NCBI GenBank assembly: GCA_041158765.1
Contig: JBEBAU010000018.1
Location: forward strand, 2,557-66,556
Source of the DNA: Candidatus Parcubacteria bacterium
GTDB taxonomy: Bacteria > Patescibacteriota > Minisyncoccia > Phycocordibacterales > PALSA-1337
Direction: 5' to 3'
DNA length: 64,000 nt
Part shown: positions 1-64,000 of the stretch, piece by piece
How the letters are laid out: the number at the start of each line of letters is the position of its first letter
How positions within the stretch are numbered: position 1 is the stretch's first letter
Program-made: the position numbers and the translations under genes
The notes under the pieces: model-generated
What the model saw: only the letters and a program-made list of their open reading frames with translations
Database searches by the model: none
Told to the model about the DNA's origin: nothing

Positions 1-601
1 GGATTTGTTGAAAAAGATACAAGCACCAGCACGTCGCGTGTATGATTTGATTGCTGAACTTCTCAAAGAAGAAACAGGGAAGAATTGGACAAGAATAGAG
101 CTGGTGAATTTGATGAATAGTGAAATCGTTTCGTATCTTTCAGATCTTACTGTGCCTGATTTCGACAAGGTTGCACACAGAAATAGGTTTATTTTTTATA
201 GAAACCCTTCAGGGGATGCCATTGTGGAAGATCCAGCTATTATTAGTGATGTAGCAAAACTATTGCAATCGAATACTACAAAGCAGATCAAGGGAGCTAT
301 TGCATATCGAGGTAAGGTTGTGGGTAAGGTTAGTCTTGTGTTCAGTAGAGATGATCTCCACAAAATTAATGAAGGTTCTGTATTAGTTGCTCGTACAACA
401 ATGCCGGACTACATTCATGCAATGGAAAAGGCTGCTGCATTTGTCACTGATGAAGGTGGTATCACGTCTCACGCGGCTATTATTGCTCGCGAATTGAAGA
501 AACCTTGTATTGTGGGTACAACTAACTCCACAAAGGTCTTGAAAGACGGCGATATGGTGGAAGTGGATGCTGATAAGGGGGTTGTGAGAATCATTACATA
601 A
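1..601 (+). CDS. C-terminal fragment (5' end outside the window) of a PEP-utilizing-enzyme family phosphotransferase; the protein ends right after the phospho-histidine mobile domain
   Basis: Motif GGITSHAAIIARELKKPCIVG is the classic PEP-utilizing enzyme mobile (swivel His) domain; ORF is open to the window start; no PEP/pyruvate-binding barrel follows. Confidence 0.6.
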   Translation, partial: DLLKKIQAPARRVYDLIAELLKEETGKNWTRIELVNLMNSEIVSYLSDLTVPDFDKVAHRNRFIFYRNPSGDAIVEDPAIISDVAKLLQSNTTKQIKGAIAYRGKVVGKVSLVFSRDDLHKINEGSVLVARTTMPDYIHAMEKAAAFVTDEGGITSHAAIIARELKKPCIVGTTNSTKVLKDGDMVEVDADKGVVRIIT

Positions 602-792
602 ATTTGACAGTGTCGGGAATTGATTGCTACTATCGTCGAGTAGTTTTTGGTCTTCTCTATTTTTTTATGAAACATATTCACGCATATAGCGGGTCTGCTA
701 TGACCTTGGGGTATTTCTTTGGATTTACCTTGTATCTGGGACTCGGCCTCATAGTTGTTGGCGTCGTCACCGTGCTCTCTGATTTGCTCCCC

Positions 793-827
793 AAACCGCA
801 ACAAAAGTTGCGGTTTTTTATTTTTTT
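793..827. terminator. Rho-independent terminator hairpin (ccgcaac/gttgcgg, loop aaaa) flanked by an A-tract and a 13-nt T-tract; potentially bidirectional
   Basis: Seen in sequence: aaaccgcaacaaaagttgcggttttttattttttt, directly downstream of the minus-strand gene ending at 836. Confidence 0.6.
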
Positions 828-835
828 GAGATCGT

Positions 836-1249
836 TTATTTTCGATCAGATTTCTTGATTCGCTTATAGAGATGCTTCGATTCTTTTGTGAGAGCAAGGA
901 TACCAATGACCACGACGTATGTCGCTCGGACTTCGGCAGGAATTTCATAATGTTTTTCCAAAAAGATATTCACAATAAGCAAACCAAAGACAAGTAATGT
1001 CCATAAAATGACATAGAGCTCACCTGGGTGGAGAGTTTTGTGAGAGTCGTGCCAGCGTTTGAACTCCTTCTCTGCACTATAAATCGCAAGTGCAGAACCG
1101 TAGAGAACAGAGATAATAAGAATAATATTTTCGTGATCGAGTGCATTATCAGTGATGAAATCGTATACGATTGCAATAAAAAATACGATAGTCCAGAAGT
1201 TTGTGAGATGTCTCCAGATTGATTGGGTGAGAAGTGGTGCAGATTTCAT
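836..1249 (-). CDS. Hypothetical integral membrane protein (about 4 predicted TM helices)
   Basis: 137-aa ORF with strongly hydrophobic segments and a lysine-rich C-terminus; no recognisable family. Confidence 0.45.
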   Translation of the reverse strand: MKSAPLLTQSIWRHLTNFWTIVFFIAIVYDFITDNALDHENIILIISVLYGSALAIYSAEKEFKRWHDSHKTLHPGELYVILWTLLVFGLLIVNIFLEKHYEIPAEVRATYVVVIGILALTKESKHLYKRIKKSDRK

Positions 1250-1379
1250 TTTTTGTCAGATTTTCTCTTTTATTTCACTATAATTATAGCAAAAAGTTGT
1301 GCCTTGTGTCACCTATCTATTCGTGGTATTTTCTTCAACTGGTCAATGTAACAAGTTTTTTGGAGGTATATATGTGTCA

Positions 1380-1760
1380 CCTACGTCCTTCGTCCCGGGT
1401 ATACCGTCATAGCTCTCAAACTGGAGGCGTCCGTCACTTCCGTGCTCTCGAGCAACTGTGCGATCGGTTAGGCTATATTTTCACCCATCCGCTTCAGTGG
1501 TTGCTGGGCACAAAACCAGAGCAAAAGGCACCATCAAACAAGGCAGGTTCTCACTAAATCAGCCATGAACGATAAGCCGGATTCTAACGAAACCAGCTTT
1601 GATGCTGATGCTCGCCTTGCCGAAAGCAATATCCGCTGCGACTTGTTTGTCTTGGTGTTGAGCCTCGCAACTGTCGTTATTGGGTTTGGGTGGATTTGGA
1701 TCAGGCTTCCTCGGTAATTCAGGTCGTCATTTTGACGGCCTTTTTCTTTGGAAAGAGAGT
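1380..1760. other. GC-elevated apparently noncoding region; candidate structured ncRNA of unknown identity
   Basis: About 600 bp without a convincing ORF between two genes; GC is noticeably above the surrounding sequence; minus strand carries AGAAUCCGGCUUAUCG, resembling RNase P RNA CR-V (ACAGAAnCCGGCUUAUCG), but other RNase P conserved regions were not found. Confidence 0.2.
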
Positions 1761-1851
1761 TTTTTTGATAAAAAGGCCATGCTATTGACAGTTTTAATAG
1801 GTTACTGTAATATGACTTTACAAATACCATATAGGTTGATATAAATTATTT

Positions 1852-2901
1852 ATGACAACAACCCAATTCAAACCAAAAGTATCGACGAAGCGCCTCCTTA
1901 GTGTGCTTCCAGACCGAGCTCGTGATGTGCTCATAAATCGCTATGGATTGGGCAAGAGTTCTGAAAAAATGACTCTTGATGCTATTGGCAAACTCTACGG
2001 TATCACTCGAGAACGCGTTCGCCAGATCGAGAACTACGCTATCACTAATATTCGTAAGTCAGATGCATATAAGCAGGAGCGTGTTGTCTTTGCTGAAATG
2101 GAAGAAATGCTTCACTCACTCGGAGGTATTGTTGTTGAAGAAGATTTCCTCGGTTCTGTCTCAAAAGACGCTTCAACTCAGAATCATATTCATTTCCTCC
2201 TTGTTGTCGGAGATGGTTTCAAAAAGAATAAAGAAGATGATGAATTTAAGCACCGATGGCATGTGAATGAACAGCTTGCAAAGCAGGTTGAAGACTCACT
2301 TCGCAAATTGTACTCAGGTCTTTCAGATCAAGACCTCCTTCCTGAATCAGAAATGGTTGGCAAGTTCCTCGAACACCTCGAAGGTGTTGCTGAGAAGTAT
2401 AAGAATCAAGAAATTGTGAAGCGATGGCTCGGACTTTCGAAGCATATCGGTAAGAATGCAATTGGCGAATGGGGTGTTGCTCACTCACCGAATATTAAGA
2501 CCAAGGGTATGCGAGACTATGCATTCCTCGTTATTCGCAAGCATGGATCACCAATTCATTTCCGTGAAGTAGCGAAGCAGATCGGTCTTGTTTTCAAAAA
2601 GAAGGCTCACGTTGCAACTACACACAATGAACTTATCAAGGATCCACGATTCGTTCTCGTTGGTCGAGGACTCTATGCACTCGCAGAATGGGGATATATG
2701 TCAGGAGTTGTGAAGGATGTCATCAAGAAGATTATCGAGAAGCATGGTGCGCTCAGCAAGGATGAAATTATCGAGAAGGTTCTCAAGGAGCGATATGTGA
2801 AAGAGAACACCATCATGGTAAATCTCCAGAATCAGAAGCATTTCAAAAAGACAAAAGAGGGCAAGTACCATCTTTCAGAAGAAAAAGCACCAGCTGCATA
2901 G
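1852..2901 (+). CDS. Sigma-70 region 4-like HTH domain protein (N-terminal r4 HTH fused to an uncharacterised ~280-aa C-terminal domain)
   Basis: N-terminal LPDRARDVLINRYGL...TLDAIGKLYGITRERVRQIENYAITNIRK matches the sigma-70 region 4 signature; the remainder is unassigned. Confidence 0.6.
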   Translation: MTTTQFKPKVSTKRLLSVLPDRARDVLINRYGLGKSSEKMTLDAIGKLYGITRERVRQIENYAITNIRKSDAYKQERVVFAEMEEMLHSLGGIVVEEDFLGSVSKDASTQNHIHFLLVVGDGFKKNKEDDEFKHRWHVNEQLAKQVEDSLRKLYSGLSDQDLLPESEMVGKFLEHLEGVAEKYKNQEIVKRWLGLSKHIGKNAIGEWGVAHSPNIKTKGMRDYAFLVIRKHGSPIHFREVAKQIGLVFKKKAHVATTHNELIKDPRFVLVGRGLYALAEWGYMSGVVKDVIKKIIEKHGALSKDEIIEKVLKERYVKENTIMVNLQNQKHFKKTKEGKYHLSEEKAPAA

Positions 2902-2923
2902 GTAGACGCCTCCCAAGTTGGGG

Positions 2924-2964
2924 AAAAGCGCCGCCACATCTCAAATTGAGGTGGCGGCGCTTTT
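2924..2964 (+). terminator. Intrinsic terminator (gcgccgccac ... gtggcggcgc + TTTT)
   Basis: 10-bp perfect GC-rich stem with an A-tract before and a T-tract after, just downstream of the stop at 2901; forces the next gene to start at ATG 2988, not 2946. Confidence 0.7.
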
Positions 2965-2987
2965 CAATTGGTTGTATACTTTCAGAT

Positions 2988-4301
2988 ATGTTTGAGGAAG
3001 TAATTATATACGCCCCGATTTGGGGCTCAGCACTTATCGCTCTTGTGTTGGCTATTATCTTTTTGATGCCATCACTTGCGGCAGAGTATGGTGCTATCTT
3101 TTCTCAAGAACTCGCATTCTTCCTTATTACGATGCCGTACTGGTTGCCATTTTTTGGCGTCTTCGTTTTTTGGAGGACATGGGTCGTATATGTTCGTTCG
3201 AGATATCTCGCAAGTCTCAAATGGATACTACTCGAAATACGTCTTCCACAAGATGTGTTCAAATCTCCGCTTGCAATGGAGACATTCCTTATGGCGCTTC
3301 ATCAGACAGGAGGAGAGACAACATTCATTGATCGTTGGTGGAAAGGTCAGGTCCGTGCACATTGGTCACTTGAGATTATTTCAGTTGAAGGACAGATAAA
3401 ATTCATCATTTATACACAAGCCCGATACAAGACAATGGTCGAAGCTGCATTATATGCGCAGTACCCAGATATTGAAATACATGAAATTCCCGACTATACG
3501 AAGTCATTTCACTATGATCCAAAAGAGAATGATTTGTATGTTATTGATTACAAATTCAAGAATCCAAATCCATATCCAATAAAGACATATGTTGATTACG
3601 GTATTGATAGTGAACAAGTAGAAGAAGAGAACAAAATTGACCCAATCAATCACATGCTCGAATTCATGGGATCTCTTGGAGCACATCAGCAGTGTTGGTT
3701 TCAGATGATTATTCGAGCTCACAAAAAAGATCAGACAAAACCAGGTACTCTCTGGCAGAAAACAGACCTTTGGAAGGATGAAGCAAAGAAAGAAATTGAA
3801 AAAATCCGTGCTAGTTCAGTCCAAAAGACCGATGGTACTGTCGCAATCAAATTCCCAAACCCAACAAAAGGAGAACAGGAACGTATTGCTGCACTTGAAC
3901 GTGCGGTTTCGAAGCTTTCATTCGATGTCGGTCTTCGTTGTATATACATGGGTAAAAAAGAATTTTTTAATGGATCAAATATTAGCGCACAGCGAACTAT
4001 TCTCCGTGCATACAGTGCGCCACACCTCAATGAGCTCAAACCAACAGATTGGCTCGATGGTTTTGACTATCCTTGGCAGGATTTCAGAGATATGCGTAAA
4101 AAGCATAAGAAGCGTTTGGGACTCGAAGCATATAAGCGTCGCTCTTACTTCTATGCGCCAATTATTGGCAAAGAAAGACTTGTTATGTCAGTTGAAGAAA
4201 TTGCGTCAATCTTCCACTTGCCTGGTCAAGTTACTCAAACACCAAACCTTACACGTATTCCATCAAAGAAGGTCAAAGCTCCTTCAAATCTTCCAATATA
4301 A
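2988..4301 (+). CDS. Hypothetical membrane-anchored protein (two N-terminal TM helices plus a large soluble domain)
   Basis: Long ORF with protein-like composition; start moved to ATG 2988 because 2946-2964 lies in the upstream terminator; no family recognised. Confidence 0.5.
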   Translation: MFEEVIIYAPIWGSALIALVLAIIFLMPSLAAEYGAIFSQELAFFLITMPYWLPFFGVFVFWRTWVVYVRSRYLASLKWILLEIRLPQDVFKSPLAMETFLMALHQTGGETTFIDRWWKGQVRAHWSLEIISVEGQIKFIIYTQARYKTMVEAALYAQYPDIEIHEIPDYTKSFHYDPKENDLYVIDYKFKNPNPYPIKTYVDYGIDSEQVEEENKIDPINHMLEFMGSLGAHQQCWFQMIIRAHKKDQTKPGTLWQKTDLWKDEAKKEIEKIRASSVQKTDGTVAIKFPNPTKGEQERIAALERAVSKLSFDVGLRCIYMGKKEFFNGSNISAQRTILRAYSAPHLNELKPTDWLDGFDYPWQDFRDMRKKHKKRLGLEAYKRRSYFYAPIIGKERLVMSVEEIASIFHLPGQVTQTPNLTRIPSKKVKAPSNLPI

Positions 4302-4313
4302 CAATCTCACTAC

Positions 4314-5342
4314 ATGGATTTCCCAACACCAATTCCACCATTACCTCTGAATCAGGTAATTTCACAGAAAAAAGTATCGAAACTACTTATTGGTATCGTG
4401 GTCGCGGTTCTCGTGGTAATTCTATTGTTTGTCGCTGGTTTCTTTTTTTCAATGCCACCAAAGTCATTTGTTGTGGGTGATATTGTTACTGTTCCTAAGG
4501 CCACGACACTTTCAAAAGTTGCAGATATGTTAGATGAACGAGGACTTATACGGTCGAAAGATATGTTTAAAATCGCGGCGCTCATGGTCGGAGGTCGCAA
4601 TGGCGCTATGTCTGGAGATTATCTCTTCGATACGCCAGAAAGTGTTTGGACAATTGCATATCGAATTACGCATGCACAGCAGGGTATTGCACGAGTGAAA
4701 GTTACGTTTCCCGAAGGTTTCACTGTGAAAGAAATCGGTGCAACTTTGGTCAAAGCTATTCCAACATTTGATGAAAAAGGTTTTTTGGATGCAGCATCAA
4801 CTTCTGAGGGGTACTTATTCCCTGATACATATTATTTTTTTGGAAATGTTGATCCGGCTGAAGTCGTACGAGTGCTTCGCTCGGAATTTGATCGCAAGTA
4901 TGCTTCAGTTCGAAGTGATCCAGCAATCATGACTGGCAGTGTGTATGGCCGTTCAAAAAAAGACATTGTTACGATGGCGTCAATTGTTGAAAAGGAGGCC
5001 GTTGAGCAAACTGATCGAGAAATGGTTGCGGGAATTCTATGGAAGCGATTGGACAAAGGCATGCTTCTGCAAGTTGATCCGCCATTTCAGTATTTTCTTG
5101 GAAAAACAACATTTGATTTGACGTTTGATGATTTGAAAGTTGATTCACCATATAACACGTACCTTCACAAAGGATTACCACCAACACCAATAGATAATCC
5201 TGGCGTCGATGCATTACGAGCAACAATGCAAGCAAAATCGTCTCCATACTGGTTCTATCTTTCAGATAAAAAAGGGGGAATGCACTATGCTCGAACCTAT
5301 GATGAACACCTTACAAATAGAAGATTGTATCTTGGCAAATAG
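4314..5342 (+). CDS. mltG: Endolytic murein transglycosylase MltG (YceG-like)
   Basis: N-terminal TM anchor, YceG-like domain with the EGYLFPDTYYF motif and a conserved C-terminal region. Confidence 0.8.
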   Translation: MDFPTPIPPLPLNQVISQKKVSKLLIGIVVAVLVVILLFVAGFFFSMPPKSFVVGDIVTVPKATTLSKVADMLDERGLIRSKDMFKIAALMVGGRNGAMSGDYLFDTPESVWTIAYRITHAQQGIARVKVTFPEGFTVKEIGATLVKAIPTFDEKGFLDAASTSEGYLFPDTYYFFGNVDPAEVVRVLRSEFDRKYASVRSDPAIMTGSVYGRSKKDIVTMASIVEKEAVEQTDREMVAGILWKRLDKGMLLQVDPPFQYFLGKTTFDLTFDDLKVDSPYNTYLHKGLPPTPIDNPGVDALRATMQAKSSPYWFYLSDKKGGMHYARTYDEHLTNRRLYLGK

Positions 5343-5389
5343 TAGTGTGTGAAATTGTATTGCTGTCACGAAGATGGTATCGTTTGCGT

Positions 5390-6538
5390 GTGAAAAATAC
5401 ACAGCAAAAGAAGAAGGTATTCGTGGGAATGTCCGGAGGAGTTGATAGCTCGGTTTCTGCGGCATTGCTCAAACATGCCGGTTACGATGTAACTGGAGTG
5501 TTTATCAAGGTGTGGCAACCTGATTGGATTACCTGTACGTGGAGAGAAGATCGAATTGATGCAATGCGAGTAGCAGCAGTGCTCGGTATCAAATTCGTAA
5601 CGCTCGATCTCGAAGATGTGTATAAACGCGAGGTAGTTGATTATATGATTGCCGAATATCGTGCTGGGCGAACACCAAATCCCGATGTGATGTGTAATCG
5701 GTATGTGAAATTTGGTGGATTTTTTGATTGGGCAATGAAACAGGGTGCTGATTATGTTGCAACGGGACACTATGCACGAATTGTGAAAAAAGAGGGTGTT
5801 GTAGCTGGAAGTGGTGAAAATGCAGACAAAAGAAACGTGGCGATATATGAATTATGTGCAGGAGACGATCGAAACAAAGATCAGTCGTATTTTCTTTGGA
5901 CACTTGGGCAGCGCGAGCTTTCGCACACGCTGTTTCCTGTGGGTGCTATCGAAAAGCCAGCTGTGCGAAAGCTCGCGCATTCTTTCAAACTTCCAACTGC
6001 CACAAAAAAAGATAGCCAAGGCCTTTGTTTCATTGGAAAAATTGATATCAAAGATTTTCTTTCACGATATATTGAAACAAAGCCCGGTATGGTACTTGAT
6101 GAAAAAGGTGAAAAAATCGGCAGTCATGACGGTGCGGTGTTTTTTACGATGGGAGAGCGACACGGTTTCACTATTGATGCCAAGCACAAAACCCCCAATG
6201 ACAATCCGTATTATGTCGTTTCAAAAGATATTGAAAAAAATACCATAACTGTCGCTTCTGGAAAATCAGATACACAGACTTTCATACAAAAAGAGATTAC
6301 TCTTGAGCAAACGAATTGGAATACTGACATCATACCCGTAGCCACTGCCACATATTATGCTCGACCACGATATCGTGCAGCACTCGTACCAATTTCAATT
6401 CAAGATGCCAATAACACAAAAAAGACCACAAGAATTATTTTCACTGAACCACAACAAACACTTTCATCTGGACAATCACTCGTGATATACGCTGACGCTC
6501 AAGGAGAGGTGTGTATTGGTGGAGGAATCATTGCATAA
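5390..6538 (+). CDS. mnmA: tRNA-specific 2-thiouridylase MnmA
   Basis: PP-loop SGGVDSS, plus KVWQPDW and CFIGKIDIKDFL motifs; start placed at in-frame GTG 5390 (VKNTQQKKKVFVGMSGGVDSS); the ORF track's upstream ATG 5345 overlaps mltG. Confidence 0.85.
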   Translation: MKNTQQKKKVFVGMSGGVDSSVSAALLKHAGYDVTGVFIKVWQPDWITCTWREDRIDAMRVAAVLGIKFVTLDLEDVYKREVVDYMIAEYRAGRTPNPDVMCNRYVKFGGFFDWAMKQGADYVATGHYARIVKKEGVVAGSGENADKRNVAIYELCAGDDRNKDQSYFLWTLGQRELSHTLFPVGAIEKPAVRKLAHSFKLPTATKKDSQGLCFIGKIDIKDFLSRYIETKPGMVLDEKGEKIGSHDGAVFFTMGERHGFTIDAKHKTPNDNPYYVVSKDIEKNTITVASGKSDTQTFIQKEITLEQTNWNTDIIPVATATYYARPRYRAALVPISIQDANNTKKTTRIIFTEPQQTLSSGQSLVIYADAQGEVCIGGGIIA

Positions 6539-6570
6539 TTCTTGGTATACTGTTTGTCATGAATCACCTC

Positions 6571-7404
6571 ATGTACATTACCAAGGCTGATGGAGGCAAG
6601 GAGCTCTTCGAGGAAGAAAAGCTTGTTGATTCGCTTCGTCGTGTTGGTGGATCCGAAGAATTGATCGCATCGGTTGTGGAGAAGGTTGAAAGTGAAATGC
6701 GTGATGGTATGACGACTGGTGAAATTTATGCGCACGCCTTCGAGCTCCTACGACAGCGTTCAAGTCATGTTGCGGTGAAGTACTCGCTTCGCAGAGCACT
6801 TTCGGAACTTGGTCCAAATGGTTTTCCTTTTGAAAAATTTATTGCAGAAATATTTAAGACATGGGGATATCAGACACTTACTGATCAAACCGTCATGGGT
6901 TCTTGTGTACCACACGAAGTTGATATTGTTGCGTGGAATCCAGAGAAGCTAATCATGGTTGAAGCGAAGTTTCATAATGAATTCGGAATCAAATCTGATG
7001 TGAAAGTTGCACTCTATGTGAAAGCCCGCTTCGACGATATTAAGGGCGCGATATACGATTATGGAGGTATTAAGCGCGAAATGACCGAAGGCTGGCTTGT
7101 GACGAATACGAAGTTCACCGATCAAGCAATTCGGTATGGCGAATGCAAGGGTTTGAAAATGATTGGTTGGAACTATCCTGCACGTGGCAATCTCCAGCAG
7201 ATCATCGAAGGTTCAGGACTTCACCCGTTTACTTGTCTCTCAACTTTGAGTAATGTACATAAACGAGCACTTCTCGATCGAGGAATACTGCTCTGTCGTG
7301 ATATCAAAGCACAGCCGGCAATTTTGAAAGAGCTCGGTATGGATATGGCAAAAGCTAATGCAGTAATTGATGAAATAAATGAAGTGTGTGGTTTTCACGA
7401 ATAA
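6571..7404 (+). CDS. ATP-cone domain fused to an Mrr-like (PD-(D/E)XK) restriction-endonuclease domain
   Basis: N-terminal ITKADGGKELFEEEKLVDSLRRVG...EIYAHAFELLR resembles the NrdR-type ATP-cone; the central HEVDIVAWNPEKLIMVEAKFHNE resembles the Mrr_cat nuclease core; start chosen at MYITK (alternatives 6511 or 6559). Confidence 0.6.
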   Translation: MYITKADGGKELFEEEKLVDSLRRVGGSEELIASVVEKVESEMRDGMTTGEIYAHAFELLRQRSSHVAVKYSLRRALSELGPNGFPFEKFIAEIFKTWGYQTLTDQTVMGSCVPHEVDIVAWNPEKLIMVEAKFHNEFGIKSDVKVALYVKARFDDIKGAIYDYGGIKREMTEGWLVTNTKFTDQAIRYGECKGLKMIGWNYPARGNLQQIIEGSGLHPFTCLSTLSNVHKRALLDRGILLCRDIKAQPAILKELGMDMAKANAVIDEINEVCGFHE

Positions 7405-7420
7405 TAAATAGTAATTTCAC

Positions 7421-8647
7421 ATGAAAAAAACAGCATATAAGCCTCCACAAAAAATACTTGAAAAGTACGCAGATGTACTCGTGAATTTTGCTTTGGGTGG
7501 AGGAAAAGGAATAAAAAAGGGCGAGGTCGTGCGTATAACTGCAGAAGAATGTGCGAAACCGCTATTCCTTGAATTACGCAAGGCAGTGTGGCGTGCTGGT
7601 GGGCATGTGATTTCACATTATCTTCCAAGCAATGATGAAGAATACAATGTTGAAAAGGACTTTTTCGATCACGCATTGCAACATCAACTCGAATTTTTCC
7701 CTGAGCACTCACTTAAGGGTCTTATCAAGCAACTTGACCACACTATTTTCATCATTAGCGAAACAGACAAAAAGGCACTTGCAGGTGTTGATCCAAAAAA
7801 GATGATGCAAGTCGGACAAGCGATGAAGCCATTCATGGAATGGAGAAATGAAAAGGAGAATGCGGGCAAATTCACATGGACACTCGCACTCTACGGCACT
7901 GAAGCTATGGCAAAAGAGGCGGGGATGTCTCTCGAAGAATATTGGAAACAAATAATCAATGCATGCTATCTCAATGACGCTAATCCAATTGCTACTTGGA
8001 AGAAGGTCTACAAAAACCTCGAATCATATCGAAACAAGCTCAACAAAATGCAGTTTGATAAGTTCCATGTACAAGGTCCTGATGCAGATCTCTGGATTAG
8101 CTATGGTGAGAAGCGTGCATGGATGGGTGGCTCTGGTCGTAATGTGCCAAGCTTCGAACTTTTCACATCACCTGATTGTAGGGGAACTAACGGCTGGATT
8201 CGTTTCAATCAGCCCCTCTATCGCTACGGTAATCTTATTGAAGGTATTGAGCTTACATTCAAGGATGGTCATGTGGTGAAAGCTTCTGCCACAAAGAATG
8301 AAAAAGTCTTGAAACAAATGATCGCTACTGAGAACGCAGATATGGTTGGAGAGTTTTCTATGACAGACAAGCGGTTTTCAAAAATTACAAAGTTTATGGC
8401 CGAGACGCTTTTTGATGAAAATATCGGCGGGGAACACGGTAATACACATATTGCGCTCGGTAATGCATATCATGATTGTTATGCTGGAAATCCAGCGAAG
8501 GTTACCAAAAAACAGTGGCATAAGCTTGGCTACAATAATTCATCAGTGCATACAGATATGGTTTCAACTGCGCCACGCACCATCACCGCATATATGAAAG
8601 ATGGTTCAACGAAGGTGATATACAAGGATGGAATGTATGTTCTGTAG
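7421..8647 (+). CDS. Aminopeptidase of the M29 (AmpS/PepS) family
   Basis: Length and similarity to thermophilic metallo-aminopeptidase family M29 (FDENIGGEHGNTHIALG... region). Confidence 0.75.
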   Translation: MKKTAYKPPQKILEKYADVLVNFALGGGKGIKKGEVVRITAEECAKPLFLELRKAVWRAGGHVISHYLPSNDEEYNVEKDFFDHALQHQLEFFPEHSLKGLIKQLDHTIFIISETDKKALAGVDPKKMMQVGQAMKPFMEWRNEKENAGKFTWTLALYGTEAMAKEAGMSLEEYWKQIINACYLNDANPIATWKKVYKNLESYRNKLNKMQFDKFHVQGPDADLWISYGEKRAWMGGSGRNVPSFELFTSPDCRGTNGWIRFNQPLYRYGNLIEGIELTFKDGHVVKASATKNEKVLKQMIATENADMVGEFSMTDKRFSKITKFMAETLFDENIGGEHGNTHIALGNAYHDCYAGNPAKVTKKQWHKLGYNNSSVHTDMVSTAPRTITAYMKDGSTKVIYKDGMYVL

Positions 8648-8772
8648 CTTTTTTGTGAGGGATTGACAAAGCGCGATTTTTACGCTACTTTTTGATGCAT
8701 TGTAGTACCCGTGATGTGCCTGTAGCATGTTTCGGTTAGATTGAAAAAAACAACCTCCGCCACCAATTAGTT

Positions 8773-9135
8773 ATGATATTAGCCACACTCTATCACCCGA
8801 AGAGTTCTTTGGGTCCGCATCAAGCTGCGGTGATTTTGCAAACGTTCCCTGATCTTTTCCGGAACGCTGTGTATCAGGATCAGCCACAGAGCAATCGCGC
8901 TCGTAACAAAGTGTTTCTGGAAATTCGTGAATATTCTGGAAATGCAGTTACTCCGCGAATGCTGATCGTGATTGAAGTTGTGGGGCAGTTGGTCAGTAAC
9001 CACCCACTCTACAGCGAAGAGGGCTGCCGCGCTCTGAAGGATTCAATTTTGAAAAAAAATCCTGCAGCTCCCCAGAGTTTGAGCATTTTCGACTTCGACC
9101 TTGTCGTGAAATTCGCGTCCGGCATCGTTGCTTGA
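8773..9135 (+). CDS. Hypothetical small protein in a GC-elevated segment
   Basis: 120-aa ORF followed by a terminator; competing 74-aa ORF on the minus strand; coding status uncertain. Confidence 0.25.
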   Translation: MILATLYHPKSSLGPHQAAVILQTFPDLFRNAVYQDQPQSNRARNKVFLEIREYSGNAVTPRMLIVIEVVGQLVSNHPLYSEEGCRALKDSILKKNPAAPQSLSIFDFDLVVKFASGIVA

Positions 9136-9155
9136 ACTTTTCTTGTGCGACACAC

Positions 9156-9190
9156 CAAAGCCTTTCTTTTTGAAAGGCTTTTTATTTTTC
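9156..9190 (+). terminator. Intrinsic terminator (aaagccttt/aaaggcttt + T-tract)
   Basis: 9-bp stem then tttttattttt. Confidence 0.6.
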
Positions 9191-9250
9191 ACAATATATA
9201 GACACCGCCATAAACTCGAAAAAAAACCATAAATCTGTTATATTGCTCGC

Positions 9251-11137
9251 ATGGATACAAAGCTCAGCTCAGCCCAAATACGTTCACGATTCCTCGCTTT
9301 CTTCGAGAAGCGAGGGCATACAATCATACCTTCTGCATCTCTCGTTACGAGCGATGAAAAGGGTGTAACCAATCCTACACTTTTCAACACTGCTGGTATG
9401 CAACCGCTCATACCATATCTTCTTGGTAAGCCATATATTAAGGACGGCGCGACTGTCACTCGTCTTGCTGATTCACAGAAGTGCGTTCGTACTATTGATA
9501 TTGATGATATTGGTGATAAGACACATGCTACTTTTTTTGAAATGCTTGGTAATTGGTCTCTTGGTGATTATTTCAAAAAAGAGGCTATTGAATGGAGTTT
9601 TCAATTCTTAACTAATCCAGTTGATGCCCCGAAGGGTGATGCTGGTCTTGGTCTCAATCCAAACCGTCTTTACGTCAGTGTTTTCGAAGGTGATGCTGTT
9701 GCGCCACGTGATGAAGAAGCAGCTGAAATTTGGCGAGCTATTTTCAAAAAGAATGGTATTGATTTTGGTGGGGATACAACACAAGGTGAAGCTGGTCGCA
9801 TTTTCTATTTGCCTGCAAAAAATAATTGGTGGGAAGCTGGAGACAATGGTCCATGCGGTCCTGATACAGAGATGTTTTATGATGTTGAAAATACATTCGG
9901 TGGCAAGCTTCTCACGCACGCTGAGTATGTGAAGGCTGATGATGAGCGAACCGTGCTCGAGATTTGGAATGATGTATTCATGCAGTATGAAAAGAAGGAC
10001 GGCAAAGTCATCGGCAAACTTCCAAAGCCATCTGTTGATACAGGCGCCGGCCTTGAGCGTCTCACAATGACATTACAGGGTGTGGATAATATTTACGATA
10101 CGGATTTGTTGAAGCCCGTTATGGATCTCATGAAGAATCCAAATGCAGATATTCGTAATAAACGAATAGTTGCAGATCATCTTCGAGCAAGCGTTTTCAT
10201 GATTTCAGATGGTGTTATTCCATCAAATACTGATCGAGGATACATCCTCCGTCGTCTTATTCGTCGCGCGGTTATGAATACAACCGATAAGAAGCTTGAT
10301 GCACCACGAGTGAATGCATTCGTTACTACACTTGTGCAGATTTATGCCGATTCATATCCAGAACTTACGAATGGTGTTGAACAAATAAAAAAAGTTTTAC
10401 TTGAAGAGTGTGAAAAGTTTGCTAAGACACTCGAGCAAGGTATGAAAGAATTCGATAAGGTTACTCAGGGAGTGAGTGAAATTTCTGGTCCTGTTGCTCT
10501 TACACTTTCATCATCATTTGGTCTGCCAATCGATTCGATTGAAGAACTCGCAAAAAGTCATGGTAAAACTGTGAATATCGCAGAATATCTTACAGAATTC
10601 AAAAAACACCAAGACCTCTCTCGTGCGGGTGCAGAACAGAAGTTCAAGGGTGGTCTTGCTGATGCAAATGATCCGATGGTGCTTCGATATCATACAGCTA
10701 CGCACCTTCTTCATCAGGCACTTCACGATGTACTTGGCGAAGAATCAGGGGGTCAGAAGGGTTCGAATATCACCGCTGAGCGATTACGTTTTGATTTCAT
10801 GGGTATCAAGCTTACTGACGAGCAAAAGAAGCGAGTTGAGGATATTGTGAATGAAAAAATTGCCCTCAAATTACCAATGAATAAAGTGGTTCTTCCAAAG
10901 AGTGAGGCAGAGAAGACTGGTGCACGGCATTTCTTTGGTGAAAAGTACGGCGATGAAGTTTCAATTTATTTCATTGGTACTGATCTTGCTCATGCTTACT
11001 CAAAAGAGTTCTGTGGAGGTCCACACGTTACCAATACTGCTGATCTTGCAGGGCCTGAAGGCACGTGGAAATTCAAAATCCAAAAAGAAGAAGCTGTTTC
11101 ACAGGGTGTTCGACGTATCAAAGCTGTTTTGCAGTAA
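9251..11137 (+). CDS. alaS: Alanyl-tRNA synthetase, compact form lacking the C-Ala domain
   Basis: Class II AlaRS catalytic core at the N-terminus; editing-domain motifs HTATHLLHQALHDVLG and CGGPHV; only 628 aa. Confidence 0.85.
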   Translation: MDTKLSSAQIRSRFLAFFEKRGHTIIPSASLVTSDEKGVTNPTLFNTAGMQPLIPYLLGKPYIKDGATVTRLADSQKCVRTIDIDDIGDKTHATFFEMLGNWSLGDYFKKEAIEWSFQFLTNPVDAPKGDAGLGLNPNRLYVSVFEGDAVAPRDEEAAEIWRAIFKKNGIDFGGDTTQGEAGRIFYLPAKNNWWEAGDNGPCGPDTEMFYDVENTFGGKLLTHAEYVKADDERTVLEIWNDVFMQYEKKDGKVIGKLPKPSVDTGAGLERLTMTLQGVDNIYDTDLLKPVMDLMKNPNADIRNKRIVADHLRASVFMISDGVIPSNTDRGYILRRLIRRAVMNTTDKKLDAPRVNAFVTTLVQIYADSYPELTNGVEQIKKVLLEECEKFAKTLEQGMKEFDKVTQGVSEISGPVALTLSSSFGLPIDSIEELAKSHGKTVNIAEYLTEFKKHQDLSRAGAEQKFKGGLADANDPMVLRYHTATHLLHQALHDVLGEESGGQKGSNITAERLRFDFMGIKLTDEQKKRVEDIVNEKIALKLPMNKVVLPKSEAEKTGARHFFGEKYGDEVSIYFIGTDLAHAYSKEFCGGPHVTNTADLAGPEGTWKFKIQKEEAVSQGVRRIKAVLQ

Positions 11138-11209
11138 TATTGCTCATTGCACATTCGTATTGTTTGAATTATCACCACCTGTGATTCACGGCTGTGATAT
11201 ACTAGACGC

Positions 11210-12460
11210 ATGTCCTTCACATCACTTTTTCGCCATACAGAAAAAGCTACAGTAGAACAGGGTGCCGGTGCACTTTGGGCGCTTATCGACATTCAGAGTG
11301 GTCTTGTTCGAGGTTCTCTCGTACTTTTGAATCCGGGTAAGCCTTCACGTATTCTATATACAACACAACACCAGCTCCCACACAAAACAATTGCAAGTTC
11401 AGCGTATATTACCAAGATGATGCTGAAAGGCGTTTCTGAGGTTGCCGCAGAATTAAGCAAAAAAGGCTTCATCAGTGCTGATGTTGGTGGTACTGTGGAT
11501 TCTTCTGGACAGCAATTTGGATATCACGGCAATCTCGCTGGCGTGCATTACATTCTTTCATCTCCTTGGGTAATATCTCAGACAAAAACAGTAAAAATTG
11601 CATATGACAAACCAACAGTTATTACTCAAGCAACTGTTCAAGGGGTTATCGATCGAGCTCGTGCCGAACTTGAAGCGGGAGAATTTAATTTTGATGCAAT
11701 TTCAATTGAACAAAAAATATTTGAAGTGAAACTTAACGGCTATTCGGTCGGTAATTATGAAGGAAAGACAGCAAGTAATCTCGAAGTCTCTTGTGCGATT
11801 TCAGTAAGCTCAAATAAGATTCTTGAAAAGATTGCTACACACGCACAACGCTCGCTTCATACTAAGAGATTCCGATATCATTCAGCACTCTTACTTGAGT
11901 ATGCGGGTCTACGAAGTGTATTACGTGATCATCAAGAATACATGGTCATCCACGCTCATAGCGAATTAACCGACGTGGTGGTAGTGAGAGCTGGAATGTG
12001 CGCATTCCTTTCATCATTTCCATTCGGAATATTCACGGTGCTCCGCAAAATCGCAAGAACAACTCGCCAGACGGTATCTATTGCTGATTCAACACTCGCT
12101 TTGTATGACCATAGTAATGAAAGTTCCGGCTCTATTCCAAAAAGCCTTTCTCGAGAAGAACAGATTAGATTGGAACCAGTGATTTCTGCTATCGGCAAAG
12201 GATGGATTCACGATCTCCATGCTGCTCTTGCACATGCTGGAGAACGAATGGTTATTCCACGTTTGATTGTGCTTTCTGCACATAGTCATTTGTCGTTTTT
12301 CAAAAGCGAGCTCGAAAAGTCAGCTCCAGTAGGGTCTGCGCCAGCCATTTCAGCTTTGGAGCTTCCGGTGATAGAACCATTCGTGCAGTATGATCCGGGA
12401 CAAGTACGAAGTTTGCGAATGGGAATATATACGACAGCGATAGCAAACCTTGAAAATTAA
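11210..12460 (+). CDS. Hypothetical protein, possibly a divergent actin-like ATPase fold (FtsA/PilM/Ppx-GppA-like) with degenerate phosphate motifs
   Basis: N-terminal ALWALIDIQSGLVRGSLVLL and the later ADVGGTVDSS and VVVVRAGMCAF segments loosely resemble actin-fold phosphate/adenosine motifs; weak. Confidence 0.35.
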   Translation: MSFTSLFRHTEKATVEQGAGALWALIDIQSGLVRGSLVLLNPGKPSRILYTTQHQLPHKTIASSAYITKMMLKGVSEVAAELSKKGFISADVGGTVDSSGQQFGYHGNLAGVHYILSSPWVISQTKTVKIAYDKPTVITQATVQGVIDRARAELEAGEFNFDAISIEQKIFEVKLNGYSVGNYEGKTASNLEVSCAISVSSNKILEKIATHAQRSLHTKRFRYHSALLLEYAGLRSVLRDHQEYMVIHAHSELTDVVVVRAGMCAFLSSFPFGIFTVLRKIARTTRQTVSIADSTLALYDHSNESSGSIPKSLSREEQIRLEPVISAIGKGWIHDLHAALAHAGERMVIPRLIVLSAHSHLSFFKSELEKSAPVGSAPAISALELPVIEPFVQYDPGQVRSLRMGIYTTAIANLEN

Positions 12461-12474
12461 TTTAATATATTTTT

Positions 12475-13845
12475 ATGTCTGAAAAGAAGATGCCACAAGA
12501 TATGGTTCCAAATAATCGTCGATCGATACGTGATATCAAGGTGAAGCTTACACCTATGGATGAAAAGCCTTTGCCACGAGCCAAGGTGACTGTGAAGCCT
12601 CCGCCAGAAGTTAGAGCTGCACGACGAGCAAGTTCAAGTACAGCTTCTGGTTCTGTTTCAAAAAAGAGACATGAATCAAATCGAACTAAGATGGTATTGA
12701 TGTTTGGTATTTTGATATTGTGCATCGGTATTATTCTCGCAGCAATTTCACTTATTTTTTCAAGTGGAACTGTTGTAGTGAAACCTAAGGTGATTTCACT
12801 TGCAGTGAATACATCAGTATCCGCTCGACCGAATGCCGCGAATACCTCTGGTGGGCTTTCATACGAAGTTATTACTGCAACAAAAGACATGTACGCAACT
12901 ATTCCTTCAGTTCCTGGGCCGGCTATTCTCAAAAAAGCTACAGGAACAGTCACTCTATATAACAAATACTCTGCTACACCTCAAAAAATCGTCGCAGGTA
13001 CACGATTGAGCAATACGAAGGGTCTTATATATCGTACACAGACAGCGGTGACAATACCTGCAATGCGGGGAACAGGTAGCAAAGCCGTCGCAGGAAGTGT
13101 TGATGTGAAAGTTATTGCAGATCAAGCTGGTGCAAACTACAATGCGACACTCACAGACCTCACTGGTGATTTCAAAATTGTTGCATATAAGGGTACAACC
13201 AAATACACAACGATATTTGCGCGATCAAAGACCGACTTAGTTGGTGGATACTCAGGTGTAAGTACTGTTCCAGACAAAACTGCTCTTGCTACAACCCAAA
13301 AAGGTCTTTCACAAACACTCAAAGCACAACTTCTCGCAGATTCAAAGACATTGATACCAAAGGGTTATGTTTCATACAATGCCGCAGATCAGATTTCATA
13401 TACTATGATTGATCCAGTTGCGAAGGGTACAAGCAGTGCGTCTGTAGGTGTGAAGGCAACCTATTCAACATATATTTTCAAATCAGTTGATTTGGTTAAT
13501 ACATTTGCAAAAGATCAGGTCGCACAGTTTCCATCAGGAGGATTCACTATCGAGGGTCTTGATGCGCTCAATGTTCAAATTGCTTCTTCAACAGCAGCCG
13601 CTGGATTATCAGCTTCATCATCAAAACCAATTTCATTTGGTTTGAAAGGGGATATCCGTCTTGTCGGTATTGTACCTGTGGATAAGTTGAAGCAAGAGCT
13701 TGTAGGAATAGCCCTTTCCGACACTGCTGGAGTAATAAAACGCTATAGTACAATTGCGAGCGCCTATGCTAAAATATCTCCTGTCTGGATGCGTTCAATG
13801 CCTGATAGTCCAGAGCGTATTACCGTAGAAATTCAGTCAGAATAA
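12475..13845 (+). CDS. Hypothetical bitopic membrane protein (basic cytoplasmic N-terminus, one TM helix, large Thr/Ser/Ala-rich extracytoplasmic domain)
   Basis: TM segment MVLMFGILILCIGIILAAISLIF after a K/R-rich N-terminus; no family recognised. Confidence 0.45.
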   Translation: MSEKKMPQDMVPNNRRSIRDIKVKLTPMDEKPLPRAKVTVKPPPEVRAARRASSSTASGSVSKKRHESNRTKMVLMFGILILCIGIILAAISLIFSSGTVVVKPKVISLAVNTSVSARPNAANTSGGLSYEVITATKDMYATIPSVPGPAILKKATGTVTLYNKYSATPQKIVAGTRLSNTKGLIYRTQTAVTIPAMRGTGSKAVAGSVDVKVIADQAGANYNATLTDLTGDFKIVAYKGTTKYTTIFARSKTDLVGGYSGVSTVPDKTALATTQKGLSQTLKAQLLADSKTLIPKGYVSYNAADQISYTMIDPVAKGTSSASVGVKATYSTYIFKSVDLVNTFAKDQVAQFPSGGFTIEGLDALNVQIASSTAAAGLSASSSKPISFGLKGDIRLVGIVPVDKLKQELVGIALSDTAGVIKRYSTIASAYAKISPVWMRSMPDSPERITVEIQSE

Positions 13846-13896
13846 CCTCAAGTTGGGGTCAAAAAGGCAGCCAACACGGAAATCCCCGTGCTGGTA

Positions 13897-13925
13897 TTGA
13901 CTTTTTTTGTGCTTTCAGCTACTAT
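13897..13925 (+). promoter_or_regulatory. Sigma-70-like promoter TTGACT-17-TACTAT upstream of infA
   Basis: Seen in sequence; about 60 nt upstream of the infA ATG. Confidence 0.5.
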
Positions 13926-13984
13926 GGTTCGACGCGTTACGTTTGGTGTATCGCGATGTTCTCTAGTCTCTATTTCGAAAAACC

Positions 13985-14203
13985 TTGGCAAAAATTTCCG
14001 CAAATAATCTCACATTTGGAGTAGTTACAGAAGCGTTGCCTGATACGCTTTTCCGAGTGAAGCTTGATGGAAAAGATGATGTGGTGCTTGCATATCTCGC
14101 TGGCAAGATGCGCATGCATCGGATCAAGGTGCTTATCGGCGATCGAGTAGAGTTGGCACTTGACCCATACGGGGGACGTGCACGCGTCACCAAACGTTTG
14201 TAG
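13985..14203 (+). CDS. infA: Translation initiation factor IF-1
   Basis: 72-aa S1-like protein; TLFRVKLDGKDDVVLAYLAGKMRMHRIKVLIGDRVELAL matches IF-1. Confidence 0.9.
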   Translation: MAKISANNLTFGVVTEALPDTLFRVKLDGKDDVVLAYLAGKMRMHRIKVLIGDRVELALDPYGGRARVTKRL

Positions 14204-14262
14204 CAAAGAGTTAGACATGACCGCAGAAATACATTTCAAATCAAAAAAAGCAAAATAATATT

Positions 14263-14379
14263 ATGAAAGTAAAAGCATCAGTAAAAAAGATTTGTCCAAA
14301 GTGTAGCGTTGTTCGACGCAAGGGTTATGTATACATTATCTGCAAGGCAAATCCTCGCCACAAGCAGAGACAGGGCTAA
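14263..14379 (+). CDS. rpmJ: 50S ribosomal protein L36 (38 aa; below the ORF-track size cutoff)
   Basis: Translated by hand: [38 protein letters not shown], with the zinc-ribbon C-x2-C...C...H pattern of L36; lies between infA and rpsM as expected. Confidence 0.85.
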
Positions 14380-14412
14380 TACGAATTATTTCAATATCAT
14401 TATATTAATCAC

Positions 14413-14793
14413 ATGCGTATCCTCGGTATCACAATTCCAGACGGCAAGCGACTCGAAATAGCTCTCACAGCTCTTTATGGTATTGGCCGATCTCGTGCAC
14501 TACATATTCTCAAGGAAGCACAGGTTGATGTTGCTATCAAAGCAAAGGATGTAACAGTTGATCAGGAGAATGCTATTCGTAAAGTTATCGAAACATTCAG
14601 AATCGAAGGAGATTTGAAGCGAGAAGTTGCTTCGAATATTAAGCGTCTCAAGGACATCAAGTCATTCCGTGGAAGCCGACACGCACGACGTCTCCCAGCT
14701 CGAGGGCAGCGTACCAAGACCAACTCCCGAACTGTACGAGGTAACGTCCGAAAGACTATGGGATCTGGACGAAAGAAGGAGGAGAAGAAATAA
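14413..14793 (+). CDS. rpsM: 30S ribosomal protein S13
   Basis: MRILGITIPDGKRLEIALTALYGIGRSRA... canonical S13. Confidence 0.9.
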   Translation: MRILGITIPDGKRLEIALTALYGIGRSRALHILKEAQVDVAIKAKDVTVDQENAIRKVIETFRIEGDLKREVASNIKRLKDIKSFRGSRHARRLPARGQRTKTNSRTVRGNVRKTMGSGRKKEEKK

Positions 14794-14820
14794 GACTGAA
14801 CGAATATTAATATCATTATT

Positions 14821-15276
14821 ATGGCAGAGAAAAAAACTACAACAAAGAAAGAGGTCACAAAGAAGGATGCTCCAAAGGCAGAGCCTACTAAGGCTGCTAC
14901 TGCAGCACCAGCTACTTCGTCAAAGAAGCGGCTTGATTTTGGTGTTCTCTATGTTCAGTCTACATACAATAACACCAAGGTTCTTCTCACTGACGCAAAG
15001 GGCAATGCAATTATGGCTTCATCTGCGGGTGCTCTTGGTTTCAAGGGTGCAAAGAAGGGTACACCATTTGCTGCAGCTAAGGTTGGTGAAACTCTCGCTA
15101 TGAAGGCACAGCCAATGGGACTCAAGGAAATCGCTGTTGTAGTAAAAGGTACTGGATCAGGTCGCGAATCAGCAATTCGCGGCTTTATTTCTAAGGGTAT
15201 CATCATTACTAGCATCAAGGATGTAACCCCGGTTCCATTCAACGGCCCGAAGCCGAAGAAGCCGCGACGAGTATAA
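14821..15276 (+). CDS. rpsK: 30S ribosomal protein S11
   Basis: GVLYVQSTYNNTKVLLTDAKGNAIMASSAG...GTGSGRESAIRG canonical S11. Confidence 0.9.
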   Translation: MAEKKTTTKKEVTKKDAPKAEPTKAATAAPATSSKKRLDFGVLYVQSTYNNTKVLLTDAKGNAIMASSAGALGFKGAKKGTPFAAAKVGETLAMKAQPMGLKEIAVVVKGTGSGRESAIRGFISKGIIITSIKDVTPVPFNGPKPKKPRRV

Positions 15277-15305
15277 AGCCTTTCATTTAATTTTTTACCA
15301 TTCAT

Positions 15306-15923
15306 ATGATTATTGGACCACGATACAAAATAGCCCGCCGCCTCGGAGTGCCTGTCTTTGAAAAGACACAGACACAAAAGTTCGCAATGCGATCAGCTGC
15401 TCGCGATGGAGGAAAGGGTGCAGGCAAGGGCCGCCCAAAGGCAAAGTCTGATTTCGGTCTCGGACTTCTCGAGAAGCAGAAAGCTCGATACAGCTATGGT
15501 GTTACTTCAAAGCAGTTCGGTAATTACATTGCAAAGGCTGTTGAGAAGAAGGGTAACTCAGCTGAACTTCTCGTTCGTCTCCTCGAATCTCGTCTCGATA
15601 ACGTTGCTCTCCGTGCTGGATTTGCAACAACACGTGCCGCTGCACGACAGATGGTATCTCACGGTCATATTACAGTGAATGGTAAGCGCGTTACTATCCC
15701 TTCATACTCTGTTTCAGTTGGAGATATTATTTCTATTCGTGAAGGAAGCAAAAAGAAGGCTCTTTATAATACACTCGATGAGCGCCTCAAAGCAGTGAAG
15801 ATTCCTGCTTGGTTGAAACTCGATTTTGATAAGAAGGTTGTTACCGTTGACGGCCTTCCGTTCGCCCCAACTACCGAACTCCTGTTCAATCCGGGTGCAG
15901 TGCTCGAGTTTTATAGCCGTTAA
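15306..15923 (+). CDS. rpsD: 30S ribosomal protein S4
   Basis: RYKIARRLGV..., LESRLDNVALRAGFATTRAAARQMVSHGHITVNGKRV (S4 domain). Confidence 0.9.
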   Translation: MIIGPRYKIARRLGVPVFEKTQTQKFAMRSAARDGGKGAGKGRPKAKSDFGLGLLEKQKARYSYGVTSKQFGNYIAKAVEKKGNSAELLVRLLESRLDNVALRAGFATTRAAARQMVSHGHITVNGKRVTIPSYSVSVGDIISIREGSKKKALYNTLDERLKAVKIPAWLKLDFDKKVVTVDGLPFAPTTELLFNPGAVLEFYSR

Positions 15924-15949
15924 TTAGTAATAATTTTAATACAAAACAT

Positions 15950-16927
15950 ATGTCTAATTTCAACGTTGTATTGCCATCAAAGCCAAAGATCATCCGCGAG
16001 GAGGGTATGAATGGCGTGTATGAGATCGACGGTCTTTACCCAGGCTACGGACACACACTCGGTAACTCACTCCGACGTATTATTCTTTCATCTCTTCCTG
16101 GAGCTGCAGTAAGCAAGGTTAAGATCAAGGGTGTCGAACATGAATTTTCATCAATTGATGGCGTCAAGGAAGACGTTATTGCTATTCTTTTGAATTTGAA
16201 AAAGCTCCGTGTTCGTATCAATGGTGACGAAGCACAGGTTATTACCTTAAAAGCAAAGGGTGTTAAGTCTATCAAAGCAAAGGATATTGATGCTCCTTCT
16301 CAGGTTGAAATTCTTAATCCTGAACTCCACCTTATCGAACTCACTGACAAAGCTGCTGAGATTGATATGGAAATCACTGTAGTTAAGGGTCTTGGATATG
16401 TTGCTAAGGAAGTTCTCGAAAAGGACCGAGTTGATATCGGTACTATTTCACTCGATGCAACTTTCACTCCTATCCGAAAGGTGAATTATGAAGTTGAAAA
16501 CATGCGAGTTGGAGATCGAACTGATTTCAATCGTCTTCGCATCACTATCGAGACTGACGGTACACTCACTCCTAACGAAGCTCTCACGGAATCTATTGGT
16601 ATTATGATTAGCCAGCTTAAGGCTATTGTTGGTTTCAAGGAAGAAGAAGTTGTGAAATCAAAGAAGTCTGATAAGTCTTCTGACGATGAAGATGCTGCTT
16701 CAGAAGGAGCAACAAAGGAACTCGATGCTGATATGTTGAAGACACGCATTGATACTATTGGTCTTTCTCCTCGAACAATCAAGGCTCTTACTGCTGCAAA
16801 CATTCGCACAATCGGAGGCCTTTCACGAAAGAAGGAGGCTGATATCCTCGATGTCGAAGGTCTTGGCACAAAGGGTATTCAGGAAATCAAAAAGGTCCTT
16901 TCAACCTATGGTATTTCACTGAAATAA
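15950..16927 (+). CDS. rpoA: DNA-directed RNA polymerase alpha subunit
   Basis: N-terminal GHTLGNSLRRIILSSLPGAAV; C-terminal alpha-CTD after an acidic linker. Confidence 0.9.
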   Translation: MSNFNVVLPSKPKIIREEGMNGVYEIDGLYPGYGHTLGNSLRRIILSSLPGAAVSKVKIKGVEHEFSSIDGVKEDVIAILLNLKKLRVRINGDEAQVITLKAKGVKSIKAKDIDAPSQVEILNPELHLIELTDKAAEIDMEITVVKGLGYVAKEVLEKDRVDIGTISLDATFTPIRKVNYEVENMRVGDRTDFNRLRITIETDGTLTPNEALTESIGIMISQLKAIVGFKEEEVVKSKKSDKSSDDEDAASEGATKELDADMLKTRIDTIGLSPRTIKALTAANIRTIGGLSRKKEADILDVEGLGTKGIQEIKKVLSTYGISLK

Positions 16928-16954
16928 TATAGATAAGCATTAATAATCACTACC

Positions 16955-17305
16955 ATGAGACACCATTCATCAATACGAAAATTCGGCCGAGAGAAAGATC
17001 AGCGCAATGCGCTCATGAAGTCTCTTATGCGTAACCTTGTTAATGCCGAACAAATTATTACAACGTTGCCAAAAGCAAAGTCAATGCGACCAATGATTGA
17101 AAAGCTTGTTACCAAGGCAAAATCAGGTACTCTTGCAGACCGACGTCTTGTTATTGCTCGTATTGGTGGCGAGAAGGAGACAAAGAAACTTTTTGAAGTT
17201 ATTGCTCCAAAATACAAGACTCGTGCAGGTGGATACACTCGTATTGTTAAGCTTCCTCGTCGAAAGCTTGATGCGGCTGCTATGGCTGTCATTCAGTTCG
17301 TATAA
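16955..17305 (+). CDS. rplQ: 50S ribosomal protein L17
   Basis: MRHHSSIRKFGREKDQRNALMKSLMRNLV...TRAGGYTRIVKLPRR canonical L17. Confidence 0.9.
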   Translation: MRHHSSIRKFGREKDQRNALMKSLMRNLVNAEQIITTLPKAKSMRPMIEKLVTKAKSGTLADRRLVIARIGGEKETKKLFEVIAPKYKTRAGGYTRIVKLPRRKLDAAAMAVIQFV

Positions 17306-17326
17306 TAGACACATCAAGAAATTTTT

Positions 17327-17707
17327 ATGAAAACAACAACCGCAACAAACAATACTTCAGCAAATGTCATCACTATTGATGCTTCAGGTAAGCGTCTCGG
17401 TCGTGTTGCATCAGAAGCTGCAATGTATCTTCTTGGTAAAAAGGTTCCTACATTTGCTCGAAATCAGGTCGCTGATATTAAGGTAAACATTGTGAACTGT
17501 TCTCAGGCATATATTGATACCAAGAAAAAGGCTGACAAAGAATATGTAACATTCACTGGTTTCCGTGGAGGTATCAATACTGAGTCTCTTTCAGCTCTTA
17601 TTGCTCGAAAGGGTGTTTCTGAGCCTTTCCGACGAGCAGTATATCGAATGCTTCCAGGTAATTCGCTCCGAAAGAAGCGCATGATGAATCTAACTATCAG
17701 CGAATAA
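17327..17707 (+). CDS. rplM: 50S ribosomal protein L13
   Basis: IDASGKRLGRVASEAAMYLLGK... canonical L13. Confidence 0.9.
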   Translation: MKTTTATNNTSANVITIDASGKRLGRVASEAAMYLLGKKVPTFARNQVADIKVNIVNCSQAYIDTKKKADKEYVTFTGFRGGINTESLSALIARKGVSEPFRRAVYRMLPGNSLRKKRMMNLTISE

Positions 17708-17718
17708 TATCGACATTT

Positions 17719-18141
17719 ATGATGACAGCAACCAAAACAACTGAAAAGGGTGAACGATATATCGAAGCAATCGGCCGACGAAAGACCGCTATTGCACGAG
17801 TTCGTATTACACCAGCAACAAAGACAACATACTCTGTAAACGGCAAGGACCTCGAGAAGTATTTCACTATCAAGGAGCAGCTTCTTACAGCAATTGAAGC
17901 AATCAAAACATCAAAGCTTGCTGCTCAATTCAAGATTACTGTTGTTCTCAAGGGTGGTGGTATGAATGCTCAAGCAGATGCTATGCGACACGGTATGGCA
18001 CGTGCTTTCATCGAATACGATAAGCAACTCCGTGGATTGCTCAAGAAGGGAGGACTTCTCAAGCGAGATCCTCGAGCAAAGGAGCGCCGAAAGTTCGGTC
18101 TCAAGAAGGCCCGCAAGTCTCCTCAGTGGAGCAAGCGCTAA
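17719..18141 (+). CDS. rpsI: 30S ribosomal protein S9
   Basis: GRRKTAIARVRI...GGGMNAQADAMRHGMARA...RDPRAKERRKFGLKKARKSPQWSKR canonical S9. Confidence 0.9.
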   Translation: MMTATKTTEKGERYIEAIGRRKTAIARVRITPATKTTYSVNGKDLEKYFTIKEQLLTAIEAIKTSKLAAQFKITVVLKGGGMNAQADAMRHGMARAFIEYDKQLRGLLKKGGLLKRDPRAKERRKFGLKKARKSPQWSKR

Positions 18142-18252
18142 ATGCGCTTGCTCGGCCGGAGCTCGCGTAGGCGAGCGAGGCGGGGTCGCGAGATTTTTCA
18201 GCAGAAAAATACTCGTGACGCAAACGATAGTCCTGACGCAAGCGCTAAACTC

Positions 18253-18283
18253 AAACCCCGCCTATACTGGCGGGGTTTTTGTT
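18253..18283 (+). terminator. Intrinsic terminator (ccccgcc/ggcgggg, loop tatact, TTTTT)
   Basis: Seen in sequence about 110 nt after the rpsI stop; preceded by a GC-rich structured segment. Confidence 0.7.
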
Positions 18284-18338
18284 ATTGTGATAATGTGCGA
18301 TTTGGGATACCAAAATTGTTGTTTGTGAAAGGAAACCT

Positions 18339-18998
18339 ATGTCAAAAATTGTTTCAATTGCCGGTCCAAAGCACAGTTGGAAACGAACTATCGCTCTGCT
18401 TGTTGCAAAAAAGCTTGGGTATCGCTTGTTCGATCGAGCACTCCTGTATCGGGCTGCGGTTATTATTTGTCGGCAAGAGAATATTTTTGCTGATGAAGTT
18501 GATCGGGTTAATCGGTTTTTGCCCTATGCTGTTGGGAGAATTGATGTGCAGGAGGGAAATGTCTTCATCGACGGCCATAATGCAATGGCACGCATCAGTC
18601 CACCAAGGATTAATAGCGCAACCAAAAGAATGATGAAAAATCAGCAAGTTGCGTATGTGTTGGCGGATTTACAGAAGAAGTTTGCTGAAAACACTCCTGG
18701 ATTGGTTGCATATTGGGACGGTCATATCCAATGCGTATTCGACGAGCCGAAGCTGAGGGTGTTTCTCGATCGTAATGTGCAGGCTCGTGCAGAGTATTTT
18801 CATGCATACCTGATACGGTCTCGCATACACCGTCCATTCCCGCAGGTTCTCGAAGAACTCAAGTTGTCCGATTGCCAGTATCGAGAGCTTGGATATTATC
18901 CTGATGTTTCGCCACCAGGTGTTCATCGTCTTAATTGTAATGGAATAACGATCGATGCGATTGTCGAAAAGATCGTTGCTTTGGTGCGTTCAACCTAA
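18339..18998 (+). CDS. Cytidylate kinase-like protein with a degenerate P-loop (probable pseudo-kinase or highly divergent Cmk)
   Basis: Collinear with Cmk (IAGP..K.T...LG..L.D...LYR; VFLD; C-terminal region), but Walker A reads GPKHSWKRT instead of GPSGSGKGT and the LID DGRD is replaced by YWDGH. Confidence 0.55.
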   Translation: MSKIVSIAGPKHSWKRTIALLVAKKLGYRLFDRALLYRAAVIICRQENIFADEVDRVNRFLPYAVGRIDVQEGNVFIDGHNAMARISPPRINSATKRMMKNQQVAYVLADLQKKFAENTPGLVAYWDGHIQCVFDEPKLRVFLDRNVQARAEYFHAYLIRSRIHRPFPQVLEELKLSDCQYRELGYYPDVSPPGVHRLNCNGITIDAIVEKIVALVRST

Positions 18999-19027
18999 AC
19001 TACATTGATTTTCAATGTAGTTTTTTA
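18998..19027 (+). terminator. Intrinsic terminator (aactacattg/caatgtagtt + TTTTTT)
   Basis: 10-bp perfect stem overlapping the stop codon of the preceding gene. Confidence 0.6.
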
Positions 19028-19033
19028 TATAAA

Positions 19034-19061
19034 TTGCAAAATTTTTCTGCTTGAGTATACT
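19034..19061 (+). promoter_or_regulatory. Sigma-70-like promoter TTGCAA-16-TATACT upstream of grpE
   Basis: Seen in sequence about 20 nt upstream of ATG 19080. Confidence 0.45.
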
Positions 19062-19079
19062 AAGAAGACAAAAAATACT

Positions 19080-19691
19080 ATGAAATCTGATACTGAAGAA
19101 AATAAAAAAAATGATACAACTGAGGTAGATTCTGCCGAGGATATTTCATATGAAACTGGCGTCGAGGGAGACGTTGATGACTCTGTCGTAGCAGAAGAAT
19201 CTCTCCAAGAAACCGTGAAGAAGCTTCGTGCCAAGCTCGCAAAAGCTGTTGCAGAAAAACAGGAGTATCTCACTGGTTGGCAGAAGGACAAAGCAGAATT
19301 TCTAAATGCTCGTAAGCGTGACAAAGAATCAAGCGATATGATTGTGAAGTACGCTTCAGAGAATCTCGTGAATGAACTCATTCCTGTGCTCGATAGCTTC
19401 AATATGGCTATGGGAAACAAAGACGCTTGGGATAAAGTCGAGAAGAATTGGCGTACTGGTGTTGAGTATATTTTTGGACAGTTGAAAAAGACTCTCGAAG
19501 ATAATGGTCTCAAAGAAATTGATCCTATCGGTCAAAAATTCGATCCAGCTCGTGATGAAGCAATTAGTTTTGATCCTGTAGATGACGAAAAACAAGATCA
19601 CATTATCACCACCGTGATCCAAAAAGGCTATATGCTCAACGGCAAAGTTCTCAAAGCTCCAAAGGTAAAAGTAGGAGAATTCAAAAAATAA
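19080..19691 (+). CDS. grpE: Nucleotide exchange factor GrpE
   Basis: Acidic N-terminus, coiled coil with YLTGWQKDKAEFLNARKRDKE (the GrpE RLQAEFENYRKR motif), C-terminal beta domain; start moved to ATG 19080 from the track's 19005. Confidence 0.8.
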   Translation: MKSDTEENKKNDTTEVDSAEDISYETGVEGDVDDSVVAEESLQETVKKLRAKLAKAVAEKQEYLTGWQKDKAEFLNARKRDKESSDMIVKYASENLVNELIPVLDSFNMAMGNKDAWDKVEKNWRTGVEYIFGQLKKTLEDNGLKEIDPIGQKFDPARDEAISFDPVDDEKQDHIITTVIQKGYMLNGKVLKAPKVKVGEFKK

Positions 19692-19693
19692 AA

Positions 19694-19722
19694 ATCACCC
19701 GTGTAATTCAGAGGTGATTCTA
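19694..19722. terminator. Bidirectional hairpin (aatcacc ... ggtgatt) between convergent grpE and the minus-strand gene
   Basis: 7-bp stem in the 28-nt gap between two convergent stop codons. Confidence 0.45.
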
Positions 19723-20166
19723 GCCAGACTTTTTGGCTGCGACAGGACGATGGAGGAGTAATACGACTTCGCTTGCTGAGAGTTCGAAGACTGCTCCGAA
19801 CTTATGGCCCCAGAATTGCTTCCAAGGGAAACGCACAGGAATCTCTCCATTCAAATATCCCTTAGCATCAATCCACGCCCCCGGTTTTTTGAATGCCGGG
19901 TCGGGCCAGATCGTTGGCGCCGTAATCGGCTTGATTTGCCCAGCTGACATTTCTTCGCGGAATGCATTGAATTGCTCGACGGTATCGTATCCATTTACGA
20001 ACCAAGCATCACATCCTGGTTTTTTTAATAACACCCCCTCATCGTGCGGCACCAGATCAGTCCAATGATCAGATCCATGCAAAACAAGAAGCGTGCCATC
20101 AGGATGTCCTTCGATTACTTGAGCCAAGCTTCCGCCACGTATTGGGAATAGTGTGACTGTGTTCAT
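19720..20166 (-). CDS. Hypothetical protein (GC about 50%, above local background)
   Basis: 148-aa ORF, protein-like composition, no family recognised. Confidence 0.4.
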   Translation of the reverse strand: MNTVTLFPIRGGSLAQVIEGHPDGTLLVLHGSDHWTDLVPHDEGVLLKKPGCDAWFVNGYDTVEQFNAFREEMSAGQIKPITAPTIWPDPAFKKPGAWIDAKGYLNGEIPVRFPWKQFWGHKFGAVFELSASEVVLLLHRPVAAKKSG

Positions 20167-20268
20167 TTTTCGTTTTTTACTGTGCCATCATGACACATGC
20201 AATTTTGCTTGTTATAGCACCGAAATATCTCTTTTGCAACCAATTCTTTGTGATAAACTATACCCATT

Positions 20269-23244
20269 ATGGCGTCAAAATCTTTTTCAAAATCTGTCTT
20301 CAAAACCCGCTACGCACAGCTTAATCCGAAGCAAAAGAAGGCTGTAGATACCATAGATGGCCCTGTAATGGTCATTGCGGGCCCTGGAACAGGTAAGACG
20401 TCTATTCTTACACTTCGTATCGCAAACATCCTAGAAAGGACAGATACACCAGCGAATGGAATCCTCGCTATCACATACACTGACGCAGGTGTGAAAGCAA
20501 TGCGCATGAAGCTCAAAGAAATCATTGGCGATCAAGCTCATGATGTAAAAATTTTCACATTCCACGGCTTCGCTGCGGCAATGATTGCTGAATATCCAGA
20601 CCATTTCCTTCATCTTGGAGAAATGAAACAAATGACGGATATTGAACAAGAGTCATTAATTCGAAAGATTATTTCGGAGTCACGGTTTTCAGATTTGAGG
20701 CCGCTTGGTAAACCAGATGCATATGTTTCAACTATTATTCGATCTATTGATGAAACAAAACGCGAAGCACTAACACCTGAAATGGTAATTGCACATGCCG
20801 AAGCAGAGATAGAGCGAATTTCAAAAGACGAGGATTCTATTTCAACTCGAGGTGCAACAAAAGGCCTCTTGAAAGCAGATGCACGCGAAGCTATCGAGAA
20901 GTGCAAGCGAACGAAGCTCTTCGCTGGAGTATATGAATTATATGAAAAAGAGAAGCGGGAGATGAAAAAGATGGATTTCAATGATCTTATTATTGAAATA
21001 CTTACAGCATTTCGAAATGATGAATTATTGCTTCGATTGATTCAGGAACGATTCTTGTATATTCATGTTGATGAACATCAGGATACGAATGATGCACAGA
21101 ACTTCATTGTGGCACTTATTGCAGAGTTTTTTGAAACACCAAACGTATTCATTGTGGGAGATGAAAAGCAGGCTATCTATCGTTTCCAAGGTGCTTCCGT
21201 CGAAAACTTTTTGCGTATGCAAAAGCGTTGGCCTGCAATGGAGCTCATTTCACTTGATACGAATTATCGCTCACATCAGAGCATTCTCGATGCTTCATAT
21301 GCAATGATTGAACACAACTATGGTGATGAAAAAGAGCATGCTGAATTGCGAATTAGGCTAGAATCGGGGCTTGATGAAACAGCTCGGCCGATCGAGATCG
21401 TGACCGGAGAGAATGTCGCGGCGGCCGAGCTGTATATGGTCAAAGAGCTCCAGAATCTCACTGAGAAGGAACCCGAAGCGAGCGTAGCTATTATTGTGCG
21501 AAGAAATCGTGATCTTGATCGAGTAATTCGTCTTCTTGAGTCAAATAATGTCCCTGTTTCATCTGAGCGAAGTGTGGATATTTTTAATCATCCAATTGGT
21601 TCGCTCTTTTTCGAACTCATTACGTATCTTGCGGATTCAACACGAATAGATGCACTTGCAAAGACCGTAATGATGGGACTTTGGGATATCTCTTTTGAAG
21701 AAGGGGCGCTATTCGTGCGTAAACTTTCAAGTGGACAGTCAGGTGAAATCAGCGATAAGATTCCAGCTATTACTCGTCTTCGATCACGACTTATGTCTGA
21801 CGGGGCTGTTGCTTTCCTTATTCACTTGGCCGAGGAATCAGGTTTCATTAAGTTGGTTGCTACTGACCCTTCATATGTTCATGTGTGGCGAGGTATTGTT
21901 GCACTTGCCGAATCACTTACACGTGAAAGTGAAATTCGTGACCCAATGAAACTCATGCACGATATGCTTGCATATCGAACTTCTGCCGAGACTCGCACGG
22001 TCAAAGTCGCAGTGGGAGCACCGCATGTTGCGATACAAGCTATGACAGCTCACGGTAGCAAGGGTCTTGAATTTGATTACGTATTCATACCATATGCTAA
22101 TGAAGAGGGTTGGGTGGGACGATCTCGTGGTAATTCATTTGTATTACCAAAAAAGCAGACAGTAGATAGCGATATTCGCGATATTCGCCGGCTCTTTTAT
22201 GTTGCAGTGACACGTGCACGCAAACACGTGGTAATTCTTCCTGCACTCGAAGAATCTGATGGTAAAATTTTGACTCCAATTCGTTTCATATCAGAACTAG
22301 ATGAAAAGCATGTAGTTACAGCGACATTGCCGCGCATTGGTATTGAAAGCATACACACAGCTATCGAAGATCAGACTGGTGCTCATTCTGCCGAAATTGC
22401 TATTCAAAAAAAGCTTATTGATATGACTAAGCATGTGCTTGTTGAAAAGGGTCTTTCGGTGACCGCTCTCAATCACTTTCTTACATGTCCGAATCGATTT
22501 TTGTATCAGAGTATTTTGAAATTACCACAAGCCCCTTCAGTTCCTGCAGAAAAGGGAAATGCAATGCACTCCGCTATTGCTCGGGTATGGAATTCAGAGT
22601 CAAGACAAGAGAGTGGAGCCACCTCTAGAATCGAGAGCACACTTACCGAAGCCGTAGCTGAATATATGAGTGAATCTCTTCTCCCCGTGCTCGAAAAGGA
22701 CGCAGTAAAAAAAGAGCTTTTTGATTCTATTCCTGATGTTGCACGAGAATTGACTCCGCATTTTCATGTTTCAACATCTACTATGGGAATTTTTGTTGAA
22801 TCATGGGCTGAGACACTTTTCACCGGTTCATATGAAAAAACACCTATTCATATTCCACTTCACGGCAAGCTTGATGCCGTCATTGATACTGGTAGCTCAG
22901 TACAGGTGTTTGATTACAAAACTCGCCAAGCAATGTCGGTGAATGCAATTATGGGTGAAACAAAATCTTCAGATGGAAGTTATTTCCGCCAACTTATTTA
23001 TTATCAAATGCTCCTCCAGAATGATATTCGATGGAAGGGGAAGAAGATTGTTCCTTCACTTGTATTCGTTTCACCAGATGAAAAAGGCCGTTGCCCAATT
23101 GTTTCATTGCCAATTCAAGAAACTGATATTGCACGGGTAAAAGATGAAATACAAAAACTCATTGAGAGTGTCTGGAGTGGTGCTATTGCTCGCACAAAAT
23201 GTGACGATCAAAAGTGTGAGTGGTGCCCAATGCGCTCACTCTAA
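20269..23244 (+). CDS. UvrD/PcrA-family superfamily 1 helicase fused to a C-terminal PD-(D/E)XK Cas4/AddB-like nuclease domain with a 4-Cys cluster
   Basis: Walker A VIAGPGTGKTS and UvrD-type motifs in the N-terminal half; C-terminal ...VFDYKT... nuclease motif with Cys in LTCPNRF and KCDDQKCEWCP. Confidence 0.75.
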   Translation: MASKSFSKSVFKTRYAQLNPKQKKAVDTIDGPVMVIAGPGTGKTSILTLRIANILERTDTPANGILAITYTDAGVKAMRMKLKEIIGDQAHDVKIFTFHGFAAAMIAEYPDHFLHLGEMKQMTDIEQESLIRKIISESRFSDLRPLGKPDAYVSTIIRSIDETKREALTPEMVIAHAEAEIERISKDEDSISTRGATKGLLKADAREAIEKCKRTKLFAGVYELYEKEKREMKKMDFNDLIIEILTAFRNDELLLRLIQERFLYIHVDEHQDTNDAQNFIVALIAEFFETPNVFIVGDEKQAIYRFQGASVENFLRMQKRWPAMELISLDTNYRSHQSILDASYAMIEHNYGDEKEHAELRIRLESGLDETARPIEIVTGENVAAAELYMVKELQNLTEKEPEASVAIIVRRNRDLDRVIRLLESNNVPVSSERSVDIFNHPIGSLFFELITYLADSTRIDALAKTVMMGLWDISFEEGALFVRKLSSGQSGEISDKIPAITRLRSRLMSDGAVAFLIHLAEESGFIKLVATDPSYVHVWRGIVALAESLTRESEIRDPMKLMHDMLAYRTSAETRTVKVAVGAPHVAIQAMTAHGSKGLEFDYVFIPYANEEGWVGRSRGNSFVLPKKQTVDSDIRDIRRLFYVAVTRARKHVVILPALEESDGKILTPIRFISELDEKHVVTATLPRIGIESIHTAIEDQTGAHSAEIAIQKKLIDMTKHVLVEKGLSVTALNHFLTCPNRFLYQSILKLPQAPSVPAEKGNAMHSAIARVWNSESRQESGATSRIESTLTEAVAEYMSESLLPVLEKDAVKKELFDSIPDVARELTPHFHVSTSTMGIFVESWAETLFTGSYEKTPIHIPLHGKLDAVIDTGSSVQVFDYKTRQAMSVNAIMGETKSSDGSYFRQLIYYQMLLQNDIRWKGKKIVPSLVFVSPDEKGRCPIVSLPIQETDIARVKDEIQKLIESVWSGAIARTKCDDQKCEWCPMRSL

Positions 23245-23988
23245 CTATTGACCCAAAAGACCATCAAGAGCGTTCTTGAGGGTTGCGTATGACTGTGCGC
23301 CGTTTACAGGGATTTGTTTGCCATTTGCTGTGATAATGACGCTATAAGGAGTGCCTGAAACCCCAGCATTAATTCCTTCGAGATAATCTGCATCAACCTC
23401 TGCCTTGTTTTTGCCGCTGCTTAGGCATGTTTTGAATTCTGTTTTGTCGAGACCGGCGTACACTGCGATTTCGGGAAGTTGCGCAGGGTTGAGTCCTTCT
23501 GGTGTAGCGTTGGTAACTGAAGGTGTTATTGAATAGAGGCGATTCGCATATGCCCAAAACTTGTCATTACCACCAAGATCAGCTGCACATTCCATAGCCT
23601 GTGCTTCGGTGCCAGCGTTCTTATGAAGAATATTGCCGTTCTCATCTGCTTGATCAAGAGGGAAATGACGATACACCCAAGCTACATTTCCAGTTTTGCC
23701 ATACTCAGTCATAACCTGAAGCATTGTTGCGTGGAATATTTTGCAGAATGGACATGAAGCATCAGAGTATTCAACAATCTTTATTTTTGCATTTGGATTA
23801 CCCAAAATATGGTCGTCGCTCGTCACGGCTCTTACTTCTTGAATCTGTGAAGGAATTTGCTGTGCAGTAACTGCTGCAGGGACAGGCTTTTTTGTCCAAA
23901 TAACCGCACCTGCGATAATTGCACCAGCAACAATAATAGCAACAGGAATTGTGATAACTGATTGAGGTTTTGGTTGATTTGGTTCCAT
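23245..23988 (-). CDS. DsbA-family thiol:disulfide oxidoreductase, membrane-anchored
   Basis: N-terminal TM anchor then a thioredoxin-like domain with active site SCPFCK (CPFC). Confidence 0.75.
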   Translation of the reverse strand: MEPNQPKPQSVITIPVAIIVAGAIIAGAVIWTKKPVPAAVTAQQIPSQIQEVRAVTSDDHILGNPNAKIKIVEYSDASCPFCKIFHATMLQVMTEYGKTGNVAWVYRHFPLDQADENGNILHKNAGTEAQAMECAADLGGNDKFWAYANRLYSITPSVTNATPEGLNPAQLPEIAVYAGLDKTEFKTCLSSGKNKAEVDADYLEGINAGVSGTPYSVIITANGKQIPVNGAQSYATLKNALDGLLGQ

Positions 23989-24026
23989 ATTTTTATTAGG
24001 TTATGTGTTGATAGTATATCACGGAC

Positions 24027-24647
24027 CTAAAATGGCAATGTGAAAGTCATCGCCTCGCCCCCAGCTGTTTCCCAATGTGTTGTATCAAGCTTGATGTCTT
24101 TGATTGCATTACCGGGTCCAAAATCTCGATACTTTATGTGCTTATTTTTCAGAGCGTATTCATAGAGCTCTTTTGTAATTTTCACATCTTCGAGACAATA
24201 CTTGATGATTTTGTCTATTTCACCACTTTTCCACCATGCAATAGCTTCGAGACCATGACCAGACTTCTTTTTGCCTAGAGTTGCTTCGGCGAGTGTGTCG
24301 AGTTTGATGCGTTTGCCGAGAGAATTCCGTACTTCAACAAGGAGATCGAGACTCTTTATTTTTGAAAGGTCACCAGAGTAGTATTTGTTGAGCAGTGGTA
24401 TATCAAAATGTTCTCCATTGAACGTAATGAGCATATCCGCTTGTTCAATAATCGGCCAAAGCTTCGGTAAGTCCTCAACAAGATAGCTCGAGTATCCTGA
24501 ACCGGGTTCTGACGGAGCCTTGCCAGTGCCATCATCTGCAGCTGAATCGTGAATACACACAACAGATATATCAAGCGCTGAAGATTCGGTTGAACCGACT
24601 TCCTGAAAGGTGTTTCGTGTTTCAATATCAAAAGTAATTTTGCGCAT
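24027..24647 (-). CDS. DEDD-type 3'-5' exonuclease (RNase H-like fold; PolB-exonuclease-like, YprB-type)
   Basis: Exo I FDIET, Exo II FNGEHFDIPLL, Exo III YCLEDV motifs. Confidence 0.7.
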   Translation of the reverse strand: MRKITFDIETRNTFQEVGSTESSALDISVVCIHDSAADDGTGKAPSEPGSGYSSYLVEDLPKLWPIIEQADMLITFNGEHFDIPLLNKYYSGDLSKIKSLDLLVEVRNSLGKRIKLDTLAEATLGKKKSGHGLEAIAWWKSGEIDKIIKYCLEDVKITKELYEYALKNKHIKYRDFGPGNAIKDIKLDTTHWETAGGEAMTFTLPF

Positions 24648-24776
24648 ATAGTGTGGTGTTGAGTGTGTGTAGTTTGTATTGTGTGTCGCTGTATTGTACG
24701 GGAATGATACATGACGGGCAAGTTCGGTGTGGAATTACGTATTTGAGTGACTATATCGGTATGGTAGTATTATTGT

Positions 24777-27700
24777 ATGAAAATGTACTATAAATTGGTG
24801 TTTTTTATTGCAGTTTTTATTTTTATTCCACTAAGTAGTGCATCAGCACAGACAGCAATTGGATCAGTTGTCACTGCTCCAAACTGGGGCTGTAGTTCTA
24901 CAGATACAGCACATCCATTTATTACTCGAACAGATATCATTTACGATGTATATAATACACCACAGTCATTTTATCCTCTGACACAGTCTTGTGTTTCAGG
25001 TACACTACTCGTCTCATATTCTGATGTCTTAGATATAACTCTATACTCCACAACTACCATGGAGATATCCTGCGTCGAAAGTGTTGGTGGAGTCTGGACA
25101 AAAGGTACTATCAAGATTACCGGACCAGGTACATTCAATAACGACAAAAACCCAATAGTCTGTCCAGGATCAATTTGGCAAGGGGGAATTTTTGCTAATT
25201 CATTTATTTTGAAATCAAATGCTGTTGCTGCAACATCAACCCTTGTTTCAGCAACCGCTGCTTCATCGACACTCACACTTACGGGTACCGGCTTTAGTCC
25301 TACAGGAAACACCGTGGTTGTAACATCTTCTGCTGGAGTTTCAGTTACTATTCCTAATGTCTCAAGTATTTCAAGCACTTCGATGGTTGTTACTTTGCCA
25401 TCGGGTTACACAATTGCAGATACATATACCGTAAAGGTTTTGCCATCTGGCGGATCTCTATATAGCAATACTACGAGTTTCACAATTAGGTCAGTAGACA
25501 TTGCTGTTATCACAGTTACAGGAGCAATGTTGAGCGGTGCAATATGTAATTGGGTAGATACCAATATTACTGGGCCAAATAAACTACAGAAGACACTTTG
25601 TATTGCGCCTTTCATGAAAAGCACAGCTAAAGTTGTGAAGCAGATAAAAGATGCTACAGATGCTGCTCTCGCCGCAAATAAAAAAGTGATGATTGTAAGT
25701 CAGTGTATCGGATCACTTATAGCGTATAACGTTATCGCTCAGTATTACAAAACATATGTTGATAAGGGTCTTGTTGAAATTGTATACGTTGATCCTCCAT
25801 ACGGTGGTTCATTCGCGAATGCACTTTTTAGCCGAGTTTTCCCGGGACAATATGCACCACGCGCACAAGCAATTGCTGGTGGTATCAAATATGACTCTCG
25901 AATGATTGATTGGACACGAGGAGAAGGACTTCTACATTTGTTTACACACGATGCTTTCACCTATCCAAATTACGGAAAGAATTCAACGAATCTTGCCGCT
26001 TTGAGTAATGTGATCCAAAAAAAGGTCACGACTCTAGCTTCAACTAGCCCAACACCATTTTCACCACAGGGTGGAATTATGATTGCAAGTGCACCAGTTG
26101 TTTCTGGCGTGAGCGTGGATGGTGTGAATAGCGAGTCAATTACAACTGATCAAGATATAACGGTGAATGCTACGGGTCTTCAGGGTGATGGAAACTATAT
26201 CTATATTCAGAATAATGAAAATCCGCAGATTTATTACACAATATACGGATTGCTTCCTGCAGGCGCTGGAGATTCGCTTATTTTCAATCTTCCTCTCAAA
26301 CCAGAGCTGGGCTTCGATGTAACGCCAGGTTCATACTCATTGTTTGTTGGTGCGCGTGATAGCGATTTGAGTAATAGTTTTACAATCAATATTGCTTCTC
26401 CAAGACTCGGTATACCACCATCTGTTACAGATCTTCCAATGAATATGAAATCTGGGGACATGGTAAGTATTCAGGGTAGCGGATTTCAGCCAGCAGGGAA
26501 TCAGGTGCGTTTTGTACTCGTACCAAATCCAACACAGAGCGCTAACGTAATTGATTTGTGGAATGTACTGATAGATTTCTTTTTGAAAATAAAAAATAAA
26601 TTACTTACACTTGTTTTTGCCCAGACAATTTCAGGTGAATCTCTAGTTGGTTTTGTTCCTGATTATATTATTAGAGACATTCCAAGTAACGGCACTTCAC
26701 TTTCATTCTCTCTTCCTTCAGATATTCCGAGCGGAACATATCTTGTCTCTGTTGCGGGACCTGATACTAATTGGACACCGGGCACAGCAACAGTTATTAC
26801 TAACACCCGAGCAGGTCAGTCGGTAATTTATCAAACATCAGACAGCGTTGCCGCTCAAACAATATACGGATGTTATATCGGATATTCATTTGATTCCGCT
26901 ACCAATCCAAACGCATCTAAGGGATATTCAACTAATGCTTCTGACCTTTGTTATTACCAATACGGCGGTAATAAAGCTTCACAGATTGTGGGATATTCAT
27001 GTCCAACAGGATATACACTCAATAATGAAACGAAGATGTGTCTTTCAACTCAATCAGGCCCAATTACTATCGGACCAGTTGTGAAGGCGTACACATGTCC
27101 TTCAGGACACGGTATTGTTACATCGAATATCTGTGCATATTTTCCAACCGGACTTTGGTCAACAGCAAAAGCAACATATACTTGCCCGATCGGATATAGC
27201 ATTACCGGTAGTACGTGTACGGTAAGTGTTCCAACAGGATTAACGGCGGTTTCAAAAAGTATTGGAACAGTAGATCTTTCATGGAAAAATGTGAAAACGC
27301 TCTACGCTGATTCTCTTGTTCTAGAGCGCGCTACTAATGTTGCTGGTCCATTCACAACGATTGCAACATTGAGCACTTCAAGCCTCAAATATTCTGATAA
27401 GAATCTTTCTTCACAAGAGAAGTATTCATATCGAGTTCGCATCCTTCGAACTGATGGTTCATATTCAAATCCAACAAATACCGTTACAGTATCAACCAAG
27501 GCTGTCTCTGTTCCAGTAATTACTCTCGCCACAAAAGCCGGCACTTCAACAATAGCTTTGAAATTGGCTGGAAAAGACGCCCTTCTCGGATTTAATTTGT
27601 TTGGTGGTTCTACTGGGGTGATGGATTTCATCATCGCAACAACCTCAAAGACATATACAGTTCGTGATCTTGCTCCATCAACTAAATACTGTTTCGTTGC

Positions 27701-28028
27701 ACAGGCAATATTCAATGAATTGAGTGTTTCAACCTCATCAAAGGCTCTCTGCGCCACGACTGCAGCAGTTGCAACACCGGTGAATACAACACCAGCTACA
27801 ACCGCTACACCGGCTGCAAATACCGCTGCACCAACTACTGTGTCAGCCTCAGTTGGCGGATATACATGTCCAACAAATTACACATATGTGTCTGCAAGTT
27901 CAGGAATGGGTAATTGTCTTGCAACAATATTCTTCTCAGGTCCAGCACCAACACCTCCAATACCAACACCGATATACACATGCCCAAGCGGATATGTATT
28001 AGGAACTGGTGGAGTCTGCAGCAAATAA
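24777..28028 (+). CDS. Large (1083-aa) secreted cell-surface protein with a signal peptide, IPT/TIG-like and fibronectin-III-like domains and five copies of a short Cys motif (YTCPxGY...C)
   Basis: Signal peptide MKMYYKLVFFIAVFIFIPLSSASA; FN3-like VPTGLTAVSKSIGTVDLSWKN...YSYRVRIL; repeats GYSCPTGYTLNNETKMC, YTCPSGHGIVTSNIC, YTCPIGYSITGSTC, YTCPTNYTYVSASSGMGNC, YTCPSGYVLGTGGVC. Confidence 0.6.
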   Translation: MKMYYKLVFFIAVFIFIPLSSASAQTAIGSVVTAPNWGCSSTDTAHPFITRTDIIYDVYNTPQSFYPLTQSCVSGTLLVSYSDVLDITLYSTTTMEISCVESVGGVWTKGTIKITGPGTFNNDKNPIVCPGSIWQGGIFANSFILKSNAVAATSTLVSATAASSTLTLTGTGFSPTGNTVVVTSSAGVSVTIPNVSSISSTSMVVTLPSGYTIADTYTVKVLPSGGSLYSNTTSFTIRSVDIAVITVTGAMLSGAICNWVDTNITGPNKLQKTLCIAPFMKSTAKVVKQIKDATDAALAANKKVMIVSQCIGSLIAYNVIAQYYKTYVDKGLVEIVYVDPPYGGSFANALFSRVFPGQYAPRAQAIAGGIKYDSRMIDWTRGEGLLHLFTHDAFTYPNYGKNSTNLAALSNVIQKKVTTLASTSPTPFSPQGGIMIASAPVVSGVSVDGVNSESITTDQDITVNATGLQGDGNYIYIQNNENPQIYYTIYGLLPAGAGDSLIFNLPLKPELGFDVTPGSYSLFVGARDSDLSNSFTINIASPRLGIPPSVTDLPMNMKSGDMVSIQGSGFQPAGNQVRFVLVPNPTQSANVIDLWNVLIDFFLKIKNKLLTLVFAQTISGESLVGFVPDYIIRDIPSNGTSLSFSLPSDIPSGTYLVSVAGPDTNWTPGTATVITNTRAGQSVIYQTSDSVAAQTIYGCYIGYSFDSATNPNASKGYSTNASDLCYYQYGGNKASQIVGYSCPTGYTLNNETKMCLSTQSGPITIGPVVKAYTCPSGHGIVTSNICAYFPTGLWSTAKATYTCPIGYSITGSTCTVSVPTGLTAVSKSIGTVDLSWKNVKTLYADSLVLERATNVAGPFTTIATLSTSSLKYSDKNLSSQEKYSYRVRILRTDGSYSNPTNTVTVSTKAVSVPVITLATKAGTSTIALKLAGKDALLGFNLFGGSTGVMDFIIATTSKTYTVRDLAPSTKYCFVAQAIFNELSVSTSSKALCATTAAVATPVNTTPATTATPAANTAAPTTVSASVGGYTCPTNYTYVSASSGMGNCLATIFFSGPAPTPPIPTPIYTCPSGYVLGTGGVCSK

Positions 28029-28047
28029 TAACAGTTTTGAGAAAGAG

Positions 28048-29373
28048 TTAGAGTGAAAGAGAAGTCTCTACTCCAGAAACGAGCGTCTTGATCTTCAAGA
28101 TGCCGTTTTTTGTTTCTTCATCGCCAATGACGATGATATGTGGGACACCGCGCTTGTCTGCGGCTTTGATTTGATCGCCGATTTTGCGTCCAGAAATATC
28201 TACTGAAATTCGTGGTGAATTAATTCCTAATACTGTCTGTTCGCGGAGCTTTTTTGCGATAGCAAGTGCATAGTTTGTATTCTGTTCTCCAACAACAATA
28301 ATCATAATATCAGCAGGCGTAGATGCAGGGGGGAGTGAACCATATGTATCCATAAGATCAGATGCAATGACGTCTCCCATACCAAAACCAACAGCAGAGA
28401 CTTTGTCGCCACCAAACAAATCAAGGAGATCATCGTAGCGACCACCACCAGCAACAGATCGACGATTCTCTGGATTCTTGTCAAAAATTTCAAATACTAT
28501 ACCCGTATAGTAATCAGAACCACGTGTAAGTGTTTGATCAAAGACAGCATTGGTAATGCCAAGTTCCTCAAGCCCTGCGAGTACAGCTTTTATTTCACTA
28601 ATGCCTTCGTGTTCTTCGGTTGTTTGAGGGAGATTACTTGTGAATTCCTCGAAGTTTTTTGAATTGAGAATAGTAAGGAGCTTCGCGGTTTTTGTTTCAT
28701 CACCAAGTACTTCACTAATTGCGGTGACGAATACCTCCTTGGGCATCTTGTTCTTGCGATCGATTGCCTTCAAAAGTGCATTTGCTTTCACTTCATCAAG
28801 ACCGAATATATCACGACCGATATAGTTCATGACCTTGCGATTGTGAATACGAATTTCAAAATCAGTGTCTGTGAGACCAAGCTTGCGAGTAATATCGTAT
28901 GCGATTTGAATACATTCAATCTCAGCGGCGAGACTTGATACGCCGAAAATATCCATATTATATTGCCAAAATTCACGAAGACGACCGCGCTGAGGATTCT
29001 CATATCTGAAAAGGTTCGGTATCGAATACCAACGAAGAGGGTATACAAGTTCGCGCTTACGAGCAGCAACCATGCGGGCAACTGTCGGTGTCATTTCTGG
29101 TCGAAGCGTTACTTCACGGTCACCTCGATCGATAAAGGTATATGTCTGTTGATTGATGATTTCTTCGCCAGACTTAGCTCGATAGAGATCTGCTGGCTCA
29201 AGAACAGAAGCGTTGTATTCTTCATAGCCATACTTCTCACTCACACTGCGCCAAATATCAAAAATGTGCTTCTCAACAGCCATATCTGCCGGAAAGAAGT
29301 CTCGAACGCCTTTGTAGCTCTCGGTTGAGAGCTTGGGGTTAGCTTTTGCCTTGTGTTCATTCATGGGGTACAT
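28048..29373 (-). CDS. hisS: Histidyl-tRNA synthetase
   Basis: Class II core motifs (TYTFIDRGDREVTLRPEMT, FRYENPQRGRLREFWQ) and a C-terminal anticodon-binding domain; start trimmed to an internal Met (MYPMNEHK) to avoid overlap with truB. Confidence 0.85.
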   Translation of the reverse strand: MYPMNEHKAKANPKLSTESYKGVRDFFPADMAVEKHIFDIWRSVSEKYGYEEYNASVLEPADLYRAKSGEEIINQQTYTFIDRGDREVTLRPEMTPTVARMVAARKRELVYPLRWYSIPNLFRYENPQRGRLREFWQYNMDIFGVSSLAAEIECIQIAYDITRKLGLTDTDFEIRIHNRKVMNYIGRDIFGLDEVKANALLKAIDRKNKMPKEVFVTAISEVLGDETKTAKLLTILNSKNFEEFTSNLPQTTEEHEGISEIKAVLAGLEELGITNAVFDQTLTRGSDYYTGIVFEIFDKNPENRRSVAGGGRYDDLLDLFGGDKVSAVGFGMGDVIASDLMDTYGSLPPASTPADIMIIVVGEQNTNYALAIAKKLREQTVLGINSPRISVDISGRKIGDQIKAADKRGVPHIIVIGDEETKNGILKIKTLVSGVETSLSL

Positions 29374-29385
29374 TGTAGCTAATAT

Positions 29386-30258
29386 ATGCCAGACAAACAA
29401 GAAAAAAGCGCAGCGAAGGCTGTTTTGGCGCGCACAAGTCCCGTGATCGTCTTTCAGAAAAAGCTTGGCGAAACGCCGTTGGCCGCTCTTGAGCGTGCGC
29501 GTATTGAGTATGGAATTGCTGTAGATGTGCCCATGACATATGCAGGGAGGCTTGATCCGATGGCAGAAGGTGTGTTGTTGTTGCTTGTTGGGGAAGAGTG
29601 CAAGAAGAAGGGTGAGTATCTTGGACTCGATAAAGAGTATGAGGTAGAGATTGTTTTCGGGATCTCGACAGATACGTATGATATGCTCGGCTTGGCGGAG
29701 GCGCCTGACGGGCGCAACGGGTCATATATGCATACTGCAAAAATCGAACAGTTGATGGCTGTGGATTTTCAAAAATATGTTGGAAAGTTCTCGCAACCGT
29801 ATCCGGCTTTTTCTTCTAAGACTGTTGGTGGCGTGCAATTGCATACACTTGCGCGAGCGGGGGAGCTGCCAGATGAAAATGAAATGCCATCAAAAGATGT
29901 GGAAATATATTCTATTGAGGTGGTTGATGAAAAAACAAAAAATATGGACGGTGTGAAAGGTGTGGCGCAGGGGATTTCAGCTGAAAAGTTGCGTGAGCGA
30001 ATTATGAGTGGAATTGAGCTGGTGAAGGGGGATTTTCGGCAGGAGGAAATCATTAAACAGTGGGATTCAGTTTTTCGGACAGTTGAATTCGGTGGCAGTC
30101 AATTCAAGTGTCCGAATTTCCGAATTGTGCGTATACGTGTGAAATGTTCGAGCGGCACATATATGCGCTCTCTGGCTGAAAGAATCGGGCGAGAACTCGG
30201 TGTGGGTGGGTTTGCGCTTTCAATTAAAAGGCTTTCTGTGGGGTCGTTTCGTCTATAA
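29386..30258 (+). CDS. truB: tRNA pseudouridine(55) synthase TruB
   Basis: Catalytic motif AGRLDPMAEGVLLLLVG (TruB family); typical length. Confidence 0.85.
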   Translation: MPDKQEKSAAKAVLARTSPVIVFQKKLGETPLAALERARIEYGIAVDVPMTYAGRLDPMAEGVLLLLVGEECKKKGEYLGLDKEYEVEIVFGISTDTYDMLGLAEAPDGRNGSYMHTAKIEQLMAVDFQKYVGKFSQPYPAFSSKTVGGVQLHTLARAGELPDENEMPSKDVEIYSIEVVDEKTKNMDGVKGVAQGISAEKLRERIMSGIELVKGDFRQEEIIKQWDSVFRTVEFGGSQFKCPNFRIVRIRVKCSSGTYMRSLAERIGRELGVGGFALSIKRLSVGSFRL

Positions 30259-30292
30259 TTGTCGCGTTGTACCTCCGTGTTTTTAATGAAGG

Positions 30293-30320
30293 TTGCTTTA
30301 TTTCGTAGTTGTGGTATACT
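30293..30320 (+). promoter_or_regulatory. Promoter TTGCTT-16-TGgTATACT (extended -10) driving a short transcript upstream of the helicase gene
   Basis: Seen in sequence. Confidence 0.4.
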
Positions 30321-30396
30321 AGGATTACAAAAATGAAACGGTTTAGAATAGTTCAACCACAGAACTTCTCGTCGGAGAAGGCCGTTTGGGAAGAAT

Positions 30397-30423
30397 CGCC
30401 AGAAATGGCGGTTTTTCTTTTTT
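30397..30423 (+). terminator. Intrinsic terminator (cgcca gaaa tggcg + gtttttctttttt) closing a ~95-nt leader/sRNA
   Basis: Seen in sequence, about 70 nt upstream of the helicase ATG 30490. Confidence 0.5.
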
Positions 30424-30489
30424 ATGGCTGAAATAATATTTGTAGGCGATGTATTGATGTATCATTTAGTAGCGTATAATAGATTTTTT

Positions 30490-32361
30490 ATGAAAGACGA
30501 AACAAATAAAAAGCAGCAGCTCGAAAAAAAAGAACTTATCGATAAAAAGCAGCTGCTCAATGAGCTCAAAGCGAAAGTTGAAATAATTCGCGGGCATATC
30601 TCAGCTGAACAATTGAAAGTGCGAACGCTTGCCGAAAAGCCACTGAGCGAAATAAAATCTCTCAACCCTGAAGATCAGGTTGTGTATATGAATTTGCGAG
30701 CACAATCGGGGCAACGTCTCCAAGAGCTTGCTGATTTACTCGGAGCGCCGTTTTTTGTGCGATGCGATCTGACATATAAGAGAACAGGCAAAAATCGCGT
30801 GCGCTATTTCGCTAAGTATCATTTCACCGAAGATGATATCTATTCTTGGGTAACACCAGCCGCAACAATTCGTTTTGAAAAACCCGGACATATTCAGTAC
30901 AAATTACCAAATGGCGTGATCGAACAGGCTCTTATGACGCGCAAAGAACAATATATGATTGTTGATGGCAAGATCATTTTCTTTTCGGTTGAGACGATAG
31001 ATATGCCACGGGAGCTCATTCATCAAGAGCATTTTTCTACACGAAAAGGTGGCTTTTTGCTTCCTGAAATTGTTGCAGTGATGGAAAAAGCACAAGATAT
31101 GGTCATTCGCGCTCATCATGTCGGGCCATTTGTGATTTCTGGTCCTGCAGGTTCGGGCAAAACAACGCTAGCTCTCCATCGAGTTGCATATCTTGTGCAG
31201 GCTCCTGACACGGCGGTCCTCTATCCGAGAAGGTCGGTGATGGTTTTTGTTCAGGATAATGGTACGAAGGATTACTTTTCACATCTATTGCCAGAACTTG
31301 GTATTACAGATGTAGAGATAACCACATTTTTTGAGTGGGCATGCGCGATTCTGGATTTGGATTTGAGTCGAGATCAATATGTGCAACGACGAGGAAAGAA
31401 TGAGGTTGAGCAAGATATGCTCGAATTTGAGCGTTTGAAAAAACTGCGAGCAAAAGAAATTCCAAGTTGGAATGAGACAAAAGTTTTTTTGAAAAAGAGC
31501 GCCACGTTCGACCGTATTGATCTTACCGTTGCGCTTGTTTCGTATTTCAAACATCATAAAAAGTTCGAGACAAAACATCAGTATATGTCAGTTGAAAGGA
31601 ATGGTGAATTGAAGGAACGCACTCGCAAAACTCCAATTCAATATTCACTCCTCGTTGTTGATGAATTTCAGAATTATATGCCGGAGCAGCTTGAACTGCT
31701 CAATGCTTGCCTCGACTCCGAAACTCGTTCGGCTGTATATGTGGGGGATATGGCGCAGCAGATTCATGCGGGGACGCTGCGATCGTGGAATGATATTGGT
31801 ATTACCATATCAGGTGATCGCGAAGTTCGATTACAGAAAGTGTATCGAAATACCCGTCAAATTCTCGAATATATTCGTAAGCTTGGATATTCTGTTGAGA
31901 TTCCAGAGGGAATAAAAGATGGTCCGGAAGTTTCAGAAATTACTTTTTCTGAAAATGAAATAGGTGCTAGCCAAAATAGAGATGAAACCACAGAGACAAT
32001 TTCATATATACAAAAACTGCTTGAAAGTCGAGATGGCTTAATTGGCGTAATTGGAAAATCAGAGCAGGATATTTCAGAAATCAAAAAGTATTTTGAAAAT
32101 GGGGCAACGAAAAATCCACGAGTCCACGTCATGACGATGGCTCTCGCACAGGGAGTTGAATTCGATATTGTGTGTATCGTTGGTATGAAAAAAGATATGT
32201 TCTCAATTAGACATTCGCAAGATTTCATCAAACAAGCGCCCGAATTCATCGAGGAAAAGAAAAAGATTCAAAAAGATTTGCTCTATGTTGCGCTTACTCG
32301 AGCAATTAGTGAAATGCATGTGCTTGGTGGTGCACGATTGTCTGAAATTATACAAAAATAA
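30490..32361 (+). CDS. UvrD/Rep-family ATP-dependent DNA helicase, HelD (helicase IV)-like with a coiled-coil N-terminal domain
   Basis: Walker A ISGPAGSGKTTLALHRVAYL; motif II LLVVDEFQNY; C-terminal motifs; start at MKDETNKK with TATAAT 13 nt upstream. Confidence 0.7.
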   Translation: MKDETNKKQQLEKKELIDKKQLLNELKAKVEIIRGHISAEQLKVRTLAEKPLSEIKSLNPEDQVVYMNLRAQSGQRLQELADLLGAPFFVRCDLTYKRTGKNRVRYFAKYHFTEDDIYSWVTPAATIRFEKPGHIQYKLPNGVIEQALMTRKEQYMIVDGKIIFFSVETIDMPRELIHQEHFSTRKGGFLLPEIVAVMEKAQDMVIRAHHVGPFVISGPAGSGKTTLALHRVAYLVQAPDTAVLYPRRSVMVFVQDNGTKDYFSHLLPELGITDVEITTFFEWACAILDLDLSRDQYVQRRGKNEVEQDMLEFERLKKLRAKEIPSWNETKVFLKKSATFDRIDLTVALVSYFKHHKKFETKHQYMSVERNGELKERTRKTPIQYSLLVVDEFQNYMPEQLELLNACLDSETRSAVYVGDMAQQIHAGTLRSWNDIGITISGDREVRLQKVYRNTRQILEYIRKLGYSVEIPEGIKDGPEVSEITFSENEIGASQNRDETTETISYIQKLLESRDGLIGVIGKSEQDISEIKKYFENGATKNPRVHVMTMALAQGVEFDIVCIVGMKKDMFSIRHSQDFIKQAPEFIEEKKKIQKDLLYVALTRAISEMHVLGGARLSEIIQK

Positions 32362-32364
32362 AAA

Positions 32365-32391
32365 CCGCTAAGCTTGCGCTTGCGGTTGTGT
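32365..32391. terminator. Hairpin (aaccgc-t-aagc/gcttgcggtt) between convergent genes
   Basis: Seen in sequence. Confidence 0.4.
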
Positions 32392-32420
32392 GTGAATGTC
32401 ACGCGACTCTCGACTACCTG

Positions 32421-33050
32421 TCATCGCCATTCGGGCCGGAACAAAAATGTTCCAGTGAGTAGGATAAGAGATCCCTCGGGGGACCCGTCAGCATTCAGTC
32501 GGCTGTAATTCCATCGCCCATTCGCATTCGGCCCGTAATTTCGCCATAGCACTGCTTTTGCAGGCTTGCCAACATTATTCGTGATGGCGAGCTTGTTGAT
32601 TGGGTATGGACTGTCGTGTCCTGCAGAGAGCGAAATGGTTATCGCCGCATCGAGTGCGGGAAGTGTGCACTCAACGATATTCGTATCGCCGAACGACAGC
32701 ACCGAGCTTGGTGCGTTGTTCGGGTTTGCGTCAACCATGATTTTCGACGAGCGAAAATACTGGTTTTGGCTGTTATCGCCGGGGGAATTGTAAGTTCCCT
32801 GGAATGTGGTGCCGGCATTGGTGCCGTTATCCACAAGACCAACACAGTTCCATGTGAACATGTCACTGCTACCTTCAACCGCATAGGCGGAATAGGGTTG
32901 GCAGTTTGATGCGGTCAATGTGACGAACACACGGCCAGCATTCATACTGTCGGGTGTGATCCCGAGGATCGTAATTGTCTGCGCGGGGAGGGCGGACAGG
33001 GTAGCCATCACAAACAATGTGATATACAACCCATACTTTTTGGTTTTCAT
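32421..33050 (-). CDS. Hypothetical secreted protein with a signal peptide, in a GC-rich (about 55%) segment
   Basis: N-terminal MKTKKYGLYITLFVMATLSALPAQT signal; Asn/Gly/Ser-rich mature part; GC far above the window average. Confidence 0.45.
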   Translation of the reverse strand: MKTKKYGLYITLFVMATLSALPAQTITILGITPDSMNAGRVFVTLTASNCQPYSAYAVEGSSDMFTWNCVGLVDNGTNAGTTFQGTYNSPGDNSQNQYFRSSKIMVDANPNNAPSSVLSFGDTNIVECTLPALDAAITISLSAGHDSPYPINKLAITNNVGKPAKAVLWRNYGPNANGRWNYSRLNADGSPEGSLILLTGTFLFRPEWR

Positions 33051-33204
33051 TCGCGGTGTTTCTTTCGTGGTTGGGAGTTGAGGTTTGGAGACGCATTACG
33101 ATCGACGTGAGGCTTAGTGTCGACGCGAGATTGTAAAGGAACAAGGGTTTGTGCTTGCTCAGGTAATATTGTCTCACTTTTAGTGAACATTGTCAATACA
33201 GTGA

Positions 33205-33325
33205 TAAAAAGAATATCCACAAGCTTTGAGAGGGCTTTCGCAGGACATGAAGATGTCCGAGAATGAGCTAGAAAGTCAGCAGACTTTCATAGTGTACCTC
33301 GATAAGCTTGTGGATATTCTTTTTA
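33205..33325 (-). ncRNA. Candidate structured 3'-UTR element, copy 2 (22-bp perfect terminal inverted repeat plus two internal hairpins), transcribed with typA
   Basis: Arms taaaaagaatatccacaagctt (33205-33226) and the exact reverse complement (33304-33325); the right arm overlaps the typA stop codon; internal hairpins gaaagtc/gactttc (loop TGCTG) and ggacat/atgtcc with a UGC bulge; homologous to 37670-37786. Confidence 0.35.
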
Positions 33326-35128
33326 GAGATCTTTTCGCTTTGCTTTTGCGCGGTCGTTGTCGGTGAGGAATTTCTTGCGGAGGCGGACATTCTTTGGAGT
33401 GATTTCAAGATATTCATCTTCACGCATGGTTTCGAGTCCTCGTTCGATATCGAGATCCCAGTGAGGAGTGAGCATGATGTGTTCGTCGTTTCCAGATGAG
33501 CGCATATTGCTCATTGCTTTTGCTTTACATGGATTCACGTCCATATCATCACCCTTCGATGTATCACCAACAACCATACCCTCATAGACATCAGTTGTAG
33601 GACCAATGAAGAGGCGACCACGTTCCTGTAGATTCCAAAGTGCGAAAGCAAGAGCCTTGCCGGTCATCATTGATGTCATAGAACCAGTGCCGTGCTTTTC
33701 GATTTCACCTGCATACGCACGGAATTCAAGGAAACGACTTGAAAGAATACCTTCACCCTTGGTATCAATAACGAAAGCACCTCGATATCCAAGAAGACCT
33801 CGAGTAGGAATTTCAAAAACCATTCGAACCTGATTCTCTTTTGTTTTCATATCCACCATCTGTGCTTTGCGCTTGCCGAGCTTTTCGATAATAACTCCTG
33901 AAGCTGTTTCAGGTGCATCAATAGTGAGCTCTTCGTATGGCTCGCTCTTAATCATTTTGCCATTAGCATCAGCAATGTCTTTCACAATAACTTGTGGCTG
34001 AGAAACCTGAAGTTCATATCCTTCACGGCGCATGTTTTCGAGAAGAACAGCAATGTGAAGCTCTCCACGGCCGAAGACTTTGTAATATTCACTTGATGAA
34101 AAATCTACTTTGAGACCGACGTTGATCTCGAGCTCTTTTTCGAGACGTTCACGGATTTGGCGACCTGTTACGAATTTGCCTTCTTTGCCCGCAAAAGGAG
34201 AGTTGTTAACGAGGAAGTTGAGGGAAATAGTCGGTTCATCAATCTTAATTGTTGGCATTGCAACAGTCTCTTGATTGTCGGTGATAGTTTCACCAATGAA
34301 GATTTCAGGAAGACCTGCAACTACAGCAATGTCTCCTGCTGCGGCTTCTTTGACCTCAACACGCTGCTTACCGGTGAATGTAAACATCTTGGTGATTTTG
34401 CCTGCCATTGTTGAACCATCAACTCGCTTCACGAATACATTCTGACCGTCTCGAAGCATTCCGTCGTACACACGACAAACCGCAAGTCGTCCAAGGAAGT
34501 TATCGTATCCAAGATTGAAAACCTGAGCTTTGAGAGGAAGTGATGCTTGTTCTGGAGTGTTGGCTGGAGGAACGTGTGAAAGGATACAGTCGAGAAGAGG
34601 TTTGAGATCAGTTGCTTCATCAGACATCTTCATCTTTGCAACACCTTGTCGGCCAATAGCGTATACGGTAGGGAAATCAATCTGGCTGTCATTGGCACCG
34701 AGCTCCATGAAGAGTTCGAGCACTGCATCGTGAGTACCATTCACATCTGCAGCTGGCTTGTCGATCTTGTTGATAACAACGATTGGCTTCATACCAAGCT
34801 CGAGAGATTTCTTGAGTACAAAACGTGTCTGTGGCATTGGGCCTTCCTGTGCATCAACAATGAGGAGCACGTTGTCAATTGATCGAAGCACACGTTCTAC
34901 TTCTGAACCGAAGTCGGCGTGACCTGGAGTGTCAACGATGTTGATCTTGGTGCCCTTATATTCAACCGAAGTATTCTTCGCATAAATAGTAATACCGCGC
35001 TCTTGTTCGAGGGCGTTGCTGTCCATTGAACCTTCATCGGTATGACCACATTGAGTCATGATGGCATCGGTCAAGGTTGTCTTGCCGTGGTCCACGTGAG
35101 CGATGATTGCGATATTGCGAATTTCCAT
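33323..35128 (-). CDS. typA: Translational GTPase TypA/BipA
   Basis: G-domain [22 protein letters not shown]; EF-G-like domains; 601 aa. Confidence 0.9.
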
Positions 35129-35436
35129 AATATGTAAGCGAAAATTAATAAACGATTGATTGAAAATTGGTCGAAAGTTCTAGAGAAATTTGAGCCAAAT
35201 GAAAACGAGCCACAGGCTCAGTTAGGCTCCTATTAAAGCATAAATTGAGTGGGGAAGTCAACTAGTGTTCAAATAGCCTATTCCTTGCCTAAAAAGAAGT
35301 ATTGTATATAATAATCAACACATGAAAACAGCGCAGACAACCGCAAACAAGGCCTATCACTTTATTAAGGTCAATTTCCTTGCTTGGAATTCATATTCTA
35401 GGGTTGGTGTTTGCGATGTATCTCTCTCACGATAAA

Positions 35437-35480
35437 TCTCTGACACAAGCCCTGGAATGACCCAGGGCTTGTTTGTTGCA
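35437..35480 (+). promoter_or_regulatory. Two adjacent perfect hairpins (acaagccctgg/ccagggcttgt 11 bp; tttgttgc/gcaacaaa 8 bp) in the leader of the downstream gene
   Basis: Seen in sequence; no U-tract, so not a typical terminator. Confidence 0.3.
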
Positions 35481-35519
35481 TGGCGCAACAAAAAGTCTGT
35501 TCTTTACACAATCAAAAAT

Positions 35520-35879
35520 ATGAACTCAATCACTACCATATCTCGTGCGGATATTCGCCGTTCGAAATCAAATAATGAACCGTTTGTTGGTGCAGAAAAA
35601 CACGGCAGTGTCGGTTGGCTATCCACCACGCCAACTGAAGGCACTGGAGAAGTGTGGCACGAACTTCGGTGTTGGAGGAAAGAGGGATATGAATTTGGTT
35701 GGATTTCGGTTGAGGAGTTTGTTGAGCGCAAAAACAAAATCAAAAATGCGAATAGAACGTTTTATGCTACGCATCCAAACGAACTTCGCGGAAAGATTGA
35801 TTTGAAAAGGGGGAGAATTGGTGGATCACGTCGTGTTTCACAGTGGGATGTTTTTTTCTTTGCTTCGCCTGGGTGCTGA
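35520..35879 (+). CDS. Hypothetical protein (Trp-rich, basic)
   Basis: ORF with protein-like composition followed by a strong terminator; start may be 35457 (ATG inside the hairpin loop) or 35520. Confidence 0.4.
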   Translation: MNSITTISRADIRRSKSNNEPFVGAEKHGSVGWLSTTPTEGTGEVWHELRCWRKEGYEFGWISVEEFVERKNKIKNANRTFYATHPNELRGKIDLKRGRIGGSRRVSQWDVFFFASPGC

Positions 35880-35886
35880 TAAACCA

Positions 35887-35920
35887 AAAGGGTGTCACAT
35901 ATGACACCCTTTTTTATTTT
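35887..35920. terminator. Intrinsic terminator (aaagggtgtca cata tgacaccctttttt), bidirectional between convergent genes
   Basis: 11-bp stem with flanking A/T tracts. Confidence 0.65.
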
Positions 35921-35933
35921 TCTACTATGCGTG

Positions 35934-36518
35934 TTATTTTTGGAGATTTTTCAAATAATATGTCCAGCCTGGCTGCCATTTCCAAGGTTTTGTGACGGCA
36001 TTTTCGAGAGGTTCTTTGTTGATGAGATGGTCGAGTGCGTATTGTGTTGCGCGATGACCAATAATCATAACTTTTGGGCAGTTATTGGTATGAGTGCCCT
36101 GTTCGTCATATTCGGCGAGTAGTTCTTTCAAAAAAGATTTCATGCGTGCAGTGGTTTGTGAATAGCTTTCACCTTTTGAAAATTGCTCGGTGAGATGATG
36201 GGCTTTTTCAATTTCAAATTCTTTCACAGGCTTACCTGTCCAATCTGGCCCACAATCTATTTCATTCAAACGCTTGTCACGAATAACGGTAATATCGCCA
36301 GAACGAATACGCTCAGCAAAAGCAATATTCGCACTATTATATGAGCGCTTGAGATCTGAACAGAAGATTGCATCAAATTGACGATTGGCATATCGCACAC
36401 CCATTTCTGCTGATTGTTTTTCACCAAGTGGAGAGAGCCCAACATCATGCTGGCCAGAAAATAGTCCAGCTTCATTGTCGAATGTTGTTCCGTGGGCCTC
36501 AAACGTAATTTTGATCAT
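35934..36518 (-). CDS. Histidine phosphatase superfamily (phosphoglycerate mutase-like) protein
   Basis: N-terminal ITFEAHGTTFDNEAGLFSGQHDVGLSPLGEKQ aligns to the RHGE...G motif region (with Ala in place of the usual Arg); second His in IIGHRATQYAL. Confidence 0.6.
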   Translation of the reverse strand: MIKITFEAHGTTFDNEAGLFSGQHDVGLSPLGEKQSAEMGVRYANRQFDAIFCSDLKRSYNSANIAFAERIRSGDITVIRDKRLNEIDCGPDWTGKPVKEFEIEKAHHLTEQFSKGESYSQTTARMKSFLKELLAEYDEQGTHTNNCPKVMIIGHRATQYALDHLINKEPLENAVTKPWKWQPGWTYYLKNLQK

Positions 36519-36558
36519 ATAAGCATCCTAGCAGATTAATTGACACAACTCCAGCTCT

Positions 36559-37308
36559 GTGATTGAATCACGTAAACCCCATTGTCAAAAATTGTCCAAA
36601 ACGAAAGAGAATACTGTGAACGCATTATTACACCGGCTTCTGTGTGAATCGGCGATAAAATACATTTTTCTGATTTCTGGTCCGTCCGGAAGTGGGAAAA
36701 CAACCCTGTTTGATCTGTTGCTCGAAATCTATTCTGGTCAAATGACGCGAGCGATTACATGCACGACACGTGCGCCACGTTTGAAAACCGGAACTGATCC
36801 ACGAATTGCTCCGGTTATGGAAGTGGATGGCCAAGATTATTACTTCTACACGAGACGACGCTTCTTGGAAGAGGTGAAAAAAGGTTTTTTCATTGAACAC
36901 GCTATGGTGCATGGAAAACACTACGGCATTCTGCGAAAAGAAATCTTCACCCTCCTCGGGGAATCGAACCATGTGCTGTTGAACCTCGATGTTCAGGGTG
37001 CGAAGCGTGTTCGCACCAAGGTCGCAAAAACTGATCCAGTTATTGCTGCTCGTCTCGTGGACGTATTCCTTACGCCTCGGTCGCTCGCTGTGCTTGAAAA
37101 GCGGTTGAAAAATCGCAAAAGTGAAAGTCCTGCGCAGCGTCTGAAGCGACTTGAGTCGGTCGAGCGGGAAGTTGCCTGCTCGAAGGACTTCGCGCACTTG
37201 ATTGAAAGTGGCACCCCACAGGAGGATCTTGAGATGATGGAAGCGATCATGATTACCGAAATCATGAACCGCGAACGCCGCCGGACACCTTTCGAATTGA
37301 CGGATTAA
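36559..37308 (+). CDS. gmk: Guanylate kinase
   Basis: P-loop ISGPSGSGKTTL; TTRAPR...DGQDYYF guanylate kinase signature; true start may be downstream of 36559. Confidence 0.8.
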   Translation: MIESRKPHCQKLSKTKENTVNALLHRLLCESAIKYIFLISGPSGSGKTTLFDLLLEIYSGQMTRAITCTTRAPRLKTGTDPRIAPVMEVDGQDYYFYTRRRFLEEVKKGFFIEHAMVHGKHYGILRKEIFTLLGESNHVLLNLDVQGAKRVRTKVAKTDPVIAARLVDVFLTPRSLAVLEKRLKNRKSESPAQRLKRLESVEREVACSKDFAHLIESGTPQEDLEMMEAIMITEIMNRERRRTPFELTD

Positions 37309-37316
37309 GCTGTTGT

Positions 37317-37348
37317 AAGCCGTTTTGCTCACGCAAAACGGCTTTTTT
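37317..37348 (+). terminator. Intrinsic terminator (gccgttttgc/gcaaaacggc + TTTTTT)
   Basis: 10-bp stem, loop tcac, T-tract. Confidence 0.7.
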
Positions 37349-37359
37349 CTATGAGAATC

Positions 37360-37388
37360 TTGCAAAAGTGACGCCCGTCTGCTATAGT
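37360..37388 (+). promoter_or_regulatory. Promoter TTGCAA-17-TATAGT; -10 ends 7 nt before the rpmE ATG (leaderless transcript likely)
   Basis: Seen in sequence. Confidence 0.5.
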
Positions 37389-37395
37389 TTCTCGC

Positions 37396-37665
37396 ATGAA
37401 AAAAGACATCCATCCAAAGGACTATCGCCAGGTAATCTTCGTTGATAACTCAAACGGAGCGCAGTTTCTTATTTCTTCTACTATCAAGACAAAAGAAACC
37501 GCAAAGTGGACTGATGGTAAGGAGTACCCATCATATGGTCTCGAAATCACCAGCGCTTCACATCCATTCTATACGAATCAGGAGAAGTCACTCGATGCAG
37601 CTGGACGTGTTGAGAAGTTTAAGAGTCGACAATCAAAGTCTACTGCAGCAAAGAAGAAGGCGTAA
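37396..37665 (+). CDS. rpmE: 50S ribosomal protein L31 (type B, no zinc-binding Cys)
   Basis: [25 protein letters not shown]...[12 protein letters not shown] matches L31. Confidence 0.85.
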
Positions 37666-37669
37666 CGTA

Positions 37670-37786
37670 GAAAAAGAATTAAGTGTTTCTTTTAGGAAAC
37701 GCCGTCAAAATCTGCTGATTTTGCGGCTCGCTCTCGGATGTCAAACATCCTGCGAGAGTCCTAAAAGAAACACTTAATTCTTTTTC
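37670..37786 (+). ncRNA. Candidate structured 3'-UTR element, copy 1 (28-bp perfect terminal inverted repeat enclosing two hairpins), 4 nt after the rpmE stop
   Basis: Arms gaaaaagaattaagtgtttcttttagga (37670-37697) and the exact reverse complement (37759-37786); internal hairpins caaaatc/gattttg (loop TGCT) and ggatg/catcc + ctctc/gagag with a UGC bulge; homolog at 33205-33325. Confidence 0.35.
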
Positions 37787-37823
37787 ATATATACCTTATT
37801 CTTGATACAATAATCTAACGACT

Positions 37824-38825
37824 ATGGCACTTGATCTCGAAGCATTACGAAAAAATCACAAGACAGCGTATCTCGCTGAAATGTACGACAAACTGGTCAA
37901 AGACGAGCAGGAGATTTTCACTATGATTGCTGATGCAGAAAAAACTGGCGATGCAGGAATGAAAGAACTCGCACAACATGATCTCGTAAGTATTGCTGAA
38001 CAAAAAAGGGGTACCGAAGCTCAGATTAATGCCATTCTCGAATCAGAACGTGAGGAGATAGAGAATCCAACTGAACTTATTCTCGAAATTCGCGCAGGAG
38101 CGGGAGGTGATGAAGCTGCACTTTTTGCAGAAGAACTCGCAAACATGTACAAACTCTATGCTGAATCTCAAGCATGGTCATTCCGTGTTATTGAAGAGTC
38201 TCGTTCATCTGTTGGTGGGTACAAAGAAGCTTCTTTTGAAATAAAAGGAAAGGGTGTATATGAAGCACTTCGATATGAGACTGGGGTGCATCGAGTTCAG
38301 CGAGTTCCTGAAACAGAAAAGATGGGTCGAGTGCATACTTCTACGGTTACTGTTGCAATTTTGCCAATTCGTAAGAAGGTGAAATTTGAAATCAATCCAA
38401 GTGAAATTGAAATGGAATTTTCTCGTGCAGGAGGAAAGGGAGGACAAAACGTGAACAAGGTTGAGACAGCGGTGCGTCTTGTGCACCGACCAACTGGTAT
38501 TGATGTGCGAGCAACAGCAGAGCGTAGTCAAGCGAAGAACCGCGAGACAGCAATGAGTATCCTCATGGCCAAGCTCGAAGCACTCTACGAAGAACAAGAA
38601 GCGAAGAAATTCTCAGCGAACCGCAAGGGTCAGGTGGGTACCGGAGATCGATCAGAGAAAATTCGCACCTATAACTTCCCACAGGGTCGTGTTACCGACC
38701 ATCGTATTAAGGTGTCTTGGTACAGCATGGACAATATTTTTGCCGGCAAGATTCAGCCAATTATAGACGCTATATATAAGTATAAGGAGACAGGTATTGC
38801 TGGAAATGAGGATGATGCTGAGTGA
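37824..38825 (+). CDS. prfA: Peptide chain release factor 1
   Basis: GGQ motif ([17 protein letters not shown]) and P-E-T tripeptide ([17 protein letters not shown]) of the RF1 PxT type. Confidence 0.85.
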
Positions 38826-38912
38826 TTATAAGCAAAAATCTTAATAAGTAAGTTTGTGCCATTTTTATTATCTGATATACTGTTTATACAGTGGCCTTTG
38901 GGCTCCGAGATT

Positions 38913-38940
38913 CCCCGCTTCACGGCGGGGTTTCGTTTTG
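38913..38940. terminator. Hairpin ccccgc ttcacg gcgggg + tttcgtttt, overlapping the stop of the minus-strand toxin gene; bidirectional
   Basis: Seen in sequence downstream of prfA. Confidence 0.5.
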
Positions 38941-39345
38941 TATAACACCAAGCAGTATGAAGGATAATTTCGCTACTACTCGATAAAATGTGAGTACTTT
39001 GAGTCTAGAAATTTTACGAAGGAGGCGCTTGCTGCTAATAGTTCTAATTTGCGACAAGATGAGTTGTGAGGTGTCACCGGTGCTTTGAGTTGAAATCCGA
39101 TATTCACTATCAATAATCTTACTCGTGAAGGGGATTACCCACAGTATATCTTTGGTTACCTTTTTTAAGATAAGTACTGGCCGTTCAAAATTTTCATGTT
39201 TCCCGTCTTGTTCAGATCCTACGTTTACACCAAGTGCGCACCACCAGATTTCGCGTTCATGAAAGAAATCCTCGAATTTTTCAAGATCAAGTTTTTTTAT
39301 TCTCGTATTCCATGAGTCAAAATCTTTTATGTAGCTATTATTCAT
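38920..39345 (-). CDS. PemK/MazF-family (Kid-like) endoribonuclease toxin homolog, with no cognate antitoxin gene evident
   Basis: REIWWCALGVNVGSEQDGKHENFERPVLILKK...VIPFTSK aligns to the PemK/Kid core GEIWLVSLDPTAGHEQQGTRPVLIV...VVPVTS; the C-terminal region is also similar. Confidence 0.5.
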   Translation of the reverse strand: MNNSYIKDFDSWNTRIKKLDLEKFEDFFHEREIWWCALGVNVGSEQDGKHENFERPVLILKKVTKDILWVIPFTSKIIDSEYRISTQSTGDTSQLILSQIRTISSKRLLRKISRLKVLTFYRVVAKLSFILLGVIQNETPP

Positions 39346-39463
39346 ATCTTTACTGTAACAAATAGATATGAAATCTTAATAAAAAATAAAATTGACAAGA
39401 TAGTGATATCTGTGTTAATTTCATTGGGAACTGACGGCAAACCAACAACCAAATTGAAAAACT

Positions 39464-39931
39464 ATGAGCGTAATGACTGCTGTGGATCTCGTAATGAATC
39501 CCAATCGGCCGCTTCTGGAAGCGTTCCTCGCGAATAACTTCCTTAAATTCCGGATTAACCCACGACTTCTTGATGAATCCAAATTCCCTCGGAATCCAGA
39601 ATTGAAGGTGGATCGCTTAATGGCGCATTTCTTCCAGTCGCCCGCTGGCTGTATGCTCGACGAGCTTCCCAAGGAAATGGCCGAACAGATGATGATTCGT
39701 CCGCCTGATGATATTCGCGAAGTTATTGCTCTCGGGAAAATCCTCAAAAATAACTGTGACTATTGGATCTACGCGCCCAAGATTACGGGTTCGACTGATT
39801 TGTTTCTTCGGATCATGCGTCACGATGAGTGGGCGGGTTATGGCATGACGATTTCGCGGCTTCTTGACGCTGAAAAGAATCTCTGGGACCTCGACCAGAT
39901 CGGGTTCTCGAATACGGGCACCGGAGCGTAA
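39464..39931 (+). CDS. Hypothetical protein (GC-elevated)
   Basis: 155-aa ORF with balanced composition; the overlapping minus-strand ORF is Ser/Arg-rich antisense-like. Confidence 0.35.
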   Translation: MSVMTAVDLVMNPNRPLLEAFLANNFLKFRINPRLLDESKFPRNPELKVDRLMAHFFQSPAGCMLDELPKEMAEQMMIRPPDDIREVIALGKILKNNCDYWIYAPKITGSTDLFLRIMRHDEWAGYGMTISRLLDAEKNLWDLDQIGFSNTGTGA

Positions 39932-40037
39932 TTTTTACTACCTGCGTTTATCGCGGGTTTTTTCTTTTCTGGGGCTCAATATAGAGGGGAGGTTGCAAAA
40001 AAGCCCTGTATTTGGTACACTCTCCCCACATTATTTT

Positions 40038-40706
40038 ATGGAAAAAAAGATAGACAATATGTTCAAGGCCGGTGCACACTTTGCTTTTAGCAAGGCTCGC
40101 CGACACCCAACAGCAACGCCATACATTTTTGGCGTGAAGAATAAAGTAGAGATTTTTGATCTCGAAAAGACACATGCAATTCTCGACAAAGCACTCGCTT
40201 TTGTTTCATCTCTTGGAAAAGAAAAGAAGCCAATCCTTATTGTTGGAGGCAAATCAGAAGCTCGAAAGGCTGTTCGAGAAGCTGCAATGGCTCTTAATAT
40301 GCCATTTGTTGATGGACGATGGATTGGAGGTACCCTTACTAATTTCCCAGAAATTCGCCGCCGTGTTGAGAAGCTCGAGAAGCTTACTTCAGAACGAGAG
40401 AAGGGAGAACTTACCAAGTACACCAAGAAGGAGCGACTCCTTATTGATCGAGAGATTTCAAACCTCGAATATATGTTCTCAGGTATTGTTTCATTGAAAG
40501 GAATGCCAGCAGCTCTCATTGTTGTTGACCCAAAGAAAGAGCACATTGCTGTTAAGGAAGCTCAGGATAAGGGTATTCCTGTTATTGCTATTGCAGGATC
40601 AGATTGTAATCTCAATGAAGTTACATTCCCAATCATTGGTAATGATGCTTCACAGACAAGTATTGCATTCTTCGTGAATGAAATCGTAAAGGCATACAAA
40701 GCCTAG
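40038..40706 (+). CDS. rpsB: 30S ribosomal protein S2
   Basis: MEKKIDNMFKAGAHFAFSKARRHP...ILIVGGKSEARKAVREAA...WIGGTLTNF canonical S2; start moved from the track's TTG 39864 to ATG 40038. Confidence 0.9.
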   Translation: MEKKIDNMFKAGAHFAFSKARRHPTATPYIFGVKNKVEIFDLEKTHAILDKALAFVSSLGKEKKPILIVGGKSEARKAVREAAMALNMPFVDGRWIGGTLTNFPEIRRRVEKLEKLTSEREKGELTKYTKKERLLIDREISNLEYMFSGIVSLKGMPAALIVVDPKKEHIAVKEAQDKGIPVIAIAGSDCNLNEVTFPIIGNDASQTSIAFFVNEIVKAYKA

Positions 40707-40786
40707 CCTATAGTCCGGTAATCGGACTTTGTGGTACAATTACTACACGTTTTCTTGTTCCATTTTATTTCATATTTTCTATTTAT

Positions 40787-41380
40787 ATGGCAACTATTAC
40801 AACAGATCAGGTGAAGGCGCTTCGAGATCAGACAGGTATTTCAGTTATGCAGTGTCGTAAGGCTCTCGAAGAAGCTGCTGGAGACATGGATAAGGCTCTC
40901 GTTATTCTTCGTAAGAAGTCTGGTGAACTTGCAGCCAAGAAGGGTGACCGTACATTTGCTGCGGGTGCTATTCAGGCATATGTTCATGCTACAGGACGTG
41001 TTGGAGCAATGGTTGAGCTTGTATGTGAAACAGACTTCGTTTCAGGTAATGAAGAATTCAAGGCTCTTGCACGAGATATTGCTATGCATGTTACTGCTTC
41101 AAATCCAAAGTTTTTGAAAAAGGATGACATTGATGCAACTGCACGAGAGACTGCTAAGTCAGTTTTCATGGAGGAGGTCAAATCAAAGCCAGCTGCAATG
41201 CAAGAGAAGATTCTTGAGGGCAAGCTCGCTACATACTTCGGTGAAATGGTTCTCTTGAATCAGCCGTTTATTAAGAACCCAGAGCTTACTATCGAAGCTC
41301 TTATTCAGGCTGCTATCCAAAAATTCGGCGAGAAGATAGAGGTTGCTCGATTTACGCGCTTCGCGGTACTTGAGAAGTAG
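40787..41380 (+). CDS. tsf: Elongation factor Ts (short form)
   Basis: N-terminal UBA-like ITTDQVKALRDQTGISVMQCRKALEEAAGDMDKA and EF-Ts dimerisation domain; follows rpsB as usual. Confidence 0.85.
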   Translation: MATITTDQVKALRDQTGISVMQCRKALEEAAGDMDKALVILRKKSGELAAKKGDRTFAAGAIQAYVHATGRVGAMVELVCETDFVSGNEEFKALARDIAMHVTASNPKFLKKDDIDATARETAKSVFMEEVKSKPAAMQEKILEGKLATYFGEMVLLNQPFIKNPELTIEALIQAAIQKFGEKIEVARFTRFAVLEK

Positions 41381-41413
41381 CCAAGGCTCTGGTGTAGCCT
41401 ACGCACCACCACT

Positions 41414-41869
41414 ATGTTTGATTCAATGATACTTGTATTTTTCATCACACTCCTCGCAATCGTGGGGATGTTTGTATTGAAAGCAATTGAAATTCGCACA
41501 GGGAAGCAGTCAGTACTATCGAAGCTCGGTAAAAGCACCGATCAGCATGTACACAGTGCATATGATTCTGTTCGATACGTATTGAGTCATATGAATCGCA
41601 ATACTGCAGTGGCAGCTACTCAGTGGGTTGCAGTGCATGTATTGTCATGGCTCCGTGCTGTGTATATCAAGGCATATCACATTGCGCATCGACACCCACA
41701 TTCTAAGAAGGTTATTGATATGGTTCGTGGTAAGGGTGAGGTGAATCTCAATGGCGGTTCATCGTTTTTTTTGAAACAAATTGCGGGAGATAAGGCAACA
41801 GTTGTCGGTGCTGTCGCAGGGGACATGCCAGAGCCACGTCAGACAGTTGCTGAAATTGCAGAAAAATAG
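41414..41869 (+). CDS. Hypothetical protein with an N-terminal TM helix
   Basis: 151-aa ORF; no family recognised. Confidence 0.4.
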   Translation: MFDSMILVFFITLLAIVGMFVLKAIEIRTGKQSVLSKLGKSTDQHVHSAYDSVRYVLSHMNRNTAVAATQWVAVHVLSWLRAVYIKAYHIAHRHPHSKKVIDMVRGKGEVNLNGGSSFFLKQIAGDKATVVGAVAGDMPEPRQTVAEIAEK

Positions 41870-41878
41870 TAAGGTATA

Positions 41879-41906
41879 GGGGCGCACGAGTATACGTGCG
41901 CACTTT
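41879..41906 (+). terminator. Intrinsic terminator (gcgcac gagtatac gtgcgc + acttttg)
   Basis: Seen in sequence just upstream of the tRNA. Confidence 0.45.
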
Positions 41907-41918
41907 TGAAAAGTAAGT

Positions 41919-41994
41919 GCCATCTTAGCTCAGTTGGTAGAGCAACGCTTTTGTAAAGCGAAGGTCCCCAGTTCGAATCTGGGAGATGGCTCCA
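41919..41994 (+). tRNA. tRNA-Thr (anticodon UGU), CCA encoded
   Basis: Hand-folded cloverleaf: acceptor GCCATCT/AGATGGC, D-arm GCTC-AGTTGGTA-GAGC, anticodon arm ACGCT-TTTGTAA-AGCGA (U33, anticodon TGT, A37), T-arm CCCAG-TTCGAAT-CTGGG, discriminator T + CCA. Confidence 0.8.
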
Positions 41995-42014
41995 AGATTT
42001 GGTATAGTAGTTAC

Positions 42015-42749
42015 ATGAAAGGTCATCTTCATCCAATAACGCAGACTATCCGCGAACTCCAAACGATTTTTGCGGAGCTTGGTTTCAATGTGGCACAAGG
42101 TCCAGAACTCGAAACAGAATTCTATAACTTCGATGCACTCAATGTCCCGAAGGATCACCCAGCACGTGATATGCAGGATACATTTTGGATCAAACAAACA
42201 AAAGCAGATCGAGATGCAGGTGCTTCACGACAATTATTGCGAACACACACTTCTTCTGTTCAGATTCGATATATTCAAGAAAAGCTTGCTGCTCACATAA
42301 CGCCACCGTATCGAATTATTGTACCAGGCAAAGTTTTTCGTAATGAAGCAACTGATGCAAGTCACGAAGCGCAATTCTTTCAGATAGAAGGACTTTATGT
42401 TGATAAGAATGTATCACTTGCACAGCTCAAAGGTGTGCTTACTACAATGATGCAGAAGCTTTATGGAGAAGATGTAGCTATTCGATTCCGACCGAGCTTT
42501 TTCCCTTTCACTGAGCCTTCTGTTGAAGTAGATATGCTTTGGAAAAAGGGCGGTGAAGAGAAGTGGCTTGAAATGGGTGGAGCAGGTCTTGTTCATCCGA
42601 ATGTCTTGCGTGCCGCTGGTATTGATCCGAACGTTTGGTCGGGTTTTGCTTTTGGTTTTGGTCTTGATCGTCTGGTAATGCTCAAATACGGCATTGATGA
42701 TATTCGCTCTCTCTACAATGGTGATCTTCGTTTTGTGAATCAATTTTAA
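42015..42749 (+). CDS. pheS: Phenylalanyl-tRNA synthetase alpha subunit (short form, catalytic core only)
   Basis: Class II motifs (FRPSFFPFTEPS..., GAGLVHPNVL, GFAFGFGLDRLVM); start set to MKGHLHPITQ downstream of the tRNA (track start 41934 overlaps the tRNA). Confidence 0.85.
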   Translation: MKGHLHPITQTIRELQTIFAELGFNVAQGPELETEFYNFDALNVPKDHPARDMQDTFWIKQTKADRDAGASRQLLRTHTSSVQIRYIQEKLAAHITPPYRIIVPGKVFRNEATDASHEAQFFQIEGLYVDKNVSLAQLKGVLTTMMQKLYGEDVAIRFRPSFFPFTEPSVEVDMLWKKGGEEKWLEMGGAGLVHPNVLRAAGIDPNVWSGFAFGFGLDRLVMLKYGIDDIRSLYNGDLRFVNQF

Positions 42750-42764
42750 TTACAAGCACTATTT

Positions 42765-44738
42765 ATGAAACTTTCACATACATGGCTTCAGACTTTTTTT
42801 GAAAAACCAATTCCTACGGCTTCAGAGCTCGCGGATCTTTTCACATTTCATTCATTTGAAATTGAAGGTGTTGAAAATGGAGTTATTGATGCGAAGATAT
42901 TACCTGATCGTGCACATTTCTGTCTTTCACACAAAGGCATTGCTGAAGAAATCAGTGTACTTACTGGACAATCTCTCAAACCAAATCGAATTCCTCAAGC
43001 ACCGGCAGCAACACTAGATATTAAGCCGGTAGTTACCATTACTGATACAGCATTCTGTAATCGCTATAGCGCTCGATATGTTGAAAATATACATATTGGT
43101 CCGTCTTCGGAGTGGATAAGCTCAATGCTCACTGCGCTTGGACAGCGTTCAATTAATACTATTGTTGATGCTACTAATATCAATATGTTCGATATTGGTC
43201 AGCCATTACATGCATTTGATGCAGACAAAATCCGCGGCAACATTGTTGTTCGAGCAGCAAAAGACGGCGAAGAAATGCAGCTTCTTGATGCACGTGATCC
43301 CAATGACCGTTCACCGAATGCAAAAGTCTTACCAGGAGTTTTCATCAAACTCACCTCGAATGATTTCGTTATTGCTGATGATGAAGGTCCACTTGCAATT
43401 GCTGGAGTGAAGGGTGGTAAGCGTGCTGGTGTAACTGCTGAAACAAAACGACTCGTAATTGAGGCGGCTCATTTCAATCCTGCTTGTGTACGTCGCACAT
43501 CTACTCGTCTTAATCTTCGTAATGAATCATCGAAGCGTTTTGAAAATGAAATTACTCCAGAGCTTGCCGCAGAGGGCATGAATAATATGTGTGCACTTAT
43601 TGCCGAAATGTGTCCAGAGGCACGATTTGGTCCAGTTGTTGATATATATCCAGTGAAGCCAACACAGACGGTTATTGAGCTTGACCCAGCTTTTGTGAAT
43701 CAGCGTCTCGGTATTGATATTCCCGAAAAAGCGATGAAAGACATTCTCGGTCGAATGAGCATTGGTGTGGCAGGTGAAAAGTCTTGGTCACTTACTATTC
43801 CATTTCATCGTCTTGATCTTACTTGTCGAGAAGACATTGTAGAAGAAATTGGTCGTGTGTATGGATATGAAAAGATTGTGAACACTCCATTACCACAGGC
43901 GTCTCTATCTGGTGTTAATGTGGAATTCTATATCACTGAAAAAATAAAAAATACACTCGTCGGCGAAGCGGGCTTTTCTGAAGTAATGCTCTATACGCTT
44001 GTTCCAAAGGGCGATCTTGAAGTCGCATATCCACTTGCTTCTGATAAGGCATATTTGCGTACGACACTTACACCACTCATGTTGAAGTCACTCGAAAGCA
44101 ATGCTCGTAATGCTGATCTACTCGGGCTTGAAGCTGTGAAGCAGTTTGAAATTGGACATATTTTCACAAAGAATGGCGGTTCTCAGGAATACATTTCACT
44201 TGCAATTGGTGCTGTTCAAGTAAAAAAGGTGAAAGGAGTAAAGAGCGAAATGATTGTTGCGGAGGCTTTCAATACGCTTTCGAAGGCGCTCGGTCTAGCG
44301 AGTGGTTCAGAGCTCAAACCTATTATGAAAACAGAAGGGAATTGTGTTGTTGGAGAAGTTGTTCTTGATAGCGCACTGTTAGCTGCGATAAAAACAGGAG
44401 TATACACCGATCTCGGTTTCAACAAAGCAATTGATATTGTGTACAAACCATTTTCAGTATATCCATTCATCGTTCGAGATATTGCACTCTTTGTTTCGGG
44501 AGGTGAGACTGCCGATGATGTGAAAAAAGCGATTGTTGCGGTCGTGGAGACTGCTGCAGGCAAGCTTCTTGTGAAAGGTCCAGATCTGTTCGACTCATTC
44601 TCAAAAGATGGCAAAACTTCGTATGCATTTCGCATGATATTCCAATCTGCCGATAGAACACTTTCAATTGATGAAATTAATGCCGTCATGGATACAGTCT
44701 ACGGAGCAGTCAAAGCAAAGGGTTGGGAGGTTCGATAA
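42765..44738 (+). CDS. pheT: Phenylalanyl-tRNA synthetase beta subunit (compact, 657 aa)
   Basis: B3/B4, B5 and catalytic-like domains; C-terminal FDSV-like anticodon-binding domain; immediately follows pheS. Confidence 0.85.
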   Translation: MKLSHTWLQTFFEKPIPTASELADLFTFHSFEIEGVENGVIDAKILPDRAHFCLSHKGIAEEISVLTGQSLKPNRIPQAPAATLDIKPVVTITDTAFCNRYSARYVENIHIGPSSEWISSMLTALGQRSINTIVDATNINMFDIGQPLHAFDADKIRGNIVVRAAKDGEEMQLLDARDPNDRSPNAKVLPGVFIKLTSNDFVIADDEGPLAIAGVKGGKRAGVTAETKRLVIEAAHFNPACVRRTSTRLNLRNESSKRFENEITPELAAEGMNNMCALIAEMCPEARFGPVVDIYPVKPTQTVIELDPAFVNQRLGIDIPEKAMKDILGRMSIGVAGEKSWSLTIPFHRLDLTCREDIVEEIGRVYGYEKIVNTPLPQASLSGVNVEFYITEKIKNTLVGEAGFSEVMLYTLVPKGDLEVAYPLASDKAYLRTTLTPLMLKSLESNARNADLLGLEAVKQFEIGHIFTKNGGSQEYISLAIGAVQVKKVKGVKSEMIVAEAFNTLSKALGLASGSELKPIMKTEGNCVVGEVVLDSALLAAIKTGVYTDLGFNKAIDIVYKPFSVYPFIVRDIALFVSGGETADDVKKAIVAVVETAAGKLLVKGPDLFDSFSKDGKTSYAFRMIFQSADRTLSIDEINAVMDTVYGAVKAKGWEVR

Positions 44739-44824
44739 ATTTTATTATTTTTTGATAGGGATTTTATCTCGGATTGATATAGTAACTCTGTCGATATATT
44801 AGTAGTTAATTTTCAGGTGAAATT

Positions 44825-45058
44825 ATGCTATATTCAGTATCAATGAAGAGTAAAAAACTCCGTTTTGATGTCTTTTTTGAAAGTGGCTGGTATACAGCGT
44901 CATGTCTCGATGCGTTTATTGTTACGCAAGGGAAGACTTTCAAAGTGCTTGAGATGAATATTCGCGAGGCAGTTGAGTTGCATTTTGCTGATGAAATCAA
45001 AAAGAAGCTATTCAATCCAGTTATTTCCTTGAAGTACGTTTTGTCCGCGAATGCCTAA
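44825..45058 (+). CDS. hicB: HicB-family antitoxin (UPF0150 fold)
   Basis: FESGWYTASCLDAFIVTQGKTFKVLEMNIREAVELHF resembles the HicB/UPF0150 core; overlaps the downstream hicA by 8 nt. Confidence 0.55.
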   Translation: MLYSVSMKSKKLRFDVFFESGWYTASCLDAFIVTQGKTFKVLEMNIREAVELHFADEIKKKLFNPVISLKYVLSANA

Positions 45059-45281
45059 ATTAAAAGTCTTGTCGTCAAAGGACATTACAAAAATGTTCAG
45101 TGATTTTGGATTTGAGCACATTAATACAAAAGGAAGTCATATACACATGAGATACAGAGGTATATTAGCCACAATTCCTCTAAGTGCAGAGATACCAAAA
45201 GGCACACTCAAGGCAATATATAGACAGGCTGCAATTGTAATTCCAAAAGCTGAACTTGATGCAATGTTTTATACAAAATAG
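45051..45281 (+). CDS. hicA: HicA-family mRNA interferase toxin (YcfA-like)
   Basis: LKVLSSKDITKMFSDFGFEHINTKGSHIHMRY...IPLSAEIPKGTLKAIYRQAAI matches the HicA signature (GSH...G, GTL..I..QAG-like). Confidence 0.6.
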   Translation: MPKLKVLSSKDITKMFSDFGFEHINTKGSHIHMRYRGILATIPLSAEIPKGTLKAIYRQAAIVIPKAELDAMFYTK

Positions 45282-45345
45282 CGCCTTTTCACTGGTTGTT
45301 TAATTTGGTATACTATTGAGACAAAATAAACAATAATAGAGCGAT

Positions 45346-47532
45346 ATGGCTGCTGAAAAAGAATCCAAAAAGAAAGACGATTACGGTGCTGATAGTATTC
45401 AGGTGCTCGAAGGGCTTGAACCGGTACGCAAGCGTCCCGGAATGTATATCGGTACGACTGGTCCAGACGGTCTTCACCATTTGATTTGGGAAATTTTTGA
45501 TAACTCTCGCGACGAAGCGATGGGTGGTTTTGCTAATGATATCGAAGTAGCTATTCTTCCAGGTAATCGTATTCGTGTAGTTGATAACGGTCGAGGTATT
45601 CCCGTTGATATTCACAAGAAGACCAAGGTCTCAGCACTTGAAATGGTTATGACCGTTCTCCATGCCGGAGGCAAATTCGGCGGTGAGGATAGCGGTTACA
45701 AGGTCTCAGGAGGTCTTCACGGAGTGGGTGCATCCGTTGTGAATGCACTTTCAGTCTATACACAAGTTCTTGTTCACAAAGAGGGTGGACTCTATATGCA
45801 GGAATATGAGCAAGGTAAGCGCCGTGCTCAAGTGAAGAAGATCGCTTCAACAAAAGCTCACGGAACCATTGTGACATTCGAGCCAGATCCTATTATTTTC
45901 AAAGAGGGTGTTATCTTCGATTTCAATCGTGTGGTCAATCATATGCGCCAGCAAGCATATCTTGTACGCGGTCTACGTATTGGTGTTATTGATGCGCGTG
46001 AAGCAAAAGAGGGGGTTTTCAGCAAACCAAACAAAGACGGTCGTGTAGATCTCGATACTGACATTTATTATCTTCGTGATCTTGGACTCAATGTTCCTTC
46101 ACATACGTTTTATTTTGAAGGTGGTCTCGCTTCACTTGTGAAATTCAACAATCAGATTCTCAAGCCTATTCACAAAAACATTTTCTATATTGAAAAGAAA
46201 GTAGAGGGTGTTGAATCTGTCGAAGTAGCACTTCAGTACGCAGATGATATTTCATCTCGTATTCTTGGATTTGCAAACAATATCTATAACCCAGAAGGAG
46301 GAACACATATTACCGGTTTCAAGACAGCACTCACTCGAACACTCAATTCATACGCCAAGAAGAATAATCTTGCTAAGGACGGTGAAGACAATTTCACTGG
46401 AGATGATGTTCTAGAAGGTCTCACTGCTGTTGTCTCTGTGAAGCTTCGTGAAATTCAATTCGAAGGTCAGACGAAGGCAAAGCTCGGTTCAGTCGAGGCA
46501 CAGTCTGCTGTTGCTACGGTTTTTGGAGAAGCATTCTCGGCTTTCCTAGAAGAGAATCCAGATGATGCCAAAGCAATGATTAGCAAGGTTATCCTTGCAA
46601 TGAAAGCACGCAAGGCAGCAAAAGCCGCAAAGGACTCAGTGCTTCGCAAGGGCGCACTTGAAGGCATGACACTTCCTGGTAAGCTTGCTGACTGTCAATC
46701 AAATGACGCTTCTGAATCAGAACTCTTCATTGTGGAGGGAGACTCTGCGGGAGGTACTGCAAAGACCGGTCGTGATCGACGAATTCAAGCGATCTTGCCG
46801 CTTCGAGGCAAAATTCTCAACATCGAACGTGCTCGACTTGATCGAATGCTCGGTTCTGAACAGATTAAGAATCTCGTGCTCGCATTCGGTACTGCAATTG
46901 GAGACACATTTGATATTAGTAAGCTCCGATATCACAAAATTATTCTAGCAACAGATGCCGACGTTGACGGAGCTCACATTCGCACATTGATTCTTACGCT
47001 TTTGTACCGATATTTCAAACCGCTTATTGAAGGAGGGTATGTATACATTGCTCAACCACCACTTTATAAGGTGAAGCGAGGCAAAGAGCTCCTCTATTAT
47101 TATTCTGAAGAAGAGAAGGTGAAAGCCCTCGGAAAGGAGATTGATAGCCTAAATGATATTTCAGGTATAGATGAAAGCGCAGTTGCGTACGATGATTCAC
47201 GCGAGCGCCTCCTCGATCGTGCTGGTGCCGACACTACTGTGGAGGCGCTCGACGGCGCTTCTGACACACTCTTTGGTGATGCGGCGACCGATGCGAAGGG
47301 TAAGAAGGGCAGCGGTAAGATTTCAATTCAACGATACAAGGGTCTCGGAGAAATGAATGCTGATGAGCTCTGGGAAACAACCATGGATCCAGAACGTCGC
47401 ATCCTTCGCCAAGTTACAATTGAAGATGCTCAGGATGCGGATAAGGTTTTTGATATGCTCATGGGAACTGACGTTCCTGCCCGCAAAATGTTCATCCAAT
47501 CTAATGCCAAGAAGGCATCTATTGATATCTAA
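45346..47532 (+). CDS. gyrB: DNA gyrase subunit B
   Basis: GHKL ATPase (EGLEPVRKRPGMYIGTT, HAGGKFGG), transducer and Toprim (LFIVEGDSAGG) domains and a GyrB C-terminus. Confidence 0.9.
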   Translation: MAAEKESKKKDDYGADSIQVLEGLEPVRKRPGMYIGTTGPDGLHHLIWEIFDNSRDEAMGGFANDIEVAILPGNRIRVVDNGRGIPVDIHKKTKVSALEMVMTVLHAGGKFGGEDSGYKVSGGLHGVGASVVNALSVYTQVLVHKEGGLYMQEYEQGKRRAQVKKIASTKAHGTIVTFEPDPIIFKEGVIFDFNRVVNHMRQQAYLVRGLRIGVIDAREAKEGVFSKPNKDGRVDLDTDIYYLRDLGLNVPSHTFYFEGGLASLVKFNNQILKPIHKNIFYIEKKVEGVESVEVALQYADDISSRILGFANNIYNPEGGTHITGFKTALTRTLNSYAKKNNLAKDGEDNFTGDDVLEGLTAVVSVKLREIQFEGQTKAKLGSVEAQSAVATVFGEAFSAFLEENPDDAKAMISKVILAMKARKAAKAAKDSVLRKGALEGMTLPGKLADCQSNDASESELFIVEGDSAGGTAKTGRDRRIQAILPLRGKILNIERARLDRMLGSEQIKNLVLAFGTAIGDTFDISKLRYHKIILATDADVDGAHIRTLILTLLYRYFKPLIEGGYVYIAQPPLYKVKRGKELLYYYSEEEKVKALGKEIDSLNDISGIDESAVAYDDSRERLLDRAGADTTVEALDGASDTLFGDAATDAKGKKGSGKISIQRYKGLGEMNADELWETTMDPERRILRQVTIEDAQDADKVFDMLMGTDVPARKMFIQSNAKKASIDI

Positions 47533-47565
47533 TTAGCAAGAATCCCCGCAGTGCAACTTAGAGAG

Positions 47566-47600
47566 GTATTTACGGCTCTATTGAGCCGTATTTGCATAAA
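47566..47600 (+). terminator. Terminator hairpin acggctc tatt gagccgt + tttgcataaaaaa; 16-nt core repeated in inverted orientation at 61906-61921
   Basis: Seen in sequence after gyrB. Confidence 0.45.
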
Positions 47601-47645
47601 AAACCGAGTATCCTGGCTTTGTAAGGGTATTCCACTCGAGACCCC

Positions 47646-47674
47646 TTGACTTTTTCCGAGATATGATATACAAT
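47646..47674 (+). promoter_or_regulatory. Near-consensus sigma-70 promoter TTGACT-17-TACAAT
   Basis: Seen in sequence 27 nt upstream of ATG 47701. Confidence 0.55.
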
Positions 47675-47700
47675 GGTCCCATACTATTTATTCAAAAAAC

Positions 47701-49134
47701 ATGCATTATTCAACCACAAAAACCAATATCGTGAAGTACCTTGCGGTGGCCGCTTTTGTGGCTATAGCAGGTTTCTCTCTATTTTCACCAGCAAAAGCTC
47801 AAGCGGGATTTGATCCTGTTCAGCTTATTGACCCATTCTGTCTTTGGAGTGGTTGTGGTGATGAACCTACTAAGGTAGTTAAGAAAACTATCATCAATAG
47901 TAACGTTAATAGCCCAGGTGGCGTAGTTACTGGTAACACAGCAGTTACTGGCGGACATACAACTACCGGTACTCCAGTAGTTGTTACTACTACTCCAGTT
48001 TATACCTATAACTATCCTTCAACTTCATATACAAGTCCGCTTAATGCTACTTGTTATGCATCTCCTACGTCTGTGTATGTTGGCGGTACTTCTGTGTGGA
48101 GCGTTTCTGCTTACGGAGGTAACGGCGCATATTACTATAGCTGGTCAGGTACTGACGGTCTTTCAGGAAATGGTCGAAGCATATACATGACCTACAATAA
48201 TACTGGTACCAAAAATGCGACAGTCACTGTCACATCAGGTAATCAGACTATTTCAATTAACTGTAATGCTTCTGTAATCGTATATGATAATGGAAATAAT
48301 TATAACTATAACAATGGCTATAATTACAACTATAATTCTAACTATTACAATAACGGTTATTACAATACTCCGCTTACCGTTTCATGTGTTGCGAATACTT
48401 CATTCGCTCCAGTTGGACGACTCGTTCAGTGGACTGCGACAGCTTCTGGTGGTTATAACACCAATAGCTATGCTGGTAACTATTCGTATCGATGGACTGG
48501 TACTGACGGTATCAACGGCAGCGGTCAAACTCTCGGCGTAAACTACGGCGGTCCTGGTACTAAGTACGCTTCAGTTACTGTATACATGGGCGGACAATCA
48601 GTTACTCAGAATTGTTCAGGAAGCGTTACTGTTGGTATCGAAAATAACCAGAACTACAACAACTACAATAATGGAAATCTCGAAATCGCATGTTTTGCTG
48701 ATGCAGATCGTGTACGTATCGGAACTCCAGTAACTTGGGGCGTTGAAGCAACTGGTGGAAACGGATCAAACTATGCATATTCATGGACAGGTTCTGAAGG
48801 TCTCTCTGGTTCTCAGCGTTCAGCTGTGACCACATACAGTACTGCTGGCATCAAGAATGCTACAGTTACAGTGACTTCAGGTGGTGTTTCAGCATCAAAG
48901 CTCTGTGGTAATGCTGTAACCGTTGTTACTGCTCCACGAGCGAATACCACAACTACAAATGGTAATCAGAATACCAATGCAACATCAAGTGATAATAGCT
49001 CACTCACAGGTTCAGCCTTCTTCTCACTTTCAAATGTTCCTTGGGGCTGGGTTGCTATCCTCACCATTCTCGTTCTTCTCGCAATGGTTGTATACCTCAT
49101 CGTTACTCGAAACGAACCAGTTATCAAAGCATAA
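47701..49134 (+). CDS. Cell-surface protein with a signal peptide, three tandem ~95-aa repeats separated by Asn/Tyr-rich low-complexity linkers, and a C-terminal TM anchor
   Basis: Repeats share C.A.P.SV.VGG...W.V.A.GG...Y.YSW.GTDG..G.G......Y...G.K.ATVTVTSG......C; linkers NGNNYNYNNGYNYNYNSNYYNNGYYN and NNQNYNNYNNGN; C-terminal WVAILTILVLLAMVVYLIV. Confidence 0.55.
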   Translation: MHYSTTKTNIVKYLAVAAFVAIAGFSLFSPAKAQAGFDPVQLIDPFCLWSGCGDEPTKVVKKTIINSNVNSPGGVVTGNTAVTGGHTTTGTPVVVTTTPVYTYNYPSTSYTSPLNATCYASPTSVYVGGTSVWSVSAYGGNGAYYYSWSGTDGLSGNGRSIYMTYNNTGTKNATVTVTSGNQTISINCNASVIVYDNGNNYNYNNGYNYNYNSNYYNNGYYNTPLTVSCVANTSFAPVGRLVQWTATASGGYNTNSYAGNYSYRWTGTDGINGSGQTLGVNYGGPGTKYASVTVYMGGQSVTQNCSGSVTVGIENNQNYNNYNNGNLEIACFADADRVRIGTPVTWGVEATGGNGSNYAYSWTGSEGLSGSQRSAVTTYSTAGIKNATVTVTSGGVSASKLCGNAVTVVTAPRANTTTTNGNQNTNATSSDNSSLTGSAFFSLSNVPWGWVAILTILVLLAMVVYLIVTRNEPVIKA

Positions 49135-49167
49135 TTGAAATATACGGCACCTATTGCCGAATATGAA

Positions 49168-49198
49168 AACAAAAACCGTCCCTATATGGGGCGGTTTT
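49168..49198 (+). terminator. Intrinsic terminator (aaaccgtccc tatat ggggcggttttt)
   Basis: Stem with one G-U pair followed by TTTTT. Confidence 0.6.
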
Positions 49199-49230
49199 TG
49201 TTATACTAGACATATAGATACGATTTATTC

Positions 49231-49971
49231 ATGAAAGAATTATTGCAACAATCAGAAGCGGGCAAGCTACATCACGCATATTGTCTCTTGCATTCAGGGG
49301 ATGCAATAGGAATGTGTGAAAGACTCACGGCTTTTTTTGTGGAGGGTCTCGGTGTTGCTGTCGTTGCAAATCCTGATTTTCACCATATTGAAGTTGATTC
49401 ATTTTCAATTGATGATAGTAGAAAGGTGAAAATGATTCATACGTCGAAGCCAATGACTGAAGATGGCAAGAAGATCTTTTTGATACAAGCAAATGGGATT
49501 ACGAATGAAGCTCAAAATGCTTTGCTCAAAATCTTCGAAGAACCGCAGGAACACATTCATTTTTTTGTTGTTGTTCCTGCGGGCACACTCCTGTTGCCGA
49601 CATTACGTTCGAGAATGATGGTTATTGAGGGCGGTGATGCGGAGGAAGTCGCTGGGGTTAGTGGCGTCGGTGGCGCTGGTCGAGCTGCTGGGGTTAATGG
49701 CGCCACCGAAGCAACAGCATTTTTGGAAATGCCAATCAAACAACGTATTGCTTTTGTTGATGATATTGCAGCGAGAGTAAGTGATGAAAAATCAGTAAAA
49801 CAAGACGCTGTGAACTTCCTGAATGGACTTGAAAGGGCTCTTGCGAAGCGCGATATACGCTCACAAAAAACTCGCACAGCACTCGACGCGGTAGTGCGCG
49901 CGCGAGAATACGCGCGCGATAGATCACCGTCATTGAAGCAGCTCCTTGAATATGTTGCTCTCTCAGTATAA
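49231..49971 (+). CDS. holB: DNA polymerase III delta-prime (HolB-like) clamp-loader subunit with a Gly/Ala-rich insertion
   Basis: HAYCLLHSGD, ALLKIFEEPQEHIHFFVVVP, LPTLRSRMMVI motifs of clamp-loader delta-prime; GC-rich insertion GGDAEEVAGVSGVGGAGRAAGVNGATEA. Confidence 0.6.
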   Translation: MKELLQQSEAGKLHHAYCLLHSGDAIGMCERLTAFFVEGLGVAVVANPDFHHIEVDSFSIDDSRKVKMIHTSKPMTEDGKKIFLIQANGITNEAQNALLKIFEEPQEHIHFFVVVPAGTLLLPTLRSRMMVIEGGDAEEVAGVSGVGGAGRAAGVNGATEATAFLEMPIKQRIAFVDDIAARVSDEKSVKQDAVNFLNGLERALAKRDIRSQKTRTALDAVVRAREYARDRSPSLKQLLEYVALSV

Positions 49972-49983
49972 AATAGAGTATCT

Positions 49984-50535
49984 ATGGCATATGACTTTTC
50001 AAAATTAAAAAAGAGCATTGGCGGAGCAGAAGAATGGCTCAAGAAGGAGTTTTCTGGTATTCGAACAGGACAGGCATCCCCAGCACTTCTTGATGGAGTG
50101 AAGGTAGAGAGCTACGGTGCACAGCTTCCAATATCACAGGTTGCTGGTGTAACCACAGAAGGTCCTCGCACTATTCGTATTGTTCCGTGGGATGTATCTC
50201 AGATGAAGGACATTGAGAAGGCTATTACTGTTGCCAATCTCGGTGTTTCTGTTGGTACGGATGACAAAGGCCTCCGTGTGAATTTCCCCGAACTTACTTC
50301 AGAACGACGTACAGTTATTACTAAGCTTGCAAAAGAGAAGCTCGAAGAAGCGAAGAAGCAGATACGTAATCACCGCGATGATTTCATGAAAGACTTGCAA
50401 GCAAAAGAAAAAGAGGGAGGTCTCGGCAAAGACGATGTATTCCGTTACAAGGGTGATGGTCAGAAAATGGTTGATGCAGCGAACAAAGCGCTCGACGACG
50501 CTTTCGCAAAAAAGGAGAAAGAAATTCTAAGCTAA
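49984..50535 (+). CDS. frr: Ribosome recycling factor
   Basis: Canonical RRF (GIRTGQASPALLDGVKVESYG...LTSERRTVITKLAKEKLEEAKKQIRNHR). Confidence 0.9.
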   Translation: MAYDFSKLKKSIGGAEEWLKKEFSGIRTGQASPALLDGVKVESYGAQLPISQVAGVTTEGPRTIRIVPWDVSQMKDIEKAITVANLGVSVGTDDKGLRVNFPELTSERRTVITKLAKEKLEEAKKQIRNHRDDFMKDLQAKEKEGGLGKDDVFRYKGDGQKMVDAANKALDDAFAKKEKEILS

Positions 50536-50538
50536 TAT

Positions 50539-51678
50539 TTGATGACCGTTATTATATTTTTGATAGTTCTCGCAGTGCTCATATTTGTGCATGAGCTCGG
50601 GCATTTTCTTGCAGCGCGATTCTTCGGTATTCGTGTTGATGCTTTTGCTATTGGATTTGGTCCAAAGATCTTTTCAAAAAAAGTCATATCAAAAAAGCAC
50701 GGTGAAACAACATACGCTCTCAATCTCATTCCATTTGGTGGCTATGTGAAGATTTTTGGTGAAAGCCCGGATGCTGATTCTATGAATGGCCCAGATGCAA
50801 ATCGTAGTTTTATTAACAAGTCTCGTTTTGCGCAAGCCATCGTGCTTATTGCTGGAGTGGTTTTCAACTTTGTATTCGCTTGGATACTTTTCACCGGACT
50901 TTTTATGGTTGGTTTCCCAGCATCTACCGAAAGCTATCCGCAGTACAAGGACAGAATCCATGATGATCGAACCGTAATCGTTGCACTCGATGCTATGTCT
51001 CCTGCAGTAATTGCTGGTCTCAAGGAAGGAGATATTCTTACTGATAGTTCAGGTAATCTCATCACCATGAGCACATTTCAGAAGAGTATTGCAGAAAGTG
51101 CTGGAAAGCCTGTGGTTATTTCATATAAACGTGCATACAATAATGCTATTGCAATAACACCAGTTCAATCAGCAACAGTAACTCCAGTAACTGGCATTAT
51201 TCCAAGTGATCCACAGAAGTATGCTATTGGTGTAGGGCTTTCTCAGGCGGGTACGCTCGAACTTCCGATACATCTCGCTGTTCTAGAAGCAGGGCGATAT
51301 GTTGTGCATATCATAGAGCAGACAGTTATCGGTCTGTACACCCTTATCGTCACTTCATTGCAGGGTAAGGGCTCACTCTCTGACGTAACAGGTCCTATCG
51401 GCATTGCAGGGCTTGTGGGAGATGCGGCGAAGCTCGGTGCAATATACCTCATTGCTTTCACTGCATTAATCTCTATCAATCTCGGTGTAATCAATCTCAT
51501 ACCATTCCCAGCACTTGATGGGGGACGACTTCTCTTCGTTGTGATTGAATCTATCACTCGCCGCCGAATCAAGCCTTCGGTTACGAATACCGTGAATACT
51601 ATTGGTTTCAGCCTTCTTATCCTACTCATGATCGTGATCACATTTCATGATATTGCTATCAAATGGTTTGTGAAATAG
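50539..51678 (+). CDS. rseP: RIP metalloprotease RseP (site-2 protease, M50 family)
   Basis: HELGHFLAARFFGI HExxH in TM1, PDZ region, C-terminal LDGG motif (PALDGGRLLF). Confidence 0.8.
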   Translation: MMTVIIFLIVLAVLIFVHELGHFLAARFFGIRVDAFAIGFGPKIFSKKVISKKHGETTYALNLIPFGGYVKIFGESPDADSMNGPDANRSFINKSRFAQAIVLIAGVVFNFVFAWILFTGLFMVGFPASTESYPQYKDRIHDDRTVIVALDAMSPAVIAGLKEGDILTDSSGNLITMSTFQKSIAESAGKPVVISYKRAYNNAIAITPVQSATVTPVTGIIPSDPQKYAIGVGLSQAGTLELPIHLAVLEAGRYVVHIIEQTVIGLYTLIVTSLQGKGSLSDVTGPIGIAGLVGDAAKLGAIYLIAFTALISINLGVINLIPFPALDGGRLLFVVIESITRRRIKPSVTNTVNTIGFSLLILLMIVITFHDIAIKWFVK

Positions 51679-51688
51679 AATAAATCAT

Positions 51689-52969
51689 ATGCGACAAACA
51701 ACCCTCTTCACCAAAACCCGCAAAGAAGCTCCAAAAGATGAAGTTTCAAAAAATGCTGACTTATTGATTCGAGCAGGCTTCATTCACAAAGAAATGGCCG
51801 GCGTCTATTCGTATTTGCCACTCGGTCTTCGAGTTCTTAATAAAATCTGCGATATTATCCGAGAGGAAATGGGTGCTATTGGCGCTCAAGAGCTTCATCT
51901 TACTGCACTTCAGGATAAGAAGGTTTGGGAAACAAGCGGCCGCTGGGATGATGCTGTTGTTGATAATTGGTTCAAAACAAAGCTCAAGAATGATACCGAA
52001 CTCGGTCTCGGTTTCACTCATGAAGAGCAACTTACGAATCTCATGAAAGATTATATTCGTTCAGTGCATGATTTGCCGGTGTATGCGTATCAAATACAGA
52101 CGAAGTTCCGCAATGAAACTCGAGCCAAGTCTGGCATTATGCGTGGACGAGAGTTTTTGATGAAAGACATGTACTCTTTCTCGAAAGATGTTGCTTCACA
52201 CGAGGCTTTTTATGAAAAATCAAAAGGCGCATACAAGCGTGTGTATGAGCGAATTGGTCTAGGTGATAAAACATTCATTACCACTGCGCTTGGTGGTTCA
52301 TTTTCAAAATTCTCACACGAATTTCAAACAGTTACTGACGCTGGAGAAGACCTTATCTATGTTCATGAAGGCAAAGGTATTGCGGTGAACAAGGAGGTGC
52401 TTGATGATGCTACTGCTGCACAATCTATTCTCGCAGAGCTCGGTATTGCTCGTGAAGAGTTGGTTGAGAAAAAGGCGATAGAGGTTGGAAATATTTTTCC
52501 ACTCGGTACACGATTCTCAGATGCATTCGAACTCAACTATCAAGATACTGATGGCACCAAAAAGCCGGTGGTCATGGGTTCATATGGTATCGGTCCAAGT
52601 CGTCTTATTGGAACAATTGCAGAGGTGCTTTCTGATGCGAATGGTCTTGTGTGGCCGAAGGAAGTAGCACCATTTCAAGCGCATCTCATTGTACTTCATG
52701 ACAAAGACGGCAAGGAGGGTAAGGTGGCAAAAGCTGCAGATGCGCTCTACGATAAGCTCACTCAAGCAGGTATTGAGGCTCTTTATGATGATCGTGATGC
52801 CAAGACTCGCGCTGGAGAAAAGTTCGCCGACAGTGATCTTATCGGTATTCCAATTCGTATTATTATGAGTGAAAAGACTCTCGCGGAAGATATGGTAGAA
52901 GTGAAGATTCGTGCTACAGGAGAAGTTCGCAAGGTGCCAAGTTGTGATGTGCTCGCTTTGTTCGTATAG
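51689..52969 (+). CDS. proS: Prolyl-tRNA synthetase (short type without an editing insertion)
   Basis: Class II motifs; LIRAGFIHKEMAGVYSYLPLGLRVL, FRNETRAKSGIMRGREFLMKDMYSF; C-terminal anticodon-binding domain. Confidence 0.85.
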   Translation: MRQTTLFTKTRKEAPKDEVSKNADLLIRAGFIHKEMAGVYSYLPLGLRVLNKICDIIREEMGAIGAQELHLTALQDKKVWETSGRWDDAVVDNWFKTKLKNDTELGLGFTHEEQLTNLMKDYIRSVHDLPVYAYQIQTKFRNETRAKSGIMRGREFLMKDMYSFSKDVASHEAFYEKSKGAYKRVYERIGLGDKTFITTALGGSFSKFSHEFQTVTDAGEDLIYVHEGKGIAVNKEVLDDATAAQSILAELGIAREELVEKKAIEVGNIFPLGTRFSDAFELNYQDTDGTKKPVVMGSYGIGPSRLIGTIAEVLSDANGLVWPKEVAPFQAHLIVLHDKDGKEGKVAKAADALYDKLTQAGIEALYDDRDAKTRAGEKFADSDLIGIPIRIIMSEKTLAEDMVEVKIRATGEVRKVPSCDVLALFV

Positions 52970-52985
52970 GTTTTTTCACAAAAAA

Positions 52986-54014
52986 ATGAAAATAGTATTT
53001 TTTGAAACAAATGACTCTGACAAGGAATACCTCAAAAAAGGTTTGACTGGAAGTGGTGCAGTTCTTTCTTTCATTCCCGAAATCCTTACGCTTGATAGTT
53101 GTAAAGATGTAGCAGATGCTGAAATTATTTCGGTTTTTGTGAATTCTCTTGTTACAAAAGAGATTATTGATGCTTTGCCGCAATTGAAACTCATCACAAC
53201 TCGCTCAACTGGCTTCGATCATATCGATGTTGCATATGCCAAATCAAAGGGCATTGTCGTTTCAGCAGTTCCTGCGTATGGCTCACGCACTGTTGCTGAA
53301 TTTGCTTTCACATTGATTCTTGCACTTTCACGCAAACTCATTCCTTCATACTCTGGATTGAGAATGAATAATAGTTTCGATATGTCGAGTCTCGAAGGAT
53401 TTGATCTTGCAGGGAAGACGATTGGTGTTGTTGGTACAGGGAAGATTGGCAAGAATGCAATACGTATTGCTCGGGGTTTCGACATGAATGTGCTCGCATA
53501 TGATATGTTTCCTGATCAGGCTTTTGCGCAACAGAATTCTGTTACTTATGTTGATCTTGCCGAGCTTCTCGCAAAATCAGATATCGTAACTCTACATGCT
53601 CCATATACCAAGGTCACACATCATCTCATCAATAAACAGAATGTGAAAAGTATGAAAAAAGGTGCACTCCTTGTGAATACCGCCCGAGGAGAATTGATTG
53701 AAACGGACGCGCTCGTATGGGCACTCAATGAAGGTATTATTGCGGGTGCAGGTCTTGATGTTCTTGAAGGAGAACGATATATGAAAAATGAGATGAAAAA
53801 TCTCGCAAATGATATCGTTGAGCCAATGGAAGATGCTCAAGGAATGAAAATTATTGCTGAAAACGAAGCACTCATTCATCATCCACGAGTGATTGTTACT
53901 CCGCACGTTGCGTTTTTTTCAAAAGAAGCAAAAGAAGAAATATTGAAAACTACGGTTGAAAATATTGCTGGTTTTTCAAAAGGTGCCGCTACAAATCTTG
54001 TGCAGATTTCATAA
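52986..54014 (+). CDS. D-isomer-specific 2-hydroxyacid dehydrogenase (D-lactate/hydroxyacid dehydrogenase family)
   Basis: NAD-binding GVVGTGKIGKNAIRIARGFDMNV and catalytic region NTARGELIETDAL...AGLDVLEGE...HPRVIVTPHVAF; start moved to ATG 52986 (MKIVFFE). Confidence 0.75.
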   Translation: MKIVFFETNDSDKEYLKKGLTGSGAVLSFIPEILTLDSCKDVADAEIISVFVNSLVTKEIIDALPQLKLITTRSTGFDHIDVAYAKSKGIVVSAVPAYGSRTVAEFAFTLILALSRKLIPSYSGLRMNNSFDMSSLEGFDLAGKTIGVVGTGKIGKNAIRIARGFDMNVLAYDMFPDQAFAQQNSVTYVDLAELLAKSDIVTLHAPYTKVTHHLINKQNVKSMKKGALLVNTARGELIETDALVWALNEGIIAGAGLDVLEGERYMKNEMKNLANDIVEPMEDAQGMKIIAENEALIHHPRVIVTPHVAFFSKEAKEEILKTTVENIAGFSKGAATNLVQIS

Positions 54015-54034
54015 AAAATAAAAAACCGCTTTGT

Positions 54035-54505
54035 TTATTGCGGTATTGTATGGGGTTGTGTTTGTTCAATGTGTCCACCCTCGTTTATGAATCGCTTGAA
54101 ATCAATTCGGCGCATACTTACCGTATTAGTGCAGTCAAATCGAGATTCTTGGTAGATGAGCGATGTATTGGGTTGAAAACAAATTGGCAACCTATCTGTC
54201 AGCACGCTGCATAAAAGCATCATAACAAAAGTGAAGCCCAAGAAGAGCCACTGTTTTGACTTGGGCTTTTTGTTGGTAAGGATATTGGACAGACTCCAAA
54301 TCATACAACCAATAATGCATAGCGCGGCAGCAAATGATACAAAAAAGGCCAGTAATGCCCACCAATTGGTCGAATTAAAACCAAGAAAAGTCGCATCAGA
54401 AACTTCGTGCAAGGGGAATGGGAATGATTGCATATGAGACAAGGTTGAGGGTTTTATTGATTGTGATAGGCCAAAAGGCCGAGCAATTTGTTTTTGATAG
54501 TACAT
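54035..54505 (-). CDS. Hypothetical membrane protein
   Basis: 156-aa ORF with several hydrophobic helices; no family recognised. Confidence 0.4.
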   Translation of the reverse strand: MYYQKQIARPFGLSQSIKPSTLSHMQSFPFPLHEVSDATFLGFNSTNWWALLAFFVSFAAALCIIGCMIWSLSNILTNKKPKSKQWLFLGFTFVMMLLCSVLTDRLPICFQPNTSLIYQESRFDCTNTVSMRRIDFKRFINEGGHIEQTQPHTIPQ

Positions 54506-54552
54506 GATTATTGAGGTATGTCAATGCTAGTCACACGGTATTTTGTTGTAGT

Positions 54553-54572
54553 ATTGCCGTATATACGGCAAT
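54553..54572. promoter_or_regulatory. Perfect 20-bp palindrome ATTGCCGTATATACGGCAAT ending 3 nt before the mreB start codon; candidate operator or RBS-occluding hairpin
   Basis: Seen in sequence; it is its own exact reverse complement. Confidence 0.3.
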
Positions 54573-54575
54573 TTT

Positions 54576-55637
54576 ATGGCTTTAACCCTTAAAGAAAAGA
54601 TATACGCATATCTTTCCAATGATATTGGAATTGATCTAGGAACAGCTAATACGCTGGTGTATTTGCGTGGTCACGGTATTGTCGTGAACGAGCCTTCTGT
54701 CGTTGCTATTAATCAAAAAACCGGTCGTGTTGTTGCTGTAGGAAATGCAGCAAAGGATATGCTCGGTCGAACACCCGCGCACATTGTTGCAGTGCGTCCA
54801 CTTGTTGATGGAGTTATTTCAGATTTCGAAGTAACTGAAGAAATGATTGCATATCTTGTGAAGAAAGCTGAGGAGTATTCAAAAAAGATGCTCGGTCCTC
54901 GTGTTGTTGTTGGAGTTCCTTCTGGAGTTACTAACGTCGAGATTCGTGCAGTGCGTGATGCTACTCGTAATGCAGGAGCACGAGAGGTCTATATCGTTGA
55001 AGAGCCTATGGCAGGTGCTATTGGTATCCGTCTCCCAATTCACGATCCAATTGGTAGCATGATTATTGATATTGGTGGAGGTACGACTGATATTGCAGTG
55101 ATTTCGCTCGGAGGTATTGTTCGATCAAAAAACCTCAAGATTGCAGGAGATAAACTTAATAATGACATCATTTCATATATTCGAAATGAATTCAAAATTC
55201 TCATTGGTGAAAAAACAGCCGAATATATCAAGATGACTGTCGGCACTGTTATTGCGGGTGAACCAATGGAAACAACCATTCGTGGTCGAGACCTCATTAC
55301 TGGTTTGCCTCGAGAGGTGGTTATTACTGATTCTGATATTCGTGAAGCAATGGCGCAATCAATTGATATTCTTGTTGATGCAACAAAAGAAGTGCTTGAA
55401 ACAACACCACCTGAAATTCTTGCCGACATTATGCGCATTGGTATTTATCTTGTTGGTGGAGGAGCACTGATAAAAGGCCTTGATCGTCTTATTTCGGATA
55501 CCATAAAAATTCCTGTGCACATCTCTGAAGATCCACTTACTGCAATAGCTCGTGGAACCGGAATTATTCTCGAAGACCTTGATGTATACGAGGATGTTCT
55601 CATCCAAAACGAAGATGAATTACCAGCTCAAAAATAG
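54576..55637 (+). CDS. mreB: Rod shape-determining protein MreB
   Basis: Actin-like: DIGIDLGTANTLVY, DIGGGTTDIAVISLGG, GIYLVGGGALIKGLD. Confidence 0.9.
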   Translation: MALTLKEKIYAYLSNDIGIDLGTANTLVYLRGHGIVVNEPSVVAINQKTGRVVAVGNAAKDMLGRTPAHIVAVRPLVDGVISDFEVTEEMIAYLVKKAEEYSKKMLGPRVVVGVPSGVTNVEIRAVRDATRNAGAREVYIVEEPMAGAIGIRLPIHDPIGSMIIDIGGGTTDIAVISLGGIVRSKNLKIAGDKLNNDIISYIRNEFKILIGEKTAEYIKMTVGTVIAGEPMETTIRGRDLITGLPREVVITDSDIREAMAQSIDILVDATKEVLETTPPEILADIMRIGIYLVGGGALIKGLDRLISDTIKIPVHISEDPLTAIARGTGIILEDLDVYEDVLIQNEDELPAQK

Positions 55638-55647
55638 TGGTAGGGGA

Positions 55648-56430
55648 ATGGGCGGCGGCGCGCGAAGCGCTGCACGCCGCCGCAACAGTTCGCTCGCTTT
55701 TGTAATCGGGTTAATTGTTACGGTTGTGCTCGTTATCATGTTGATATTTGCTCCAGCGCGTCTCGCAAGCCTCCTTACTCCAATTACATGGCCATTTCGT
55801 GCTACTGTATCTGGTCTTGATACACTTTTTTCAACACGAACAGGCCTCATGAAAGAGAATGACATGCTTTCACAAAGACTCGAAGCACTTATTTCAGCAG
55901 AAGCACAAATCTCTGAACTTACTCAAGAAAATACCGAACTCAAAGAATTACTCGGACGTACTGTCGTAAAGAATCCGATACTCGCAACAATTATACGTAA
56001 TTCACAGGGGACACCGTACGACACAATGATCGTTGATGTTGGAACAGAACAGGGAATTACTGTTGGTTCGCTTGTGTATGCTCTCGGTAGTGTTCCAATT
56101 GGAAAAGTGATTGAAGTCCATGATACGTTTTCAAAAGTCTCACTTTTTTCATATGCAGGTCAAAAATTCGATGTAATTCTCGGTAAAAAGAATATTACTG
56201 CAACAGCAACTGCTCGCGGGGGAAGTACATTTGAAATTACGCTACCTCGAGATACTGAAATCGTTGAAGGAGATCCGGTAAGTATTCCAAGCATTATTCC
56301 GGGTGTATTCGGCACTGTCGCTTCGATCATCCTTTCACCCTCACAAGCCTTTTCTACAATAGTATTTACTATGCCAGTAAACATACGTGAACTTCGTTGG
56401 GTTGAAATTGAACCAAATGCCTTTCAATAA
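55648..56430 (+). CDS. mreC: Rod shape-determining protein MreC
   Basis: N-terminal TM, coiled coil (LSQRLEALISAEAQISELTQENTELKEL), beta-rich C-terminal domain; directly follows mreB. Confidence 0.75.
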   Translation: MGGGARSAARRRNSSLAFVIGLIVTVVLVIMLIFAPARLASLLTPITWPFRATVSGLDTLFSTRTGLMKENDMLSQRLEALISAEAQISELTQENTELKELLGRTVVKNPILATIIRNSQGTPYDTMIVDVGTEQGITVGSLVYALGSVPIGKVIEVHDTFSKVSLFSYAGQKFDVILGKKNITATATARGGSTFEITLPRDTEIVEGDPVSIPSIIPGVFGTVASIILSPSQAFSTIVFTMPVNIRELRWVEIEPNAFQ

Positions 56431-56698
56431 AAATCAGTACATTCGAATTATTTCTGACATTGCGCTCTGTGCGTGCATTGTATTTGGCCCGTGGTGGCTT
56501 ATGGTAATCGGTCTTATTGTTGCAACAGTATATTTTGAAAATTATTTTGAAATAATACTATTTGGTGTACTTATTGATGCGCTCTACGGTACCGGTGCAT
56601 CTAGCATATTCCATGTACCTATTGCATATACCGTATTTGCGATAACTATGTTTCTACTTTCAATACCACTTCGAAAACGCATTCGTGCTACTATATAA
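56417..56698 (+). CDS. mreD: Probable rod shape-determining protein MreD (small polytopic membrane protein)
   Basis: About 94-aa all-hydrophobic protein immediately after mreC and before PBP2; assigned by position and topology. Confidence 0.45.
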   Translation: MPFNKNQYIRIISDIALCACIVFGPWWLMVIGLIVATVYFENYFEIILFGVLIDALYGTGASSIFHVPIAYTVFAITMFLLSIPLRKRIRATI

Positions 56699-56714
56699 AC
56701 CCTAGAATAGGTTT

Positions 56715-58409
56715 ATGATACGTAAATTAAAGAGATTATTTCAAGGAAAAAAGCGCATACATCATGAGATAGATCCTGATGAGATTTTTCTTGATTCTCA
56801 TAATATTCCACATTTTGACACTGATCAATTTGAGGGAAGAATCGATAAACCGATATCACAAACAACACTCTTCGTAACACTCGGCTTTTTCATATTAATT
56901 ATGGTGGTGTATCTTGGACGAGCTTGGAATCTGCAGATTACTCAAGGTGAGGTTTATAATAAAAAAAGCGAAAATAACCGTCTTCGCCATACACCGATTT
57001 TTGCTGCGCGTGGAGTTATTTATGATCGTAATGCAGATGAACTCGCATGGAATGAACCATCTGATGACCCAGATGTTTCTCATCGGAAATACGCTGATAT
57101 GCCAGGCCTCGCTCATGTGCTTGGATATGTTCAGTATCCAACGAAGGATAGTGCCGGCTTCTATTATCGAGAAGATTTCGAAGGTATTGATGGTATTGAA
57201 AAATACTTCAACACTGATTTGCGGGGTAAAAATGGCTTGAAGCTTATTGAAGAAGATGCTCGTGGCAAAGTCCAATCTCAAAATACGATTCAACCTCCAA
57301 AAGAAGGAAATAATGTGACGCTTTCAATAGATGCACGAGTGCAAAGTGAATTGCACACTGCTATTGCTGATGTTGCTCGTAATGTGGGCTTCGCTGGAGG
57401 TGCTGGCGTTATTATGGATGTTCATACAGGTGAAATTATTGCATATACAAGTTATCCGGAATTTAGTTCTGAGGTCATGTCTTCAAAGACTGATAAGGCT
57501 CTTGTGAAGCGATATCTTACTGATACAAACCGTCCGCTCTTCGATCGAGTGATTGATGGTCTCTATACTCCTGGATCAATTGTGAAGCCGTACGTAGCAC
57601 TCGGCGCTCTTCATGAAAAAATCATTGATCCAACGACTAATATCGTTGGCACAGCATATATTGCAATCCAAAATCAATACGATCCAACACAACAAACACT
57701 GTTCCGAGATTGGAAAGTACATGGACTTGTAGATATGCGCAAAGCACTCGCTGTATCATCTGACGTATACTTCTATGAAGTTGGAGGAGGGTATAAGGAT
57801 CAAAAAGGCCTCGGTATTACTAAGCTCGATCAGTATTTCAGTCTTTTTGGTTTTGGTGATCATATTGACGACTCATTTTTCACTGGAAGTGCAGGGGTAA
57901 TTCCAACTCCGGCATGGAAAGCGTCGCGTTTCAATGGTGAATCATGGAGACTTGGAGATACCTATCACACTGCAATTGGACAATATTCATTCCAAGTGAC
58001 GGCAATACAAGTTGTACGTGCAGTCGCAGCTCTAGCAAATGGTGGATCATTGATAAACCCAACAATACTGAAAGACACTCAGGGAAGTTTGGTTCGAAAG
58101 ATAGAGATTGCTCCTGCGGATTTCCAAGTTGTTCGTGAGGGTATGCGCAAGGGTGTACTTGATGGTACCGGTACATCACTTAATGTGCCATATGTGCAGG
58201 TTGCTTCAAAGTCTGGTACCGCAGAGCTTGGAGTCACTAAGGAGAATGTGAATTCATGGATGACGGGATTTTTTCCATATGAAAATCCTCGATATGCATT
58301 TGCAGTAGTTATGGAGCGAGGTTCTCGTCATAATTTGATTGGAGCTGGAGCAGTTATGCGAGAAACGCTTGATTGGATGAATGTGCATACACCTGAGTAT
58401 TTCAAATAG
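56715..58409 (+). CDS. mrdA: Penicillin-binding protein 2 (class B transpeptidase)
   Basis: N-terminal TM plus dimerisation domain; transpeptidase motifs SIVK (SxxK), SSD (SxN variant), KSGT (KTG variant); follows mreBCD. Confidence 0.8.
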   Translation: MIRKLKRLFQGKKRIHHEIDPDEIFLDSHNIPHFDTDQFEGRIDKPISQTTLFVTLGFFILIMVVYLGRAWNLQITQGEVYNKKSENNRLRHTPIFAARGVIYDRNADELAWNEPSDDPDVSHRKYADMPGLAHVLGYVQYPTKDSAGFYYREDFEGIDGIEKYFNTDLRGKNGLKLIEEDARGKVQSQNTIQPPKEGNNVTLSIDARVQSELHTAIADVARNVGFAGGAGVIMDVHTGEIIAYTSYPEFSSEVMSSKTDKALVKRYLTDTNRPLFDRVIDGLYTPGSIVKPYVALGALHEKIIDPTTNIVGTAYIAIQNQYDPTQQTLFRDWKVHGLVDMRKALAVSSDVYFYEVGGGYKDQKGLGITKLDQYFSLFGFGDHIDDSFFTGSAGVIPTPAWKASRFNGESWRLGDTYHTAIGQYSFQVTAIQVVRAVAALANGGSLINPTILKDTQGSLVRKIEIAPADFQVVREGMRKGVLDGTGTSLNVPYVQVASKSGTAELGVTKENVNSWMTGFFPYENPRYAFAVVMERGSRHNLIGAGAVMRETLDWMNVHTPEYFK

Positions 58410-58500
58410 TATAAGCTACACGAAGGTTGATTGCTCCAAAGGCTATTTTGTGCTATGATAGTGACACATTACTTTAACCGATTTTTTCTATATTTTTTCT

Positions 58501-58968
58501 ATGAACGACGAAAAACAGTACCTTACGAAAGAGAAATTTCAGGAATTTACAAAAGAACTCGAGCAACTCCGAACAGTGAAGCGTAAAGAAGTTGCAGAGC
58601 ATCTCGAATACGCTAAGAAGCTTGGAGATCTATCCGAAAATGCCGAATACCAAGAAGCTCGTGAAGAGCAGGCAGAAGTCGAAGATCGCATTAGCCACCT
58701 TGAACAGGTTTTGAAGCAGGCTGTTATTCTTGATAATCAGCGTGGTGACGTTGTTTCAATTGGTGCAACTGTTACTATCCAGAAGACTGGCGAATCAGAG
58801 AAGAAGACATATAAGATTGTCGGTTCAGAAGAAGCAGATATGGCGCAAGGCAAGGTTTCAAATCAATCTCCACTCGGCGTCGCACTCCTCGGCAAAAAGA
58901 AGGGTGATGCATTCTCATTCAAGACTCCAAAAGGCGTAGTTACCTATACACTTATTACTATTGAATAA
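58501..58968 (+). CDS. greA: Transcription elongation factor GreA
   Basis: N-terminal coiled coil with acidic tip (GDLSENAEYQEAREEQ) and a C-terminal FKBP-like domain. Confidence 0.85.
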   Translation: MNDEKQYLTKEKFQEFTKELEQLRTVKRKEVAEHLEYAKKLGDLSENAEYQEAREEQAEVEDRISHLEQVLKQAVILDNQRGDVVSIGATVTIQKTGESEKKTYKIVGSEEADMAQGKVSNQSPLGVALLGKKKGDAFSFKTPKGVVTYTLITIE

Positions 58969-60459
58969 ATGGAAGAGCTCCGTTCAATTCGCATAGCAAA
59001 ACTAGAACTGCTCAAAAAAGCAGGTATGGATCCGTATCCAGCAAAGGTTCCAAGAGATTTTTGTTTGAAAGATGCAAAAGCAGATTTTGCTCAATATGAA
59101 GAAGGGGGCAAAGGTGCTCATGCTGGCAAAAAAGTCTCACTCGTTGGTCGCATCATGGCAATTCGCGGACAAGGAGCGATTATGTTCGTGGTACTTGATG
59201 ATGGTAAGGGTAAGTTTCAGGCGGTTTTCAAAAAAGACGCTTTCGAAGCTGCGGGAACTTCAGCACTCTTCGAATTATTTACTACGGGTATTGATATTGG
59301 TGATTTTATTTCAGTAACAGGAACTTTTTTCACAACACAACGAGGTGAACAGAGTATTCTTGTGACGAGCTGGACAATTGCATCAAAAGCTCTGCTTCCA
59401 TTGCCAGAAAAGTGGCACGGTATTCAAGATGCGGATGAACGATATCGTAAGCGTTATCTTGATTTCGTAATGAATCCAGAGTTGCGAGACATGATTATAA
59501 AAAAGGCCAAGTTCTGGTCTATTACTCGACGAATTCTCGGAGAACATGGTTTTCTCGAAGTTGAAACCCCAACACTCGAAGTAACCACAGGTGGGGCAGA
59601 AGCAACACCATTCAAAACACATCACAATGATTATGATTTGCCTGTCTATCTTCGTATTTCAGTTGGAGAATTGTGGCAGAAGCGTTTGATGGCTGGAGGA
59701 TTTCAAAAAACATTTGAAATTGGTCGCGTCTATCGCAATGAAGGTTCAAGCCCAGATCATCTACAGGAATTTACGAATATGGAATTTTATTGGGCATATG
59801 CTGATTACAAAGACGGCATGAAGCTTGTCGTTGAACTTTATCGAGCACTTGCGGAAGAGGTCTTCGGTACTACGAAGTTTACTACACGAGGACATACATT
59901 CGATCTTGCAGATGAATGGGTTACTGTTGATTATGTTGCTGAAATTACCAAGCAGACTGGTATTGATGTCACTGTTGCAACCGAGAAGGAGATGAAAAAG
60001 AAGCTTGATGAACTCAATGTGAAATACGATGGTGATAATAAAGAGCGACTTACTGATACACTCTGGAAATATTGCCGCAAAAACATCGCTGGTCCTGCAT
60101 TCCTCGTGAATCATCCACTCATCGTTGCGCCACTTGCAAAACCAGTTAATGAAGGAGATGGCAAGCCACCTCGAACGGTACAAATGTTCCAGCCACTTAT
60201 CGCAGGAAGCGAAGTTGGTCGAGGATATTCAGAACTTAATGATCCGATTGATCAACAGCAGCGTTTTGATGCGCAGGCAAAACTCATTGCAGCGGGGGAT
60301 ACAGAAGCAATGATGCCAGATCATGAATTCGTCGAGATGCTCGAACATGGAATGCCACCGACATGCGGTTTTGGTTTTGGAGAGCGACTCTTCGCTATTC
60401 TTGCAGAAAAGCCTATTCGAGAGACACAAGCGTTCCCACTCATGCGCCCAAAGGCGTAA
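58969..60459 (+). CDS. lysS: Lysyl-tRNA synthetase (class II)
   Basis: N-terminal OB anticodon-binding domain plus class II core (FLEVETPTL, YRNEGSSPDHLQEFTNMEFYWAY, GFGFGERLF). Confidence 0.9.
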   Translation: MEELRSIRIAKLELLKKAGMDPYPAKVPRDFCLKDAKADFAQYEEGGKGAHAGKKVSLVGRIMAIRGQGAIMFVVLDDGKGKFQAVFKKDAFEAAGTSALFELFTTGIDIGDFISVTGTFFTTQRGEQSILVTSWTIASKALLPLPEKWHGIQDADERYRKRYLDFVMNPELRDMIIKKAKFWSITRRILGEHGFLEVETPTLEVTTGGAEATPFKTHHNDYDLPVYLRISVGELWQKRLMAGGFQKTFEIGRVYRNEGSSPDHLQEFTNMEFYWAYADYKDGMKLVVELYRALAEEVFGTTKFTTRGHTFDLADEWVTVDYVAEITKQTGIDVTVATEKEMKKKLDELNVKYDGDNKERLTDTLWKYCRKNIAGPAFLVNHPLIVAPLAKPVNEGDGKPPRTVQMFQPLIAGSEVGRGYSELNDPIDQQQRFDAQAKLIAAGDTEAMMPDHEFVEMLEHGMPPTCGFGFGERLFAILAEKPIRETQAFPLMRPKA

Positions 60460-60630
60460 TCTATTAGGTCAGCAAACGGCATTATATACAGAGAAGTCCA
60501 TAATACAGGGCTTATTGCCTATTTTGTTGACTTTTTATTGAAAATATGTTAGTTTAATTGCATGGCTTTTCATGCAAAAAGGCTGAAAAAGTGAGTAATT
60601 TCAAGCTGAAATTGACTCAAAATCGACAAT

Positions 60631-60650
60631 CAAACCAAACCAAACCAAAC
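60631..60650 (+). repeat. Pentanucleotide tandem repeat (CAAAC)x4 in the 5' UTR of the oxidoreductase gene
   Basis: Seen in sequence: caaaccaaaccaaaccaaac, 18 nt upstream of ATG 60669. Confidence 0.8.
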
Positions 60651-60668
60651 TGAACGAAAGACAAAAGA

Positions 60669-61874
60669 ATGAAAAAAATCCGAATCGCACTCATTGGGTG
60701 CGCCGGCCACTTTGGCCGTATCTGGCTCCGCAACCTCTTCACTCTGCAGGGTTACCTGGGCTGCGAGCTGGTTGTCTGCTGTGACGGCAACGTTGCAGCA
60801 TTCGATGAACTCCGTGGAATGTATCCCAGCGTGAAGTTCATGTCGTCTGAACAGTATGATCTCGTGCTTGGCATGTGTGATGCTGTTGTGATTGCGACGC
60901 CTCCGGCGACGCATTTCAAACTTGCAATGAAAGCATTGCAAGCACACAAAGACGTGCTGGTTGAAAAACCACTTGCTTATAGCCCGTCTGAGTGCGAACT
61001 CCTCACGGAATTTGCTGAGAAGCAAGGTTGCATTGTGATGTCCGGTCTGACGTATCTGTATTCTGCAGCATTTCATGCTATCAAGAATATTATTGATACG
61101 AATCAAATAGGCAAAGTCATCCATATTGATTCTCGGCGTGAAAGCTTCGGCCGATACAGTGGTGATAACCATGTCACGCAAGACCTGGGACCTCATGATC
61201 TTTCCATGATTCTCGCGGTTATGGGGGAAATGCCACTTGCGGTCAGCTGCACTGGTCATCAGGACCAGCTTACGGGTCACTACGTTCGCACGAACACGCA
61301 CCTCACCTTCAGTGGCGGTCGAAGTGCGAGCATTATCAGTAGCTGGATTTCAGCCAACATTAAGGTTCGCAAAACCGAGTTCTTTGGAGAAATTGGTGTT
61401 ACGACGTTTGATGATTCACGTGCCAACAACAACGGCAAAGTTGTGTTGCATTCTGGGTTGCGTGTGACGAAAGCGTCACCGAATACTGCACCAGGTGGAC
61501 ATCCCTTCGTGTATCACGCCGGTGCGGCTGAGAAGATGATCGAAGTGGCGGGCGGAGAAAATATTACGAACGAAGCGCGTCACTTTGTCGATTGTATTAA
61601 ACATCGGGAAGTCCCGATATCGGCAGGGGAAGCTGGTGTTGATGTGGCACACATTTTGTTTGCCGCAGAACAATCGCTCGAAATGCATAAGACAATTGGT
61701 CTGCCTCCCGGTATCGCTGGTCGGCACATTGATACGCGTCACCGGAAGCTCGGTCAGCGAACTTCTGCACCTGTGCCTACGTCGCCGGCAGCAGTGCCTG
61801 CCGTGGGACACATTGCAGTCACCAGCAGCGGTGAGCACGACGTGCTCAATGTTCCGGTGAAGGTGCTTCGTTAA
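60669..61874 (+). CDS. Gfo/Idh/MocA-family NAD(P)-dependent oxidoreductase with a Pro/Ala-rich C-terminal tail; GC-rich (about 55%), probably horizontally acquired
   Basis: Rossmann IALIGCAGHFG and EKP motif (VLVEKPLAYS); GC and codon usage clearly differ from neighbours; long antisense ORFs on the minus strand are GC artefacts. Confidence 0.7.
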   Translation: MKKIRIALIGCAGHFGRIWLRNLFTLQGYLGCELVVCCDGNVAAFDELRGMYPSVKFMSSEQYDLVLGMCDAVVIATPPATHFKLAMKALQAHKDVLVEKPLAYSPSECELLTEFAEKQGCIVMSGLTYLYSAAFHAIKNIIDTNQIGKVIHIDSRRESFGRYSGDNHVTQDLGPHDLSMILAVMGEMPLAVSCTGHQDQLTGHYVRTNTHLTFSGGRSASIISSWISANIKVRKTEFFGEIGVTTFDDSRANNNGKVVLHSGLRVTKASPNTAPGGHPFVYHAGAAEKMIEVAGGENITNEARHFVDCIKHREVPISAGEAGVDVAHILFAAEQSLEMHKTIGLPPGIAGRHIDTRHRKLGQRTSAPVPTSPAAVPAVGHIAVTSSGEHDVLNVPVKVLR

Positions 61875-61896
61875 TTGGTGATGGTTGTTGTTACAC

Positions 61897-61945
61897 ATCG
61901 CATAGGGCTCAATAGAGCCGTGTGCGATTTTTATTTTGTTGTAAT
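61897..61945 (+). terminator. Terminator hairpin (tcgca...ggctc aata gagcc...tgcga + ttttatttt) containing the inverted copy of the 16-nt motif seen after gyrB
   Basis: Seen in sequence. Confidence 0.5.
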
Positions 61946-62000
61946 TTTCACTCTCAATTTTTCAGATATTTATCCACAGATTTGGTGGGATTTTTTATTG

Positions 62001-62051
62001 TGAAGTGGTATGGAGTGGTATATAATACTAGCTAAGTGGGAAGAAGTGGTA
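62001..62051 (+). promoter_or_regulatory. Putative MraZ operator/promoter: four direct repeats rAAGTGGkA (62003, 62013, 62034, 62044) flanking a TATAAT box (62021-62026)
   Basis: Seen in sequence; 10-bp spacing within each pair; resembles the AAAGTG[G/T] MraZ boxes described upstream of mraZ in other bacteria. Confidence 0.35.
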
Positions 62052-62077
62052 AACACAAAAACTTCTCACGAAAACAT

Positions 62078-62515
62078 ATGCTTATCGGTGAATATATTCA
62101 CACCATTGATGACAAGAATCGCCTTTCACTTCCAGCGAAGTTTCGCCAGGAAATGGGGAAGAAGGTTGTTGTGACGCCGGGACTTGATACATGTCTCTTC
62201 GTCTTCACATTGAAGGAATGGGAAAAATTTTCGAGTAAGCTTGCTGAGTCATCAATGCTCCAAGCTGACACCCGAAGTTTCAATCGATATATTCTCGGAG
62301 GAGCTGTTGAAGCAGAAGTAGATTCGATCGGACGAATTCTCGTCCCAGATTTTCTACGAGTACGTGCTGGATTGTCGACAACAAAGGTCGCTGTCATTGG
62401 CGTACAGAGTAGAGTGGAAATTTGGAACGAGAAGTCGTGGATTGAATACAAGAAAGTTGTTGAAAAGCAGGCGGATACGCTTGCCGAAAAACTGGGTCAG
62501 GTTGGAATACTCTAG
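62078..62515 (+). CDS. mraZ: Transcriptional regulator MraZ
   Basis: Duplicated MraZ domain with two DxxxR motifs (TIDDKNRLSLP; VDSIGRILVP); start at MLIGEYIH. Confidence 0.85.
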   Translation: MLIGEYIHTIDDKNRLSLPAKFRQEMGKKVVVTPGLDTCLFVFTLKEWEKFSSKLAESSMLQADTRSFNRYILGGAVEAEVDSIGRILVPDFLRVRAGLSTTKVAVIGVQSRVEIWNEKSWIEYKKVVEKQADTLAEKLGQVGIL

Positions 62516-62538
62516 GGGTAGGGCTCCAATCCTAACAC

Positions 62539-63501
62539 TTGTATATGACCACACGATTTCTCCACAAGACAGTACTTTTACACGAGTCTATCAACGGACT
62601 CAATATCCAACCGGGAGATATATATCTCGACGGAACATTGGGTAGCGGTGGCCATGCACTACAAGCTGTGAAAACAGCTGGCAAGGTCACGGTAATCGGC
62701 CTCGACCAAGATCAGGATGCACTTGCTCGAGCAGGAGAGCGACTTGGACTTCCAAAAGAAGCCACAACGCTCACTCATGCAACAGCGCATGGAGATGTAA
62801 CGATCATACTTCGTCAGGCCAATTATCGTGATCTGGACACAGTGCTTGGTAGTTTGAAGATTGCGCAGGTGAATCGCATCATGCTTGATCTCGGACTTTC
62901 ATCGGATCAATTCGAAACATCAAATCGTGGATTTAGTTTCAAAGATAATGAGCCATTGCTCATGACTTTCAACAAAAATCCCCACGGCACACTCGGCATG
63001 CTCACCGCAAAAGAAATTGTGAATGAGTGGGCAGAGGAAACCTTGGCAGATGTGATTTACGGATACGGCGAAGAGCGCTACGCACGACGAATTGCAAAGG
63101 CAATTGTCGAGGCTCGCGCAATTCACCCAATTCGTTCAACGCAAGAGCTCGTCGAGATCGTGAAGAAGGCGACACCGTTCACTTATCATCACGGCAAGAT
63201 TCATCCAGCAACACGGACATTTCAAGCGCTCCGTATTGCAGTGAATGATGAGCTCAATGCACTCAAGGACGGTCTCAAAAAAGGCTTTGAGCACCTAGCT
63301 CCGGGAGGCAGAATGGCAATTATTTCATTCCACAGTCTTGAAGACAGAATCGTAAAGCATTTTTATAAAGAAGTAGAGTTCTTGGGTGAAATCAGACAAG
63401 CACGAATCATTACAAAGAAGCCGATAACTCCAGGAGCAGAAGAATTAAAAGAGAATCCTCGTTCACGAAGCGCAAAACTTAGAATCATCGAAAAAATATA
63501 G
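62539..63501 (+). CDS. rsmH: 16S rRNA (cytosine1402-N4)-methyltransferase RsmH (MraW)
   Basis: SAM-binding DGTLGSGGHA; the C-terminal region matches RsmH; follows mraZ. Confidence 0.85.
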   Translation: MYMTTRFLHKTVLLHESINGLNIQPGDIYLDGTLGSGGHALQAVKTAGKVTVIGLDQDQDALARAGERLGLPKEATTLTHATAHGDVTIILRQANYRDLDTVLGSLKIAQVNRIMLDLGLSSDQFETSNRGFSFKDNEPLLMTFNKNPHGTLGMLTAKEIVNEWAEETLADVIYGYGEERYARRIAKAIVEARAIHPIRSTQELVEIVKKATPFTYHHGKIHPATRTFQALRIAVNDELNALKDGLKKGFEHLAPGGRMAIISFHSLEDRIVKHFYKEVEFLGEIRQARIITKKPITPGAEELKENPRSRSAKLRIIEKI

Positions 63502-63511
63502 CAACACAAAA

Positions 63512-63838
63512 ATGACACAAGCACTTACACAACAAGCACGACGAATCATGAATTACCGAGAAGCGATTTTCTTCATTCTCGTTGCATTTTTTGGAATGTC
63601 ACTTTGTTGGTATGTGTATTCAGTTCGAGCTGCTATTGTGAACGTAGTTGAGCGAGAATCAATCATAAAGGAGATTCAGAAGAAGAGCACTGCTGTTGCT
63701 GAGCTTGAATCAACGTATTTCAGCCTAAAAAATGCTGTGAATATTGAACTCGCACACAAGGATGGTTTCCGAGATACTCCAATCAGTATGTTTATTTCAA
63801 AAAAGACTCCTGCTACAGCACTTAGCTTCAACAAATGA
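63512..63838 (+). CDS. ftsL: Probable cell division protein FtsL (single TM plus coiled coil)
   Basis: 108-aa bitopic protein between rsmH and the PBP gene, as in dcw clusters. Confidence 0.5.
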   Translation: MTQALTQQARRIMNYREAIFFILVAFFGMSLCWYVYSVRAAIVNVVERESIIKEIQKKSTAVAELESTYFSLKNAVNIELAHKDGFRDTPISMFISKKTPATALSFNK

Positions 63839-64000
63839 AGTCTTTGGCAACAACTCGTATTAGAATTCTGCTCGGCATAGTCGCAGCTGTTGCGGGTGTA
63901 CTTATTCTGAAATTATATTCAGTGCAAATTGTGCACGGTGATGAGTATGCCAAAAAAGCAGATATGCAGTATGTGAAGCCGAATACGGTGCTTTTTGATC
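63835..64000 (+). CDS. ftsI: Penicillin-binding protein (FtsI-like), N-terminal fragment running off the window end
   Basis: MKSLATTRIRILLGIVAAVAGVLILKLYSVQIVHGDEYAKKA is a typical class B PBP N-terminus; the ATG overlaps the ftsL stop. Confidence 0.55.
   Translation, partial: MKSLATTRIRILLGIVAAVAGVLILKLYSVQIVHGDEYAKKADMQYVKPNTVLFD

Follow-up and report, generated by a model that had tools for sequence, protein, structure and literature searches.

The rpmE gene of a Parcubacteria/Paceibacteria MAG close to Taylorbacteria is followed by a long branched hairpin that we read, at a probability of about 0.5, as a terminator-like 3′ hairpin whose cap is a module from a mobile-like repeat family of fast turnover. 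That the structure and the family are real we hold with high confidence. Our confidence in the terminator role, judged from the anatomy of the element, is moderate, as it is in the mobility of the family, for which the indications are circumstantial. The hairpin family is previously undescribed; a search of the full-text literature found no description of it. Throughout, "the window" means the whole 64,000-nt stretch of DNA that was analysed.

The rpmE product carries the Pfam domain Ribosomal_L31, and its stop codon TAA occupies 37663-37665. Four nucleotides further on begins the 5′ arm of the outer stem of the element (37670-37697, forward strand; GAAAAAGAAUUAAGUGUUUCUUUUAGGA), the exact reverse complement, over all 28 nt (100%), of the 3′ arm at 37759-37786, with 61 nt between the two; the ATG of prfA (PCRF and RF-1 domains) follows at 37824, 37 nt beyond the 3′ arm. 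RNA folding pairs the arms in an outer stem of 27-28 bp around two hairpins, A and B, with an MFE of −64.8 kcal/mol (z = −11.9), a stability that none of 200 shuffles reaches. The perfect repeat, its placement between the two genes, and the two hairpins with their UGCU loop and UGC bulge had all been proposed in a preliminary description of the sequence, and coordinates and fold bear them out. The opposite strand folds nearly equally, at −63.5 kcal/mol.

All features of this first copy lie on the forward strand. The 5′ arm opens with an A-tract, and its final four nucleotides (AGGA) correspond to the inner helix P1b of the family; the sequence of the equivalent arm differs in every family member, while its complementarity is kept. 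Junction J1/2 (AAC, 37698-37700; family consensus UAC, with AC invariant in a five-sequence alignment) leads into hairpin A (P2, 37701-37727), which the fold builds from a base GCCG/CGGC (37701-37704 / 37724-37727) and an upper stem CAAAAUC/GAUUUUG (37706-37712 / 37717-37723) closed by the loop UGCU (37713-37716; family consensus C-UNCU-G). Across 42 copies each of the 11 pairs of this hairpin has changed on both sides, with 99.1% of its cells paired. Between the hairpins stands the junction motif GCUC(G) (37726-37730), part of the pattern that recovered the family, whose GCUC is invariant both in the alignment of the two window copies and in that of five sequences. Hairpin B (P3, 37731-37758) has a lower stem CUCUC/GAGAG (37731-37735 / 37754-37758), an upper stem GGAUGU/ACAUCC (37736-37741 / 37745-37750), a CAA loop and the three-nucleotide bulge UGC (37751-37753; family consensus U(C/G)C); it is supported by the fold, by conservation of the motifs CUCGG and CCU(G/C)CGA and, in its upper stem, by covariation at 6/6 modelled pairs with 98.3% of cells paired. 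The 3′ arm, defined by the arm match, the fold and its T-run, ends in a U-rich tract of 9 nt, UUCUUUUUC (37778-37786), which forms the base of the arm and pairs with the A-tract of the 5′ arm. The preliminary description had held that there was no clean U-tract, and on this it needs amending.

A second copy, on the minus strand, occupies 33205-33325 and is identified by its fold, by alignment of its core and by a covariance model that scores it at 116.6 bits on that strand. Its arms are 29 nt long and 90% complementary (MFE −54 to −59 kcal/mol); the 5′ arm runs from 33325 to 33304 (UAAAAAGAAUAUCCACAAGCUU) and the 3′ arm from 33226 to 33205, closing in AUUCUUUUUA. Directly upstream is typA/bipA (33323-35128), whose stop codon forms the first 3 nt of the 5′ arm. 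A diverged copy at this position had been pointed out before, and arms, fold and an aligned core with compensatory changes agree with that, but its place on the minus strand after typA had been missed; both window copies thus face the same way with respect to the gene that precedes them. The two are ~75% identical; their cores align with compensatory changes in both hairpins, and their outer arms have only AAAAAGAAU...AUUCUUUUU in common. Each copy has a T-run of five at its 3′ base and finishes in UUCUUUUU. The core pattern matches the window at these two places only (0 expected by chance), and the covariance model finds the same two and no others there.

The element recurs in relatives, as had been suggested should be looked for with a covariance model. 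At three loci with PrfA 74-86% identical (L004, L005 and L006) it occupies the same rpmE-prfA spacer, with core motifs kept and outer stems unrelated, and with only five sequences 33 of the 42 predicted pairs already stay paired via double changes. We built a covariance model, scanned species-representative genomes with the core pattern, and scored the matches with the model, gathering ~60 copies from Patescibacteria and high-GC Dormibacterota. Model-positive copies come from Saccharibacteria, with up to 4 copies in 8 kb (L015), from Taylor-, Zambryskii-, Vogel-, Nomura- and Adlerbacteria and other Paceibacterota, and, unexpectedly, from several Dormibacterota MAGs of 73-77% GC. Pattern matches in the species-representative genomes of other phyla were all model-negative. 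So were three pattern matches in viral contigs, and a viral origin was rejected.

Covariation was tested on 42 copies from other genomes, with shuffles and slid 3′ partners as controls. Standard pairs fill 94.0% of cells (shuffles 53.6%; slid partners 43-49%), and the covariation score is 0.926, against 0.200 for shuffles, none of 500 of which reaches that value, and 0.13-0.18 for slid partners. All 42 modelled pairs change on both sides, including the freely varying 21 pairs of the outer stem, and 696 cells carry double changes. Copies are 96-144 nt long (median 122); below the junction, the near-perfect and locus-specific stem stacks 17-33 bp (median 26). Conserved are the junctions UAC and GCUC, the loops C-UNCU-G of hairpin A and C-CUNC-G of hairpin B, and the bulged helix CUCGG...CC-U(C/G)C-GAG. 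G-U pairs make up ~1.5% of cells and are no commoner than A-C mismatches. We considered assigning the strand by counting G-U against A-C and set this aside as uninformative: both are rare, A-C is if anything the commoner, and some mismatches are inherited. Of the proposal that this is a functional structured RNA, then, the conserved structured element stands, with its many homologs and strong covariation; given the near-absence of G-U, the covariation does not establish that RNA rather than DNA is the selected molecule.

Rfam 15 at gathering thresholds found only a tRNA in the whole window, and permissive scans of both copies gave generic long-hairpin matches to plant miRNA and snoRNA models, far below threshold. 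The element thus matches no known terminator or riboswitch family, an assignment that the preliminary description had named as one that would count against it.

Nearly every copy abuts a stop codon (at −7 to about +50 nt), which the stem often overlaps. The upstream genes include those of L31 (rpmE), BipA (typA), S7 (rpsG), EF-G (fusA), L5 (rplE), sigma-70 (rpoD) and NrdB (nrdB); at L040 copies lie within the str operon in the order S7, element, fusA, element. Relative to the abutting gene, 33 copies are co-oriented and 7 inverted (p = 4e-5). In low-GC genomes the base of the stem is polar, with an A fraction of 0.43 on the 5′ side and a T fraction of 0.41 on the 3′ side. A T-run of at least 4 at the 3′ base is present in nearly all rpmE-prfA copies in relatives, but in only 16/39 low-GC copies overall, and it is lacking from most Saccharibacteria copies and all Dormibacterota copies, so that termination will not hold as a role for the whole family.

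The same site in relatives is filled in different ways. We compared the rpmE-prfA spacer at ~88 prfA loci and found five forms. In ~20 loci there is no element, and rpmE and prfA abut or overlap. A second form is a plain terminator, with a perfect stem of 15-22 bp including A and U tracts (e.g. L199, L166, L191, L151 and L167). In the third, a long stem is capped by a core of the window type, in either orientation (inverted in L181, L177, L169 and L144); in the fourth, the long stem is capped by an unrelated small core, which we call family B; and the fifth consists of arrays of GGAGG-rich hairpins. Rfam scans of the spacers of family B and type C brought no meaningful match. Spacer state differs among loci whose PrfA proteins are 89-94% identical, and L172 and L181 (PrfA 91% identical) have homologous cores in opposite orientation on unrelated stems. 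At L004 the place behind typA, which in the window is that of copy 2, is taken by an ordinary terminator.

Could the outer stem always be a pre-existing terminator that was invaded at its loop? The plain long-stem terminators found at the rpmE-prfA site lend the idea some appeal, but we reject it. At L182 the element lies beside a plain terminator (homologous to that of L199) and not inside it, so the locus-specific stems are not simply invaded terminators, and in the pairs L172/L181 and L146/L162 the stems are unrelated or strongly diverged within the same flanks. The genomes of L146 and L162 are 90.7% identical and their flanks ~95%, but the element is only ~60% identical, with pairing kept. 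Hypermutation of the stem was considered for this pair and discarded, the divergence being about the neutral rate under a pairing constraint.

Within single genomes, cores are nearly identical over ~88 nt and give way abruptly and symmetrically to outer stems that are unique (L024/L060/L077; L020/L053); L020 and L053 differ by two compensatory base pairs in hairpin B. One hairpin B variant, GGACAC-CUNC-GUGUCC, occurs unchanged in both Paceibacteria (L005, L006) and Saccharibacteria (L015, L045, L062). Some genomes (CAYRZH, JAHFLV) hold multiple near-identical copies. The window holds only two, at ~75% identity, and mobility is therefore circumstantial. The presence/absence polymorphism, the near-identical cores within a genome and the spread across two phyla had not been foreseen in the preliminary description.

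We turn to the transcription units of the window. An ordinary gmk terminator (37317-37350) precedes a promoter-like site of rpmE (TTGCAA-17-TATAGT, with TG; 37360-37388, forward strand) found by a promoter scan, and rpmE accordingly appears to be a small transcription unit whose 3′ limit is the element. Beyond the element by 17 nt, and 12 nt ahead of the prfA ATG, the scan finds an extended −10 promoter-like site, TGaTACAAT (37803-37811, forward strand), with TG before the second hexamer; the same TGnTAnAAT stands 3′ of the element in L004, L005, L006, L146, L162 and L172. Directly downstream of copy 2 there is likewise a sigma-70-type promoter-like site (TTGACA-17-GACAAT, with TG; 33168-33196, minus strand), ahead of a 209-aa ORF (32421-33050).

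Judged against intrinsic terminators, especially of the bidirectional type, the element has a stable sense-strand hairpin directly after the stop codon (MFE −64.8 kcal/mol for copy 1 and −54.1 kcal/mol for copy 2), a position before the next promoter, an A-rich 5′ base and a U-rich 3′ base. The U-tracts UUCUUUUUC and AUUCUUUUUA are present but paired within the base of the 3′ arm, and the size is outside the usual range of a 5-14-bp stem with a 3-8-nt loop: the window element has 27-28 bp and a 61-nt branched interior, and many members of the family have no U-run. Because our simple terminator scan has a loop limit of 8 nt, neither window copy is called by it. We also record that the stem is far longer than those of known intrinsic terminators and AU-rich at its base, which counts against the terminator reading. 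The claim made earlier, that so long a stem speaks for a functional structured RNA over a terminator, does not hold up, in view of the U-rich tract at the 3′ base, the plain terminators with 15-22-bp stems at the same site in relatives and the promoter-like site directly downstream.

We propose the following for the window. The stem, followed by the U-rich run UUCUUUUUC that is partly built into it, would form the 3′ end of a short rpmE unit, where RNA polymerase would terminate or where the transcript may be protected from 3′ exonucleases. prfA would be transcribed from its own extended −10 promoter downstream, with the element insulating the two transcription units, and copy 2 would do the same job for typA. 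The conserved tip is a three-way junction, made of (U)AC, hairpin A with its UNCU loop, GCUC, and hairpin B (CUCGG...CC-U(C/G)C-GAG). Termination as such does not depend on this tip, given that relatives make do with plain hairpins in the same position. Rather, the tip marks out a repeat family with rapid gain, loss, inversion and exchange among related genomes. The family itself would be a non-autonomous, structure-dependent, mobile-like element, perhaps tolerated since it occupies or creates terminator-like hairpins.

A bolder version of this proposal we advance tentatively, and think it considerably more likely wrong than right. The three-way junction might be the active part of a new structure-dependent mobile element of ~65-90 nt that has no terminal repeats, target duplication or linked enzyme, and that installs itself at the tips of long hairpins or builds a perfect stem around itself. 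Such an element could have moved between Patescibacteria classes and into Dormibacterota, possibly via a folded single-strand intermediate, and the family B core might be a second example. It counts against mobility that in ~25 neighbourhoods of copies no transposase, integrase or reverse transcriptase recurs, nor does any other protein family.

A possible objection to our interpretation is that the element is a dedicated 3′-UTR RNA domain that benefits the host, its junction binding a conserved protein or ligand (for mRNA half-life, processing or, in the manner of an aptamer embedded in a terminator, the tuning of termination), its long stem only presenting the junction, and its copies being ancient paralogues. 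We regard this as possible, at odds of perhaps one in four. The loops UNCU and CUNC, the junctions UAC and GCUC and the three-nucleotide bulge are kept from Paceibacteria of 30% GC to Dormibacterota of 75% GC while the stems covary; this conservation of loops and junctions across two phyla, like the orientation bias of 33 to 7, also fits a host-beneficial RNA. Many of the upstream genes, moreover, encode translation factors or ribosomal proteins, and the rpmE-prfA site is occupied across relatives with PrfA 58-100% identical. Yet close relatives do without the element, their genes abutting, and the same site can be filled by an unrelated core or a plain hairpin; the seven inverted copies have been retained, some at this very site. 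The near-identical cores within genomes, with their sharp boundaries, and the stem variants identical across classes likewise speak against the host domain and its ancient paralogues. A 28-bp perfect stem leaves no room for a ligand-dependent switch, and G-U pairs no commoner than A-C are unlike typical RNA-only covariation.

Another rival is an element that acts purely at the DNA level, its single-strand or cruciform hairpins being acted on by a recombinase or HUH-type single-strand transposase whose gene lies elsewhere (compare REP/RAYT, the ends of IS200/IS605, and attC), with transcription and termination incidental. Pairing is Watson-Crick only on both strands and in all helices, and the two strands of copy 1 fold equally well. 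The argument from pairing loses its force, for the ordinary terminators of the window, with stems of 12-15 bp, likewise have Watson-Crick pairs only, so that the scarcity of G-U does not discriminate RNA from DNA. Copy number and turnover are mobile-like, and at L015 two inverted copies bracket an inserted cassette, an MFS transporter gene plus a small ORF, wedged between L5 and S8 in the spc operon; but the ~25 neighbourhoods offer no candidate enzyme, and a conserved motif resembling a nick site was not identified. Insertion coupled to the direction of replication could yield the orientation bias. Against this, nearly all copies are at gene 3′ ends and the window copies have a U-tract, which suggests selection through transcription. 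On balance we consider a purely DNA-level element improbable, and less probable than the host RNA domain.

The last rival, a prfA-specific cis-regulator (an attenuator or the regulator of prfA read-through suggested in the preliminary description) or an autoregulatory site that binds L31, is very improbable and already largely refuted by the distribution of the family, for although the element lies between rpmE and prfA and the site is filled in many relatives, the family stands behind many unrelated genes, rpmE and prfA abut without an element in ~20 relatives, at this site the core may stand inverted or give way to an unrelated one, prfA has its own promoter-like site past the element, and the Rfam L31 leader families give no match.

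Returning to the reading of a terminator-like hairpin capped by a repeat module, we note that stem-loop intergenic repeats are known from proteobacteria, in the families ERIC, NEMIS/Correia and PU-BIME/REP (PMC2267715), and that in Yersinia the RNA hairpins into which ERIC sequences fold control how adjacent genes are expressed (PMC2267715). These families are multi-copy, strain-polymorphic intergenic repeats of 100-150 nt that form a long hairpin and lie next to genes with which they are co-transcribed, and the present family resembles them in its long intergenic hairpins beside genes. The differences are substantial: ERIC, NEMIS and REP have conserved terminal inverted repeats, whereas the present family has arms unique to each copy, a conserved apex and no target duplication, shows no sequence or Rfam similarity to them, and has its hosts in Patescibacteria and Dormibacterota. 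Correia and ERIC elements insert at TA with duplications. REP/BIME with RAYT, or single-strand hairpins of the IS200/IS605 type, would be expected to show a short imperfect palindrome, conserved in sequence and associated with a Y1/HUH transposase gene. The present family does have intergenic hairpins, but their stem sequence is not conserved and no linked gene was found (~25 loci).

Guests at palindromes or terminators are also known, namely IS1397 and ISKpn1, which settle in REP loops, and group IIC introns, which do so at terminator hairpins; these are autonomous, kilobase-sized and enzyme-encoding. The likeness is that of a guest sequence at pre-existing intergenic hairpins, which are safe insertion sites, but the core of the present family is ~65-90 nt with no linked gene, and at L182 it lies beside the terminator. 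A conserved structured module nested in a terminator stem has a parallel in the terminator-embedded aptamer of the HMP-PP (thiS) riboswitch (PMC6478431). The window element stands 3′ of diverse genes, on a very long stem that is unable to switch. The HMP-PP aptamer, in contrast, belongs to a 5′ leader and to a single pathway, and its stem is short and can switch.

Several other identities were considered and rejected. A classical MITE was among them, and the many near-identical copies flanked by target-site duplications that would have indicated one were not what we saw: target-site duplications and conserved terminal repeats are both absent, the outer arms are the least conserved part and vary from each copy to the next, also where the cores within a genome are near-identical, and no flanking direct repeat occurs where the true outer boundary is reached, the 2-3-nt matches there coming from the internal loop at P1b, which is conserved. 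Ribozymes and other known RNAs (hammerhead, twister, pistol, kink-turn, group II domain 5, SRP RNA, 6S RNA, Y RNA, 5S rRNA and tRNA-like structures), compared by their consensus, are unsupported, and Rfam agrees. The junctions have no CUGAUGA/GAAA core; opposite the bulge the strand reads UC instead of the GA that a kink-turn requires; and an 8-nt resemblance to 5S rRNA, UGCGAGAG, does not recur across the family. Some copies have a GCATAAT-like stretch reminiscent of a dif/Xer site, which falls in a covarying stem and is not conserved. A retron, an integron attC site or a DGR hairpin was set aside as well; no reverse transcriptase or integrase is nearby, the copies lie in housekeeping operons, and it is the ends that vary, not the centre.

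The genomes of Patescibacteria (CPR) are tiny and contain very little non-coding DNA, and the structured non-coding elements known from them are few. Here is a family absent from Rfam that sits inside core translation operons (rpmE-prfA, S7-fusA, L5-S8) and is shared with an unrelated phylum of high GC. Should it terminate or stabilise transcripts, it illustrates a rewiring of operon boundaries, rpmE and prfA being fused in some relatives and split by a terminator and a promoter in others. If it is mobile, its variable ends, conserved centre and missing target duplication are unlike known bacterial miniature elements and would point to an unknown propagation mechanism. The covariance model could also be used in annotation, where it would avoid spurious ORF calls across copies of the element; one example of such an ORF, at 37442-37777, runs through copy 1.

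The spacer between rpmE and prfA varies in content among the loci compared with the window (designated by L-numbers). At L182:4805-5001, the sequence AAAAAGCTC...GAGCTTTTT forms a plain terminator whose homologue is present in the L199 spacer, and a full element on its own 25-bp stem lies 3' of this terminator; the two are arranged in tandem, not nested. The same spacer in L011 (L011:9848-9998) holds a three-way junction on a 26-bp perfect stem, whose hairpin A has a UACU loop and resembles the hairpin A of the main family, while its hairpin B region is degenerate. This L011 stem was undetected by our covariance model, and because a family-like junction escapes it in this way, the main family extends beyond the model's reach.

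Other spacers carry a second small core of about 45 nt, unrelated to the core of the main family, which we call family B. We found it just 5' of prfA (~5001) in the rpmE-prfA spacers of L142, L157, L163, L165, L168 and L192. Its hairpin, closed by a GAGUAC-like loop, is preceded by CCYUGCGCCCUUC and followed by GGGACCCUCGG; the core caps a perfectly paired stem of 20-27 bp, in the spacer that the main family also uses. Family B had no Rfam match. At five further loci (L140, L152, L175, L176 and L195) the spacer is occupied instead by arrays of two to four GC-rich hairpins made of GGAGGAG/CCTCCTC-like repeats, for which no above-threshold Rfam match was found.

The main family also occurs in Dormibacterota, at L018, L030, L059 and L119 (all from one MAG) and at L061, L085, L114 and L117. 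The stems of these copies are GC-rich (73-77% GC), and their junction and loop motifs are unchanged; an outer-stem segment, ATCRTC...GACGAY, with an A-C mismatch is common to them and to a Saccharibacteria genome (L024, L060, L077). In the Saccharibacteria contig CAZWGR010000004 (L015:5033-7144), two inverted element copies flank a gene for an MFS transporter together with an ORF of 105 aa; the bracketed segment is inserted between rplE (L5) and rpsH (S8) of the spc ribosomal protein operon, a layout that resembles a composite cassette. The copy at L008 (1760-1890, minus strand) has a short outer stem and a tandem duplication in hairpin A (CCAGTCTGGTG twice), is oriented opposite to both flanking genes, and lies 113 nt from a gene for an RRM_1-domain protein.

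The window also contains a decorated hairpin of a different kind at 5911-5978, with 17-bp perfect arms (GCGCGAGCTTTCGCACA) around a 34-nt interior (MFE -42 kcal/mol, z = -4.3) and no match to the covariance model. Toxin-antitoxin modules are scattered among the core translation genes: a PemK-family toxin gene directly follows prfA (38920-39345, minus strand), and a HicA toxin gene lies farther downstream (L001:17656-17886). A 111-aa ORF with a TTG start (37442-37777, plus strand), which crosses rpmE in another frame and enters the element, is probably spurious, and illustrates the false gene calls that the element can seed.

Follow-up and report, generated by a model that had tools for sequence, protein, structure and literature searches.

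A PemK/MazF-family toxin gene and a convergent small RNA gene between prfA and rpsB of a Candidatus Parcubacteria bacterium: a possible type I-like cassette

Identification of the toxin and small RNA cassette

We analysed a stretch of 64,000 nucleotides from Candidatus Parcubacteria bacterium (contig JBEBAU010000018.1), here referred to as the window, and identified a locus of ~0.5 kb, inserted between prfA and rpsB, at which a PemK/MazF-family toxin gene lies tail to tail with a predicted small RNA (sRNA) gene. Judged from its sequence and by analogy with known systems, the locus could be a type I-like toxin/antisense-RNA cassette, a reading to which we give about an even chance of being right. 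As an RNA-controlled toxin cassette it would resemble an experimentally demonstrated system of a Campylobacter plasmid, and the toxin and sRNA pair is apparently a compact, mobile cassette found in hundreds of CPR bacteria. MazF/PemK genes with no antitoxin beside them are as a rule labelled "orphan" or "type II"; the missing partner of the toxin here would be a small RNA, invisible to protein-based annotation.

The toxin and its fold

The toxin gene (positions 38,920–39,345, minus strand) encodes a protein of 141 aa, identified from Pfam, its fold, the catalytic residues and the family alignments. In Pfam, the ORF matched PF02452 (PemK_toxin) with an E value of 6.4e-12 and 46.1 bits, the cut-off being 23.1 bits, over profile positions 3–108 of 109; it also matched PHROG 9567, "MazF-like", at 8e-16. 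PF02452 was present in 120/120 toxin homologs among the matches listed. The AlphaFold2 model (pLDDT 85) has the SH3-like barrel fold of MazF/Kid, and its best 50 Foldseek matches were all MazF/PemK structures (probability 1.0, TM 0.69–0.80), with solved MazF structures at TM 0.73–0.80. The PemK/MazF assignment given to this minus-strand ORF in a preliminary description of the window, made from the letters alone, was thus upheld.

The model includes a family-specific N-terminal helix at residues ~9–21, predicted with confidence. The insertion of about 6 aa that had been noticed earlier is present, in the loop before Arg55, but it is 5 residues long relative to B. subtilis MazF. Across the family alignment, R55 is invariant and T74 near-invariant. 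In the profile alignment with B. subtilis MazF (4MDX), R55 is matched with the Arg in GGVRPVL and T74 with the Thr in ITAQ; counted along the sequence, these should be Arg25 and Thr48, the catalytic residues of that enzyme. The profile matches and the fold model confirm the protein as a PemK/MazF-family RNase, which is predicted to be catalytically intact.

As for membership in ToxN/AbiQ, CptN or TenpN, NCBIfam gave only a marginal match to CptIN (NF047359) at 13 bits, the cut-off being 90, and PADLOC gave zero matches for the toxin locus. The toxin was also considered as a hydrophobic small peptide of the kind typical of type I systems, which a soluble 141-aa protein with a MazF fold is not.

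Toxin expression and the search for a protein antitoxin

A weak promoter probably drives the toxin gene, giving a leaderless mRNA. The predicted promoter has an extended −10 box, TGtTACAGT (39,352–39,360, minus strand), only 6 nt upstream of the ATG, so that the mRNA would be leaderless or near-leaderless, and no SD motif was found before the toxin. Similar −10-like boxes, 6–7 nt from the start codon, were present in 47% of 75 homologous loci compared with 20% of control ORFs.

In agreement with the preliminary description, no antitoxin-sized ORF precedes the toxin. The sole upstream frame is a 36-aa frame starting with TTG (39,342–39,452, minus strand), which overlaps the toxin start codon (ATGA overlap); it was rejected as an antitoxin, being unconserved in the homologous loci and lying upstream of the predicted toxin promoter. 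A 24-aa hydrophobic peptide frame that had been pointed out upstream is not conserved either. Among 79 homologous loci, any one ORF family flanking the toxin recurred in 5 at most, and the toxin homologs are single genes in varied housekeeping contexts. By the evidence of these ORFs, the toxin is without a protein antitoxin, and it does not fit the type II MazEF/PemIK arrangement. The earlier term "orphan" does not hold once the convergent sRNA gene, the predicted partner of the toxin, is taken into account.

A small RNA gene convergent with the toxin

The predicted sRNA gene (38,888–38,939, plus strand; ~52 nt) was recognized from its promoter, terminator and covariation, and its start was placed by the spacing from the −10 box. 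The putative promoter (38,854–38,881, plus strand) has a −35 box TTGTGC at 38,854–38,859 and a −10 box TATACT at 38,876–38,881, separated by a 16-nt spacer. The predicted RNA folds, with a ΔG of −21.8 kcal/mol, into a small hairpin, P2 (38,893–38,896 paired with 38,901–38,904, plus strand), a single-stranded UCCGA (38,904–38,908, plus strand) and an extended terminator helix, P1 (38,909–38,934, plus strand), followed by a U-rich tail. The core of P1, CCCCGCU/UCAC/GGCGGGG, pairs 38,913–38,919 with 38,924–38,930, and the toxin stop codon (38,920–38,922) falls within its loop (38,920–38,923). The preliminary description had placed the stop codon inside a terminator hairpin of prfA; the stop codon does lie in the hairpin loop, but the hairpin is, on the predictions given here, the terminator of a separate sRNA gene with its own promoter. 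It may also stop read-through from prfA.

Conservation of the element is closely tied to the toxin. Searching with the sRNA by nhmmer returned 83 matches, 83/83 of which were antisense to the toxin and at its 3′ end. The covariance-type signal was captured in a model, R1, which scored 79.2 bits on the sRNA of the window and gave 82 matches in ~650 kb of homologous CPR loci, again all (82/82) antisense to the toxin and confined, within those ~650 kb, to toxin genes or their neighbourhood. Four matches lay away from a toxin stop codon, namely the extra copies in loci L012, L038 and L070, and the match in L030, which is 280 nt downstream. The RNA is single-copy, has a conserved U-tail and lies downstream of the toxin.

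In an alignment of the family, 10/11 base pairs covary, with 97.3% of cells paired and 130 double-change cells; the covariation score was 0.441 against at most 0.082 in slid controls, and both controls were far lower. The stems contain 26 G-U against 4 A-C, which favours the strand antisense to the toxin. The single-stranded UCCGA is near-invariant and the P2 hairpin is also kept across lineages whose toxins are ~45% identical, and most loops are rigid UUCG- or GNRA-type tetraloops. P1 is flanked in many loci by A-rich and U-rich tracts.

The promoter is likewise conserved. Among 81 loci, the −35 box reads TTGAC[A/T] in 60 and the −10 box TATAMT, with a spacer of 16–17 nt; the mean match was 10.0/12, compared with 7.7 for shuffles and 7.9 for the toxin promoters, making the sRNA promoter the stronger of the two (p about 2e-19). 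We infer transcription of the sRNA in CPR bacteria from the promoter, the terminator and the covariation.

When the window was compared with Rfam, nothing reached threshold, and the pemK motif (RF02913) was absent at an E value of 1 or better; in 8 diverse homologous loci it gave no match at an E value of 10 or better. RF02913 is described as a cis-regulatory element; like the sRNA, it is a conserved RNA beside pemK genes, and yet its model does not match here. The Rfam matches below threshold, to rnk_pseudo and miRNA families, we regard as chance. A hammerhead or other self-cleaving ribozyme, suggested by a CGAAAC string, was rejected on inspection of the sequence, which lacks both CUGANGA and a U following the stem. 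The sRNA family is without an Rfam entry and is new here. It would rank among the earliest descriptions of a widely conserved small RNA family in Patescibacteria and would be a ready seed for a new Rfam family.

One consequence of this arrangement is seen in annotation: gene callers read through the RNA gene in varied frames, giving many of the toxin homologs spurious C-terminal tails (ETPP..GNLGARRP, ..GESRSPK and ..ERGISEP).

Flanking repeats and distribution of the cassette

The toxin and sRNA genes are flanked by a perfect 12-bp direct repeat, with the left copy, AAATCTTAATAA, at 38,836–38,847 and the right copy at 39,371–39,382, enclosing a cassette of 523 bp (38,848–39,370). Repeats in non-cognate controls were 11 nt at most, compared with the 12 bp found here. 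Host duplications of 25–80 nt occur at the equivalent position in other loci (12–80 nt overall, in several loci).

The toxin family was detected in at least 580 species-level Patescibacteria genomes, and the RNA lies beside the toxin in ~90% or more of ~80 loci taken from those genomes. The genomic position of the pair differs by lineage, some genomes have several copies, and the pair is often bordered by duplicated host sequence. Toxin homologs were also found inside the structural-gene region of a prophage, between terminase and portal. No recombinase or transposase linked to the cassette was found among the flanking ORFs of 79 loci, and a search of IMG/VR viral contigs with an exact 17-mer gave only 4 matches, due to chance, in GC-rich coding DNA.

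These observations bear on three readings offered in the preliminary description, of which the data agree only with a toxin-antitoxin module whose antitoxin is an RNA; the candidate RNA is, however, downstream, convergent and single-copy, and not upstream as had been supposed. No tandem repeats or antisense RNA were found upstream of the toxin (TRF, score 30 or above, and a repeat search). Decay of the module is contradicted by an intact ORF, invariant catalytic residues, presence in at least 580 species genomes and an RNA beside nearly every toxin in 80 loci. Domestication of a solitary toxin is unlikely in view of the lineage-dependent position, the several copies and the duplicated host sequence at the flanks.

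Relatives on Campylobacter pVir and in other Campylobacterota

Campylobacterota also carry members of this PemK subfamily, recognizable by the N-terminal helix and the loop insertion, and there too the layout is tail to tail. On the Campylobacter plasmid pVir, CJJ81176_pVir0047 is 31% identical to the toxin, shares the helix motif FD.WN..KK with its invariant Trp and has the same loop insertion; as here, no adjacent protein antitoxin is annotated. The primary description of a pVir toxin-antitoxin system named CjrA/CjpT is that of Shen et al. 2016 (Mol Microbiol 101:909), and outside it we found no literature link of CJpv3, a pVir sRNA, or of pVir0047 to CjrA/CjpT.

According to PMC3656092 (Dugar et al. 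2013), CJpv3 is a 77-nt sRNA convergent with pVir0047, abundant and discrete, detected by Northern blot and with a very strong TSS; CJpv2 is a second sRNA on the plasmid. CJpv3 has a strong promoter and ends ~5 nt from the pVir0047 stop codon in a CCCCG...CGGGG terminator. CjrA is presented, in PMC7826846 and PMC10470494, as the antisense RNA antitoxin validated in the type I CjrA/CjpT system of pVir in C. jejuni. From the above, we infer that CjpT is pVir0047 and that CjrA is CJpv3.

The two systems differ in several respects. The CJpv3 RNA is 77 nt long with three hairpins, while the sRNA here is predicted at ~52 nt with two. Model R1 gave no match to the RNAs of pVir or of the Helicobacter and Nitratiruptor plasmids, so that homology with CJpv3 was undetected, and gave a weak, correctly placed match to the RNA of the CJIE4 prophage (15.8 bits, E 0.07). 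The 5′ UTR of pVir0047 is 26 nt in PMC3656092, whereas the toxin here looks leaderless. Lastly, pVir is a conjugative plasmid of an epsilonproteobacterium, and the present cassette is on the chromosome of a Parcubacteria MAG. The likeness nevertheless connects uncultured CPR bacteria to an experimentally tractable relative, and it suggests that the whole PemK subfamily with an N-terminal helix and a loop insertion is RNA-controlled.

Comparison with known toxin-antitoxin types

Among type I systems, txpA/RatA and bsrG/SR4 of B. subtilis and par RNA I/RNA II of E. faecalis have convergent antisense RNAs that overlap the toxin at the 3′ end. They have in common with the present locus the tail-to-tail pair, an RNA promoter stronger than that of the toxin and the overlap or sharing of terminators, and the convergent sRNA predicted here is, likewise, a cis-encoded small RNA overlapping the toxin. 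However, their toxins are small hydrophobic membrane peptides, not 141-aa RNases of MazF fold. In addition, par uses 5′ complementary repeats, while no complementarity to the 5′ end was detected here: complementarity of the sRNA to the 5′ end or start region of the toxin was not above the non-cognate background (p = 0.89). At the 3′ end it is present if the toxin mRNA reads through.

Type II MazEF, PemIK and Kis-Kid toxins share PF02452, the fold and the catalytic Arg/Thr with the toxin, which differs by its extra N-terminal helix, its 5-residue loop insertion and the lack of a MazE/PemI-type gene. In type III systems (ToxIN, CptIN, TenpIN, AbiQ), an endoribonuclease of MazF/Kid-like fold is paired with an RNA antitoxin made of tandem repeats; the repeats precede the toxin within one operon, with a terminator in between, and the RNA is processed by the toxin (PMC5086642). 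These systems are compact, mobile and often phage- or plasmid-borne, and the present cassette is also compact and apparently mobile. Unlike theirs, its RNA is single-copy, convergent and predicted to be an independent transcription unit without repeats.

Proposed mechanism and alternative explanations

If the locus is a type I-like cassette, the sRNA would be made in excess over the toxin mRNA from its strong, near-consensus promoter and would pair with the complementary 3′ end of that mRNA. The duplex would trigger cleavage and decay and so lower toxin output, as in the 3′-overlapping convergent type I systems; once the cassette is lost or RNA synthesis halts, the shorter-lived sRNA would disappear and the RNase would act. 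In the window, the toxin strand of the P1 hairpin has no good U-tract, so that transcription of the toxin is expected to continue into the RNA gene. Since the overlap of the sRNA with the toxin ORF is 0–15 nt in most loci, antisense pairing would depend on the toxin 3′ UTR. The scheme is drawn by analogy with pVir, on account of the homologous PemK, the Northern-validated convergent sRNA and CjrA. Pure cis-antisense action does not explain why UCCGA, P2 and the rigid tetraloops are kept.

It is these features that favour a type III-like action, in which the sRNA binds the RNase directly, the UCCGA between the helices serving as a pseudo-substrate or slow decoy, and in which convergence is only a matter of compactness. 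The UCCGA and the shape of P2 are retained across deep divergence with antisense pairing not requiring them, the loops are rigid tetraloops and not kissing-loop motifs, and the sRNA barely overlaps the ORF; type III toxins are themselves of MazF/Kid fold (PMC5086642), a precedent for inhibition of this fold by RNA, and even the marginal 13-bit CptIN match points the same way. We still find it unlikely, if worth keeping in mind. The toxin is a true PF02452 member and not ToxN, CptN or TenpN, the RNA has no tandem repeats and lies downstream in the opposite orientation, and the strict antisense tail-to-tail geometry is left without a reason. UCCGA is not depleted in 79 toxin ORFs (14 observed vs 15.9 expected), which also removes it as a cleavage site that the toxin genes avoid. 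Moreover, the RNA antitoxin of Campylobacter is described as antisense and type I in PMC7826846 and PMC10470494. In its boldest form this reading, with a single-copy, trans-acting RNA inhibiting a true MazF toxin through UCCGA in its active site, would combine type III-like action with type I-like architecture, and we suggest it with considerable doubt. An inhibitor of this kind would bridge two branches of the MazF/Kid fold, the one with protein antitoxins (type II) and the one with RNA antitoxins (type III), and CPR bacteria would then have a family of regulatory RNAs that spans the phylum.

Rather improbable, in our judgement, is that the protein is a dedicated RNase or RNP partner of the sRNA, the two forming a module for, say, processing, defence or regulation in which the RNA is directed at other targets. 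The linkage of RNA and protein is very tight, the RNA is conserved in sequence, the module has spread widely among the reduced genomes of CPR bacteria and the place of homologs between prophage terminase and portal is typical of defence or moron genes; yet in fold and catalytic residues the protein matches classical MazF toxins, the cassette resembles toxin-antitoxin modules in its patchy distribution, its mobility and its multiple copies, PADLOC found no match, and a strong RNA promoter with a weak protein promoter suits the logic of an antitoxin in excess. We attach very little probability to a truly solitary toxin, controlled by its N-terminal helix or by an unlinked antitoxin, beside a shared bidirectional terminator and an unrelated promoter. 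The helix is family-specific and confidently modelled, and the A-rich and U-rich flanks of P1 do resemble a bidirectional terminator in many loci; a terminator alone, on the other hand, would not maintain a promoter at constant distance, a further hairpin that covaries and a nearly unchanging linker across ~80 loci, and the corresponding pVir transcript is an abundant, discrete 77-nt RNA in PMC3656092. Host-sequence duplications of 12–80 nt around the cassette in several loci, and its varying position between genomes, would suit hairpins that act as DNA, for instance as a recombination or transposition site. This is scarcely to be expected of an element that sits at one cassette end only, has its promoter and U-tail on one strand and shows the G-U excess (26 vs 4 A-C), with no recombinase or transposase linked to it.

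The prfA–rpsB islet and its second gene

The toxin and sRNA cassette is part of a larger islet, which, as the preliminary description held, interrupts the prfA–rpsB neighbourhood: the spacer is 1212 nt here vs 70–110 nt in the closest relatives (63–70% PrfA identity), whose gene order is rpmE-prfA-rpsB-tsf. The right-hand edge of the insertion is marked by a retained rpsB promoter (39,993–40,021, plus strand; TTGCAA, 17 nt, TACACT), a motif also found within the 70–110-nt spacer of these relatives.

The second, independent unit of the islet is a gene for a 155-aa protein of a rare family (39,464–39,931, plus strand; 152 aa according to gene callers), with its own promoter-like site and a terminator at 39,940–39,958. 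It had been called hypothetical, but relatives do exist. As an antitoxin it was rejected, being unlike the neighbours of other toxins and having relatives that are not beside PemK genes and no antitoxin-like fold; it is not the partner of the toxin. The elevated GC content ascribed to it earlier was borne out (0.46–0.49, compared with ~0.42 around it and 0.32–0.40 in the toxin), and its four strain copies are 100% identical.

A PemK/MazF toxin between prfA and rpsB

ORF calling recovered the minus-strand ORF of 141 aa (38920–39345), and the observation of a toxin ORF in an islet between prfA and rpsB was confirmed as a whole. Its product can be assigned with confidence to the PemK/MazF family, as the preliminary description had held on the basis of motifs. 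It matched nearly the whole Pfam profile PF02452 with 46.1 bits (gathering score 23.1) and PHROG 9567 "MazF-like growth inhibitor" from residue 8 (8e-16), while the best 50 PDB matches (Foldseek) of its AlphaFold2 model (mean pLDDT 85, 109 homologs as input) were all MazF/PemK toxins, with TM of 0.69–0.80 to the targets. In agreement with profiles and fold, alignment of the family profile to B. subtilis MazF placed the invariant R55 on Arg25 and the near-invariant T74 on Thr48, which we take, from the RNA-bound structure, to be the catalytic residues of that enzyme. The insertion noticed earlier is present in this alignment, at 5 residues instead of about 6. The toxin is 100% identical to a protein from a Candidatus Parcubacteria MAG.

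A predicted convergent small RNA gene at the 3′ end of the toxin

Across the family alignment, homologs ended in differing C-terminal tails (ETPPVKAGNLGARRPL, ETPPISGESRSPK, NLAAERGISEP), which resembled one nucleotide sequence in three frames. DNA comparison confirmed that almost all toxin homologs have a conserved element at their 3′ ends. On the strand opposite to the toxin, this element is organised like a small RNA (sRNA) gene, and the tails GNLGARRP, GESRSPK and ERGISEP are its translations in different frames. Judged from the nucleotide sequences, such tails are gene-model artefacts and not conserved peptide motifs (P0026, P0028, P0037, P0050, P0055, P0060 and P0075 in alignment A1).

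Across loci, the sRNA promoter combines TTGACA or TTGACT as −35 box with TATACT or TATAAT as −10 box, and the predicted start follows after about 7 nt; in the window the boxes lie at 38854–38859 and 38876–38881, and the RNA is predicted at 38888–38939 (all on the plus strand). A short 5′ hairpin, P2 (38893–38904, +), with a UUCG loop in many loci, is followed by a near-invariant YCCGA linker, predicted to be single-stranded (UCCGA in the window, 38904–38908, +), and by the long GC-rich hairpin P1 (core stem 38913–38930, +), the base of which is lengthened by GA/UC pairs and which is followed by the tail GUUUCGnUUUU. The toxin stop codon (38920–38922, −) falls within the P1 loop. The hairpin previously read as the prfA terminator is P1 of an RNA gene with its own promoter. 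In most loci the sRNA 3′ end is about 0–15 nt from the toxin stop codon, and it falls within the ORF in loci whose gene models are extended.

An iterated nhmmer profile identified 83 instances in the fetched loci and the window, all of them (83/83) antisense to the toxin and nearly all abutting its 3′ end. The covariance model of the sRNA, R1, gave 82 matches in 650 kb, again all antisense, with the window at 79.2 bits (E 2e-14). In the R1 alignment 97.3% of cells pair, against 45–69% with slid partners; double changes occur in 10 of 11 base pairs (130 cells, against at most 24 in slid controls), and the covariation score was 0.441 (slid controls, at most 0.082; shuffles, 0.123). The same helices came out of RNAalifold when it was given an independent MAFFT alignment. 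The strand is supported by 26 G-U pairs on the proposed RNA, against 4 A-C pairs, which would be G-U on the toxin strand. Moreover, the sRNA promoter scored a mean of 10.0/12; shuffles reached 7.7, and the promoters of the toxin itself 7.9 (p about 2e-19).

No Rfam family reached threshold in the sRNA search, and the published pemK motif RF02913 gave no match at all. The sRNA represents a family that is conserved among CPR bacteria and missing from Rfam, and no description of it was found in the literature searched. A full-length LOOT RNA (RF03000; 75 bits, gathering score 46) was seen in a Kaiserbacteria contig (L055 6571–6690, +), about 2 kb from a toxin cassette and probably unrelated to it.

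Lack of a protein antitoxin, and a probably leaderless toxin mRNA

Homologs at 60–72% identity are single genes at varied sites: after RNase III, after RNase H or beside a tRNA synthetase. All ORFs of at least 30 aa in the 500-nt flanks of 79 homologous toxin genes were clustered, and no family recurred in more than 5 of the 79 loci, those that did recur being housekeeping neighbours of related genomes; a 36-aa frame overlapping the toxin start codon was not among the recurrent families. The absence of an antitoxin-sized ORF upstream of the toxin was borne out.

A −10 box ending 6–7 nt before the start codon was found in 47% of toxin loci, including the window (TGtTACAGT, 6 nt before the ATG, −), and in 20% of control ORFs, and SD-like motifs are scarce in these genomes (about 7% of genes). 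Because of these two features the toxin mRNA is probably leaderless, which would leave no space for an upstream gene on the same transcript. Leaderless mRNAs seem frequent in these CPR genomes, since a −10-like box stands 6 nt before the start codon in 14% of the 368 control ORFs, which were compared with about 75 toxin loci (L011–L090). In the closest subfamily (L001, L005, L011–L017, L020, L035 and L047), T-rich direct repeats (ATTTTATC, TTTTCTTTA, TTCTTAATAACTTTTT), phased about 11 bp apart, lie upstream of the toxin promoter, about −20 to −90 from the toxin start, and may be an operator or a curved-DNA element.

Relatives in Campylobacterota

Among phage and plasmid records, tblastn detected this PemK subfamily only in Campylobacterota, namely in CJIE4 prophages, C. 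jejuni pVir, and Helicobacter and Nitratiruptor plasmids, and these proteins share with the window toxin an N-terminal FD.WN..KK helix and the loop insertion. The CJIE4 gene stands alone between terminase and portal, and the best R1 match in its locus, although weak (15.8 bits, E 0.07), is antisense and exactly at the toxin 3′ end. The pVir homolog, CJJ81176_pVir0047 (30634–31038, +), is convergent with CJpv3, a 77-nt sRNA on the minus strand (31119–31043) that gave a signal on a Northern blot and whose read value is by far the largest of the pVir TSS rows consulted (Dugar et al. 2013, PMC3656092). The pair has the tail-to-tail layout of the window, and its CCCCG...CGGGG terminator lies 5 nt away from the pVir0047 stop codon. 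By inspection the Helicobacter and Nitratiruptor loci are also tail-to-tail, with compensatory changes between two Helicobacter RNAs; R1 gave no score on the RNAs of either genus.

pVir carries a type I system in which CjrA is the experimentally validated antisense RNA antitoxin of the toxin CjpT (Shen et al. 2016, as cited in PMC7826846 and PMC10470494). We infer, with fair confidence, that CjpT/CjrA is pVir0047/CJpv3. The pair might instead reside in the CJpv2 region of pVir; pVir0033, the neighbour of CJpv2, had no Pfam match at all. The window system is related to a Campylobacter plasmid system.

Possible mode of action

The cassette pairs an intact gene for a MazF-type RNase, under a weak promoter, with a convergent structured RNA gene under a strong one; the two overlap at terminator and stop codon and are strictly co-inherited. 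The sRNA would be the toxin's antitoxin, and would act in a type I-like manner, antisense at the 3′ end of the toxin mRNA, a reading favoured by an antisense arrangement that is strictly conserved and by the precedent in Campylobacter. The earlier interpretation was partly right: an RNA partner, one of its proposals, does exist, at another place and of another kind than expected, as a convergent gene at the toxin 3′ end.

Several features fit antisense action poorly: a UCCGA linker that hardly varies, the conservation of P2, tetraloops of a rigid type, the limited overlap with the ORF and the lack of pairing to the toxin 5′ end. They would suit an RNA that binds the toxin protein in a type III-like mode, for which the MazF/Kid fold common to type III toxins offers a precedent (PMC5086642). 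UCCGA proved not to be avoided in toxin ORFs, so that the one indirect test of this mode was negative; we regard protein binding as rather unlikely. The system is best classified as a type I toxin-antitoxin variant whose toxin has the MazF fold.

Mobility of the cassette and its insertion site

Toxin and sRNA behave as one unit, about 0.5 kb long. A perfect 12-bp direct repeat (38836–38847 and 39371–39382) surrounds the window cassette, and imperfect direct duplications of host sequence, 25–80 nt long and different in each locus, surround other cassettes (L074 3912/4567, where the duplicated stretch is the upstream gene's 3′ end; L068 3842/4512; L023 3850/4607; also L069, L042 and L054), whereas repeats in non-cognate controls never exceeded 11 nt. 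This suggests insertion with variable-length target duplication, or single-crossover integration. Some loci carry two tandem sRNA copies, or an extra copy upstream of the toxin (L012 4396–4493 and 4524–4608; L038 4372–4456 and 4461–4548; L070 3885–3964). The R1 matches away from the toxin stop were the extra copies near the cassette in L012, L038 and L070, and one 280 nt downstream in L030. Either leftovers of tandem cassettes or a variation in dosage may account for the extra copies.

The closest relatives (63–70% PrfA identity) have the order rpmE-prfA-rpsB-tsf with a prfA-rpsB spacer of 70–110 nt that contains the rpsB promoter, which the window retains at 39993–40021; comparison with them bears out that the islet breaks a conserved neighbourhood. 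In other relatives, unrelated insertions at the same spacer (L112 4470–5749, L154 4494–5576 and L095 1421–1873), with hypothetical ORFs of 297 and 210 aa, mark it as an insertion hotspot. The 155-aa gene of the islet (39464–39931, +) seemed an ORFan in a k-mer-filtered search, and exhaustive phmmer found 11 full-length relatives (30–49% identity); none of the 3 inspected in their contigs lies beside a PemK gene.

Between rpmE and prfA, the window also contains a highly stable Y-shaped hairpin of about 117 nt (37670–37786; dG −64.8 kcal/mol, z −11.6), whose outer stem is 27 bp long and perfect, the sole copy in the window and the source of a spurious sub-threshold miRNA match. It may be another small insertion, since the rpmE-prfA gap is only a few nt in the closest relative, L091; in others it reaches about 230 nt. 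A second TA-like pair was observed between pheT and gyrB, where a 77-aa gene (44825–45058, +) overlaps a 76-aa HicA-family toxin gene (45051–45281, +), the Pfam HicA_toxin assignment being taken from the identical contig L007.

Follow-up and report, generated by a model that had tools for sequence, protein, structure and literature searches.

A candidate type-I-anchored PKD-repeat envelope protein of Paceibacteria-type Patescibacteria

A 477-residue protein is encoded at 47701..49134 on the + strand of the window, which is the whole 64-kb stretch of DNA that was analysed. The protein belongs to an uncharacterised family of PKD-repeat proteins and, with a probability of roughly 55%, is best read as a constitutive structural element of the cell envelope that functions as a type-I-anchored PKD stalk or scaffold. 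After Sec-dependent export, which we infer from the sequence, and removal of the signal peptide, the protein would be held in the cytoplasmic membrane by a highly conserved C-terminal helix, preceded by an interfacial NVPWGW motif and followed by a short basic tail. From the membrane outwards, the ectodomain would be arranged as a Thr/Asn-rich stalk, three PKD-type Ig-like domains, a disordered spacer and a Cys-loop N-terminal tip. Two disordered Tyr/Asn-rich spacers would separate the three PKD domains in a beads-on-a-string manner; they could extend the reach of the protein and stick to glycans or neighbouring copies through aromatic contacts. The protein is envisaged as an abundant, constitutive and flexible envelope component that spans or overlies the wall.

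The product of the coding sequence is identical to the NCBI entry 'MAG: hypothetical protein RIT04_288 [Candidatus Parcubacteria bacterium]'. The coordinates below are on the + strand unless marked otherwise. The putative N-terminal signal peptide (residues 1–35; 47701..47805) was assigned by sequence reading. It shows the n/h/c organisation typical of Sec signal peptides and ends in an AxA site formed by A33, Q34 and A35 (AQA, followed by G). At least 90% of 102 homologs share residues P30 and A35, and the predicted structure contains a helix at residues 10–27 within the signal peptide. A lipoprotein was rejected because no lipobox is present and the Cys residues come after the AxA site. A type IV pilin was rejected for want of a class III signal. 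The signal peptide is followed by an N-terminal tip motif (FDPVQLIDPFCLWSGCGDEP, residues 36–56; 47806..47868) with two Cys residues and the family consensus DPxCLxxC. The tip motif is present in the three-domain subfamily and missing from several one- or two-domain members; because many such members lack it, the tip is not a universal functional site. A disordered Thr/Val/Asn-rich spacer (residues 57–110; 47869..48030; pLDDT <50) comes next and holds a conserved NSNVNSPG motif (family consensus NSNxNSPG).

The central part of the protein is composed of three repeats of ∼87–93 residues, which are 40–47% identical to one another and share 25 invariant columns, including one Cys pair each. Domain 1 (residues 111–197; 48031..48291) contains Cys118 and Cys188. 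Repeat alignment and the structural model delimit domain 2 (residues 222–314, with Cys229 and Cys305; 48364..48642) and domain 3 (residues 324–411, with Cys331 and Cys402; 48670..48933). Domains 1 and 2 are connected by the Asn/Tyr-rich linker 1 (DNGNNYNYNNGYNYNYNSNYYNNGYYN, residues ∼196–222; 48286..48366; pLDDT <50). Domains 2 and 3 are connected by the Asn/Tyr-rich linker 2 (NNQNYNNYNNG, residues 315–325; 48643..48675), which was located from the codons and the model. A Thr/Asn/Ser-rich membrane-proximal stalk (residues 412–435; 48934..49005; low pLDDT at residues 421–440) leads to the C-terminal anchor and shows a pairwise identity of only 0.16 across the family. The anchor (residues 436–477; 49006..49134) consists of SAFFSLSNVPWGW, the helix VAILTILVLLAMVVYLIV and the tail TRNEPVIKA before the stop codon, and the AF2 model places the C-terminal helix at residues 448–470. 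The signal peptide, three homologous repeats, Asn/Tyr-rich linkers and C-terminal transmembrane anchor of the original prediction were thus all recovered, and this anatomy supports its view of the product as an exported, membrane-anchored surface protein built from repeats.

Structure prediction of the repeat unit, which had been proposed as a check, yielded a PKD-like β-sandwich. The AF2 model of the whole protein contains three β-sandwich domains with block-mean pLDDT values mostly of 83–97, which dip to 64 in an insertion of domain 2 and fall below 50 in the linkers. The single-domain model reaches a pLDDT of 94.7. The modelled domain (∼80–90 residues) superimposes on solved PKD domains, and each repeat has a central WDFGDG-like signature (YSWSGTDG, YRWTGTDG and YSWTGSEG). 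The Pfam PKD_4 model (PF18911) matches the window protein below the gathering threshold, scoring 18.8 bits where 27 are required (E 0.0017). Pfam and NCBIfam returned nothing for the window protein beyond this weak match. Of the 102 homologs, 94 reach E≤0.01 with PKD_4 (lowest E-value, 1e-14) and 31 match the PF00801 PKD model. PKD membership thus appears to hold at the family level and to be marginal for the window sequence by itself. A whole-protein profile found no match among PDB sequences and a domain-only profile found weak matches to the ColG/ColH PKD domains, so that the PKD classification rests on the fold comparison and the Pfam matches of the homologs. Foldseek with the whole flexible model returned generic multi-Ig matches only (TM-scores of 0.13–0.20, identity ∼10%), and the comparison was repeated with the single-domain model.

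All six domain Cys residues are invariant in the family alignment, and the Cys–Cys span within a domain is 69–70 residues in the family. A membrane DsbA-like thioredoxin is encoded in the window at 23245-23988(-). One disulfide probably clamps each PKD domain.

Searches of the literature turned up no description of the family. It is confined to Paceibacteria/Taylorbacteria-type Patescibacteria and vertically inherited. More than 515 homologs were found, and every named one comes from Parcubacteria, Taylorbacteria or Patescibacteria. The anchor is the most conserved region of the protein, with a pairwise identity of 0.69. Its consensus comprises LFSLxNVPWGW, a hydrophobic helix of ∼20 residues and NRxKI at the very end. 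A word-indexed search with a 43-residue anchor profile produced only five short fragments and missed known members, and it was replaced by motif and HMM scans. In 185,579 species genomes, the back-translated DNA motif of the anchor gave 49 matches in Patescibacteria, one per genome. An exhaustive search of 1.84 billion proteins with the anchor-profile HMM gave 157 representative clusters, in which the motif is always C-terminal. Of 106 full-length anchor carriers, 104 hold one to four PKD domains of the family type. Only one anchor carrier is encoded within the window.

The layout of this C-terminus raises the question of whether it is a new sorting signal of the LPXTG or PEP-CTERM kind, which a dedicated enzyme would cleave so that the protein is attached to the wall or a lipid. 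The tripartite arrangement of SLxNVPWGW, a hydrophobic helix of ∼20 residues and a terminal NRxKI would suit such a signal, as would its strong conservation and its invariably C-terminal position. However, no NCBIfam sorting-signal model matched the C-terminus at E-values up to 10, and the window protein contains no LPXTG, PEP or GG motif ahead of the helix. Moreover, no sortase-, exosortase- or rhombosortase-like gene was found among the conserved neighbours in flanks of up to 7 kb. Known sorting signals are carried by a variety of unrelated proteins, whereas this motif occurs once in each of the 49 patescibacterial genomes and almost exclusively on the same PKD family. A cleavable sorting signal is accordingly judged improbable, and the C-terminus is better read as the membrane anchor of a stalk or scaffold protein.

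The genomic context of the gene consists of housekeeping genes in the window. Linkage to gyrB was observed for all four of the first homologs but for only 4 of 20 loci that have at least 2.5 kb of upstream sequence, and it was rejected as a functional clue. The linkage appears to mirror shared ancestry of gene order. At a fifth locus (L031), only the 3′ end of gyrB is visible. Elsewhere, the neighbours of the homologs resemble hisS, rnhB and a PD-(D/E)XK nuclease, as judged by sequence reading. Mobile or foreign DNA was rejected as an origin, given that the GC content of the gene (42.4%) is close to that of the window (42.7%).

The PKD-repeat gene is a real gene, and the locus would be transcribed as an independent unit that has both a near-consensus σ70 promoter and a strong intrinsic terminator of its own. 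A σ70-type promoter is located at 47646..47674, with the −35 element TTGACT (47646–47651), a 17-nucleotide spacer and the −10 element TACAAT (47669–47674). The predicted promoter is present, and the gap from the end of the −10 element to the ATG is 26 nucleotides. The claim that it is the best promoter in the window was only partly borne out: it scores 10 of 12 consensus matches, whereas the window contains 19 sites with at least 10 matches (∼7 of them suitably positioned ahead of genes), one of which scores 11 of 12 at 1312-1283(-). In the 16 kb around the gene, 33 promoter-like sites were observed and 33.0 are expected by chance, so that a lone site is not significant. The promoter is credible because it is kept at homologous loci. 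A match of at least 10 of 12 was found at 35 of 41 homolog loci, compared with 13% of 161 control genes, and the spacer measures 17 nucleotides in 32 of these 35 promoters (TTGACT-17-TAnAAT). In the window, the infA-rpmJ-rpsM operon also has a TTGACTTTT-type promoter of this form ahead of it. Because the promoter is conserved in the homologs and shares its form with that of the infA-rpmJ-rpsM operon, strong expression of the PKD-repeat gene is plausible. To this extent the predicted high expression stands, with promoter quality and conservation as its basis.

The leader of the gene is short, A/U-rich and devoid of a Shine-Dalgarno sequence, as is usual for this genome, in which an SD-like motif precedes 4 of the 57 open reading frames in the window. 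Downstream of the gene, folding revealed an intrinsic terminator (AACAAAAACCGUCCC-UAUAU-GGGGCGGUUUUUGUU; 49168..49202) with an A-tract and a U-tract. The terminator region (49135–49215) folds with a ΔG of −32.8 kcal/mol (z of −6.9), and none of 200 shuffled sequences folds equally well. The terminator is possibly bidirectional.

In the spacer between gyrB and the gene, folding and motif counting identified a stem-loop (UACGGCUC-UAUU-GAGCCGUA; 47571..47590; ΔG of −13.1 kcal/mol). The window contains a single copy of the corresponding motif, YGGCTY-N4-RAGCCR, where 0.04 copies would be expected. The stem-loop resembles the 5′-UTR hairpin of family members with a long leader, yet it lies upstream of the promoter here. 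It is identical at 16 of 20 positions to the UTR hairpin of homolog locus L034, with identities and leader-hairpin pairs counted by hand on the aligned 20-nucleotide block. No Rfam family matches the leader hairpin, and RNAalifold gave no consensus structure on the gappy alignment of homolog UTRs. The spacer stem-loop may be a weak gyrB terminator.

The original prediction was that the protein may be a strongly expressed surface antigen of variable length, with its Asn/Tyr linkers acting as a slipped-strand contingency locus. The lengths of the linkers do vary between species: the Cys-to-Cys interval that holds linker 1 comprises 40 residues here and 26–55 residues in the family (26% Tyr), and the interval that holds linker 2 comprises 20–46 residues across the family. 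A strong promoter would also fit an antigen, as would the periodicities of 6, 12, 24 and 36 nucleotides that TRF detected in linker 1. However, these periodicities are imperfect (66–86% matches), no perfect tandem repeat anywhere in the gene exceeds 12 nucleotides (2 × 6), and synonymous codons are interleaved in linker 1 (AAT/AAC 8/5 and TAT/TAC 6/3). At the DNA level the linkers are not microsatellites, and their supposed simple-sequence character is limited to these imperfect periodicities. Tyr-richness of the linkers is kept family-wide while the partner residue changes (YN, YD or YP), which suggests selection on composition and not slippage. Between proteins with 84–91% identical domains, linker lengths differ by 0–4 residues, and four such proteins have identical lengths; linker length thus appears to shift gradually and at species-level divergence only. 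The repeats also lack signs of concerted evolution. Orthologous domains are more similar (identity of 0.50–0.53) than paralogous ones (0.38–0.45), and identity within a protein is not elevated, which points to an ancient triplication.

A comparison of linker lengths between strains or metagenomes had been suggested as a check. In three further samples the gene is identical at the DNA level, while the adjacent gyrB has 1–4 SNPs there; the look-up finds identical proteins only and is thus biased towards identity. A scan of metagenome contigs with low-complexity peptide seeds confirmed no near relatives, and an exact 24-mer from domain 2 had no match in metagenomes. Phase or antigenic variation of the gene is improbable, and nothing points to a rapidly varying antigen. 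The slippage-driven antigen is consequently the least credible reading and is considered very improbable.

A host-attachment adhesin deserves more weight than the variable antigen or the sorting signal, although it is considered doubtful. In such an adhesin, the Ig-like stalk would hold out its N-terminal Cys-loop tip, or the faces of its PKD domains, to bind a molecule on the surface of the host cell, on which these organisms, presumed episymbionts, would live. The combination of signal peptide, Ig-like repeats, flexible spacers and membrane anchor is the layout of many adhesins, the structural neighbours of the model include intimin, invasin and Ig-CAMs, and the variation in domain number from one to four between lineages could tune reach. 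Host contact is, moreover, a role often proposed for those CPR surface proteins that contain PKD and related domains (PMC8080830; PMC13059738). The family nevertheless has one match per genome in a housekeeping neighbourhood, and its most conserved part is the membrane anchor and not the distal part that would bind. In addition, the tip motif is missing from many members, no recognisable ligand-binding domain is present, and there is no sign of diversification within populations. These features argue against an adhesin, although a structural and an adhesive role are not separable from sequence. A more far-reaching version, which is speculative and somewhat less likely still than the adhesin, would make the family the major envelope protein of a Paceibacteria clade. 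The membrane-anchored PKD stalks would then form an S-layer-like coat in which the Tyr-rich spacers, conserved in composition, either knit neighbours together by aromatic or dityrosine bonding or hold on to glycans of the wall. The conserved promoter would set expression, joined in most lineages by a conserved, previously undescribed 5′-leader stem-loop with a stabilising or regulatory effect on the mRNA. S-layer proteins typically lack Cys residues and are anchored through SLH or other known modules, and Pfam and NCBIfam identified no known S-layer or SLH anchoring domain in the window protein.

A genome study describes the mechanism of envelope formation and the envelope structure as unclear for all CPR studied (PMC5220378). 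With one match per genome, a clade-restricted distribution, conservation between species and a promoter of the ribosomal-operon type, the protein is a candidate major surface component of these ultra-small cells. Antibodies or tags directed at the family could aid imaging, cell sorting and studies of host contact. The annotation 'hypothetical protein' can be replaced by 'type-I-anchored PKD-repeat envelope protein'. The result reveals no new mechanism and defines a family-specific C-terminal anchor motif.

Several known systems resemble the protein in part. The top Foldseek hits of the whole model, phage Hoc and the ectodomains of the eukaryotic Ig-CAMs NCAM and ICAM, likewise present three to four Ig-like domains in a string, a resemblance that is generic only at TM-scores of 0.13–0.20; the models offer no evidence of common descent or shared function with them. 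The Gram-positive MSCRAMM/Sdr-Clf adhesins have stalks of Ser-Asp dipeptide repeats. They share with the window protein Ig-like domains and low-complexity, dipeptide-like spacers (here YN, YD or YP) that vary in length by lineage and plausibly act as reach-giving stalks. In contrast to these adhesins, the window protein lacks an LPXTG motif, sortase anchoring and a ligand-binding A domain. Its spacers are located between the domains and not beside a wall anchor, and their DNA repeats only imperfectly.

Archaeal S-layer glycoproteins of the Halobacterium/Haloferax type are anchored by a transmembrane segment at the C-terminus, with a Thr-rich stalk next to the membrane. The window protein is similar in its predicted type-I topology, the Thr/Asn/Ser-rich stalk beside the helix, the β-rich ectodomain and its presumed very high expression from a strong promoter. 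It is, however, much smaller, has conserved Cys residues and comes from a bacterium with peptidoglycan.

The repeats themselves resemble the bacterial and archaeal PKD domains (PF18911 and PF00801), such as those of clostridial ColG and ColH and the one in the surface-layer protein of Methanosarcina mazei (PDB 1L0Q). The window domains are highly divergent from these in sequence, as their sub-threshold PKD_4 score and the whole-protein profile search against the PDB indicate. Unlike known PKD domains, those of the family have an invariant Cys pair 69–70 residues apart and stand alone on a membrane anchor with no enzyme or β-propeller attached. The Y-x-W-x-G-(T/S)-(D/E)-G signature nevertheless aligns with YDWDFGDG of the ColG collagenase (4jrw), and the known PKD domains, like those of the window protein, are found as extracellular tandem arrays.

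The focal ORF (47701–49134, + strand) encodes a 477-aa protein composed mainly of T, G, N, S, V, A and Y residues, which exactly matches the NCBI entry 'hypothetical protein RIT04_288 [Candidatus Parcubacteria bacterium]'. The predicted Sec signal peptide (residues 1–35) has an n/h/c layout and ends with AQA followed by G; at least 90% of the homologs retain its P30 and A35 residues. The tip motif FDPVQLIDPFCLWSGCGDEP directly follows the signal peptide and leads into a disordered Thr/Val/Asn-rich spacer that includes NSNVNSPG. Three repeats (residues 111–197, 222–314 and 324–411) share 40–47% mutual identity with 25 invariant columns and are joined by two Asn/Tyr-rich linkers (residues 196–222 and 315–325). 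A membrane-proximal Thr/Asn/Ser-rich stalk connects them to the C-terminal anchor (SAFFSLSNVPWGWVAILTILVLLAMVVYLIVTRNEPVIKA). In an AlphaFold2 model based on a 102-sequence alignment, the protein contains three β-sandwich domains and a helix at residues 448–470. The block-mean pLDDT values of the domains are mostly 83–97, with one dip to 64 at the domain-2 insertion, and those of the linkers and spacers fall below 50. The signal-peptide layout, homologous repeats and C-terminal helix of the original prediction were confirmed.

The repeats are divergent PKD-type Ig-like domains. Pfam PKD_4 scores below threshold in the focal protein (18.8 bits versus a cut-off of 27), yet at E ≤ 0.01 it recognises 94 of the 102 members of the family, with a best E of 1e-14; PF00801 matches 31 of the 102. 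Moreover, the YxWxG(T/S)DG signature of the domain profile aligns with the YDWDFGDG of collagenase PKD domains (E ~0.01). Assignment to the PKD clan is based on both fold and motif, with an HMM score that is marginal for the focal sequence and clear for the family. Each domain contains an invariant Cys pair whose residues are separated by a span of 69–70 residues (sd at most 1.5 in 102 homologs). A DsbA-like thioredoxin with a membrane anchor is encoded elsewhere in the window (23245–23988, − strand; Thioredoxin_4 E 4e-23, DSBA E 4e-18), and the organism is probably able to form extracytoplasmic disulfides. Given the Cys pair, its fixed span and the thioredoxin, it is reasonable to predict one disulfide per domain.

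The family is restricted to one clade. Among the more than 515 homologs scored, the named ones all belong to Parcubacteria, Taylorbacteria or Patescibacteria; apart from the exact match, the closest relatives exhibit 56–59% identity. Mean pairwise identity is highest in the C-terminal segment (0.69), compared with ~0.50 in the domains and 0.16–0.22 in the linkers. A scan for the back-translated anchor motif NVPWGWVA in 185,579 species, with one genome each, yielded 55 matches, of which 49 are in Patescibacteria MAGs (one per genome) and six in other phyla are attributable to chance (~9 expected by our own estimate). At the Patescibacteria loci with sufficient sequence, the ORF always encodes a PKD-domain protein with one to three copies. 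One ORF of 469 aa has a non-PKD domain of ~190 aa inserted between its signal peptide and a pair of PKD domains, and ends in the same anchor. An exhaustive anchor HMM search of 1.84 billion representatives retrieved 157 clusters, all aligned at the C-terminal end, and 104 of 106 full-length anchor-bearing proteins contain one to four family-type PKD domains; the anchor is thus family-specific rather than a general sorting tag. Two domains are the commonest architecture among full-length members, and the focal subfamily has three. At one homolog locus (L003), a 506-aa tandem paralog with an identical C-terminal anchor sequence is located between gyrB and the ortholog (5407–6927 of that locus), and therefore the family is not strictly single-copy everywhere. 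A literature search found no description of the family.

The focal gene looks like a monocistronic unit, given its own promoter-like element and a 15-bp terminator-like stem (49168–49202) with an A-tract on one side and a U-tract on the other. The 49135–49215 region folds with a dG of −32.8 kcal/mol (z −6.9), a value equalled by none of 200 shuffles. The gene lies between gyrB (45346–47532) on its 5' side and a DNA polymerase III delta'-like (holB-like) gene (49231–49971) on its 3' side, both assigned by Pfam. It has the same GC content as the window, is surrounded by housekeeping genes and looks vertically inherited. gyrB is immediately 5' in all four of the first homolog loci, but in the wider set in only 4 of the 20 loci that extend 2.5 kb or more 5' of the gene; a fifth gyrB-linked case, L031, displays only the 3' end of gyrB. 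At other loci, the neighbours, as judged by sequence reading, resemble hisS, rnhB, a PD-(D/E)XK nuclease and others, and no conserved functional partner gene was found among them. Between pheT and gyrB, the window also contains a small two-gene cassette (44825–45281, + strand) that is missing from the homologous loci L001–L004. Its second gene encodes a HicA toxin (Pfam, E 1e-11), and its first, which encodes 77 aa without a Pfam match, occupies the position expected for a HicB antitoxin. A second large exported protein of 1083 aa (24777–28028, + strand) has a signal-like N-terminal sequence and, as its only match, a sub-threshold fibronectin-III-like hit (19.8 bits versus a cut-off of 21).

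Of all the results, those on the promoter are the most informative. The promoter-like element on the + strand consists of TTGACT (47646–47651), a 17-nt spacer and TACAAT (47669–47674), with 26 nt between the −10 hexamer and the ATG. Taken alone, this match is statistically unremarkable: 33 promoter-like sites were found in the surrounding 16 kb versus 33.0 expected. The element had been described as the best promoter in the window, which is not strictly true, as 19 sites match at least 10 of the 12 hexamer positions (~7 correctly placed) and one reaches 11/12. The claim of a strong promoter is instead supported by conservation. Within 125 nt 5' of the start, the best sigma-70 match is at least 10/12 in 35 of 41 homolog loci, a score attained by only 13% of the 161 other genes at these loci that are preceded by intergenic DNA. 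The spacer is 17 nt in 32 of these 35 promoters, the sequence is nearly always TTGACT...TAnAAT, and conservation extends outside the hexamers (ccTTGACTttt...tagtaTAnAAT). Constitutive, high transcription of the focal gene can fairly be expected from this conservation. Within the window, the TTGACTTTT-N14-TAnnnT form recurs just twice, directly 5' of infA (13985–14203), rpmJ (14263–14379) and rpsM (14413–14793) at 13897–13925, and 5' of a GFO/IDH/MocA oxidoreductase gene (at 60669) at 60527–60555.

The translation signals of the focal gene are unremarkable for this genome, in which a Shine-Dalgarno-like motif precedes only 4 of the 57 ORFs of the window. In many window ORFs, a TAnnnT −10-like box, often after TG, ends 6–10 nt 5' of the ATG (for example, at starts 2988, 6559, 9251, 11210 and 42015). 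Together, these features suggest that mRNAs with little or no leader are common in this genome. In family members without gyrB linkage, the −10 to ATG distance is 56–101 nt, and these long leaders (L013, L017, L022, L034, L036, L044, L046, L047, L050, L054 and others) contain a conserved stem-loop, uAUGGCUy-loop-rAGCCAUa, ~36–40 nt 3' of the −10. Its seven pairs form in 74–87% of 23 distinct sequences, compensatory changes (AU↔GC and UA↔CG) occur, and it has no match in Rfam. A window hairpin at 47571–47590, just 3' of gyrB and 55 nt 5' of the −35, is identical to the stem-loop at 16 of 20 positions and has no second copy in the 64 kb (0.04 expected). Possible explanations are a gyrB terminator, a relic leader or a portion of a longer transcript.

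The original prediction regarded the linker DNA as simple-sequence-like and prone to length variation, and suggested that the protein may be a variable surface antigen or adhesin. The longest perfect tandem repeat in the linker DNA is 12 nt, synonymous codons are mixed (AAT/AAC and TAT/TAC interleaved), and TRF reports only 66–86% matches. Among family members, the two inter-domain intervals, measured from Cys to Cys and thus including the linker, range over 26–55 and 20–46 aa, and the first contains 26% Tyr alternating with Asn, Asp or Pro by lineage. Retention of a Tyr-rich composition while length varies indicates that selection acts on linker composition. Linker length tracks divergence: pairs with 84–91% domain identity differ by only 0–4 residues, and four of these proteins have identical lengths. 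Orthologous domains are more similar (0.50–0.53) than paralogous domains (0.38–0.45), whose similarity within a protein is no greater than between species; this pattern shows that the triplication is ancient and that the repeats do not recombine. An identical protein was found in three further independent samples, whose DNA aligns collinearly with 3.3–3.4 kb of the window and differs by 1–4 SNPs, all in gyrB, with neither SNPs nor indels in the focal gene; because the look-up finds identical proteins only, it shows that this allele is stable, not that other alleles are absent. All five gyrB SNP positions lie within 124 nt (46851–46974), and neither the 1.4-kb surface-protein gene nor the holB-like gene contains a SNP in this three-assembly comparison of the same population. 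Two scans of metagenomes found no near relatives. Taken together, these results do not support a contingency locus.

We propose that the protein serves the envelope as an abundant, constitutively produced stalk or scaffold. After Sec export and cleavage behind Ala35, it would adopt a type-I topology: the helix would lie in the membrane, NVPWGW would form an aromatic belt at the interface, and the short basic tail would face the cytoplasm. Three rigid beads, each presumably closed by its disulfide, would stand on the membrane along a flexible string, and the Tyr-rich spacers may provide reach as well as aromatic contacts with wall glycans or neighbouring copies. Lineages differ in how many domains they have (one to four), which fits a length-tuned element. 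The main rival is a host adhesin, which sequence does not separate from a structural stalk. A minor alternative assigns the C-terminus to a cleaved sorting signal, and none of the NCBIfam sorting-signal models matched the anchor.

Repeat Ig-like surface proteins are an already known kind, and the focal protein demonstrates no new principle. In this lineage, whose envelope is still described as unclear (PMC5220378), it makes a good candidate for a major component of the surface. Although it contains neither SLH or another S-layer domain nor an LPXTG motif, and is thus assigned to neither group, its overall design is similar to those of C-terminally anchored archaeal S-layer glycoproteins and of Gram-positive adhesins with dipeptide-repeat stalks.
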